This document shows, one piece after another, positions 1 to 36,324 of a DNA stretch of 36,324 nt (its first letter is position 1; the number at the start of each line of letters is the position of its first letter). The notes beneath the pieces were generated by a model, which saw nothing but the letters and a program-made list of their open reading frames with translations, was not told where the DNA came from and made no database searches. Origin of the DNA: Candidatus Woesearchaeota archaeon (GTDB lineage: Archaea > Nanobdellota > Nanobdellia > Pacearchaeales > GW2011-AR1); assembly GCA_964514585.1 (NCBI GenBank), contig CAZETU010000007.1, positions 1 through 36,324 on the forward strand, given 5' to 3'. The translations under genes and the position numbers were made by a program.

Positions 1-2
1 TT

Positions 3-176
3 AGTAGGATGAAAGAGAAGCTGAAAGTTTTGGAAAATTATGATAAGTGGTTTTTTGTTGTGACTGATAGAAATAAAGTGAGAAAATATAAGAAACATGG
101 AGATGCTGTTGACAAACGATATGTAAAATCTAGGCTAGATAAACTGATAAAAATGGCAAAAAAAGCCCAAAAATAG
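3..176 (+). CDS. 3' end of a gene entering from the left edge (…SRMKEKLKVLENYDKWFFVVTDRNKVRKYKKHG…KAQK*), function unknown
   Basis: Open frame from the window edge to TAG at 174-176, translated by hand; Lys-rich composition like neighbouring genes. Confidence 0.45.
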   Translation, partial: SRMKEKLKVLENYDKWFFVVTDRNKVRKYKKHGDAVDKRYVKSRLDKLIKMAKKAQK

Positions 177-245
177 GACTCTGGTTTTTCGGGTATCAAA
201 TAAGGTTTATCGTCGATTAGAATCGCTAGAAAAAGCCAAAGAGTC
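177..245. other. Imperfect stem-loop immediately after the upstream stop (possible terminator or structured UTR)
   Basis: GACTCTGGTTTT (177-188) pairs with AAAAGCCAAAGAGTC (231-245), with one bulge and one G-U pair; inner CGAT-TAGA-ATCG hairpin. Confidence 0.35.
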
Positions 246-304
246 AGTCGGCATAATATGTATATATGATAGTACGGACGTGGGGGCTTAACTGGGACGT
301 TTCG

Positions 305-346
305 TACGTCCACCAAATAGTAATATTTATAAATATGGTAGACGTA
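305..346 (+). promoter_or_regulatory. TATA box (TTTATAAA 326-333) of the fic gene flanked by an 11-bp inverted repeat (putative operator)
   Basis: TACGTCCACCA (305-315) / TGGTAGACGTA (336-346), 1 mismatch; perfect 14-bp palindrome ATATTTATAAATAT at 323-336; TATA starts 29 nt before the ATG. Confidence 0.55.
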
Positions 347-354
347 TAAAAAAC

Positions 355-1248
355 ATGGCTTACACAGAAATAAAAGAAAAGAATGGGAGGAAATATTATT
401 ACAGAGTAAAGTCCATTAAATTGAATGGCAGGGTATCAAAGGAACGAATCTATCTTGGAGTCAATTTAAACAAAGAAGAATTAATTAAAAAAGAAAAAGC
501 TGCAGATAAAAAATTAAACATTTTCGATATTGTTTTGACAAAAGATGAAGAAAAATTCCTAGAGCAAATTAAAAGAGATTTTTCGAAAGAGCCAAGGGAG
601 AATTATGAAAATAGGTATGAGGCTTTCTGTTCATTATTCACTCATGACTCCACAGGTATTGAAGGAAACACATTAACATTTTTAGAAACTTCTCATTTGT
701 TGTTTGAAGGAATTGTTCCAAGCACGAAATCCTTAAGGGAAGTTCATGAAATTTTGAATCACAAAAAGGCATTTGACTATATTCTAAATTACAAAAAAGA
801 CTTAACAAAAGAATTTATTTTGGGGTTGCATCATTTAGTTGTTGCAAATACCTTAAGAGAAGAGTTGGCTTCCCAGTCTGGAAAATATAGAACTGTTCAA
901 GTTTTTGTTGGACAACATATTCCACCAAAGCCCCATGAAGTTCCGAATAAAATGGCGACCTTGCTTAGATGGTATTCGGTCAACAAAAAGAAACTTCATC
1001 CAATAATTTTGGCTTCTCATTTTCATACAGAATTTGAAAAGATACATCCTTTTGTTGATGGCAATGGAAGGGTCGGGAGATTATTGATGAATTTTATCTT
1101 ACACAAGAATAAATATCCTATGGTAAATATTCCGAAGAAAAGGAGATTCAAATATTATGAAGTGCTACAAAATGCCCACAAAGGCAATTTGAAGGGCTTT
1201 GTCGGGCTTTTAATTGGCATTCTAAGGAAAGATAGGTTGAGGTTTTGA
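355..1248 (+). CDS. Fic-domain protein (AMPylase-type) with N-terminal inhibitory motif
   Basis: Intact Fic motif HPFVDGNGRVGR; STGIEGN fits the (S/T)xxxE(G/N) inhibitory helix; basic N-terminal extension. Confidence 0.92.
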   Translation: MAYTEIKEKNGRKYYYRVKSIKLNGRVSKERIYLGVNLNKEELIKKEKAADKKLNIFDIVLTKDEEKFLEQIKRDFSKEPRENYENRYEAFCSLFTHDSTGIEGNTLTFLETSHLLFEGIVPSTKSLREVHEILNHKKAFDYILNYKKDLTKEFILGLHHLVVANTLREELASQSGKYRTVQVFVGQHIPPKPHEVPNKMATLLRWYSVNKKKLHPIILASHFHTEFEKIHPFVDGNGRVGRLLMNFILHKNKYPMVNIPKKRRFKYYEVLQNAHKGNLKGFVGLLIGILRKDRLRF

Positions 1249-1375
1249 ATTAGTAGATGTTGTGAAGTTACCTTTATTTCTATTCATGAGTCGCACAGCA
1301 GGATAACTAATTATATTAATTACTCAGTAGTAACAATATAGAAAGATTTATAAACTGTTTTTTTATCAATATATT

Positions 1376-2167
1376 ATGACAAAAAGCATAAAAGTTGAAT
1401 CTCAAGTGATTCGAGGTTTTGAAGCATCTATTGCAGATAGTAAGCTCTATCAAGAAGTAGCCAAAGGTGTGGCTGAAAAATTTGGCAAAGATTCTAAGGC
1501 TTATCAAACATTAATGAATGGAATTGATACTAAAAATGGAACGGGTTCACAATTTTTCTTTAATACTGAAGCAGAATCATATCTTCCTGAAGGTCAAAGA
1601 GTTGCAAGATTAGCTGACCTTGGAAAAATTTATGATGCGGACACTTCTTTTTTTAAGGGAATTTATACCGATACTCCTGAATTAGTTTTAAGAACAGATA
1701 CTCCTTCGTGGAAAAATAATACTCCGATTTTGGAAAATTTAGTCAAGCAGGTAAGAGAAAGGGAATTAGAGTTTTCTTCAGATAACCCTTTAGTTCTTTC
1801 AGGTCTTGAATTAACTAGAGATGACAATAAAGCGAATCCTTATGGAATCTTGGTTAAAATAGGAGACAATACCGTTGCAGTAAATGACCTAAGATTTGCT
1901 TACGGAAAAGATAAAATTCAGGTTAGAAATAAAACAAAAACATTATGGACTAAAGATAAAGGGTTGTCTAGGGTTTATTTCGACAGGAACGGCTACGTCA
2001 GCTCCCGTGATGGCAACTTGCAGGTCTCCGATGGCGGTGGTCGGGTGGTGGTTTTTAACGCCGAAGGCGTCGCATCAGAAAATTTAGAATTTGAAGCTAT
2101 TAATCAAAAATATCAGTTTGATTTATCTACACTAAGAAATAAGATTGATGCTAAACTAGTACAATAA
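1376..2167 (+). CDS. DGR variable (target) protein, probably with a CLec-type fold as in archaeal DGR targets
   Basis: Contains the VR encoding LSRVYFDRNGYVSSRDGNLQVSDGGGRVVV; own TATA (1347-1354); the fold is inferred, not computed. Confidence 0.9.
   Translation: MTKSIKVESQVIRGFEASIADSKLYQEVAKGVAEKFGKDSKAYQTLMNGIDTKNGTGSQFFFNTEAESYLPEGQRVARLADLGKIYDADTSFFKGIYTDTPELVLRTDTPSWKNNTPILENLVKQVRERELEFSSDNPLVLSGLELTRDDNKANPYGILVKIGDNTVAVNDLRFAYGKDKIQVRNKTKTLWTKDKGLSRVYFDRNGYVSSRDGNLQVSDGGGRVVVFNAEGVASENLEFEAINQKYQFDLSTLRNKIDAKLVQ
1963..2042 (+). repeat. DGR variable region (VR)
   Basis: 80-bp ungapped match to 2338-2417 with 11 mismatches, all at TR adenines (9 A>G, 2 A>T). Confidence 0.95.
2058..2070 (+). 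promoter_or_regulatory. Post-VR hairpin ACGCC-GAA-GGCGT (candidate DGR target-recognition stem-loop)
   Basis: Perfect 5-bp stem with a GAA loop starting 16 nt after the VR core, inside the coding sequence. Confidence 0.7.
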
Positions 2168-2198
2168 AACCTATAAAGGGTTCTAATTTTCTAAGATT

Positions 2199-2228
2199 CC
2201 TAGCACCTTCATTGAAGAATGGGCTAGG
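2199..2228 (+). other. Stem-loop upstream of the TR (possible TR-RNA structural element or target terminator)
   Basis: CCTAGC (2199-2204) / GCTAGG (2223-2228) enclosing CTTCA-T-TGAAG. Confidence 0.45.
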
Positions 2229-2337
2229 CCACACGCTCTTTTATTAAGACTCTTGGGGTCAGTAAAATTCATTTGCGACAATTAGTAAAATATTGAACAT
2301 TGAAGCAAAGGTGGCAATTGGTAAAAAGAGCTACTCT

Positions 2338-2417
2338 GTTGTCTAGGGTTTATTTCAACAGGAACGGCAACGTCAACTCCCATAATGACAACTTGCAGAA
2401 CTCCAATGACGATGGTC
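2338..2417 (+). ncRNA. DGR template region (TR)
   Basis: AAC/AAT-rich copy of the VR, 24 adenines, located just upstream of the RT ATG. Confidence 0.93.
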
Positions 2418-2446
2418 TAATGGCCAAACCCTTGCTAGTTATACTT

Positions 2447-3487
2447 ATGAAAACTTACAATAAACTTTATCAGAAAATTTACTCTTATGGTAATCTATAC
2501 TCCGCATATCAAAAAGCAAGAAAAGGAAAAACTAAGAAACTTTATATTAAAGAATTTGAAAGTGATTTGGATAAAAATTTAATTGACCTCCAATTTGAAC
2601 TTATGAATTTTACCTATTCTCCGAGACCGTTAGATAATTTTATTCTTAAAGACCCAAAAACTAGAAAGATTTCAAGGTCACATTTTAGGGACAGAGTGAT
2701 TCATCATGCTATAATAAATATAATCGGAGCTATTTTTGAAAAGATATTTATCTATGATTCTTGTGCTAACCAAAAAGGAAAGGGCAATTTATTTTCAATT
2801 AAAAGATTTGAAACTTTTAGAAGAAAGATAACTAAGAATTTTAGTAGCAGAGCTTTCTGCCTAAAAGCAGATGTTAAACATTATTTTCAGGAAGTTGACC
2901 ATGAGATATTACTCAAAATAATCAAAAATAAAATTAAAGACAAGAAAGTTATATTGCTTATCAGAAAGACATTAAAAAAGAACGCTGGTGGTGAAAAAAC
3001 CAAAGGGATGCCTTTAGGAAATTTAACTAGTCAATTTTTCGCTAATGTTTATTTGAATGAGTTGGATTATTTTGTTAAATATCAATTAAAAGCTAAATAT
3101 TATATTCGCTATGTAGATGATTTTGTGATTCTTCATCAAAATAGAGAGCAACTTAATAAGTGGAAAAAGGAGATTGAAAATTTTTTGGCAGAAAAACTAA
3201 ATTTAGAACTTCATCCTCAGAAATCCAAAGTAGTTTCTTTATCAAAAGGCGTCGATTTCGTAGGGTTTAGAAACTTTTATCACTTTAAACTTTTGAGAAA
3301 AAGAAACCTTTGAAGTATGCTAAAGAAAATTGATACTTATAGGGATAAGCTAGTCAGCAAAGAGAAGATGATGGAAATTTTTCAGGGATGGAATGCCTAT
3401 GCAAAATGGGCTAACGCTTTCAAATTGCGGAAAAGTATTCTATCTAAAATAAATAAAATTCATATACTCAACCTCGACAATCCTTAA
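2447..3487 (+). pseudogene. DGR reverse transcriptase interrupted by an in-frame TGA at 3311-3313 (288 aa truncated; 346 aa if read through)
   Basis: Motifs RDRVIHHA, KADVKHYF, GMPLGNLTSQFFANVYLNELD, YIRYVDD, GVDFVGF; the same frame continues after the TGA as SMLKKI…FQGWNAYAKWANAFKLRK to TAA 3485-3487. Confidence 0.88.
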
Positions 3488-3544
3488 AAAGTCTACTAGT
3501 CTTACAAACAGCAACGATAAAATAAATATCAATCAAAACAAAAA

Positions 3545-3719
3545 TTTGTCCCCTGACGATGCCAAGAGTGGATGGTCGACGGCGGGAGCATTCATTTGAA
3601 CCCCTTGGGGTTTAAGGAAAATCCTTAGATTTTTCTTAGGAATCTTTGATTCCGGCCGAGCTTCTTTGAAGCGACAGCAAATCCCGGCGGGAGAATTTAA
3701 TCTTAAGCTTAAACCCCAA
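3545..3719. repeat. GC-rich intergenic element containing a 12-bp perfect inverted repeat and internal hairpins
   Basis: TTGGGGTTTAAG (3605-3616) / CTTAAACCCCAA (3708-3719); hairpins GCTTC-TTT-GAAGC and TCCC-GGC-GGGA; 9-bp direct repeat CGGCGGGAG (3580, 3685). Confidence 0.5.
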
Positions 3720-3734
3720 AAATCAAAACAACAC

Positions 3735-5681
3735 TCAATCAAAAGATAAAATTTTCTGAGCTTTATCATTACCTTTATTCGTAATAAAAATCCCTTTATT
3801 CCCCGTAACCTTCCCAGCAATTCGTGCATTTATTCCATTTTTAAGAGCAATCTGAATAACTTTTTCTGGCTCCGGAGTAACTATCAACATTCCATTCCCC
3901 ATATTCCAAGTAGTGTACGCTTCCTCATCTCGAATCTTACCAAGCTCTTGACAGTGCAGCATTATTTCCGAAGGTTCAAATAAATTATCTAGCTCTGCCC
4001 CAAGGTTACTCGGCTTCAAAATTCTTCCAAGTTTCCCAGGAATACCCCCTCCAGTAATATGAGCCACTCCATGAATCCTTGTTTTTATCCCCTCGCCAAT
4101 ACCCCCATAAGCATCAATAACAGCCTTAGAATATATTTTTGAAGGAGTCAAAACCAATCTCCCAATCAAACTCTCACCCAGTTTCTTATTATGCCACTCA
4201 TCCCCATAAGATTCCTGAAAAACTTTTCTTACAAGAGAAAGCCCATTCGACCTAAAACCATTTTCTTGAAATGCAACAATCGAATCTCCAGGTTTTATCT
4301 CATTCCCTGTAAACAATTTGTCCTTATCTGCAAACCAAACAACTGCCGCTCCCCAATTATAATTAAAAGGACCAAATCCCCCCACTCGAGTTCCCAGCTC
4401 CGCAACTTCTCCATTTACTATAGCCACATTAGCAGCCTTCGCCGCAGCGATATAACCCTTCGCCAATTGCTTAATCTGTTCAATATATGTCTCCCCATCC
4501 TTCCCCAAGGAATTAACATCAAGAATAGATCCTATAAGTACCGGCTCAGCTCCCCTCACTACCGCATCATCACAAACCATTGCGAACAAATCAAACGCAA
4601 TCGTGCTATGATCCCCCATTCTCTCAGCCAATTCCATTTTCGTCCCAACGCCATCAAATCCAATATTCATCAAAGTCCCACTCGGCAGATTAGAAACATC
4701 AATAGCTCTAACCCCACTAAAATCATCAAATGGAACAATTAATTCTCCAAGCTTCCCATCACGATTATTCCAAGTTTCTTTAGCAGCATTATACAAAACC
4801 TTAGACACATCATCCCCCAACTCAATATTAACCCCAGAATCCGCGTAAGTAAAACCCTCACTAGTCATTCCAGTTTCTTCAACATATTCAATCGCATTCC
4901 TAAAAATTTTCATCGCATCTTCATTCAACTCCGGAACTTCCTTCCCAAGTCTTTTCATTTTCTCCTTCTCCTTTTGAAAATCTGGAGAGCTTGCACTTAT
5001 AATTGCTCTCTCTGGATGTGGCATCATACCCAAAATTCTTCCGCTCTCATCACAAATTCCTGCTATATCTCTCGAGGCACCATTAGGATTGGCAGGAAAT
5101 ACTCCCCCAGCAGAATCACCGTTCAAAAGAGAATAAGTAAAAACAATCTGATCATTCCTCTCCAATTCATCTAAAACATTATCCTCAGCAAAAAACTTAC
5201 CCTCTCCATGTGCAACAGGGATATGTAACTTATCAAGTCCTTTCGCAAAAATACATTTTTTATTATTGACTTTCAAATTAACCCATCTGCATTCATACTT
5301 AGTCGAATTATTAAACGATAGCGCAACCTTTCTTTTGCCATACTCTTTATTCATCGCAGGTAATAATCCCAAATTAGTTAGTATCTGAAATCCATTACAA
5401 ATCCCAATTACAAGTTTCCCAGAATTGACAAACTCCATCAACTCATCCCAAAGATTCAATCGAATTTTATTAGCCATCGCATTCCCTGAACCAGTATCAT
5501 CCCCATAAGAGAAGCCCCCAGGAAAAGCCAAGATTTGATAATCGCTCAATTTTTTCTCCTTGCTAATAATATCATTTACATGAACAATTTCTGCATCTCC
5601 TCCAACCATATCAAATGCTCGCTTAGTTTCCCTTTCGCAATTTATTCCATATCCAGACAAGACTAATATTTTCGGTTTCAT
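3735..5681 (-). CDS. purQ/purM: Fusion of FGAM synthase glutaminase PurQ (aa ~1-270) and AIR synthase PurM (aa ~272-648)
   Basis: PurQ motifs GYGINCERET, PGGFSYGD, GICNGFQ, HGEG, MMPHPER; PurM motifs TYADSGVN, DGVGTK, AHITGGG. Confidence 0.9.
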   Translation of the reverse strand: MKPKILVLSGYGINCERETKRAFDMVGGDAEIVHVNDIISKEKKLSDYQILAFPGGFSYGDDTGSGNAMANKIRLNLWDELMEFVNSGKLVIGICNGFQILTNLGLLPAMNKEYGKRKVALSFNNSTKYECRWVNLKVNNKKCIFAKGLDKLHIPVAHGEGKFFAEDNVLDELERNDQIVFTYSLLNGDSAGGVFPANPNGASRDIAGICDESGRILGMMPHPERAIISASSPDFQKEKEKMKRLGKEVPELNEDAMKIFRNAIEYVEETGMTSEGFTYADSGVNIELGDDVSKVLYNAAKETWNNRDGKLGELIVPFDDFSGVRAIDVSNLPSGTLMNIGFDGVGTKMELAERMGDHSTIAFDLFAMVCDDAVVRGAEPVLIGSILDVNSLGKDGETYIEQIKQLAKGYIAAAKAANVAIVNGEVAELGTRVGGFGPFNYNWGAAVVWFADKDKLFTGNEIKPGDSIVAFQENGFRSNGLSLVRKVFQESYGDEWHNKKLGESLIGRLVLTPSKIYSKAVIDAYGGIGEGIKTRIHGVAHITGGGIPGKLGRILKPSNLGAELDNLFEPSEIMLHCQELGKIRDEEAYTTWNMGNGMLIVTPEPEKVIQIALKNGINARIAGKVTGNKGIFITNKGNDKAQKILSFD

Positions 5682-8650
5682 CAGTAATCCTTAAACCTCT
5701 CTTTGTATTTATTTGACAAATCCTTAATATTCAAATCTATAATCTCATCGCCTTTCAGTCCAACCACACTAAAATCATCCTCGGTAATTTGACCAATCTT
5801 AGAAAAACTAACCTCTTTAAAAATTTCCTCAAAAACCCCTTGATTTTCAGGAGCAATCGTTACAACAATCCTAGATTGACTCTCACTAAACAAAGCAAAA
5901 TCATCTCTTTCAATTCCTAAAGAATTCAGTTTGCCTAAATCAATCTTAGCACCCAAATTTCCCGCAATACAAGTTTTTGCCAAAGCAACCCCAAGCCCAC
6001 CATTATTAACAGGTATACTACTAGAAATTATTTGCTTGTCAATCGCACCACTAAGTGCAGAATATAATTTTATTGCTTTTTCAGCATCTACCTTAGGAAC
6101 TTTATTGCCGACATAAGGTTTATTCTCAGCCTTCTCCCCCACGAGTTCAAAATATTCGCTCGCGCCCAATTCATTTTTTGTTTCACCGATTACATAAATC
6201 AAATCTCCAACAAACTTAGCATCAAGAGAAACCAGTTTCCTATAATCCTCAACAACACTTATCGAAGATATGAGTAACGTTGGCGAAACTGAAATTTTCA
6301 AAGGAATATTATTTTCATCATAACCCTTAAAATCATTAAACATACTATCCTTCCCAGAAATAAAAGGAGTCTTATATGCAACAGCATAATCATAACAAGC
6401 TTTAGCTGCAGCCTTCAATTGCCCCAATCTTTCAGGGTCCTCAGAGCTACACCAACAAAAATTATCCATTATAGCGAGCTTATCTAAATTGCCCCCCGCA
6501 GAAACAGTATTCCTAATTGCAGTGTCAATCGCACAAGCAGCCATATCATAAGTATCAATTTTACTATATTTCGAAGTAATACCCTGACTAGTAACTATTG
6601 CCTTCTTGGAATCATATAGCGGTTTTGTTGCAGTCGCATAAGCGTTAACTTCTCCGACCCCCTGCAAAGGTTTCAAAACAGAAGTCGCTTGAACCTCGTG
6701 ATCATATTGTCTAGAGATAAACTCGAAACTCGAAACGTTATGTCTAGTTAGCATTTCTTGCAAAGTTTTTGTCAAATCAAAAGGACATGGGAAATCGGGT
6801 TCCTCATATGTTTGCCTAGTATACGTAGAGACTAACTTTTTCTTTGGCACACCATCATGTAAAAAATCCATATCTATGTCAAGAATTTCTCTCTCATTAT
6901 ATTTTACAATAGCTCTATCCGTATCATTAAATGTCCCAATAGCCGTCGCTTCAACTCCCCTTTTCTCCATGAGGTTTAGAAACTCTTGAAGATTATTTTC
7001 TGGAACAGATAAAGTCATTCTTTCTTGAGATTCACTAATCCATATTTCCCAAGGCTGAATCCCATCATACTTAACTGGAACTTTTTCTAAATCTACAATA
7101 AAGCCCCCGCACTCTTTCGCCATCTCTGCAACAGAACACGAAAGTCCCCCCGCCCCGTTGTCAGTAATGCTATTATATAATTCAAGGTCTCGTGCCTCTT
7201 TTACGACGGCATCACTCAGTTTTTTTTGAGTTATTGGGTCTCCAATCTGAACTGCAGTCGCAGGACTTCCAGAATCCAAAGCCTCCGAAGAAAAAGTCGC
7301 TCCATGTATACCATCTTTTCCAACCCTACCTCCAATTACAACAACAGAATCTCCAGCCTTTGCTTGTTTTTCGTGAGATTGCTTTCCGTTTATAGTTCTC
7401 GGCATCAGACCAATTGTCCCAACAAAAATCAAGGGCTTCCCTCTATAACTATCATCAAAATAAACAAACCCCTGAGGTGTTGGTATACCCGAACAATTTC
7501 CCCCAACCTTTACACCATCAATTACTCCTTCCATTATTCTCTTTGGAGAAAGCGCCGGATTTGTTTTGTCTTTCCCTCTGAATAAAACACTCTTATCTTC
7601 AGGATAACCAAGACAGTAGCCATATCTATTTATTATCGGCATTGCTCCAAGGCCAACCCCAATAGTATCCCTATTCACTCCAACAATTCCAGTAATTGAA
7701 CCTCCAAATGGATCCAACGCCGACGGACTATTGTGAGTCTCCACCTTATCGGTTACCAAATAATTTTCATCAAAAATTATTGCCCCAGAATTATCCTTAA
7801 AAACCGAAACACAAAAATCCCGGTCTCCCATTTCTTTTCTTATCTTGTTTGTAGCATTCTGGACATATTCCTTATAGATACCATTCTTTATTTCATCAAG
7901 CTGATTTGCAAAAATAGTATGCTTACAATGTTCAGACCAAGTTTGAGCAATAGACTCCAGTTCTATATCCGTCGGCATTCTACTCTCTTTCTTAAAATAA
8001 TCTTTAATTGTCCTCATAGATTCTAAGTCAAGCGCTAAAGGACCTCTTTTTGAACCATCTTCATTTTCAATACCCTGTTTACCCAATTTAGTTAGGTCTA
8101 AATCATCAACATCTAATCTAACAGTATCTACCTTAGGCTCTTGAGTTAATTTAACTTTTGGCACAATTCTATCCATTCCCCCGTCGAGCCTATATTGAGA
8201 ACCACTTTTTATATGAATTCTTTGAATTGCCTTATTCGCAAGGTCTTCGGCAATATAGCTTACTTCTTCTTTTGTCAAATCTCCATTCAAGAAAATTATT
8301 TGAGAGGTAAATACAGAAATCTTATCCAATTTAATATTAAGAAGATCCTGAATACATTCTTGTGCAGTATTCGCCACATTGTCAGTTACTCCAGGAAGAA
8401 AACCAATCTCAATAATCCAATCAGCCTCAGTCTTTACCGAAGAGTTAATTTCATGTTTTTGAGTTATTGGATTTGTAAGCATCTTTGCCACCTTCTCCAA
8501 TTCCTCATTAGAAAAATCATAGTCAAGAGTATATGCATGCGCCAACCCTACTTCCTGTAATTTAGAAAACCCCAGGCCCCTTATTCTTTTTTTAATAATT
8601 AATGCCTGAGTGTCAGAAATTTTTGAGGTCACCTCAATTTCACTCACCAT
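5681..8650 (-). CDS. purL: Phosphoribosylformylglycinamidine synthase PurL with an N-terminal PurS-like extension (989 aa from ATG 8650)
   Basis: QTWSEHCKH, KVETHNSPSALDPFGGSITG, GRVGKDGIHGATFSS, DNGAGG, SESQER, SGKDS; TGATG overlap with purQ/M. Confidence 0.95.
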   Translation of the reverse strand: MVSEIEVTSKISDTQALIIKKRIRGLGFSKLQEVGLAHAYTLDYDFSNEELEKVAKMLTNPITQKHEINSSVKTEADWIIEIGFLPGVTDNVANTAQECIQDLLNIKLDKISVFTSQIIFLNGDLTKEEVSYIAEDLANKAIQRIHIKSGSQYRLDGGMDRIVPKVKLTQEPKVDTVRLDVDDLDLTKLGKQGIENEDGSKRGPLALDLESMRTIKDYFKKESRMPTDIELESIAQTWSEHCKHTIFANQLDEIKNGIYKEYVQNATNKIRKEMGDRDFCVSVFKDNSGAIIFDENYLVTDKVETHNSPSALDPFGGSITGIVGVNRDTIGVGLGAMPIINRYGYCLGYPEDKSVLFRGKDKTNPALSPKRIMEGVIDGVKVGGNCSGIPTPQGFVYFDDSYRGKPLIFVGTIGLMPRTINGKQSHEKQAKAGDSVVVIGGRVGKDGIHGATFSSEALDSGSPATAVQIGDPITQKKLSDAVVKEARDLELYNSITDNGAGGLSCSVAEMAKECGGFIVDLEKVPVKYDGIQPWEIWISESQERMTLSVPENNLQEFLNLMEKRGVEATAIGTFNDTDRAIVKYNEREILDIDMDFLHDGVPKKKLVSTYTRQTYEEPDFPCPFDLTKTLQEMLTRHNVSSFEFISRQYDHEVQATSVLKPLQGVGEVNAYATATKPLYDSKKAIVTSQGITSKYSKIDTYDMAACAIDTAIRNTVSAGGNLDKLAIMDNFCWCSSEDPERLGQLKAAAKACYDYAVAYKTPFISGKDSMFNDFKGYDENNIPLKISVSPTLLISSISVVEDYRKLVSLDAKFVGDLIYVIGETKNELGASEYFELVGEKAENKPYVGNKVPKVDAEKAIKLYSALSGAIDKQIISSSIPVNNGGLGVALAKTCIAGNLGAKIDLGKLNSLGIERDDFALFSESQSRIVVTIAPENQGVFEEIFKEVSFSKIGQITEDDFSVVGLKGDEIIDLNIKDLSNKYKERFKDY

Positions 8651-8717
8651 AAAATAAAATAGGATAATTTCTTTAAAAGTATTTATGTGATTTATAATGT
8701 ATTTTAGAGAAGTGCGT

Positions 8718-10841
8718 TCAAATAACCCCAAACTCATCAACAATATCTAAAATCTTCTTGCCATAACTAACCAACTTACTAGGCCCAATCCCATTAATCT
8801 TCATCAAAGCATCCCCACTCTTCGGCAACTTCGACGCAATCTCATTAATAGTCTTATCCGTCAAAATCGTATAAGCAGGGAGTCCTTTCTCTAAACTAAC
8901 CGCCGACCTCCAACTCTTCAACTCCCCCAAAACATCCTGATCAACATCCACAACAACTTCATCCTCAACAACAGCCTCTTTCTTTTTCACAACCCTCAAG
9001 CCAGCAACTTCATTCATCTCATCATTAATAAAATAAGTCGGTTTCTTTCCCGAATACGTAACAAAAAGTTTCTCTTTCGCTCGACTAATCGCCACATAAA
9101 ACAACCGCCGCTCTTCCTCCTCGCGATCATAGTTATCAATTTTAACCATTTCAATCGCCGGATGGTCGCTTGCCTTACACGGAAAATTCTGCTCATTTGA
9201 CCCAATCACAAAAACCAACTTCGCCTCAAGTCCCTTAATCGCATGAACCGTAGCAAGCGTCACATCTCCAGCAACAGCATTCTTCGGATTCCGAACTTCA
9301 TCAGTCCTAACAACATGATTAACTCCCCTGTTTTTCAAAATCTGCGATAATTCCATCAACTGCCGATTCGTCCTAGCCAAAACAAAAATCTCATCACGAG
9401 AAATTTCCGACTCCAAAATCTTCTTAACAACAAAAGCCCGCTCCAACTCCTCCGAATCAAAATCCAAAATCTTGATGCTAGCTTCAGTATCATGATGATG
9501 TTCCAAATCCGGCAGTCCCATCTCCGAAATCGAATGATTCATAAACCGCACAATATCCTTAGCACTCCGATAATTCTTCGTCAAGTGAACAACCTCAGCC
9601 TCGCCCCAATCTTTCTCAAAATTCAAAATATAATTTATATCAGAACCCCTCCATCCAAAAATCGACTGTCGCGGATCCCCAACAGCAAAAATACTTTTCG
9701 GTTTCAATATATCAAGCAAATCAATCTGCATCGCATTCACATCCTGATATTCGTCAACCAAAACATGTTCAAAAACAGGAACGTCCACCGGACTCCCTTT
9801 CAAAAATTTAACAGCATCAATTACCTGATCAGTAAAATCCCTCAGCCCCTGCATCTCCATATGACTCTTCAAATATTGAATAATCTGATAAATCCTATGA
9901 GCATTGTGCCGATTCTTAGCATCAGCGTCCTTAGAAAAATCATACTCCTTCTCGCCAGTCACCTTAAAATAATCCATCACAGAAAAACAATCATTCATAA
10001 AAGAATTCGCCAATTGATTGCCAGTCTTAAACTTCCGTTGCTGCGGAGTAAAATAACCCTGCAAAGCCGCATCCATGTCAATTCCCAAATTCGCAAGCGC
10101 CATATTCATCGCCAAAATCTTATCCCCATAAGCCTGCACCCGAATCGGTCGACCATAAATTATGTTACCATGTTTCCTCAAAATACTCTCACAAAACGAA
10201 TTAAAAGTATGAACCAAAACCCCATCAATACCCAACTCATAAAGCCGCTTCTCCATTTCTTGTCTAGCCTTCCGAGTAAAAGTAATCGCCAAAATTTTAT
10301 TAGCAGGAACTCCCCGATACTTCACCAAAAACTCAATTCTCTTCGTCAAAACAGTCGTCTTCCCAGAACCAGCCCCAGCAACACAAAGAATCTTGTCAGC
10401 CTCACTAATTATCGCCTTCTTCTGCTCGTCATTAAACTTCCCCAAGAAACTATCTAATGCCCCAAACTTAACTCTATCCTCATCGGTAACCTCACTAACT
10501 TTCATCTCAACTTTATTCTTCAACTTCTTCTGATTCATGGTCGGATTAGTAATTTCATTCCGCCCCTTAATCGTCAACTTCAAAACTTTCACAAACTGAT
10601 TATAATCACTAGTCCCAAGCTCAATCATCCCATTCGCAATCAATCGATCAATCTCCCTAGACATCTTATCCCTATCCCAATGCAAAGTATCAAAATTATA
10701 CAACTCGTCCAACTTATTCTTAATAACCGACTTATTCTTATAATTCCCATTCAAAAAATCAGTCAACAAACCCTTCCCAACCTGAAACGGCAACTCCATC
10801 AATGCTTTCAATATATTCAAATATTCCAAATCCTCTTCCAT
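8718..10841 (-). CDS. SF1 UvrD/Rep-family helicase with N-terminal RQC-like winged helix and C-terminal HRDC domain
   Basis: AGAGSGKT, DEYQD, GDPRQSIFGWRG, NYRS, TVHAIKGLE, EERRLFYVAISRAKE; HRDC-like LKSWR…PAYTILTDKTINEIA…INGIGPSK. Confidence 0.88.
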   Translation of the reverse strand: MEEDLEYLNILKALMELPFQVGKGLLTDFLNGNYKNKSVIKNKLDELYNFDTLHWDRDKMSREIDRLIANGMIELGTSDYNQFVKVLKLTIKGRNEITNPTMNQKKLKNKVEMKVSEVTDEDRVKFGALDSFLGKFNDEQKKAIISEADKILCVAGAGSGKTTVLTKRIEFLVKYRGVPANKILAITFTRKARQEMEKRLYELGIDGVLVHTFNSFCESILRKHGNIIYGRPIRVQAYGDKILAMNMALANLGIDMDAALQGYFTPQQRKFKTGNQLANSFMNDCFSVMDYFKVTGEKEYDFSKDADAKNRHNAHRIYQIIQYLKSHMEMQGLRDFTDQVIDAVKFLKGSPVDVPVFEHVLVDEYQDVNAMQIDLLDILKPKSIFAVGDPRQSIFGWRGSDINYILNFEKDWGEAEVVHLTKNYRSAKDIVRFMNHSISEMGLPDLEHHHDTEASIKILDFDSEELERAFVVKKILESEISRDEIFVLARTNRQLMELSQILKNRGVNHVVRTDEVRNPKNAVAGDVTLATVHAIKGLEAKLVFVIGSNEQNFPCKASDHPAIEMVKIDNYDREEEERRLFYVAISRAKEKLFVTYSGKKPTYFINDEMNEVAGLRVVKKKEAVVEDEVVVDVDQDVLGELKSWRSAVSLEKGLPAYTILTDKTINEIASKLPKSGDALMKINGIGPSKLVSYGKKILDIVDEFGVI

Positions 10842-10880
10842 TAAAAAAATACCAAGAATAGCCTTTTAAATTTTTATGAA

Positions 10881-11816
10881 CTATTCAACCATCATTCTAA
10901 CAGCATTATTTTCCTTATTCAACTCTCTCACGGTATTCTTGACATCAATAATAAAATCAATAACCTCTACATTTCTCGAAGGCAACTTAATATTTTCAGC
11001 CTTGATAACTCTTCCAAACCCAACATCAATTTTACCCAAAGAAAAACTCTGAATCTCTTCGCCCTCAACAACAACAAACAACTCCATATTACCCAAGCCA
11101 ATCAACCCCTCATTCAAAACAGTAATATTAAAATCTAAATACTTGCCCTTCTTAACCGCACTAATCTCACCGACAACAGCATCAGGCAAAGGCTCAACAG
11201 AATAAAGTTCATTAACCAAGTCAATTATATCTTGAGTTATCCTCTGATCGCAAGACGAAACATTATACATTATACTCCGTGGATTCACAGAATGGTCAAA
11301 CCCAAAAACATGAAACAATTCATGCAACTCAACAAGCGGGAAAGTACACTGCGTATCTCTATAAAGCAAAACCTTCCCCTCTTCAATTATCTTAAAATTA
11401 CTAGTATTGATAACCCTCGAAGGACCACCCTCGCCAGCAGCAAAATAGTCCCCAGATAACTCCACCTCTTCATCAGAACACTCAATATAAATATCTGCAG
11501 TTCCCCCAACTTCATAAAAAGAAATTATCGGCATTTTTTCTTGAAAGAGAACAAAAGCTTCAATCATGGAATTCCTTCGAGCTTTACTACAAGAAGATCC
11601 AATCGAAAAGGAAATATCGTTATGATTAAAACGCATATTATCTGCAAAAACAGGCGTCGCACTATATTTTATAATAGGATTAAAATTATCCTGAGGATTA
11701 TCATAAATCAAACTCACAGGTTCCGCCGGCAAATTCTGATACGAAACAAAAAGCGCCACAAACATAAGTACTATCGCAAACATCACCAATATTATTTTCC
11801 CAATCATAATAGACAA
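10881..11816 (-). CDS. Secreted or membrane-anchored matrixin-like (metzincin) metallopeptidase with a C-terminal CARDB-like domain
   Basis: HELFHVFGFDH zinc motif, Met-turn SIMY, N-terminal hydrophobic helix, C-terminal …ELNKENN. Confidence 0.75.
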   Translation of the reverse strand: MSIMIGKIILVMFAIVLMFVALFVSYQNLPAEPVSLIYDNPQDNFNPIIKYSATPVFADNMRFNHNDISFSIGSSCSKARRNSMIEAFVLFQEKMPIISFYEVGGTADIYIECSDEEVELSGDYFAAGEGGPSRVINTSNFKIIEEGKVLLYRDTQCTFPLVELHELFHVFGFDHSVNPRSIMYNVSSCDQRITQDIIDLVNELYSVEPLPDAVVGEISAVKKGKYLDFNITVLNEGLIGLGNMELFVVVEGEEIQSFSLGKIDVGFGRVIKAENIKLPSRNVEVIDFIIDVKNTVRELNKENNAVRMMVE

Positions 11817-11827
11817 ACAAGAATACC

Positions 11828-12673
11828 CTATTTATTTGTTACCATAATATCTTCAACGTCCTCAACAGTTTTCACCCCAATCAATTTCTCCCGTAATCTC
11901 TTCGCCCCATTTATCCCCTTAGTAAAATTCATCGCCTGAAACTTAATCTGCCTAAAAAACAAACCAAACTTCTTCGCCAATTTAAAATAATTTCCAAAGC
12001 CAACATCACATTTCTTTCCAGTTAATTTAGAAAAAATCCCAGGATTACCAATCGCAGCCCGACCAACAAACACAAAATCAAAGTCCTTCAAAATCTTCTC
12101 GGCATTATCCAAATCAACATCCCCAGAATATATCACAGGAATCTTTACAGCTTTCTTAATTTTCAAAGCAAAATCATAATCAGCCTCACCAGAATACCCT
12201 TGTGCAAAAGTCCTAGGATGAATCCCAATCGCATCGACATACTTCTCAGCCAACTTAGCAATCTTCAAAGCATTCCCCGACTTCCTAAGTTTAATCGTCA
12301 CAGGCTTCTTAGTAGCCCTCCGCATCGCCTTCAAAATCTTCTCAATACTTTCCAAATCATCATGCATAAAAGCCCCATGCTCCAATCTCCTAGACAACTT
12401 AGACGGACATCCAAGATTAAAATCCCAAAGCGAAACCCTAGAATCATTCTTCTTAATAAAACTCACAATTCCCTTCTCGCTATTCCCAAAAAGTTGCAAC
12501 CCAGGTTTGTCATCCAAATAAAGCCTCTGCTTAGACAACGGACTAATCATCCCAGTATACGTCAACCCACATCCAGCCTTCTTACACAACAACCTAAACG
12601 CAACATCATTCGGCTCAAGCATCGGCGCCAACAAAATCCGATTCTCTAACTTCAAATTACCTATCTTAACCAT
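11828..12673 (-). CDS. dus: tRNA-dihydrouridine synthase (Dus family)
   Basis: LLAPM, NLGCP, IHPRT, SGDV, GRAAIGNP. Confidence 0.9.
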   Translation of the reverse strand: MVKIGNLKLENRILLAPMLEPNDVAFRLLCKKAGCGLTYTGMISPLSKQRLYLDDKPGLQLFGNSEKGIVSFIKKNDSRVSLWDFNLGCPSKLSRRLEHGAFMHDDLESIEKILKAMRRATKKPVTIKLRKSGNALKIAKLAEKYVDAIGIHPRTFAQGYSGEADYDFALKIKKAVKIPVIYSGDVDLDNAEKILKDFDFVFVGRAAIGNPGIFSKLTGKKCDVGFGNYFKLAKKFGLFFRQIKFQAMNFTKGINGAKRLREKLIGVKTVEDVEDIMVTNK

Positions 12674-12723
12674 TCCTCATAACAAGTAGTAACGTTTAAA
12701 TATACTTTTCTCTTGACAAAAAT

Positions 12724-13446
12724 ATGAAAAAGATAATGGCAAGCATGGTTTTAGGACTATTTCTAATTAGCTTAGTCGCTGCTGCAGTAAACTACACAGA
12801 TACGCAACTAGACGAAATCAAGTCACAATTTCAAACAAATGCAGAGCAACAAGCAGAACTAACGAGGAAATTAACTAATGCAACGACAGAAGAAAGAATG
12901 CAATTATTGGCCGAAATCAAAGGAATTAGAGAAGATCGCCAAGAGATAAGGACAGAAGTTAAACAAAACATAAGAGCAAGAATCGAAGAGGGCAAAGAAT
13001 TAATTCTCGAAGAAAAGAAACTAAGGGTCAGAATGATTAATGGAAAAGCACTAGAATTAACAACAGAAACAGGGAAAAAAATCAGAACGGAATTCAACCT
13101 AACTGATGACGACGCAAACGCAAGCAGACTAAAAGTTCAATTAAGCAACGGAAGAAATGCTCTAATAAAAATCATGCCAGAAACAGCTTCGCTAAGAGCA
13201 CTAGAAAGATTAAGATTAAAGAATTGTAACGAAGAAAGAAATTGTACAATTGAGTTAAAAGAAGTCGGGAATGGAAGTGCAACCCGAGCAATTTACGAAG
13301 CAAAAGCCCAAAAGCAATTCAGAATATTCGGACTATTCAAAAACAAAGAAATGGTCACAACTCAAATTGATGCAGAAACAGGCGAAGAAATTATGACAAA
13401 AAGACCATGGTGGGCATGGATGGCTTCCGAAGAAGAAGAACTCTAA
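12724..13446 (+). CDS. Secreted hypothetical protein with a coiled-coil and a PepSY-like C-terminus (…QIDAETGEEI…KRPWW)
   Basis: Signal peptide; native codon bias; TATA at 12695. Confidence 0.7.
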   Translation: MKKIMASMVLGLFLISLVAAAVNYTDTQLDEIKSQFQTNAEQQAELTRKLTNATTEERMQLLAEIKGIREDRQEIRTEVKQNIRARIEEGKELILEEKKLRVRMINGKALELTTETGKKIRTEFNLTDDDANASRLKVQLSNGRNALIKIMPETASLRALERLRLKNCNEERNCTIELKEVGNGSATRAIYEAKAQKQFRIFGLFKNKEMVTTQIDAETGEEIMTKRPWWAWMASEEEEL

Positions 13447-13462
13447 AAATAATTTTATTTTT

Positions 13463-14128
13463 TTAAACCGAATACTCAAACACTTTATCATACGGAATAA
13501 ACCAATTCACGACACTTTTTTTCGGCGCCCTTTCCATAATCTTTCTAAATAATCGAATTGAATTCCCATGCGCCGAAATCGCAACATTAACCTTCTTCTT
13601 TCTCATAAACTTCTTCAAATCTTTAATAAACCGCTTCACTCTTTTCTCAACATCTCTAAATGATTCTCCACCAGGCGCAGCAATCTTATATCCTCGATGA
13701 ATCGCCTTATACTCCTCAGTCCCCAAAAACAACTCAACCTTATCTCTATGCTTCGGTTCAAGATTCTCAATAGCATCCCCATGAACCCTCAAATCATAAC
13801 TCTGCTCACCAATCCTATCAATAAACTGATCATGCGTCGTCCCCTGCAAATCCCCATAACTCCTCTCAATCATCCGATCATCCTCCAAAATAACTTTACA
13901 CTCAGGATGAAATTTTAAAACAGGCCTCAAGGTATCTTTACTCCTAGACAACCGAGTATGAATTGCCACCCCAAACTTCTTATTCTTCAACTCTCGAGCA
14001 ATCTTCTCAGCATGCTTCCTGCCTGTCAATGTCAACTTAGCCTCAGATTGCCCCGTAAACCGACCATCCCGATTAAACGTCGTCTGCCCATGTCTAAACA
14101 AATAAATCTTATGCTTCTCCCTCTTCAT
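13463..14128 (-). CDS. Histidine phosphatase / dPGM-like protein
   Basis: RHG motif, ERSYGDLQG, GGES, SAHGNSIR. Confidence 0.88.
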   Translation of the reverse strand: MKREKHKIYLFRHGQTTFNRDGRFTGQSEAKLTLTGRKHAEKIARELKNKKFGVAIHTRLSRSKDTLRPVLKFHPECKVILEDDRMIERSYGDLQGTTHDQFIDRIGEQSYDLRVHGDAIENLEPKHRDKVELFLGTEEYKAIHRGYKIAAPGGESFRDVEKRVKRFIKDLKKFMRKKKVNVAISAHGNSIRLFRKIMERAPKKSVVNWFIPYDKVFEYSV

Positions 14129-14188
14129 AACCAACAAACACCACTCCACTATAAAAACATTTTTATAAGCAAAGAACTTTAATCACAC

Positions 14189-14497
14189 ATGGTGATAGAA
14201 CTAATCATAGTAGCAATCTTCCTTATAATCGGATTATCATTTCTAAAGTTCGACCACCACGCCAGAAAAGTCAAAATCGTAGCAATAGTAATCATCGGTT
14301 TCCTAATTTACTTCTCAATCATAGGAATATTCTCCTCGGAAAAAGTCGACCTATCAAACCCAAGAGGAGTCGTAAGCGCAGTTTACATCTACTTCGGTTG
14401 GATTGGACAAACCGCCAGTAATCTATGGGACGTCGGTACAGAAACAGTTCACATGGTCGGCAACGCAATAAAGGTTAACAACACCGATGATAGATAA
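14189..14497 (+). CDS. Small membrane hypothetical protein
   Basis: Two to three hydrophobic helices, native codon bias. Confidence 0.7.
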   Translation: MVIELIIVAIFLIIGLSFLKFDHHARKVKIVAIVIIGFLIYFSIIGIFSSEKVDLSNPRGVVSAVYIYFGWIGQTASNLWDVGTETVHMVGNAIKVNNTDDR

Positions 14498-14545
14498 AAA
14501 GAAAGAAGTAGATAGATATATAAGATAGTAATTTTAAATTAATTT

Positions 14546-15217
14546 ATGCGAAAGCTTGTTATATTTGATCTAGATGATTGCTTGATTGATACCTGGGGAG
14601 CCTCTTTTCCAATTACGATTAAGGAGGCAATTAAGGCTATGGTAGACAAGGGGCTACGGGTAGATTCTATTGATGCCGCAGTTAATAGACTTACCGAAAT
14701 TAATAATAATTCACCAAATTGCCCAGCAGCAATAACAGAGTATTTAACTGAAATTGGCGCCGAACCTTCTGAGTACATGGAAATTGGAAAAAGAGCCATT
14801 TACGATTTTGATTTTGATGATAGAATTAAGCCACTTCCCGGAGCTCTAGAAATGTTGACAAAACTAGAATCTTTTGGGGTCGATCTTGCAATTGTAACCA
14901 AAGGAGGAGAAGATAGGCAAATGAAAAAAATGCAGATTGCAGGATTAGATAAAGAAAGATTTAAAAAAATCTGTGCAGTTACCGATTATGACAAAACAGA
15001 ACCCTATAAACAGACACTAGAAGAATTAGGCTACTCCGCAGAGGAAACATTAATTGTTGGGGATAGATACAAAACCGACTTAATTCCTGGAAAAAATTTA
15101 GGGACCAAAGTTGCCTGGATTAAATGGGGAAGAGGGAAAATTAATCCACCAAGGGAAAATGAAGTAGATTATATTATCGAGAGCTTAGGAGAAATTATAG
15201 ATATCATCAATAATTAA
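14546..15217 (+). CDS. HAD-superfamily hydrolase
   Basis: Motif I DLDDCLIDT, motif IV GDRYKTD; atypical T-ending codons for a + strand gene here. Confidence 0.88.
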   Translation: MRKLVIFDLDDCLIDTWGASFPITIKEAIKAMVDKGLRVDSIDAAVNRLTEINNNSPNCPAAITEYLTEIGAEPSEYMEIGKRAIYDFDFDDRIKPLPGALEMLTKLESFGVDLAIVTKGGEDRQMKKMQIAGLDKERFKKICAVTDYDKTEPYKQTLEELGYSAEETLIVGDRYKTDLIPGKNLGTKVAWIKWGRGKINPPRENEVDYIIESLGEIIDIINN

Positions 15218-15238
15218 AACTAAAATACAGTTTTATCC

Positions 15239-15334
15239 AAGCCTGACACGGGGACTCAAACCCCGAGTGCTTAGGTCTTCACAATTCATCGCATCCGAAG
15301 ACCTGGGCGCGAGTTAGGCCTCCGCATTACCAAT
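15239..15334 (-). repeat. Degenerate copy of the 3' part of tRNA-Thr (att-like scar) with a ~51-nt hairpin insertion
   Basis: 15239-15263 matches 15997-16020 (24/25, one indel); 15319-15334 matches the anticodon-arm region 16025-16040 (14/16). Confidence 0.75.
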
Positions 15335-15417
15335 ATGGTATTCTGATAAATTTTTTATAACCACTTTTAAATAATAACAACCCAAAAATTTATAAACTAT
15401 TTATTTGTCTATTAAAA

Positions 15418-15975
15418 ATGGATAGAAATAGGATTGACCCTACAAATTTTCGAACTAATAAAAGATTTCTAAAAGAATTAGAAGGAACCCTCAGCAGTAT
15501 TGGACTTTTTAGAAAAATTGCACATGGCGACACAATTTGGAGACCAGAGGTTGAAGATGCCCTTTCGAGTGTAGGATACTCGACACAAAAACCTTTTTCA
15601 GGTAAGAAATTTTACTTAGAAGATGTGGGGAAGTTTGAAAATGCTGAATGGAGATATGCAAGAAATCCAAATGGAGGATTTGGGACACCCTTATGGTTTA
15701 AAGAGGGTCCTGGATATTTTAAACTTTTAAGTCGTTCTTCATGGGGAAAAGAAGGATTTTGTATTTTTGAAACAGAAGATTATCAACATAAACAAATGTG
15801 GCCCGAAGGACAGGCAATTATTGAAACAATGCACCAAAGAGAAGCCGGAGAACTTCTTGAAAAAGGATATTCATTAGTCAGTACAAGACTAGCAGAGGTG
15901 CCAAACGAGGATGGAGATAGGGATTTGGGACATTCTTCTAACGAAAGACAGTTATTTCTATTACAAAAAAAATAA
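15418..15975 (+). CDS. Orphan hypothetical protein inside the tRNA-Thr islet
   Basis: 185-aa ORF with TTTATAAA 29 nt upstream; atypical codon usage. Confidence 0.7.
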   Translation: MDRNRIDPTNFRTNKRFLKELEGTLSSIGLFRKIAHGDTIWRPEVEDALSSVGYSTQKPFSGKKFYLEDVGKFENAEWRYARNPNGGFGTPLWFKEGPGYFKLLSRSSWGKEGFCIFETEDYQHKQMWPEGQAIIETMHQREAGELLEKGYSLVSTRLAEVPNEDGDRDLGHSSNERQLFLLQKK

Positions 15976-15997
15976 TTAAATTTATGTATTGCCATTA

Positions 15998-16070
15998 AGC
16001 CTGACACGGGGATCAAACCCGCGACCTCTACATTACCAATGTAACGCTCTATCAACTGAGCTAATCAGGC
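15998..16070 (-). tRNA. tRNA-Thr(GGT)
   Basis: Cloverleaf: GCCTGAT/GTCAGGC acceptor, GCTC/GAGC D-stem, TT-GGT-AA loop, T-loop TTTGATC, discriminator U. Confidence 0.92.
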
Positions 16071-16126
16071 AGCAACAATAATATTTCTTCCCCTAAATTT
16101 ATAAACTCTTCTAACGCAAAAACTTA

Positions 16127-16618
16127 ATGGAAGAAAATGAAAAAGAAAACGAAATAGACTTCGAAGAAGTCTACAAAGAATTGAAAGAAAAATATAGCTT
16201 GCCAGACTACGAAAAACTCTCAGAAGACTTCGACATCGAAAAAATCCCAGACAAAGAATCAAGCTACCCAATGCGAGAAATCCGCAGAATCATCAACGAA
16301 AAAATCTCAGCATACCTCCACCTATTCGAAACCCTAATCAACCCAAGCTCGCCCCCAATGTTCGTCTTCTCAATCCTAAGAAACGTCACCCAAGAAGAAA
16401 AGGACACAATCAAATCAGTCTACCAAAAACTCTCAAAAATCCAAATCGAAATCATGAAACTTGACACAATCTACTCAAAAGAAAAAGAAGCAGAGTTCAT
16501 CAAAACAACCTTCAAAGAATGGCAAGACCTCAAGCCAACAATTTACAAAGTCGTTGAAACCTTCGAAAAAACCTTCGAAAAAGAAGACACTTCAAAAGAA
16601 AGAGGATATTTCGGATAA
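16127..16618 (+). CDS. Hypothetical helical protein
   Basis: 163-aa ORF, native codon bias, TATA at 16098. Confidence 0.75.
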   Translation: MEENEKENEIDFEEVYKELKEKYSLPDYEKLSEDFDIEKIPDKESSYPMREIRRIINEKISAYLHLFETLINPSSPPMFVFSILRNVTQEEKDTIKSVYQKLSKIQIEIMKLDTIYSKEKEAEFIKTTFKEWQDLKPTIYKVVETFEKTFEKEDTSKERGYFG

Positions 16619-18259
16619 CTAAAACAACCCTTCCAAATCAATCTCCAAAGCAACCATCGGCATCTTAATCTTCCAGTTCTTCAAAACCCTCGGCGCAATT
16701 TCCCCAATAAAACCAATCTCATTACCATCAACAATAATCTTCCCACACCGACCAATTATATAATTCGAATTCTCAACATTCTCAATCTCGTACTTCACAT
16801 CAAGCATCTTAAATAAATAATCCAATACCTGTTTTAACTCAGTAAAATTAACTCCCTCATCCGCCATCGAAATCGCCAACCTCTCTATCTCTTTAACGCC
16901 AGTCTCAGACTCCTCATCATCAGCAAAAACTCTACCCATTTCAAAAATCTTCTGAGGATACGACGCATCAGAATTCTCCGCAGAAATCTGCAACAAGTTC
17001 GTCAACAAATCCATTCTCAAAACATCTCGCTCAGTCTTACTGTCCTCAACCTCAATAAATTCCTTATAATCAAAATGCATCTTCTTAATATTCTTCTTAG
17101 TCGTCAAATGAAAAGATGAAGTCTCCAATAACCCAAGCCCAGCCAGAACCTGTCCAATAGTCCTCTTAGTCCTCTCCCTAGAATCCTCACTAGCAATCGT
17201 AGAAATACTAGGAATCTCAGGAACAAAATTATCATAACCATAAGCAATCGCAACTTCCTCAGCCAAATCAATCCAATGCAAAACATCCATCCTATAAGCC
17301 GGAATCAAAGCAACAGGCCCACCATCATTCTCATATCCAACACCCATCCGCGCCAAATAACCCCTAACATCCTTCTCACTCAAACTTATCCCAAGCGTCT
17401 TCTCAATATCTTCAATCTTAAACTTCATTTTTTCAGGCGTCATATCAGGTGTAACATAATCCCCAGCAGAATCCTTAACTTTCATAGAATAAATCTTTCC
17501 CCCCATCTCAGTAAAAACCGAAACAATAATATTCAAACACTTTTTCAAATAAGCCAAATTATGCCCACTACACTCAATAAAAATATCTTTCGTCCCTTCA
17601 TCAATCCGCCCAGTCTTTTCCGAATTAATAATCGGCGGCATCGACAAAACCTCATCATCAGCATCAACAAAAATAGGAAACACATCAGCGTCCTCTAATA
17701 AGTGAGCATATTCGCGACCTGCCGGATGCCCTCTCAAAATCTGTCGCCCGGTCATTTCCTTATGAGCCTCCAGTGGCAAAAACTTAATCTCTTCAGGGCG
17801 CTTAGCTAAAAACCGAATCGGCAACTTAATTTTGTCCAAAGGATAAATCCCAATCGCAATCTTCCGCCTCTTTCGCCCAATCGAATTATGCAATTTCTCT
17901 TGAATATCAACAACCTCCTTAATCTTTTCATCATCAAACTTCAAACCCTTAATAATCGCACACGCAGTAAACGGCCGAACAACCTTCACCGACTTATCAA
18001 TCCTAACCTCATAATCTTCCTCAGGTTCATTAATCTTAAAATTAGCAACCTTAGCTTTCTCCCCAAACTGATTCACAGCCCTAGCAAAATTACCAGCCGA
18101 CAACAAATCAGGCCTATTAGGAAAAATCTCAACAGACAACTCAGCATCACTAACCTCCTCAATCGGCGTTCCCATATCAGTAATCCGCTTCTCCATCTCT
18201 GGACTAATCTTCCCAACCTTCTTCTCAAATTCCTTTTTATCAACAGTCAATATTGTCAT
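16619..18259 (-). CDS. pheT: Phenylalanine-tRNA ligase beta subunit
   Basis: PNRPDLLS, QEKLH, SMPPIINSEKT, YRMDVLHWIDLAEEVAIAYGYD, FEMGRVF. Confidence 0.95.
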   Translation of the reverse strand: MTILTVDKKEFEKKVGKISPEMEKRITDMGTPIEEVSDAELSVEIFPNRPDLLSAGNFARAVNQFGEKAKVANFKINEPEEDYEVRIDKSVKVVRPFTACAIIKGLKFDDEKIKEVVDIQEKLHNSIGRKRRKIAIGIYPLDKIKLPIRFLAKRPEEIKFLPLEAHKEMTGRQILRGHPAGREYAHLLEDADVFPIFVDADDEVLSMPPIINSEKTGRIDEGTKDIFIECSGHNLAYLKKCLNIIVSVFTEMGGKIYSMKVKDSAGDYVTPDMTPEKMKFKIEDIEKTLGISLSEKDVRGYLARMGVGYENDGGPVALIPAYRMDVLHWIDLAEEVAIAYGYDNFVPEIPSISTIASEDSRERTKRTIGQVLAGLGLLETSSFHLTTKKNIKKMHFDYKEFIEVEDSKTERDVLRMDLLTNLLQISAENSDASYPQKIFEMGRVFADDEESETGVKEIERLAISMADEGVNFTELKQVLDYLFKMLDVKYEIENVENSNYIIGRCGKIIVDGNEIGFIGEIAPRVLKNWKIKMPMVALEIDLEGLF

Positions 18260-18519
18260 TTTTCTTTCTCCTTAAGGTATTTATTCAATCTCTCCTTAAC
18301 CATTTCATCCTTAACATATAAATCAAGTAGAAGTTTCAAATCTGCCAATTCTTTATCTAACTCATATTGCAAAGCTTCCTTTGACATAGGTAAGACAGCA
18401 TGATTTTTTGTCATCTCAAATTTCTGTTTACATTCCACTAAATGTTGATAGATTCCAAGACTCAAAAAATAATCGTTCTGCCATTCTGCCATAATTTTAT
18501 TTTTAATTTCTTCTTCCAT
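18256..18519 (-). CDS. Small helical protein, probably a degenerate MazG-like NTP pyrophosphohydrolase
   Basis: Only the second acidic motif is clear (KELADLKLLLDL); overlaps both neighbours. Confidence 0.5.
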   Translation of the reverse strand: MEEEIKNKIMAEWQNDYFLSLGIYQHLVECKQKFEMTKNHAVLPMSKEALQYELDKELADLKLLLDLYVKDEMVKERLNKYLKEKEK

Positions 18520-18824
18520 TATTCTAATTTAAATCTTTCATTTATTTTTTTAAATTTTCTTACAACTGCTTCTTCCAAGTCTATACCATTATCGCTCGCA
18601 ATTACAGCAGTCCTAGATATAACGTCCACCAATTCATCAGCAAGATATTCCTTTCTAAATTCTCCTCGATAATTTGATTGTTTCTTAGACAACTCCCTCG
18701 CCACTTCCCCAATTTCTTCAACCAAACTTAGAATCATACCTCCTACATCGTGTTCAACATCAGATTTTTCATTTATCTTTTCTAAAATTTCAAAAGATTG
18801 TTTTTGCATTTCACTTATCTCCAT
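18519..18824 (-). CDS. MazG-like nucleotide pyrophosphohydrolase
   Basis: EEIGEVARE…ADELVDV…IDLEEA. Confidence 0.85.
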   Translation of the reverse strand: MEISEMQKQSFEILEKINEKSDVEHDVGGMILSLVEEIGEVARELSKKQSNYRGEFRKEYLADELVDVISRTAVIASDNGIDLEEAVVRKFKKINERFKLE

Positions 18825-19150
18825 TAATAACTCCTCCCCTTAATCTTCTCAATTTTCTTCTCAATGATATCTTCAATATCAACACCAAGTCTTCTGCCGG
18901 TTAAAAAAGTTGATATAATAATATCTACAAGTTCTTCTTCCATATCTTTCTTTACCGTCTCAGGATTAATCATTTTATCTTTTCTTTGCCACCCATAAAT
19001 TTTCAAAAATTCATTTATAAATTCCCCATACTCTTCACCAATCTTAAGAGCCCTCGGAAGTATCAATTCTTCATTAGTTTTCCCACTAGCTTTCTCAACC
19101 CTCTTATTCTCCCAATCCGAAAAATCAACTATCTCTCCAACTTCCATCAT
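18824..19150 (-). CDS. MazG-like nucleotide pyrophosphohydrolase
   Basis: GEEYGEF…EEELVDII…VDIEDII; ATGA overlap with the pheS stop. Confidence 0.8.
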   Translation of the reverse strand: MMEVGEIVDFSDWENKRVEKASGKTNEELILPRALKIGEEYGEFINEFLKIYGWQRKDKMINPETVKKDMEEELVDIIISTFLTGRRLGVDIEDIIEKKIEKIKGRSY

Positions 19151-20655
19151 TTCCTCCAAACCTTCATCTCTCGCAATTTATTTATATCGTTCTTATACAT
19201 ATCCCTCAAATCAGTCAACCCAAAAAATTCCATAATTATCCTATCAAATCCCTGACCCCAAGCAAGAACAGGAATATGCCTCCCAAACATCGGAATCGTA
19301 ACCTCAGGCCTAAACATCCCAGCCCCACCAAGCTCAACCCATTTCTTATGAACAGGATGAAAAACATCAATCTCCAACGACGGCTCCGTATACGCAAAAT
19401 ACCCAGGACGAACCCGAATCTTCTCATACCCCATCTTCTTATAAAACTCAGTCAAATATCCAATCAACTGCCGAAAATTAGCATCCTCATCAATCACAAT
19501 TCCCTCAGTCTGATTAAACTCAAATCCATGCGACCAGTCCACAGTTTCGTTTCTAAAAACCTTCCCCAAAGCAAAATACTTAGCCGGAAATTCCTTATTC
19601 TCCGCAATCTCCTTCAATTTCTTCACAGACAAATTAGTAGTATGTGTCCTAAGCAAAACCTTCTTCGCTTCATCCTCACCCCAAGAAGCCTGCCAACCTT
19701 TACTCCCATCAATTCCCCCTTCATGCGATTTCTTAATCTGCTCAACAACTTTCTTATCCGGCAACTTCGCCATCTTATCCTTCAAATAAAAAGTATCTTG
19801 TTCTTCTCTGACCGGATGATCCTGCGCTGTAAACAAAGCATCAAAAACCCAAAACCCACTATCAGTCAAATCCCCAGTCATTTCCTTAAATCCCATCTCC
19901 GTCCAAATCGACTTCGCGTAATCCATAGCCTGATTCGTAAAATGCCTCTTTCCTCCATAAACTCGTGGAACAGGGCTAGTCAAATCATATCGCCTAAACT
20001 TCTTCCCCTTCCAAGTATTCTGCTTCAAAATCTTCGGAGTCAAAGCCTCGAGTAAATTATCATCAAGATTAGATCCAGCAATCTTCTCACCCAACGCAGT
20101 CAACTTCACGCCCAAACTCTTCTGCTCCTCAACCTCAACAATATCCTTCCGCTTTTTCAAATTACTCAAAGCCAAATTATCCTGTGGCTCAAGCGCATCC
20201 AAATCCATCGGCAATTTCTCCATAAAAACTTCCTCCAACATCTTATTAGAAATCTCCTCAGGCTTAGCACTCAAATTTACACGCCCCTCCTTAATCTCAA
20301 CAAGTGCTTTCTTCTTCAAAGTCCCAAGAGCAATCTTCGCCTCATTCTCATTCAACCCACAAACATTCTTAATTTCCCCAATAGGAATAGCCTTTTTCTC
20401 AGCCAACTTATTCAAAAAAGTTCTCTCCGGTAACTCCTTCTTCAAGTAATTGATTCCCAAAATCCCCAAAATAACAACCTTCTTCTCACTGCTCTCAACC
20501 TCAACCAAACCTTTATTCTTCAAAAAACCAATAGCCCTAATAGCAGTAGTCTTATCTTCACCAATCTCATCAACACTAATAAATTCCTTGCTCAAAGCCG
20601 GCAAAATAGCCCTTTCAATCGGAGACAAAGACTCAATAATCAACTTTTCGTCCAT
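19147..20655 (-). CDS. pheS: Phenylalanine-tRNA ligase alpha subunit (archaeal type)
   Basis: FDALFTAQDHPVRE, LRTHTT, VFRNETVDWSHGFEFNQTEG, YFAYTEPS, ELGGAGMFRPE. Confidence 0.95.
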   Translation of the reverse strand: MDEKLIIESLSPIERAILPALSKEFISVDEIGEDKTTAIRAIGFLKNKGLVEVESSEKKVVILGILGINYLKKELPERTFLNKLAEKKAIPIGEIKNVCGLNENEAKIALGTLKKKALVEIKEGRVNLSAKPEEISNKMLEEVFMEKLPMDLDALEPQDNLALSNLKKRKDIVEVEEQKSLGVKLTALGEKIAGSNLDDNLLEALTPKILKQNTWKGKKFRRYDLTSPVPRVYGGKRHFTNQAMDYAKSIWTEMGFKEMTGDLTDSGFWVFDALFTAQDHPVREEQDTFYLKDKMAKLPDKKVVEQIKKSHEGGIDGSKGWQASWGEDEAKKVLLRTHTTNLSVKKLKEIAENKEFPAKYFALGKVFRNETVDWSHGFEFNQTEGIVIDEDANFRQLIGYLTEFYKKMGYEKIRVRPGYFAYTEPSLEIDVFHPVHKKWVELGGAGMFRPEVTIPMFGRHIPVLAWGQGFDRIIMEFFGLTDLRDMYKNDINKLREMKVWRK

Positions 20656-20685
20656 GATAATAAATAGATTCAACCTTTTTAAGAT

Positions 20686-22428
20686 TTAGTAAAGCAACTT
20701 ATGAATATCATTCAAATGCCTCATATGTTCTTTTTTGGCCTTCTTTAAATCAGCTTTCTCAGAATGAATTATACGCGCTAACTCCTGGCCAGCAACAACC
20801 TTCGGCGTAATTACAAAATCAGCCCCGTTCTCATATAAAGTCAACGTCTCACTAATTCTAGAGCCAGTCACAACAACTTTTATCCTAGGATTAATAGCCT
20901 TGATTTTCTTCAATGCATGCAAATTCTCATCATAACCAGGCACGGTACAAATCACCAACTTCAATTTCTTAAGATTAATCTTACTCAAAAGATCAGGACT
21001 ACAAATATCACCATAAATACAAGAAATCTTATTCTTAATCAAAGACGCAATCACCTCAGGATTATAATCAATAATCAACAACTTATCTCTTTTCTTCATC
21101 AACTCCTTCAACAAAACGCCCCCCATTCTATGCGCTCCAATCAAAAGAATCTCCTTGTCAGCCTCGTCAACATATTCCAAATCCTCCTTAATCGGCAAAA
21201 ACTTAAAAAGTGCCACAGGATATTTGAAAACATTATATATCTGATCCTTGTAATTAATAAAATAAGGAGTCATTGACATAGTAATAATCGTAGCCAAAAT
21301 CACAGTCGAGAAAATCGACATATCCAAGACTCCAAGAGAAAGACCAAGCGCCCCAATTATCAAAGAAAACTCAGACAATTGAGCCAACGAAATAGAAGTC
21401 AAGAAACTAGTTCTAGGGCGGTACCCAGTAAATCGAAGCAAGATAGTCGTTATAACGGGCTTAATAAAAAACGCTCCAATCAAAAGCATTGCAAGTAAGG
21501 CCAACCTCTGACCAACACCAGTAAACACAATCTGCATCCCCAAAGCTACAAAGAAAAGAATAGCAAAGAAATCCCTCAAAGGAGAAATCCTAGATTCCAA
21601 CTCCGTCTTAAAGGGAGAGTTAGCCAAAGAAACACCGGCGATAAAAGCTCCAATAACAATTGAAATCTCAGCAATGTAAGCAAGAATAATAAACAAAAAC
21701 AAAACCGCCAACGACAACAAAAACAACATCTCAGTCGATTGCGCAGCAAGTCTAAACATTTTATTCAAAACATATTTCTGAAGAACCATAGCCAAAATAA
21801 GAATCCCGGCTAACTTAGCAAAAGCAAAAAACAAAGGAGCAACCGCAAACCCACTCGTCGTAAAAACAACAATAGCAATAATAGCCACCAAATCCTGCAA
21901 TAATAAAATTCCCAAAACAAGCCTACCATGAAGCGTCACTAACTCACCCTTATCAGCCAACAACTTAATATCAACCATCGTAGAGCCAAACGCCAAAATA
22001 ATACCAATATAAGCCGCCTGCAATGAAGTCAAATCCAAAATCCCCTTAAACAAAAACACAATAGCAAACACAACTATAATCTGAAACGTCCCAATCAACG
22101 CTATTTTCTTCAAATTAGCTTCCTTAATTTTCTTAAAACTTATCTCAAGCCCCGCGATAAAAAGCAAGAGAGCTATTCCCATTTCACTAAAAGCCAAAAT
22201 CAATTCCTGATTCTTAATAAAACCGAAAACTAAAGGCCCAATAATCAAACCAGTCAAAACATAAGCCGGAATCAAAGGTTGTCTCAAAGCCTTAGCAATA
22301 AAAGCCAACACAGCAGAAACAATCAAAATTACAGCAATATCAAAAATTATCGCCTCACTCCCAGAAAGATGAGCAATTTGGTTACCAATATCAGAAACCA
22401 TCCCCACTGCATAACCACTCACCGCCAT
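20686..22428 (-). CDS. CPA2 cation:proton antiporter (Kef-like) with a C-terminal TrkA-N/RCK domain
   Basis: Multiple TM helices, LLQD motif, QLSEFSLII, IGAHRMG nucleotide-binding fold. Confidence 0.88.
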   Translation of the reverse strand: MAVSGYAVGMVSDIGNQIAHLSGSEAIIFDIAVILIVSAVLAFIAKALRQPLIPAYVLTGLIIGPLVFGFIKNQELILAFSEMGIALLLFIAGLEISFKKIKEANLKKIALIGTFQIIVVFAIVFLFKGILDLTSLQAAYIGIILAFGSTMVDIKLLADKGELVTLHGRLVLGILLLQDLVAIIAIVVFTTSGFAVAPLFFAFAKLAGILILAMVLQKYVLNKMFRLAAQSTEMLFLLSLAVLFLFIILAYIAEISIVIGAFIAGVSLANSPFKTELESRISPLRDFFAILFFVALGMQIVFTGVGQRLALLAMLLIGAFFIKPVITTILLRFTGYRPRTSFLTSISLAQLSEFSLIIGALGLSLGVLDMSIFSTVILATIITMSMTPYFINYKDQIYNVFKYPVALFKFLPIKEDLEYVDEADKEILLIGAHRMGGVLLKELMKKRDKLLIIDYNPEVIASLIKNKISCIYGDICSPDLLSKINLKKLKLVICTVPGYDENLHALKKIKAINPRIKVVVTGSRISETLTLYENGADFVITPKVVAGQELARIIHSEKADLKKAKKEHMRHLNDIHKLLY

Positions 22429-22462
22429 AAAAAACTATAGACAATCCCTTTTATAAATTCTT

Positions 22463-23023
22463 TCAAAACCTAACACAATCCCGACTCTGTTCACTAGACA
22501 TCCCGAGGCTAATCCCAAACGCCACTCGCCCCTTCTCATCAACTACAGAACCTTTCTCCGTCGTCAAACTAGCAATTTTCAAACCGCAACCAACCTTCCG
22601 ACAAATCTCAATATTCTGAATTATTTTCCCAATCCGCAAAGCCCTCTCCTTCCCTTTTAAATTAGCAACTTCAGAAAAATCAACAACAAAAGAAACACCC
22701 TTCTCTTTAGCAACTTTAGCAACAACATGATTAATCCCAGAATCTCTTTGTTTCAAAGTATCCCTCGAAACATTCTTTTCAGGCGAAATCAAATAATCAA
22801 TTCTAAGAGTCTCAATAGCCCGACGATTAAAAGAATCATCCCTACCAACAAACCCGATTTGTTTTCCAGAACCTTTCAAAGAATCAATTATCCGCCTAGT
22901 TTCTTTTTCCGAAGACTCAATCAAATATCCTTCACAAGTATCACTACTCAAAACCTCAGCCTTAGATTTAATCCTCTTTAGATAAATCGAATCACAGGCT
23001 TTAAACAAATTAATATCTTTCAT
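22463..23023 (-). CDS. RNase P protein component Rpp30-like
   Basis: GINHVVAKVAKEKGVSFVVDFS, QNIEICRK, FGISLGMS pattern of the Rpp30 C-terminal half. Confidence 0.65.
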   Translation of the reverse strand: MKDINLFKACDSIYLKRIKSKAEVLSSDTCEGYLIESSEKETRRIIDSLKGSGKQIGFVGRDDSFNRRAIETLRIDYLISPEKNVSRDTLKQRDSGINHVVAKVAKEKGVSFVVDFSEVANLKGKERALRIGKIIQNIEICRKVGCGLKIASLTTEKGSVVDEKGRVAFGISLGMSSEQSRDCVRF

Positions 23024-23047
23024 AAATCAAAATAACAAATCAACTAT

Positions 23048-25243
23048 TTAAGAATATTCATAAGCCCCAATATCCCATTCAGAACTCTGCGGTCTTTCAT
23101 TCCCCTCATAATCAACCGAAATATTAATCCCATACAAATCATAAAAAGTCTGATAAACATCACTCACAATTCCCATATCAATCGCTGGGCCTCCCGCCTG
23201 TAACCTGAAATCACCATTAACAGCATCCACAAACAGAGGATCATCATTAGAACAATTAATACATGCAACATTAGAGTCCATTGAATCTTGAAATAAATTA
23301 TTTGAAACAATAGCATTGTTGGCATAACTAGAATCAGCCAAAGTAATATGAGGTATCACTCCCGGAGAATTTAAGCTACCAAAAATATTATTCACAATCA
23401 TTGCAACATAAGAAGAGCCACTAGAATCAATTCCCCCACCCACATTATACATAGTATTCCCAACGAAAGAAACATCCCTAGAACTCCAAGTAGCAAAAGC
23501 CTCCTCCCCCACATCATAAACAATATTTCCAATATAATATAGATCATCACGGCAATTACTTACAGCACCTGCCCGTCTCTCAGCATTATACATTTCATTA
23601 TAAAGAAACCAAACCCTATTGGGCCCAGCAGCAGTCCCTCCATAATGTGCAACAGTAATGGTGCCATCCGCACTAGGATTATCAAGTTGATTATAATTAT
23701 GCATCACATTCTGAGAAACAACAATATCTTCAATATTCTTTATGTCAACCGCATTCTCCCCATCATCATGCATCTCATTTCTCCCAATATACACATGATG
23801 AATAGAACCATCTGGAGCAGAATGTCCTCCTTGAAACGCATCCCCTCCATTATGATGTATATGATTATCTACAATCCAAATATAACTCGCATTACGTCCA
23901 GAACCAGTACCATGCCGGTCATTTTCTCCAGTATAAGAATAATTCCCATTATGATGTATATGATTATTATAAACAACAATATTGTCATGCTGATTATATC
24001 CCATACTCACACCAGCTCCACCAGAGGTTGTTCCATCCCCCTCTATCTCACAATTTCTAACCGAAAGATGATGAACGTACCCATCATTAGGATCTCTAAA
24101 ACTCACACCAGCATCATATGTAGAAATATCTTCTAAAATAATATATTCACCAAGAACATAAATAGTTCTCGTAAATAAAGGACCCCCCACTCCCCGCACA
24201 AATATCGGCATGGCAGCGGTTCCCGTTCCTTGTGCATAAAGTTTGTCCGCATAATTTGCAGAATTATAAGAACCCCCATGAATTTCGACAACAGATCCAG
24301 CAATCAAGCCTACTGGTATCTCACACAAAGGATCTCCCTCGGTCCCATTTCCCCCATCATCACACACTCCCTAGTTATCAACATAATGCGTATAAAAACC
24401 ACCCTCGCTATTTTCAACATAAGTCAAAGCAGGATTTCGATTTGAAACATTATCATACATTCGATAACTCTCCTCAATCCCAAACTCAGGAACAGGAATC
24501 CCAATCGGCGCCTCCCAATTCCCCGAAACAACAACACAACCCTGCGACTCATCAGACTTATTCTCCTCGGTACCACAATCATTCAAATCAACACAAGTCC
24601 GAGTCTGTGTCCCAACAACACAACTACTCCAACCACCACAACTCCAATCCTCAGTACAATTCGTCTCATTCTCCACACTCTCATTCTCATCATCAACAAC
24701 AGGATCAACAACAGGCGTCACCGTCGACGAACTCCCACCACCACCAGGTACAGAAGAAACAGGAGCAGAAAAACCACCCTCGGGATTAAGTGAATCCAAC
24801 TCAGTCTCCTTAACATTTCCATAATTAATCTCGCTAATAACCTCGCCAATCTTCCCACCCCAAAAAACAGGAACCAACTTTATCGAATCCAGCTCCCCAG
24901 AATAATTACTCAAATTAACATAATACACCTTCTTAGAATTAACCGCCAAAATATCCCCAACATAATGAACCACACTATCTCCCCCCATCGTAAAAATCAA
25001 ACCAAACCCAATCACATCAGCCTCATCAGTCCCCCGCTTAACTTGCACCGAAACCAACCGACTATTCTCATCCCAAGAAGTATAACCCTCATTAGAAACA
25101 ATACTCAAATCGACTTGCTCATTTAATACATCCAAATTATCATTAACAACCGGAAAAAGAAAAGTCCAAATGATTGATACCGACGCTATTATCAACAAAA
25201 CTATCAAAACCGTCGTAACAATACTTGACATTCCCCTTTTCAT
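23048..25243 (-). pseudogene. Surface protein (class III/pilin-like leader, Cys-rich linker, right-handed beta-helix, choice-of-anchor-like end) split by an in-frame TAG at 24371-24373
   Basis: ORFs 24371..25258 and 23048..24367 are in the same frame, separated only by TAG GGA: …THYVDN*GVCDDGGNGTEGDPLCEIP…; MKRG|MSSIV leader; IHHNG repeats; WDIGAYEY end. Confidence 0.75.
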
Positions 25244-25273
25244 AATCCATGAACACAAAAAGAGTTTTAATAA

Positions 25274-25957
25274 TTATCCTTCAATCAAGGTTCCGCCAAA
25301 ATTCTTCTCACCCTTCAAAATCTTATCAATCGACCCAAGCGATCCAACAATATACGCAGGAACTTTCTCCTTCAAAATCGTCTTAGCCGCAGTCTGATCC
25401 AAAACAAAATGCTGTCCAGCCTCAAACTTTATCTTACTAGTTATCTTCTCAAAATTCTTCCAAGACATCTTAGAAATAAACTTCGCCTTCTTATTCTTAT
25501 TTGGATCCGCAGTATAAAGCCCCTTAACATTTGTCAAATTAATAAAAGGACATTTCAAAAACGCAGCTAACTGAGCCGAAGTCCCGTCTGAAGTATTCTT
25601 ATCCCCATACCTAAGCCCCCCGCAAAAAACAATCTGATTCTTCGCAAGCAACCTCTTCACCTTTTCCATATTCCTAGGAATTTCCTCATTTGCCCGTCGA
25701 CCAAAAAACTTCGCCATAAACCCAGCATGCAACCGAGTCACAGCAATCCCCGTCATCGACTGATCCTTAGTGTCTTTTCCAAGTTTCCTAAGTGCCACAA
25801 TATATTTCCTAGCAGTAGAGCCCCCACCAGTCACAGCCACAAATTTCTGAGAAGGATGTTTCACAATAAGTTTCTTAAACCGTTTCAAAAATTCGTCATC
25901 AACCTCATCAGGCACAATCCTAGAACCACCAAGACTAATCACCCACACCTTCTTCAT
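25274..25957 (-). CDS. pyrH: UMP kinase
   Basis: ISLGGS, VTGGGSTAR, TSDGTSA, TNVKGLYTADP. Confidence 0.92.
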   Translation of the reverse strand: MKKVWVISLGGSRIVPDEVDDEFLKRFKKLIVKHPSQKFVAVTGGGSTARKYIVALRKLGKDTKDQSMTGIAVTRLHAGFMAKFFGRRANEEIPRNMEKVKRLLAKNQIVFCGGLRYGDKNTSDGTSAQLAAFLKCPFINLTNVKGLYTADPNKNKKAKFISKMSWKNFEKITSKIKFEAGQHFVLDQTAAKTILKEKVPAYIVGSLGSIDKILKGEKNFGGTLIEG

Positions 25958-26032
25958 ACACTCTAAAAATCAATTCCATTTAAATATCTTTGGCAACAGA
26001 AAAAAATATTAAGTACAATAACCTATAATATT

Positions 26033-26317
26033 ATGGAAATCCAGAGAGATTCATCATCAAGAGATCTTGCCTTAAGTTTAGGTGATTTCTTAGGTGACTC
26101 CAAAAAAGGCGGAATCCCAAATACAGTTTCAGAGGATACTGTAATCTATATTGTTGCAGGTGTCCGGTTCACTGCCAGATTTTTAAATACAGGTTATTGC
26201 GACGTGTCATTCGACAGAAAAGAAGAAGATCCAACAAAAATGAAAATTCCATATAAAAAATCAGGCAATGCAGATTGGAAAATTTTTATTAAACGAGCCT
26301 ATTCATTAGCGAGTTAA
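26033..26317 (+). CDS. Orphan hypothetical protein
   Basis: 94-aa ORF filling the gap between pyrH and DUF357; non-native codon usage. Confidence 0.55.
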   Translation: MEIQRDSSSRDLALSLGDFLGDSKKGGIPNTVSEDTVIYIVAGVRFTARFLNTGYCDVSFDRKEEDPTKMKIPYKKSGNADWKIFIKRAYSLAS

Positions 26318-26318
26318 T

Positions 26319-26600
26319 TCAACAAACAGTAAATAACTTATCATCGTGCACATCAAAAATCTTCAACCGAACCCCAGAATCAATCCATCCATGCGCGTAA
26401 TTTAAAGCAGCAAAAGCATTAACCCAATCACCCTTATCCTCAAAATGATGCGCGTCAGAAACATAATTATCAGCCATCTCAATTATCTCTTCAGCCTCAG
26501 CCTCTCTCCCCTCAATAACATTCTCCTTAACCTCACCCAGAGCCGTCTCAGTCAAATTAAAATATTTCTCCAACTTCTCCGCACTAATCTCATTTCCCAT
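26319..26600 (-). CDS. DUF357-family archaeal protein
   Basis: AFAALNYAHGWIDSGVRL signature. Confidence 0.85.
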   Translation of the reverse strand: MGNEISAEKLEKYFNLTETALGEVKENVIEGREAEAEEIIEMADNYVSDAHHFEDKGDWVNAFAALNYAHGWIDSGVRLKIFDVHDDKLFTVC

Positions 26601-26630
26601 ATCAAACAAAACAAAAACTAATATTTAAAA

Positions 26631-27341
26631 TTACCTCTCAAGCATCGCATAAGGAGTCGCCTTCTTAATAATAAACCTCGAACCAATCATCTCACTAATC
26701 ACAGCATTCACAGAAAAATTATCAACCGCCGCACGAAACACACCCTCCAACAAAGGAATATGAACAGCCTCACTAACTTTCTCCAAAATCTCCTCTATCT
26801 CTTGCTTGCTCAAAATAATTCTCGTAATCTGTTTTTGCCCAGCCCGAATAATAAAAATCTCCTTCCCAGCCCCAATACATTCAATCGAAGAAACCGAAGG
26901 GTCATTCAAAAGCGGAGTAATCTTACCATAATCCTGACTCAACTCCTCACCAAAAGGAATAATGGCAGGCGCAATCTGAGGGCGAGCAACTTGGACAGGC
27001 CTAACCGGTTGAGGCATAGCCGGTTGAACAATTTGAACAGGTCTTGGTGGAGCACGAAGGAGAGGTCTTCTTAATTCAATGGGTGCAACCAAAGCACTCA
27101 TATCTCTCTTGGGTCTTGGTGGCAAAATTTTCACAGGCGGCGCAACAGGTGCACGAACAGTCACCCTCTCCCCCATAGAAGCCTGAACAACTTTCTCAGT
27201 AAACTTAGGAACCATATCAGCATGAATAACAACCCTATCTTCCGGAGAAATATTCTTCTCTCTAATAGATTTCACAACAGCAAAAGCAAACGTCCTAAAA
27301 AAAGGATGCAAAGCAATCATCGCACTCTGTTCAGAACTCAT
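26631..27341 (-). CDS. Hypothetical protein: Pro-rich linker plus a domain resembling the N-terminal domain of VirB11/TadA secretion ATPases, with no ATPase core
   Basis: YGKITPLLNDPSVSSIECIG…ILSKQEIEEILEKVS; no Walker A. Confidence 0.55.
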   Translation of the reverse strand: MSSEQSAMIALHPFFRTFAFAVVKSIREKNISPEDRVVIHADMVPKFTEKVVQASMGERVTVRAPVAPPVKILPPRPKRDMSALVAPIELRRPLLRAPPRPVQIVQPAMPQPVRPVQVARPQIAPAIIPFGEELSQDYGKITPLLNDPSVSSIECIGAGKEIFIIRAGQKQITRIILSKQEIEEILEKVSEAVHIPLLEGVFRAAVDNFSVNAVISEMIGSRFIIKKATPYAMLER

Positions 27342-27814
27342 ATTCTTGGGAGTGGCTTAGGCTGTGGTCTAGAAAAGTCAGTAGGTGCACTTCTAGGTGG
27401 CTCAGTAGGTGGCACTGGCTGATCAGCCCTACCCCTCAATTTTCCTTCCATCAAAACCAATCCCTGAGCAATAGTTTTATTTTGATCCAACAAAGAATCG
27501 ATCTTCTTCAACATATCCTGATCATCAGTCTTCCCGCCAGAAATATAAGTCTTAGCAGCCTCCTCAAAAACCTGCAACAACTTAGCAATATTATCAGAAA
27601 GCGACCCAAACTTAATCGACATATTAGTCATCGCATGTTGCAGCCCAACAAAATTCTCAACCAACAACTCCTCTCTCTCCCGAGCCGTCATCTTCTTCTC
27701 TCCCGAAGCCTTCTTCTTATGCTCCTTAGGCGCGTGCTCCTTTACAACAGTTTTCTTAGAACCATCCTCATCAGTAGTCTCGGTAATAGTCTTTTTCATC
27801 ACCTTTTTCACCAT
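27338..27814 (-). CDS. Hypothetical coiled-coil protein
   Basis: 158-aa ORF overlapping the downstream gene by 4 nt; TATA 29 nt upstream. Confidence 0.7.
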   Translation of the reverse strand: MVKKVMKKTITETTDEDGSKKTVVKEHAPKEHKKKASGEKKMTAREREELLVENFVGLQHAMTNMSIKFGSLSDNIAKLLQVFEEAAKTYISGGKTDDQDMLKKIDSLLDQNKTIAQGLVLMEGKLRGRADQPVPPTEPPRSAPTDFSRPQPKPLPRI

Positions 27815-27853
27815 GCTTAAGTTAAGAACATCTTATTTATAAAAGTATTGGGA

Positions 27854-27954
27854 AAAATAGTCACAGGAGGAAAAGGCCGAGCAAAGCGAAGGTCATCCCC
27901 GTGGGATAACCGCTGGGCTTATTTCTCCTCAAGTATGGACTACAGGAGGTGATC
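27854..27954. other. Structured intergenic element downstream of tRNA-Trp, starting with a degenerate copy of the tRNA 3' end
   Basis: 27854-27872 matches 28036-28054 (16/19); stems TAGTC/GACTA, AGGAGGAAA/TTTCTCCT, ATCCC/GGGAT. Confidence 0.45.
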
Positions 27955-28039
27955 GATTCGCTTTTGAAAAAATGTCTCAGAAATTCTTTTTCAAATGCAA
28001 ATTGCGAATATTAACCCCAGTGGTTAAATTCTGACAAAA

Positions 28040-28110
28040 TGGGCGCAGGAGGAATTTAACCCCCACCTTTCCGGCTGGAGCGGAATAGACTAACATTATC
28101 CGATGCACCC
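28040..28110 (-). tRNA. tRNA-Trp(CCA), intronless
   Basis: GGGTGCA/TGCGCCC acceptor, TTCCG-CT-CCA-GC-CGGAA anticodon arm, GGGGG-TTAAATT-CCTCC T-arm. Confidence 0.85.
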
Positions 28111-28577
28111 TTGTTATGTAATTCTCTATGGCAATTAGCACATAATAATATACATTTTTCTATTTCTTTTAAAGCCTTCTGTTTCGATCCATTCTTTATC
28201 ATGTGAGCCAAATCACCATCTTTAGCCTCTCCATCATGATGAAACTCCAGTGCCGCAACACATCGGTCATACCCACATTTCTCACAGCGATTACCTTTTA
28301 TAGAAATCAACTCCAATTTTATTTTTTTACGCCTTTCACTTTTCATCAAATAAACTTTCTTACTATATTTCTGATAATATCGACCAAATGCCTTTCTCTG
28401 CCTTTCTCTCTTTTTTTCCAAATCAACTTTCTTTCTCGGCCTAGAAATTCCCATCTCCTGAGCCTTCCTTTGAATAGACCTAACAGTCCTACTAAGTTTT
28501 TCAGAAACTTCTTCCAATGGCATTCGAGTAGGATAATTCTCAGAAATATATTTCACCTCTTTTTCACTCCATCTCAT
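28056..28577 (-). CDS. HNH endonuclease with an N-terminal Myb/HTH-like domain; its 3' end overlaps tRNA-Trp
   Basis: CEKCG…LEFHH…CILLCANCHRELH; N-terminal RWSEKE…LSRTVRSIQRKA. Confidence 0.8.
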   Translation of the reverse strand: MRWSEKEVKYISENYPTRMPLEEVSEKLSRTVRSIQRKAQEMGISRPRKKVDLEKKRERQRKAFGRYYQKYSKKVYLMKSERRKKIKLELISIKGNRCEKCGYDRCVAALEFHHDGEAKDGDLAHMIKNGSKQKALKEIEKCILLCANCHRELHNKGASDNVSLFRSSRKGGG

Positions 28578-28627
28578 AAATACAAAAATACATTTGGGTA
28601 TATAAGCACTTGTACCATAATTAAGGG

Positions 28628-29302
28628 TTAAATCATCTTCTTCATCTTCTCAATCTCACCAGACGAAATCGCAGCGCCCTTAAACTTCACCCCATACAAC
28701 AAAGCATCTAACAAATCCTTCGTTGGCTTCATCGTCAACAACCCCTTCCTATAAGCAATAAACAATAACTCAGCAGACCGAATAAATTTAAAACCTTTAA
28801 ACTGATCAACCAAAGAAGACTCCATGTCAAGCGGCGTATGCAACTTCCTCTCCATCATTTTCTCCAAACTCTGCGGCGATTCAGTCAACATTCGCGTCGT
28901 CCTCTCATCAATAACAATCACATTATCCGCCCCGCAAAGTTTCGAAAAAGCCAAACAAGCAGCCTCCCCAGCATGAATAATATCAATCTTCTCCCCACTC
29001 TGCGTCGTCCTCAAAACCCCACCAGATGCCTTCAAAATCTTCTTCATTTCCTGATTCAACTTATTATCCGGCACAACCTTACCCGACATCGTAAAAACAC
29101 CCCTATCAATCATATCCTTAACCTGAATCGCCTCCAACTTATACTTCTTAATCTTCATCGGTCTATCAACCACCTCACGCTTAACATCCGGCGTCAAAAT
29201 AAACTCGCCATCAAAAACCTCTTTCAACTTCTCAATCACACCAAGCATCCCATTCATCGTCAACGAAATAATCGGCCCCGCATCAAATATTAAGTATTTC
29301 AT
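28628..29302 (-). CDS. PIN-like domain protein
   Basis: LIFDAGPIISL, GEAACL, IDERTTR. Confidence 0.65.
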   Translation of the reverse strand: MKYLIFDAGPIISLTMNGMLGVIEKLKEVFDGEFILTPDVKREVVDRPMKIKKYKLEAIQVKDMIDRGVFTMSGKVVPDNKLNQEMKKILKASGGVLRTTQSGEKIDIIHAGEAACLAFSKLCGADNVIVIDERTTRMLTESPQSLEKMMERKLHTPLDMESSLVDQFKGFKFIRSAELLFIAYRKGLLTMKPTKDLLDALLYGVKFKGAAISSGEIEKMKKMI

Positions 29303-29727
29303 TTTATCGCTTTGGAATAAAACAAGAACTTATCCCCAAGACCATAATTTAATTTTTTCATAAACTTCCCCATCTTATTATTCCCCTGCTTTACAAACAA
29401 TTCTATCAAATCATATTTTTCTTTCTTCGCCGTTCTCTCAACATGTCTCACCAACCTTGTAGCCACTCCAGCCTTTCGCCATTTCCCATCTACAATTACA
29501 TGCGAAACATAAATCCATTTTGCAATCTTAAAAAATTCCGCTATGGTTAAACCAGCCACCTCATTTTTAATTTCACAAATATATATCCGATGAGTCCCTC
29601 CAGACAAATATTGTTTAACATCCTCCACGGTCGCCCTGTCATCCTCACTCCCACGTAAATTGGAATCACTATTCAAAAGTTCCAAAATTCTACCCGAATC
29701 TTTTATTTTAGCTTTTCTAATCTTCAT
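29299..29727 (-). CDS. GNAT-family acetyltransferase
   Basis: VIVDGKWRKAGVATRLV acetyl-CoA loop; ATGA overlaps on both sides. Confidence 0.88.
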   Translation of the reverse strand: MKIRKAKIKDSGRILELLNSDSNLRGSEDDRATVEDVKQYLSGGTHRIYICEIKNEVAGLTIAEFFKIAKWIYVSHVIVDGKWRKAGVATRLVRHVERTAKKEKYDLIELFVKQGNNKMGKFMKKLNYGLGDKFLFYSKAIK

Positions 29728-30284
29728 CCAAATATATCCTCAGCAATTTTAATTCTCTTCTCAATCGGCATACTTATCGCAAACTTCGCGTCCCCAATAT
29801 TTGATTGCCCAATATACGACGACAAATCCCAAAGACTAACACCCAACAACTCAGCCGTTTTCTCCGTCGACAAACCATGCTCATAAAGTTTAAACGCCTT
29901 ATTTATCTCAGCCTTAGCAAAAACATCCTTAATATACCGACTCAAATCCCCAGAAATCTTATTCAACGAATTCCGAATCCGCCCCAAATAAACTCGGGCA
30001 CTCTTAAGCTCATTTTTCTGCAAAGCCGCAACAGCCAACCCAAGATTTTTCACAACAGCCTTATAAAATTCATCCCAACCTTCCATAGATCGATAATTAT
30101 CCCGACTCAAAACCTTCCCCAAAGAATAAACCAAAACCGCAACAACAATATTATCAGCATCCTGAGAAATCGTCGCAGAATGCATCGTCTGATTCGACAA
30201 AGTCTTCATCTCAAACGGGTTATCATCTTCAATCGCCTTCTTAGTCTCCCGCAAAATCCGAAGAACATTACCAGCCTCTTTCAT
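29724..30284 (-). CDS. Hypothetical protein with a C-terminal HTH-like segment
   Basis: Native codon bias; GLSTEKTAELLGVSLWDL. Confidence 0.7.
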   Translation of the reverse strand: MKEAGNVLRILRETKKAIEDDNPFEMKTLSNQTMHSATISQDADNIVVAVLVYSLGKVLSRDNYRSMEGWDEFYKAVVKNLGLAVAALQKNELKSARVYLGRIRNSLNKISGDLSRYIKDVFAKAEINKAFKLYEHGLSTEKTAELLGVSLWDLSSYIGQSNIGDAKFAISMPIEKRIKIAEDIFG

Positions 30285-30334
30285 AATCAAACTAACAAGA
30301 GAACTTATATAAATATTCCCACACTAATTCTTAT

Positions 30335-30718
30335 ATGAAAATACTACTCGACACAAATTTCATCCTAACATGCGCAAGACAAAAAATAGATTTTGACGCA
30401 GTCATGAATGGACAAACCAGCGAAGAAGTAAAATGGATTGTCCCAGAAGAAGTCTTAGGTGAGCTCAGAGGCCTCCAGTTCGGAGGAAGAATAAAAATCA
30501 AAGAACGAAACGCCGCCACAATAGGAATAGAAATCACAACAAGACTAGGTCCAGAAGTCGTCAAACTCTCAACAACAGCAAGCGACGTAGACACAAAAAT
30601 CGCAAATTACGTCACGGGCAAACCAATAATCCTAGCAACTTTAGACAAAGGACTAAAAAAAAGAGTCAAGAATAAAATTCTAACGATTAGAGGCAAGAAG
30701 AGCCTAGAAATCATCTAA
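30335..30718 (+). CDS. PIN-domain protein (Fcf1/Utp24-like)
   Basis: MKILLDTNF, DVD, LATLDKGLKKR; located upstream of rpoE1. Confidence 0.85.
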   Translation: MKILLDTNFILTCARQKIDFDAVMNGQTSEEVKWIVPEEVLGELRGLQFGGRIKIKERNAATIGIEITTRLGPEVVKLSTTASDVDTKIANYVTGKPIILATLDKGLKKRVKNKILTIRGKKSLEII

Positions 30719-30754
30719 CACAAACTTTAAAAACCAAAAATTTCTCAACTAACT

Positions 30755-31366
30755 ATGTTCTACGAAGTTTTAGTGACAGACCATGTAAGGGTAGAGCCGA
30801 ACAAATTCGGTATGACTACTGACGAAGCTGTGCGAGTCCAATTAGAAGAATCCTACTCAGGCTTCCAAGACAAAGATATCGGAACAGTCGTATCGGTCCT
30901 AGACGTACTCGACGTAAAAGAAGGAATAATTATCCCAGGCGACGGCGCAGCTTACTATGAATCAACCTTCAAACTAATCGTTTTCAAACCAGAATTACAA
31001 GAATTAGTCCACGGAACAATAGAAGAAATAACAAACTTCGGAGCTTTCATTTCTATGGGCCCAATCCGAGGAATGATCCACATCTCACAAACAATGGACG
31101 ACTTCGTTTCATTCTCAGACTCAGGAGTATTAACAGGAAAAGACGGAAAAAAGAACTTAGTCCAAGGCGACAAATGTATCGCACGAATAGTAGCAGTTTC
31201 TTACAAAGGTGAAGAGCCAAAAATCGGTCTAACAATGAGACAGCCAGGTCTAGGAAAACTTGACTGGGTAAAGGCCGAAAAAGAAAAAGCGACAAAACAA
31301 GCTGAGCAATCAGCGGCAATAGAAGCTAAGGTAGCTAAAGTAGCTAAAGGAGGCAAGAAGAAATAA
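30755..31366 (+). CDS. rpoE1: RNA polymerase subunit E' (Rpo7)
   Basis: IIPGDGAAYY, FGAFISMGPIRGMIHISQ, KIGLTMRQPGLGKLDW. Confidence 0.96.
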   Translation: MFYEVLVTDHVRVEPNKFGMTTDEAVRVQLEESYSGFQDKDIGTVVSVLDVLDVKEGIIIPGDGAAYYESTFKLIVFKPELQELVHGTIEEITNFGAFISMGPIRGMIHISQTMDDFVSFSDSGVLTGKDGKKNLVQGDKCIARIVAVSYKGEEPKIGLTMRQPGLGKLDWVKAEKEKATKQAEQSAAIEAKVAKVAKGGKKK

Positions 31367-31557
31367 TGGCAGCAAAAGAAAAAGCATGTTTAAATTGCAG
31401 AGCACTTTACTTCGGAGATAAATGCACAAACTGCGGGGAAACTCCATCTAGCGAAACATTCAAAGGAAGAATCCATGTGTTCGACGCTGAAAAATCAGAA
31501 ATGGCAGAAAACATGAAAATAAACAGCAACGGCGAATTCGCAATCAAAACAAAATAA
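31366..31557 (+). CDS. spt4: Transcription elongation factor Spt4 (RpoE'')
   Basis: ACLNC…CTNCG zinc ribbon; directly follows rpoE1. Confidence 0.92.
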   Translation: MAAKEKACLNCRALYFGDKCTNCGETPSSETFKGRIHVFDAEKSEMAENMKINSNGEFAIKTK

Positions 31558-32000
31558 TGGAATCAAAAATAATTCAAGAAAAAAAGAATCCTTTCTTAAG
31601 TAGAGAAGAAATTACTCTTGAAATAAAAAACGACGTAGCTCCAAGTTTTGAAGACGTTAAAACACAAATCGGAAAAGATGCAGACCTAACAGTTGTTAAA
31701 AAAATAAACACTAATTTCGGAAGACATACGTTCATTGCTGAAGCAGTTATCTATGATAATACAGAAGCAAAAGAAAAAATCGAAACAATCCCAAAGAAAG
31801 TTAGAAAGAAAATGGAAGCCGACAAAAAGGCCGCTGAAGAAACCGCAAAGAAAGAAGCAGAAGCCGCTGCTAAAGCCGCTGAAGAAGCTAAAGCCGCTGA
31901 GGCAGAAGCGAAGGCTGCAGAAGCAGAAACTCCAACTGAAGAACCAGCCCCAGAAGAAACTAAAGAAGAACCAGCCCCAGCTGAAGAAAAAACAAAATAA
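31557..32000 (+). CDS. rps24e: 30S ribosomal protein S24e with an Ala/Glu/Pro-rich tail
   Basis: KKNPFLSREE, TNFG, operon position. Confidence 0.85.
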   Translation: MESKIIQEKKNPFLSREEITLEIKNDVAPSFEDVKTQIGKDADLTVVKKINTNFGRHTFIAEAVIYDNTEAKEKIETIPKKVRKKMEADKKAAEETAKKEAEAAAKAAEEAKAAEAEAKAAEAETPTEEPAPEETKEEPAPAEEKTK

Positions 32001-32236
32001 TGGCAATCAAGAGTAAAATCAAAGGAAAGAAAAAACACACAAACAAAGCTACATCCAAGAAAGCTTCAAAATACACAGTCGAAGGCGATAAAATAATCAA
32101 GAAAGCAAGATCTTGCCCAAGATGCGGCCCAGGAATTTTCTTATCAGTCGGAAAAGGTAGATCATATTGTGGCCGATGTCACTTCACAGAATTTGAAAAA
32201 AAAGAAGTCGAAGCAAAATTAGAATCCAAAAAATAA
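32000..32236 (+). CDS. rps27ae: 30S ribosomal protein S27ae
   Basis: CPRCGPGIFL…YCGRCHFTEF. Confidence 0.93.
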   Translation: MAIKSKIKGKKKHTNKATSKKASKYTVEGDKIIKKARSCPRCGPGIFLSVGKGRSYCGRCHFTEFEKKEVEAKLESKK

Positions 32237-32278
32237 TAACTTCTAAAGATTTATTAAGTTAAATCACATATTTATTTT

Positions 32279-32509
32279 ATGAATAAGAGGCAATGGAATG
32301 TGTTCGGCATATTCTCAGTTCTATTAGGTATACTTTTCGTAAACATAAGTCTCCAATGGAAAAGACACTGCGGCCTCGACGAAGTCACAATGGCAAACAT
32401 TTTCTCATGCACCCGAGGCGAAATATTCTCACCCTTCCCCTACATCTTCTTTATACTAGCCGTCGTGTTTTTCATCTGCGGACTACTAGAAGCAAAATCT
32501 AATCAATAA
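32279..32509 (+). CDS. Small two-helix membrane hypothetical protein
   Basis: Two hydrophobic segments; TTTATTAA 29 nt upstream. Confidence 0.6.
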   Translation: MNKRQWNVFGIFSVLLGILFVNISLQWKRHCGLDEVTMANIFSCTRGEIFSPFPYIFFILAVVFFICGLLEAKSNQ

Positions 32510-32577
32510 TCACTGCCTTAATCTTAAAGATTATCTTAGGTCTTACGTGAATTCTTTATCCTAGAATCGAGCATAAA

Positions 32578-32645
32578 CCCTAGGAGATGCGATAAAGCGT
32601 TCAAAAAGATGCCCTATCGCTCTCTCCTGGGGAAAAAGAGGTGAT
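32578..32645. other. Long intergenic hairpin, candidate ncRNA
   Basis: CCCTAGGAGA/TCTCCTGGGG and GCGATA/TATCGC stems; minus-strand TATA-like TTTAAAAA at 32674-32667. Confidence 0.4.
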
Positions 32646-32751
32646 ACTATAACTAAACACAATTACTTTTTAAAGTTTTCGGTTTGTTGTAATTACCCAG
32701 TGACACTAGAGAATAAGGAAATTTTATTAACCAAACAACTTACCATAAACC

Positions 32752-33537
32752 ATGGAAGGTGATAAAGTAAATCAAAATCAGTTCTTCGATCTCATCACAG
32801 GCGAAGAGCTAGGCTGGCAATCAATAATCTACGATCTAATCAAAACAGAACAACTCGACCCATGGGACATCGATCTCAAAGTCCTCGCTAGCAGATACGT
32901 TGAAATCATCCAACAACTAGAGGAAGCCGATTTCTTCATCTCATCAAAAGTCCTCCTAGCCTGCTCCCTCCTCCTAAGATTAAAATCCGAAATCCTAATT
33001 AATTCCTACATCCAAGACTTGAACGACGCTCTCTATGGCAGAAAAGACGAAAAGCGTTACGAGCTAGAAAGAATAGAAATCGACGAGGGCGAACTCCCAA
33101 TCTTAACCCCAAGAACCCCAATGGCTAGGCACAAAAAAGTTACACTAAAAGAATTAATGAACGCACTAAACCACGCCATCAGCACAGAAAACCGAAGAAT
33201 CAAACGAGAAATCAAAGGACGTCAAGCCGAAAAATCCTTACTAACAGTGATGCCAAGAGGAACACACGTCCCATTAAAAGTCAGAATCAAATCCATCTTC
33301 GGAATCGTCAAGGTCCACATCGACAAAGGAAACCCCCACATGAAGTTCTCTTCATTAGCCCCAGACAAAGAAGAAAAACTAGCATCCTTCGTCCCAATCC
33401 TCCACCTCTCAAACAACGGCAAAATCCACCTCAGACAACCAGTCCATTTCGAAGAAATCCATATGTCATTCAAACAACACACCGAAGAAACCAAAGCACT
33501 AGAAGAAGAATTAGGTTTACTAGAACAAGAAATCTAG
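32752..33537 (+). CDS. scpA: Segregation and condensation protein A (kleisin)
   Basis: LDPWDIDL, SSKVLLACSLLLRLKS, VTLKELMNAL, FVPILHL. Confidence 0.85.
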   Translation: MEGDKVNQNQFFDLITGEELGWQSIIYDLIKTEQLDPWDIDLKVLASRYVEIIQQLEEADFFISSKVLLACSLLLRLKSEILINSYIQDLNDALYGRKDEKRYELERIEIDEGELPILTPRTPMARHKKVTLKELMNALNHAISTENRRIKREIKGRQAEKSLLTVMPRGTHVPLKVRIKSIFGIVKVHIDKGNPHMKFSSLAPDKEEKLASFVPILHLSNNGKIHLRQPVHFEEIHMSFKQHTEETKALEEELGLLEQEI

Positions 33538-33608
33538 GTGATAAAGATTTTATAGAAGCAACTCAAAAAAGTAACATTTATAAAACAATTTACCACTATA
33601 AAGTAACT

Positions 33609-33932
33609 ATGAAAAGATTAACGAGAAAAGTGAATACTGGAATTGCCATTAGTTTAATTAGCTATGCTCCAGATTCAAGTGTAGAAGTATTTCCTGAAGT
33701 GGTAGTTCGTACACAATATCCATATAAAACAAGATGGCAAGTTACTCATGTGGTCCATGGCGCAGGTATTACGGGGGATGAGCTTGCCGTAGAAGAAAGG
33801 GGGAGTGTTCGCTGCAGAGACCTTCAATCAGCACAAAATACTTGCCATGAGATAAAGGCCAGATCATCACTCATTCCAAATCTCTATAACAATGTCACTA
33901 TTTCACCTATTAAATATAGTTCTGCTAGATAA
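33609..33932 (+). CDS. Orphan hypothetical protein
   Basis: 107-aa ORF with TATA at 33577; non-native composition. Confidence 0.5.
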   Translation: MKRLTRKVNTGIAISLISYAPDSSVEVFPEVVVRTQYPYKTRWQVTHVVHGAGITGDELAVEERGSVRCRDLQSAQNTCHEIKARSSLIPNLYNNVTISPIKYSSAR

Positions 33933-33951
33933 TAGAGCTTAATTATCCTCC

Positions 33952-35115
33952 TCAAAGCATCTCAACAATCTCACTCTCATTCAAAAACTTCTCCTTCCCG
34001 CTCTCCATATTCTTAACCTTAAACTTCTCCTCCTCAGCCTCTTTCTTCCCAACAAAAATCACATTCTCAACGCCCTTAACATTAGCATAATCCATCGCTT
34101 TCCCAATCGTCTTATCCAAAATCAAAACCACACTAATCCCACTAGCCCTCAAATTCTCCGCCAACTTTATCGCCATATCATCTTGCTCAATAGAAATAAT
34201 CTCAACCTTAATCTTCTCCCCCTCAACATCCGACAACAAACAAATCGGCTCAAGCCCAAACGAAATCCCAGTCGACTGAGTCTGATCAATCAAATAACTC
34301 CCACCACCACAAAGCGAAGCATTCAATTTCTTAGACCAAATCTCAAACACAGTCCCATTATAATACGAAAAGCCCCGAGCCAAAAACGGCCGAAACTCCA
34401 CGCTAACCCCATAACTCTTACAAACCACCTTCAACTCCTTAACATCCTTGTAAAAAGCGTACTTCTCAAAACTCTTCTCGCCCCCCTCAAAAATCTTCAA
34501 CAACTTTTCCGCCCCAAATTTCTTAAGATTATCAGCGACCTCCTTACTCGACAACTTATCCAACTTATCTAACTCCCGAATAACCTGATCACGATTCTTC
34601 TCCTCAACGCCCTCCGAAACCAAAATCTCATTAATCAACTTCCGATTATTAACATAAATTTTTACAGGAATTCCAAGCTTCTCAAAAATACTCTTTCCCA
34701 ACTTCAAACATTCAGCCTCATCCTTCACAGAACTCCCAATAATATCAGCATCACACTGAACAAACTGCCTCGTCCTCCCAGCCCGAATCGGCTCATCCCT
34801 AAAATTATACCCAATCTGATACCTCTTATACGGCAACTTCTGATTCCGAGCAATTCTCTTCAACTGAAAAGTAAACTCATACCTCAAAGCCAACTTCCGC
34901 TTCCCCCTATCCTCAAGTCGAAAAACATCCCGAACAGCCTCGTCATCAGCATTATCACCACGAACAAATTCTTCCCTCTCAACGATCGGCGTCTCAGCCG
35001 GCTCAAAACCATAAAGCTCAAACTGCTCCCGAATAATCCTCCTCATAGCCTCTCTCTTAGAAGCTTCATCCCCGACAAAGTCAGAAAATCCCTTAACCGT
35101 ATTTGTATTCACCAT
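33952..35115 (-). CDS. hisS: Histidine-tRNA ligase
   Basis: KGFSDF, LRYEFT, FRDEP…RQFVQCDADIIG, LARGFSYYNGTVFE, C-terminal anticodon-binding domain. Confidence 0.92.
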   Translation of the reverse strand: MVNTNTVKGFSDFVGDEASKREAMRRIIREQFELYGFEPAETPIVEREEFVRGDNADDEAVRDVFRLEDRGKRKLALRYEFTFQLKRIARNQKLPYKRYQIGYNFRDEPIRAGRTRQFVQCDADIIGSSVKDEAECLKLGKSIFEKLGIPVKIYVNNRKLINEILVSEGVEEKNRDQVIRELDKLDKLSSKEVADNLKKFGAEKLLKIFEGGEKSFEKYAFYKDVKELKVVCKSYGVSVEFRPFLARGFSYYNGTVFEIWSKKLNASLCGGGSYLIDQTQSTGISFGLEPICLLSDVEGEKIKVEIISIEQDDMAIKLAENLRASGISVVLILDKTIGKAMDYANVKGVENVIFVGKKEAEEEKFKVKNMESGKEKFLNESEIVEML

Positions 35116-35385
35116 TTACTTCTTAGTTCCTTCAAGTTTATTTAATCTCTGATTAAGCTCATCATACTTTTTCTTATTATTTATATCAAAAACCCATTCA
35201 AGAAAAAGAATTCCAGGGAAAACAACAATCAAAGTAAAAACTAATCCCTCTAAAGTCAATCTCTTAATTTCTTCAAATGCAAGATCGAAGAAAATCCCGT
35301 GTATAATCGCAGCAACCGAAAGTAATAACGAAAATACAAACAAGATAAGAACTTGTCTTTTAATTAATCCAAATGATTTCACCAT
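35116..35385 (-). CDS. Small membrane hypothetical protein
   Basis: Two TM helices plus a short coiled tail. Confidence 0.6.
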   Translation of the reverse strand: MVKSFGLIKRQVLILFVFSLLLSVAAIIHGIFFDLAFEEIKRLTLEGLVFTLIVVFPGILFLEWVFDINNKKKYDELNQRLNKLEGTKK

Positions 35386-35394
35386 CTTCTAAAA

Positions 35395-35466
35395 GGCGGA
35401 AGCCGAGAATCGGACTCGGGCCATTCGGACCACAACCGAACGTTCTACCACTAAACTACAACCGCC
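35395..35466 (-). tRNA. tRNA-His(GTG) with encoded G-1
   Basis: G-1:C73, TTCGG-TT-GTG-GT-CCGAA anticodon arm, CCGAG-TCCGATT-CTCGG T-arm; acceptor has two U-U mismatches. Confidence 0.85.
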
Positions 35467-35609
35467 ATATCTATAAATATTTAATTGAGAATTCGGTATA
35501 AAAAGCTTGTTGTTAAAGTTAGAACTAAGTCGATCTCCTAAATCAAAGATGCCGATAACTCCAAGCGTTTACCATATCATAACCATCAAAAACCACTTCT
35601 TAAGGTTTT

Positions 35610-36023
35610 CTAATCCAATTCTTCCCAAACATCAGGATTCGCCCTCAACCAAATCAGCCCATGCCCTATCTCATCATCCGAGAACATATCAAAGAATTCA
35701 TTCATACTCATCCAAGCCAAATCATCTATTTCATCGGGTTCCGTAATCGAAGGCTCCCCATTCTCTATATTACATAAAACAAAATGCAATCTCACCGAAA
35801 ACTCCGGAAGCTCCCTAGTCGCTATCGTTTTCTCAGCAGTCGCCTCAACCCCTAATTCCTCCATAGTCTCTCTCACCGCCGTAGTAAAAATATCCTCACC
35901 TTCCTCAACGGTTCCAGACGGAAAACTCCAAGCACCAGGAAGAGTCTTCTTCTTCATCGACCTCTGAATAAATAAAATCTCATTATCACGGTTTCGAAGA
36001 AGAATAGCAACATGGTCTTTCAT
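35610..36023 (-). CDS. NUDIX hydrolase
   Basis: Nudix box GTVEEGEDIFTTAVRETMEELGV. Confidence 0.9.
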   Translation of the reverse strand: MKDHVAILLRNRDNEILFIQRSMKKKTLPGAWSFPSGTVEEGEDIFTTAVRETMEELGVEATAEKTIATRELPEFSVRLHFVLCNIENGEPSITEPDEIDDLAWMSMNEFFDMFSDDEIGHGLIWLRANPDVWEELD

Positions 36024-36075
36024 TCCAAATACAATACACAATACTATATTAAATTTTCTAAAATAAAAGAAAATA

Positions 36076-36100
36076 AGCCGGCGACGAATCGCCTGCGGCT
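36076..36100 (-). terminator. Hairpin followed by a T-rich run on the minus strand
   Basis: AGCCG/CGGCT and GCGA/TCGC stems downstream of the terminal gene. Confidence 0.45.
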
Positions 36101-36127
36101 ATTAAAAATAAAAAGTTTTGTAAAAGA

Positions 36128-36324
36128 TTACGCCGCTTCCTCAGAAGTCTCAGCTTCCTCAGCCTCTTCAGCTGGAGCTTCCTCTTCTTCTGGAGCAGCT
36201 TCCTCTGCAGCTTCTTCAGCTACTGGAGCTTCTTCAGCCTCAGCCTCTGGAGCAGCTTCCTCAACTGGAGCAGCTTCTTCAGCTACTGGAGCTTCTTCAG
36301 CCTCAGCCTCTGGAGCAGCTTCCT
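36128..36324 (-). CDS. C-terminal Ala/Glu/Pro-rich tail of a gene entering from the right edge
   Basis: Reads …EAAPEAEAEEAPVAEEAAPVEEAAPEAEAEEAPVAEEAAEE…SEEAA* to TAA at 36128-36130. Confidence 0.7.
   Translation of the reverse strand, partial: EAAPEAEAEEAPVAEEAAPVEEAAPEAEAEEAPVAEEAAEEAAPEEEEAPAEEAEEAETSEEAA
36207..36324. repeat. Tandem repeat, 63-bp period (21 aa)
   Basis: Identical 55-mers at 36207-36261 and 36270-36324. Confidence 0.85.

Follow-up and report, generated by a model that had tools for sequence, protein, structure and literature searches.

The window analysed here, the whole stretch of 36,324 nucleotides, carries near its beginning a cassette in which a target gene is followed by an RNA leader of the Rfam family RT-16, a TR and a reverse transcriptase (RT) gene (Table 1). 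The contig, C7, begins 1.3 kb ahead of this cassette. The host is a DPANN (Nanobdellota-type) archaeon with a genome of 1.04 Mb (completeness 89.65%), and the window itself holds archaeal markers, namely the RNase P p30 subunit and archaeal-type PheRS alpha and beta. Relatives of the cassette are found in Woesearchaeota, Pacearchaeota and Nanoarchaeota MAGs, and the nearest Atlas clusters are Nanobdellota. An earlier note, made from the sequence alone, had read the locus as an archaeal DGR, and the TR/VR statistics, the DGR-type RT and the archaeal genes in the window all bear this out. The broken RT, the RT-16 RNA, the closing helices and the recent activity seen in a related strain, all described below, were absent from that note.

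Table 1. Coordinates of the features of the cassette, as positions in the window
Feature	Position	Strand	Remarks
Target (variable-protein) gene	1376..2167	+	ORF, 263 aa
VR	1963..2042	+	residues 196-223 of target; 80-nt repeat, 11 A-specific differences from TR
G-rich VR 3' flank GGGTGGTGG	2043..2051	+	counterpart after TR is TAATGGCCA; fixed difference of the IMH versus IMH* kind
GC hairpin downstream of VR (DNA)	2058..2070	+	5-bp stem, GAA loop; DNA fold
Candidate template-RNA promoter, TATA-like box CCTATAAAGG	2170..2179	+	about 25 nt before RT-16 5' end; predicted from sequence
Rfam RT-16 RNA (RF03019), structured TR leader	2199..2339	+	83.3 bits, E 4.5e-13
p strand	2223..2231	+	pairs just 3' of TR; ends in A2231
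P2 5' strand (outer RT-16 helix)	2235..2241	+	3 nt after p strand; Rfam consensus structure
P2 3' strand	2325..2331	+	6 nt before TR; candidate cDNA stop by analogy
TR	2338..2417	+	24 A; six AAC and two AAT codons
t strand, partner of p	2421..2429	+	preceded by unpaired A 2419-2420
Distal closing strand UGCUAG	2433..2438	+	pairs with RT-16 5' end 2200-2205 (CUAGCA)
RT gene	2447..3313	+	288 codons then TGA; LGNLTSQ and YVDD; RVT_1 E 7e-23
Premature stop TGA	3311..3313	+	AGA (Arg) in other allele
Cut-off RT C-terminus (thumb region)	3314..3487	+	57 codons, same frame, still open
GC-rich element after RT	3547..3591	.	the same in the two RT alleles; end of the similarity to contig C10

A repeat search returned one 80-nt direct repeat, 1963-2042 against 2338-2417, whose copies lie 375 nt apart and align without gaps at 86% identity. 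We reproduced the alignment of the earlier note, in which all 11 mismatches fall at adenines of the TR (nine A>G and two A>T), so that the past mutagenesis was adenine-specific. In the ORF at 1376-2167 all 11 affect the first or second base of a codon, and the chance that 11 mismatches would all hit the 24 adenines among 80 sites is 2.4e-7. The repeat does span the 80 nt given in the note, with the amendment that similarity reaches a few bases beyond 2042 and 2417, where the TR has AAT and the VR has GGT. The note's count of 24 TR adenines, corresponding to a DNA variant space of 4^24 or 2.8e14, was correct; at the protein level, 16 variable codons allow 9.45e13 variants, and a stop codon is impossible.

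Another view of the mutagenesis comes from comparison among genomes. The columns of the VR are hypervariable in the family alignment and between near-identical strains. For example, strain L049 is nearly identical to the window, with only 5 changes outside the VR, but it has 16 changes inside it, all at TR-A positions; 13 further substitutions counted in a second strain are likewise all at A sites. This points to recent activity of the DGR, the VR of L049 having been differently mutagenised, at A sites only. These data also dispose of the possibility that the TR and VR are an ordinary duplication that diverged by chance beside an unrelated reverse transcriptase, for which the shortness of the repeat (80 nt) is the only support. 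We give this explanation practically no chance, and consider it refuted by the restriction of the differences to TR adenines, 11 of 11 here (P = 2.4e-7); by the A-specific differences and the same architecture in 31 of 33 RT-16 loci; and by the second set of changes, again at A sites only, in an independent strain.

The element is a real DGR and is ordinary for its group, with two exceptions: its RT has a premature stop, and its TR lies within a conserved, rearranged-looking RNA. No avd ORF is present between the genes, and PF05635 is absent from the genome at its 89.65% completeness. Remote VRs, which the earlier note had suggested looking for, were not found, as BLASTN and a profile search returned no remote VR and no extra target in the same 89.65%-complete genome. 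Contig C1 contains no second DGR; paralogy there is limited to the flanks of a Fic gene. Taken as a whole, observed and conjectural parts together, the locus is probably best explained as a chromosomal DGR that lacks Avd, runs in the order target, RNA leader, TR, RT, and belongs to a DPANN (Nanobdellota-type) archaeon.

The target protein has neither a signal peptide nor a Pfam domain and continues for 40 aa beyond the VR, as the earlier note had stated, and the CLec fold expected there is the fold predicted by the structure model. An AF2 model (pLDDT 90.9) gives residues 1-231 a C-type-lectin fold, with a C-terminal helix at 235-262 behind it; the loop-rich VR lies within the modelled fold, near the C-terminus of the protein. 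In structural alignments of this model (VIA-align), all 50 of the top 50 rows were CLec, FGE or invasin-type folds, at middling Z scores of 6 to 7.8. The matches include the DGR proteins TaqVP, TvpA, Mtd and the Nanoarchaeota AvpA (Z 6.2 to 6.9), and the structures 5vf4, 2y3c, 1yu0 and 5ioo. A Foldseek search of the PDB with the same model gave nothing below E 0.2, the fold coming from the exhaustive aligner alone. The AvpA variable protein (PDB 5ioo) shares the C-type-lectin fold, with a likeness at fold level only (Z 6.2, 9% identity). Unlike AvpA and the targets of DPANN DGRs, the target here matches no Pfam or NCBIfam model, and its VR is internal, the 40 residues after it including a long helix. 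Its 40 homologs are all unannotated; this family of lectin-fold targets of about 260 aa is widespread in Nanobdellota and lacks a signal peptide.

Immediately downstream of the VR are a G-rich flank and a GC hairpin. The fixed difference between GGT at the VR and AAT at the TR recurs in most related loci. GC-rich hairpins of 5 bp or more are seen in 24 of 35 VR flanks versus 1 of 35 TR flanks, with GAA loops in 12 cases and GGA loops in 6. The hairpin in the window, taken alone, does not differ significantly from background (z = -0.17), and its support is comparative; it adjoins a conserved peptide stretch with pLDDT below 50 in the target model. A GC hairpin after the VR has experimental precedent (PMC3240598). 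These comparisons of sequence mark the IMH-like flank and the hairpin as candidate target-recognition elements.

The RT carries the motifs of the DGR clade ([I/L]GxxxSQ in motif 4, and YxDD). Its best solved relative is the bRT of phage BPP-1 (8ub7_A, E 8.8e-37), followed by a group II intron RT (1.9e-20), with retron RTs at 7e-19 and weaker. The earlier note had drawn the RT frame as far as 3487, but it is interrupted by an in-frame TGA, and the truncation loses the region aligned past bRT residue 276 of 328, which is the thumb. The allele is reproducible: the same TGA recurs in independent sequence (assembly L050; a separate 52.7-kb ENA contig). It is a true stop here, because no tRNA with a UCA anticodon occurs among 36 tRNAs and TGA terminates 84 of 408 long frames (21%). 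On these grounds, and given the tRNA-Trp(CCA) present in the window, we rejected recoding of TGA (codes 4 or 25, or selenocysteine). Downstream of the RT, the GC-rich element (searched over 3547-3700) matched no Rfam family at E values up to 1, and its motif is limited to close relatives.

The alternative, intact allele is found in other assemblies and on contig C10. In L051 an uninterrupted RT of 346 aa is called, with a VR and TR identical to those of the window, while C10 starts inside an RT gene and is 92.7% identical to window positions 3070-3591. Unless this genome also holds an intact RT allele of the C10 type, its cassette is probably silent. It could still be active if C10 represents a second copy in the same genome that acts on the TR, if two pieces of the RT cooperate (288 aa, and 56 aa restarting at the ATG at 3317), or if the TGA is now and then read through, but we regard such activity as unlikely. 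Several observations do point toward it. C10 has Arg at the stop position; in L051 the intact allele stands together with the Fic gene, target, VR and TR seen here; contigs L052 and L053 both break off at the very point where the alleles part, which implies that both alleles co-occur in those samples; and the cut-off part of the RT remains an open frame, with an ATG 3 nt after the TGA. However, C10 is explained equally well by two strains binned together, no suppressor tRNA is available to read a TGA that acts as a normal stop, and the truncation removes about 57 thumb residues. Exactly the same VR is found in five assemblies, as would be expected of a silent element or of a single clone.

The RNA leader matches RT-16 over the full model (positions 1-158), well above the gathering score of 50. 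RT-16 is present in 35 of the 151 genomes of our phylum sample, and the TR adjoins it in 31 of 33 loci, starting between -8 and +7 nt from its 3' end. Weinberg et al. 2017 (PMC5737381) tie only RT-10 to a DGR and leave RT-16 unassigned. Compared with RT-16 as published, the RNA here is a TR leader, and the Rfam model omits two helices that it forms with sequence after the TR. For the helix between the p and t strands, 7 of the 9 pairs have changes on both sides, 81.6% of cells are paired, and a test against shuffled partners gave 224 of 270 cells versus 177 +/- 5.6. The position of A2231 is A in 30 of 30 loci. The distal helix has a best mean of 7.47 bp with cognate partners versus 6.25 +/- 0.24 with shuffled ones, reaches 12 bp in relatives, and also appears in the RNAfold centroid. 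Within RT-16, P2 is paired in 99% of cells, with five compensatory pairs.

Both long-range helices are short in the window (5 and 6 contiguous bp); p and t pair at 7 of 9 positions, the contiguous five being GGCCA/UGGCC (2227-2231 with 2421-2425). Folded as a single sequence, 2195-2450 does not outperform shuffled versions (z = -0.01). The p/t helix and the base of the Rfam P1 hairpin share nucleotides, and in some loci helix and hairpin cannot both form in full. On comparative evidence, RT-16 is joined to the 20 nt after the TR by two covariation-supported long-range helices, which clamp the TR. The RT start codon lies 29 nt after the TR and 8 nt after the distal strand; in relatives the gap between TR and RT is 16 to 85 nt.

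DPANN archaea have been known to carry DGRs since 2015-2017, and 29% of a published catalogue is of architecture A with no accessory gene. The cassette shares a small archaeal genome, the order target-TR-RT, the lack of an accessory gene, an AAY-rich TR and a C-type-lectin-fold target with the DPANN/Nanoarchaeota DGRs (Paul et al. 2015, PMC4372165; 'CPR set' and architecture A1 in Wu et al. 2018, PMC5758913), but differs in having an RT cut short by a nonsense codon. With the BPP-1 DGR (mtd-avd-TR-Sp-brt; 8ub7-8ube, bioRxiv 10.1101/2023.10.23.563531), besides its closely related RT and the LGxxxSQ motif, it shares A-specific mutagenesis, a GC hairpin after the VR, and a duplex at the TR 3' edge that ends in an adenosine 2 to 3 nt from a second duplex abutting the TR 5' edge. 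Unlike BPP-1, it has no avd gene, 29 nt rather than a 140-nt spacer separate the TR from the RT, and the link that bears the Avd-binding stem-loop in BPP-1 is missing. The structured RNA here is upstream of the TR, so that the elements stand in circularly permuted order. Retron msr-msd RNAs likewise have a structured RNA upstream of the templated region and paired terminal strands enclosing the template, and priming in cis from a 2'-OH would by analogy be plausible here too; in contrast to retrons, the RT is of the DGR clade, the cDNA rewrites a gene, and there is no effector gene.

We propose that a single transcript starting near 2199 would carry RT-16, the TR and the RT message. The RT would bind the RT-16 core, and the p/t helix would position the TR 3' end in the active site. 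Reverse transcription might then be primed in cis from the invariant A2231, in the manner of Sp A56 of phage BPP-1, and cDNA synthesis would cross the TR, misincorporating opposite A, and stop at P2 just upstream of the TR, as at the cPRT Stop duplex. The G-rich flank and the hairpin would guide the cDNA to the VR, whose sequence it would replace. It is the topology that suggests priming at A2231 and stopping at P2.

The helices between RT-16 and the post-TR sequence might instead form a regulatory switch, for example one in which alternative pairing masks or bares the RT start codon, or a structure for transcript processing or stability, with no part in priming. Because each strand of P1 has a look-alike after the TR, the RNA could form either two local hairpins or two long-range helices, and the RT ATG is only 8 nt past the distal strand. 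We nevertheless find this alternative doubtful. The p strand with its invariant terminal A, the 3-nt linker and the stop-helix strand match the BPP-1 core element by element; the first template base lies just 5' of the duplex, as in that core; and the TR-side strand has a counterpart at the VR, as IMH* has IMH.

A bolder joint reading, to which we give less than an even chance, is that Avd-less DPANN DGRs in general use a template RNA whose elements are those of the BPP-1 DGR RNA core in circularly permuted order, with the chain open at the site of the Avd-binding stem-loop. The primer strand ending in the invariant A2231, the stop-helix strand and the RT-binding domain would all lie upstream of the TR, as RT-16. 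Alternative pairing of P1 and the post-TR strands may gate reverse transcription in such a system. Separately, the RT would often be kept off in these populations, by slippery repeats in relatives and by the nonsense allele here.

As a DGR, the cassette adds little, since catalogues already list thousands of such elements from DPANN and CPR genomes. A further point of interest is the unannotated family of lectin-fold targets of about 260 aa in Nanobdellota. Rfam RT-16 gains a concrete and testable role, although its link to the TR, or the helices, may already stand in earlier literature. The minimal RNA of about 250 nt (2199-2446), with defined helices, could show how an Avd-less DGR RT works. 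Finally, broken and intact RT alleles on the same template and VR offer a natural on/off comparison of what becomes of diversification when the RT is lost.

A single strong direct repeat is present in the first 6 kb of the window, formed by the variable repeat (VR) and the template repeat (TR), and the two copies align over 80 nt without gaps at 86% identity. All 11 differences fall at adenines of the downstream copy, the TR (nine A>G and two A>T), which has 24 adenines against 13 in the upstream copy. The probability that 11 mismatches would be confined by chance to the 24 A sites is 2.4e-7, and every one of them lies at codon position 1 or 2 of the target ORF. The earlier note had described this repeat in the same terms, and its description is correct. 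Read in frame, the TR has 16 variable codons, among them six AAC and two AAT; its protein-level variant space is 9.45e13, and a stop codon is unattainable. The locus is a genuine diversity-generating retroelement (DGR) of known archaeal type, and its features are listed in the table.

Features of the DGR in the window, and public contigs encoding the same target protein
Feature	Position or extent	Description	Followed by
Target gene	1376-2167	263 aa; VR = residues 196-223	
VR	1963-2042		G-rich flank, then GC hairpin
GC hairpin 3' of VR	2058-2070	5-bp stem, GAA loop	
RT-16 RNA (Rfam RF03019)	2199-2339	83 bits	TR
Second helix	2200-2205 with 2433-2438	RT-16 extreme 5' end with distal post-TR strand	
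First helix	2223-2231 with 2421-2429		
RT-16 helix P2	2235-2241 with 2325-2331		
TR	2338-2417		RT gene
RT frame	ATG at 2447	TGA at 3311-3313; open to 3487	
L050	52.7-kb contig	99.8% identity to window 1-5167; RT 3' allele TGA, like window	purQ-purM gene
L051		Same Fic gene, target, VR and TR (identical) fused to other allele; uninterrupted 346-aa RT (AGA)	Methyltransferase gene
L052, L053		Stop right at allele divergence point; second-type RT 3' allele at their ends	Contig ends

A contig from another sample (L049) aligns with window 1312-2248 with only 5 changes outside the VR versus 16 inside it. The changes in its VR are 13 substitutions and one 3-nt deletion, and each substituted position is a TR adenine. 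These substitutions all fall at TR adenines, with few changes elsewhere, so the VR has diversified after two near-identical strains split; past and strain-level A-mutagenesis is clear, but this evidence does not extend to present activity. Within the window's own lineage, five assemblies have an identical VR. In an alignment of 34 family proteins, the VR columns vary freely and the flanking GLSRV and GRVVVF are invariant.

The window is the start of its contig in a genome of 1.04 Mb (18 contigs, 89.65% complete). The archaeal label holds: the window encodes the p30 subunit of RNase P and both PheRS chains, alpha and beta, of archaeal type, the target gene's nearest public relatives are in MAGs labelled Woesearchaeota, Pacearchaeota and Nanoarchaeota, and the closest Atlas clusters are Nanobdellota.

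The target protein has 40 homologs, none annotated, and searches of Pfam and NCBIfam returned no match. An AlphaFold model built on the homolog alignment is confident (pLDDT 90.9, pTM 0.82). A Foldseek search with this model gave no significant match, and the best 50 rows from an exhaustive structural aligner are exclusively C-type-lectin-type folds, among them variable proteins of DGRs, namely TaqVP (Z 6.9), TvpA (6.4), Mtd (6.4) and Nanoarchaeota AvpA (6.2). The predicted structure thus bears out the lectin fold expected in the earlier note, which had also reported no signal peptide; neither a signal peptide nor a membrane segment is visible in the target sequence. A helix (residues 235-262) follows the VR. 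Among other members of the family, tandem target genes at L008:4496-4993 and 5001-5768 have VRs that both derive from one TR; 12 of 14 differences in the first and 8 of 10 in the second fall at A. Four paralogs in one Pacearchaeota genome (L011, L012, L014, L015) have neither RT-16 nor an RT within 5 kb. The same is true of a homolog with 79% identity whose 45-kb contig (L007, JAFCCB010000002.1) is labelled Candidatus Dojkabacteria, a CPR bacterium; that homolog could be misbinned, acquired by gene transfer or an orphan target.

A GC hairpin 3' of the VR is required for retrohoming in the Bordetella phage BPP-1 (PMC3240598). In related loci, a hairpin of this kind follows 24 of 35 VRs versus 1 of 35 TRs, with varying stems and loops that are mainly GAA or GGA. 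Since the window's hairpin underlies the conserved peptide NAEGV, directly before residues 231-237 that the model leaves disordered (pLDDT <50), we infer a constraint at the DNA level. At the 3' edge in nearly all loci the TR reads AAT and the VR GGT, which is a fixed difference resembling IMH*/IMH rather than a product of mutagenesis.

The RT frame carries an RVT_1 domain, and its LGNLTSQ and YVDD motifs are of DGR type. Its top match by far among solved structures is the Bordetella phage DGR RT, bRT (8ub7_A, E 8.8e-37), followed by a group II intron RT (E 1.9e-20). The frame is interrupted by a TGA after 288 codons, beyond which it stays open for 57 codons with recognisable RT C-terminal sequence. 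We rejected recoding: none of the genome's 36 tRNAs has a UCA anticodon, and TGA terminates 84 of its 408 long open frames, so this TGA is a premature stop. At this point the bRT alignment stands at residue 276 of 328, so the truncated RT lacks the end of its thumb.

Another contig of the same bin (C10) starts within an RT gene with 92.7% identity to window 3070-3591, which has AGA (Arg) at the position of the TGA; a methyltransferase gene comes next. The exact target protein is also encoded on four further contigs in public assemblies. Because L050 has the TGA and L051-L053 have the second type, these assemblies indicate that the TGA is reproducible and that an intact allele co-occurs with it. 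The alleles may be two loci in one genome, or else two strains. In the window, a nonsense codon disrupts the RT, and an intact allele is in circulation. Three changes in a small RT-16 hairpin (2251, 2252 and 2255), which preserve pairing (U-G, C-G to C-G, U-G), set the window apart from four other assemblies; a cluster of six more is found in the RT at 2951-2974.

Interruptions were found in the assemblies of 8 of 23 complete related RT genes. Five are due to G9-12, (CT)9 or (AG)7 tracts within the loop preceding the GMPLGNLTSQ motif; the remaining three are two other frameshifts and the window's own nonsense codon. Seven genes bear repeats in this loop (G8-G12, (CT)9, (AG)7), five of them out of frame (L009, L022, L026, L034, L046) and two in frame (L023, L025). 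In the window, the loop has AGG-type Gly codons without a repeat. The repeats look like a slippage on/off switch.

The DGR neighbourhood is either duplicated or mobile. The flanks of the upstream Fic gene and the preceding gene (window 1-290 and 1160-1246) have a paralogous region elsewhere in the genome (G000:C1:127137-129499) at 86-91% identity with a different insert. After the RT comes a GC-rich stretch (3547-3700), which matches no Rfam family and contains the motif GGCGGGAG twice (3583-3590, 3686-3693); its first 45 nt do not differ between the two RT alleles and are conserved in L006 as well. The AT-rich segment that precedes this stretch (3462-3543) has three partial copies on contig C3. 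L006, a 5,031-nt Nanoarchaeota contig, has identical 136-nt ends (1-136, 4896-5031), which suggest a possible circular element of some 4.9 kb but could also come from an assembly artefact; alongside three unannotated ORFs it holds a target, RT-16, a TR and an intact RT with 87% identity to that of the window. In L009, an archaeal RNase P RNA gene (9161-9502) lies about 2 kb downstream of its DGR.

Weinberg et al. (PMC5737381) linked RT-10 alone to a DGR and left RT-16 open. We found RT-16 in 35 of 151 sampled genomes of the phylum. Of 33 loci examined, 31 have a TR that starts within -8 to +7 nt of the RT-16 3' end, and upstream a VR bearing A-mutagenesis; the other two are cut by contig ends. 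L048 is the one locus whose RT, downstream of RT-16 and TR, is encoded on the opposite strand. The gap from TR to RT start is 29 nt in the window and 16-85 nt across loci, which leaves no spacer like that of BPP-1. No gene for the accessory protein Avd was found among the window's ORFs or in a search of its genome (89.65% complete), a state consistent with the published DGR architecture A.

A comparison of 30 loci revealed two helices missing from the Rfam model. The 5' strand of the first ends in an invariant A immediately preceding a conserved CACG, and its 3' strand consists of the bases after the TR, beyond two unpaired A. In alignment A2, both strands change at 7 of its 9 pairs, and 81.6% of cells are paired; together with the adjacent P2, 89% are paired versus 68.8 +/- 1.4 when shuffled (0/500), and slid registers reach at most 55%. 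An anchored count for the first helix gives 224 of 270 cells paired versus 177 +/- 5.6 with shuffled partners. The second helix, up to 12 bp in relatives, also outperforms shuffled partners. Because the post-TR strands resemble both strands of hairpin P1, the local and long-range pairings are alternative folds.

In the BPP-1 RNA (bioRxiv 10.1101/2023.10.23.563531), the order is an upstream stop strand, the TR, whose 3' end holds the template strand, the Avd-binding stem-loop, a primer strand ending in A56, two nucleotides, a second stop strand and the RT-binding elements. The window RNA runs from a primer-like strand ending in A2231 through three nucleotides, the P2 5' strand, the inner RT-16 domain, the P2 3' strand, six nucleotides and the TR to the template-side strand. 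This is the identical cycle opened elsewhere, precisely where the Avd-binding element would be expected. It is possible that the long-range helices are regulatory instead. From the match in order, we infer cis-priming, in which synthesis would start at A2231, proceed through the TR and halt at P2. Read as cis-priming, the conserved RNA around the TR offers a specific, testable model of Avd-independent priming.

Follow-up and report, generated by a model that had tools for sequence, protein, structure and literature searches.

The window, that is, the whole stretch of 36,324 nt analyzed here, belongs to a MAG of 18 contigs (89.65% complete) from an archaeal (DPANN) host with a genome of ~1 Mb, which has a full-length archaeal SSU rRNA (1316 bits) and an archaeal-type PheT. 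Its left end is occupied by most of a segmental repeat of ~5.64 kb, in which a 390-aa gene, a 301-aa gene, a Fic gene, the target gene of a DGR with its variable repeat (VR), an RT-16 RNA motif, the template repeat (TR) and the RT gene follow one another in this order (Table 1). The VR lies inside the target ORF, in its 3′ part, as it does in DGRs, and the target itself matched no Pfam or NCBIfam family. The RT-16 RNA sits between the target stop and the TR, which it abuts; it was matched in the same way in locus L001 and probably makes up the structured 5′ portion of the DGR RNA. A search for Avd (PF05635) in the 89.65%-complete genome returned none, and the cassette contains no Avd-sized ORF. 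Avd is not universal among DGRs, and the DGR of the window may work without it or with an unrecognized partner.

Table 1. Features of the DGR cassette (window coordinates, except where another locus is named)
Feature	Coordinates	Strand	Remarks
Part of the ~5.64-kb segmental repeat within the window	1..3591	+	Right end: homology to C10, L001, L007 and L119 stops at 3591
Fic/DOC-family gene, within the repeat	355..1248	+	Pfam PF02661, E 6.5e-25
DGR target gene, 263 aa	1376..2167	+	Contains the VR
VR, 80 nt	1963..2042	+	11 mismatches to TR, all at TR adenines
RT-16 RNA motif, Rfam RF03019	2199..2339	+	83.3 bits against a gathering score of 50, E 1.1e-11
TR	2338..2417	+	Ungapped 80-nt alignment to VR
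RT, N-terminal 288 codons	2447..3310	+	PF00078, E 1.1e-22; homologues begin MKTY
In-frame TGA in RT	3311..3313	+	AGA (Arg) in intact copies
Orphaned thumb coding region, 57 codons plus TAA	3314..3487	+	Aligns to bRT residues ~279-315
Tracts in the RT genes of relatives	L113:630-650, L114:975-995, L115:970-985, L116:1065-1085, L102:1474-1500		Window equivalent ~2975-3000

The repeat starts ~2.05 kb upstream of the window's contig start, at a left edge formed by a 55-mer that the end of contig C5 and the start of contig C9 of the same genome have in common. The 390-aa, 301-aa (weak DUF6097 match) and Fic genes are duplicated along with the DGR, and a third, diverged paralogue of this three-gene part (80-91% nucleotide identity) is found at C1:127137-130896, with no match to an RT, target or TR beside it. 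At L118:1-430 (= L104:1111-1535), the junction of the 390-aa and 301-aa genes shows 70 differences in 425 nt within otherwise near-identical sequence, as if a diverged paralogue had donated a conversion tract. The right edge of the repeat is crossed by a GC-rich intergenic stretch (3548-3700) in which CGGCGGGAG occurs twice (at about 3577 and 3686) and whose palindromes include AACCCCTTGGGGTT; neither ARAGORN nor Rfam identified a tRNA or known RNA at this boundary (3548-3720), the best permissive match having an E value of 0.76.

The RT gene is interrupted at codon 289, where the window reads AGA AAA AGA AAC CTT TGA AGT ATG CTA AAG. Beyond the TGA, the frame stays open for 57 codons up to a TAA at 3485-3487, and translation of 2300-3490 through the stop gives one continuous RT, which passes from FRNFYHFKLLRKRNL across the TGA into SMLKKIDTYRDKLVSKEKMMEIFQGWNAYAKWAN and ends in DNP. 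The initial annotation, made from the sequence alone, had described a DGR RT with an in-frame TGA at 3311 and 57 further open codons, and this description was borne out. Because 57 stop-free codons are expected by chance in only about 2% of cases at 38% GC (an estimate), and because the tail (P0134) matches the RT thumbs of relatives with E values down to 2e-21, the tail region is real coding sequence. Gene callers place in it a 56-aa ORF that starts from the ATG at 3317, two codons past the TGA. The RYVDDF motif and every column invariant in a 17-sequence alignment are preserved in the window RT, which agrees with the earlier view that the palm (YVDD) is intact and that no other lesion is visible. 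The same alignment confirmed GWNAYAKWAN as a conserved C-terminal motif: the tail includes QGWNAYAKWAN, and its invariant residues K294, G314, W315, Y318, W321 and A322 are all retained. No further lesion was found in any haplotype carrying the TGA, the N-terminal ORF, tail ORF, TR and target all being intact. With a premature stop that removes an essential domain present in the full-length orthologues, the window copy of the RT has the character of a pseudogene.

A homologue search, in which 8000 candidates were scored, nearly all at E <= 1e-10, listed proteins of 331-396 aa that cover 93-100% of the read-through sequence, and thousands of homologues proved to be full length; the idea that homologues normally end at the position of the TGA was thus refuted. 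Homologues are labelled Nanoarchaeota, Pacearchaeota and Woesearchaeota. At the column of the stop, the 17-sequence alignment has Arg in the three closest sequences (98, 88 and 87% identical) and K, L, F, N or I in the others. At the DNA level, AGA is carried by locus L001 and by contig C10 of the window's own genome; since intact copies read AGA at codon 289, the lesion corresponds to a single A>T change, and the TGA is indeed one substitution away from an Arg codon, as had been proposed.

The consequence of the stop for the enzyme was examined through its structural relatives. The Pfam RVT_1 match spans residues 79-284 of the read-through RT, and the best PDB match is the Bordetella bRT (8ub7_A, E 1.1e-41), with residues 3-327 aligned to 4-315. 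An AlphaFold model (pLDDT 80) gave a Foldseek TM score of 0.72-0.75 against 8ub7_A over 327 columns, so that the PF00078 match and the top PDB match, by sequence as well as by fold, place the RT in the DGR clade. In this model, the thumb consists of three helices (277-299, 305-321 and 325-345), and residue 289 falls within the first; the uninterrupted part of the gene therefore covers the N-terminal extension, fingers, palm and only the first 12 residues of thumb helix 1. Both the bRT alignment and the model uphold the earlier statement that the thumb is lost through the stop. The bRT thumb makes contact with the template:primer duplex and has a single-stranded "Thumb Ring" RNA wound around its base, and substitutions in the Thumb Ring lower cDNA synthesis (bioRxiv 10.1101/2023.10.23.563531). 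Because the three-helix thumb is absent and the bRT thumb holds both the duplex and the Thumb Ring RNA, the 288-residue product should be catalytically dead, judging from structure.

A whole-genome search with an intact homologue returned a second RT fragment, at C10:2-415. Contig C10 begins inside the RT gene, and its RT ORF is free of stops over the assembled part. The window and C10 share 92.7% identity over 522 nt ending at window position 3591, past which purQ/purL-type genes follow in the window and a Methyltransf_33 gene in C10. The two right flanks of the repeat are thus those of C7 and C10. On the left side, the shared 55-mer is the terminal sequence both of C5 (UvrA, Peptidase_M29), at its end, and of C9 (zf-AN1 protein), at its start, and the repeat opens with these 55 nt in L011 and L104. 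The JGI contigs L105 and L106 connect these C5 and C9 flanks to the cassette at 100% identity, and L106 ends in sequence that is identical to the beginning of C10. All four unique flanks are present once each in the MAG. Moreover, the same longest contig, of 218,800 nt, is listed for six proteins, namely, P0122 (the truncated RT), P0125 (the intact RT), P0138 (the target), the methyltransferase, Peptidase_M29 and the zf-AN1 protein, a coincidence that would be difficult to account for if the two copies lay on separate contigs. Each chromosome very probably holds two cassette copies, which are near-identical (about 99%). Copy A, in the window, adjoins purQ/purL and always carries the TGA; copy B adjoins the methyltransferase gene and carries AGA in the window's own genome.

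Several explanations would deprive the stop codon of its apparent meaning. An assembly or consensus error, or two binned strains standing in for two paralogous copies, might be suspected in a MAG of 18 contigs in which C10 starts inside the RT, but T3311 is present in 14 contigs (the window's NCBI contig and 13 from JGI or ENA, the carriers including L004-L011, L104 and L117-L119) from at least 12 assemblies and three pipelines, which refutes the consensus error that the initial annotation had left as an option. The exact 56-aa tail product was likewise recovered on 9 contigs (NCBI, JGI and ENA), and 10 members of the RT 90% cluster (15 contigs; NCBI, JGI and ENA) end in RKRNL. A mixture of strains fits poorly with four unique flanks that occur once each and share the repeat-edge 55-mer, or with the single 218,800-nt contig listed for both RT forms and three unique flank genes, and we find an artifact of either kind hardly credible. 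Read-through or recoding of the TGA would give some full-length RT and attenuate DGR activity, and the frame does run on into a perfectly conserved tail; however, none of the 35 tRNAs in the genome has the anticodon UCA, and no tRNA-Sec was found. The TGA also behaves as an ordinary stop, ending 106 of the 525 long ORFs genome-wide and 11 of the 37 large ORFs in the window, and same-frame ORF pairs joined by it are not in excess (29% of TGA-ended long ORFs, versus 45% for TAA and 25% for TAG). Furthermore, TGA-A is a common context of genuine stops (36 of the 106 real TGA stops), and TGA-C, the expected leaky context, is rare. Read-through, another of the options raised initially, is accordingly unsupported and in our view very improbable. 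Two more specific forms were rejected on these grounds: an alternative genetic code (4 or 25), TGA being an ordinary terminator in the window and genome, and programmed TGA recoding (Sec, Trp, Gly or suppressor tRNA), with no cognate tRNA and no excess of TGA-joined ORFs.

A two-piece RT, in which re-initiation at ATG 3317 would produce a 56-aa thumb peptide that joins the 288-aa body, is suggested by the stop-start order TGA AGT ATG and by a tail ORF that every TGA haplotype has kept intact. We nevertheless regard a functional split enzyme as very unlikely, because the break falls in the middle of helix 277-299 of the model and at no domain boundary, because the Met is already conserved in intact homologues and is thus not an adaptation, because no GGAGG-like site precedes ATG 3317 even though the 16S rRNA ends in CCUCC, and because no other lineage has a stop at codon 289. 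Regarding this last point, a search for stand-alone thumb ORFs in other lineages returned seven matches, including P0134, and none of those from elsewhere has a stop at codon 289: L107 reads CTA there, L108 is frameshifted further upstream, and P0143 is a relic that stands alone. A conserved split architecture was rejected for the same reason.

We then compared the RT alleles across loci. The coexistence of two alleles in the population, which the initial annotation had suggested, is supported, TGA and AGA being present in about 15 and 5 contigs, respectively. All eight contigs with the purQ/purL flank carry TGA, and those with the methyltransferase flank carry either AGA (L001, C10) or TGA (L007, L119). 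The occurrence of TGA in the second copy of some samples points to gene conversion. T3311 always occurs with a silent A3298 and A3311 always with G3298, a constant linkage that suggests a single origin of the TGA. The A3298/T3311 pair is nonetheless found on at least five local backgrounds. In L117, it is flanked on both sides by copy-B-type sequence within 82 nt, and in L119 the sequence switches from A-type to B-type between 3311 and 3341. No two neighbouring variable sites between 3061 and 3539 are as much as 141 nt apart, so that at the k of 141 used for the assemblies they fall into a single bubble, and the mosaics should be present in the reads; they look like short gene-conversion tracts between the copies. 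A metagenome search with P0001, in a search set without close relatives, gave matches 53-66% identical and added no haplotypes.

Variation in the repeats themselves followed a simpler pattern. The TR was identical in every locus spanning it, as was the 141-nt stretch that contains it (2300-2440) in the seven loci compared (L001, L004-L008 and L011). Only two VR alleles were found among 13 VR-spanning contigs, each of them invariant across the samples carrying it. All substitutions relative to the TR fall at TR adenines, both in the VR of the window (11 of 11) and in the second allele (15 of 15), which is carried by L004, L005 and L011 and also has an in-frame 3-nt deletion relative to the TR, at window positions 1993-1995. 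An in-frame VR indel has also been reported for lineage-4-related DGRs (PMC5758913). Compared with each other, the two alleles differ at 13 positions, every one at a TR adenine, and by the 3-nt in-frame indel. They correspond to three variants of the target protein: P0138 is on one VR allele, and P0137 and P0139, the latter also differing at residue 9, are on the other. Loci L104 (52,751 nt) and L004 (52,748 nt), which come from two samples, are identical over 8.2 kb except in the VR, and mutagenic homing therefore occurred on a background that was otherwise undiverged.

Both VR alleles occur with both right flanks, P0138 alone being listed for the 218.8-kb contig. Among methyltransferase-flank contigs, VR type 1 goes with AGA (L001, and C10, whose genome has its sole assembled VR, of type 1, on C7) and VR type 2 with TGA (L007, L119), a pairing that amounts to 2 versus 2-3 contigs. 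It hints, as a lead only, at a lineage with both RT copies broken (VR type 2), which would be a frozen sister lineage. The VR and the copy-specific sites lie roughly 700 nt apart, with identical DNA between them, which makes short-read linkage between VR and copy insecure.

In our view, the TGA is likely to be a nonsense allele of recent origin that abolishes the function of one redundant RT in a duplicated DGR cassette, and not a lock on the VR. An A>T change would have made Arg codon 289 (AGA) of the copy A RT into TGA, and translation would stop there, so that the 288-residue product would retain the N-terminal extension, the fingers and the palm and have no thumb. The allele would then have become fixed in copy A, where every assembly seen carries it, and gene conversion would have taken it, together with the linked silent site, to a number of haplotypes, among them copy B of some samples. 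In the window's genome, the two cassettes probably depend, in trans, on the intact RT of copy B, because the TR is identical across loci and DGR components can act in trans, as avd, TR and brt do in the Bordetella DGR (PMC5758913, section 13). The initial annotation had called this DGR frozen or switchable. The first term is not supported for the window's genome, since the second cassette (C9/C10) has an intact RT and an identical TR, and this RT probably serves both cassettes. The second is apt insofar as gene conversion appears to move the allele between copies, but the site has no repeat tract or other means of fast switching.

The same observations could also be read as the mark of a selected "off" allele, spreading through both cassettes by gene conversion once a good VR has been found. 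A TGA that is present on at least five local haplotypes, always with A3298, that forms mosaics in L117 and L119, and that outnumbers AGA about threefold in contigs would fit such a spread, as would the pairing of TGA with VR type 2 and of AGA with VR type 1 next to the methyltransferase gene, and the persistence of only two invariant VR alleles. However, the pairing involves very small numbers and depends on an insecure linkage between the VR and the RT 3′ end, and neutral conversion between 99%-identical repeats yields the same pattern. VR stasis, for its part, says little, because the sampled genomes are nearly clonal, L104 and L004 differing in nothing but the VR over 8.2 kb. We therefore regard selection for the off allele as unlikely, although not negligible. 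We are just as doubtful of a population on/off polymorphism of targeted hypermutation, kept by conversion between paralogues, in which VR type 1 would have one live RT and VR type 2 none.

Broken DGR RTs are common in the window's clade: in 40 related genomes, a stop or frameshift was observed in 6 of about 16 other RT loci. In five of the six disrupted loci, the frame shifts precisely at a tract of poly-G (G6-G12) or (AG)11 that lies in the loop preceding KGMPLGN, and such a tract (poly-G G6-G12 then CGA, or (AG)n) is present in about 23 of ~100 related RT loci (Table 1). The window RT has no tract in this loop, which reads GCTGGTGGTGAA, and no homopolymer or short tandem repeat at 3311, where the surrounding sequence is AACCTTTGAAGT. 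The possibility of a slipped-strand phase-variable locus was rejected, there being no repeat at the disruption site. A literature search on phase variation of DGR RTs returned no relevant paper. In another archaeal lineage, an isolated 61-aa RT-thumb relic lies beside ribosomal protein L1/L10 genes (L109:3001-3186, also in L110-L112), with no RT body adjacent; the relic, which JGI misnames a PadR regulator, appears to be what is left of a decayed DGR.

On its own, a redundant RT gene with a nonsense mutation is nothing unusual; broken DGR RTs are frequent in the clade. What the case illustrates is that a single locus does not suffice to pronounce a DGR dead, since the system can be kept running by a second, near-identical cassette, and that gene conversion can shift a disabling mutation between copies. 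A population with two alleles and two copies across many samples also offers a convenient natural system in which to ask whether the loss of an RT stops VR turnover.

Among known systems, the DGR of Bordetella phage BPP-1 offers the closest structural reference. Its bRT (8ub7 series) has the same domain order of N-terminal extension, fingers, palm and thumb, and both DGRs have a TR/VR pair with adenine-only differences. The DGR of the window is, in contrast, archaeal, has an RT-16 RNA 5′ of the TR and no Avd that we could find, and its RT is cut at the residue aligned to about K279 of bRT, which leaves it without a thumb. The DGRs of DPANN and CPR genomes (PMC5758913, PMC8144416) share with it the RT clade, a compact target-TR-RT layout and the in-frame 3-nt VR indel, whereas the cassette of the window is duplicated at about 99% identity and one of its RT copies has a population-wide nonsense codon. 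As in systems with trans-acting DGR RTs (PMC5758913, section 13), one intact RT and identical TRs could serve two targets, but in the present case a TR and an RT gene remain with each target, one of the RTs being broken. The poly-G and (AG)n frameshift tracts of relatives likewise disable the DGR RT and leave TR, VR and target intact; the lesion of the window, however, is a point nonsense mutation 330 nt downstream of the loop, without built-in fast reversal, and its off-state is of a different, slower kind than tract switching. There are precedents for DGRs in DPANN archaea, for broken RTs and for RTs that act in trans; what is new is the duplication of the cassette, together with evidence for a nonsense allele that moves by conversion.
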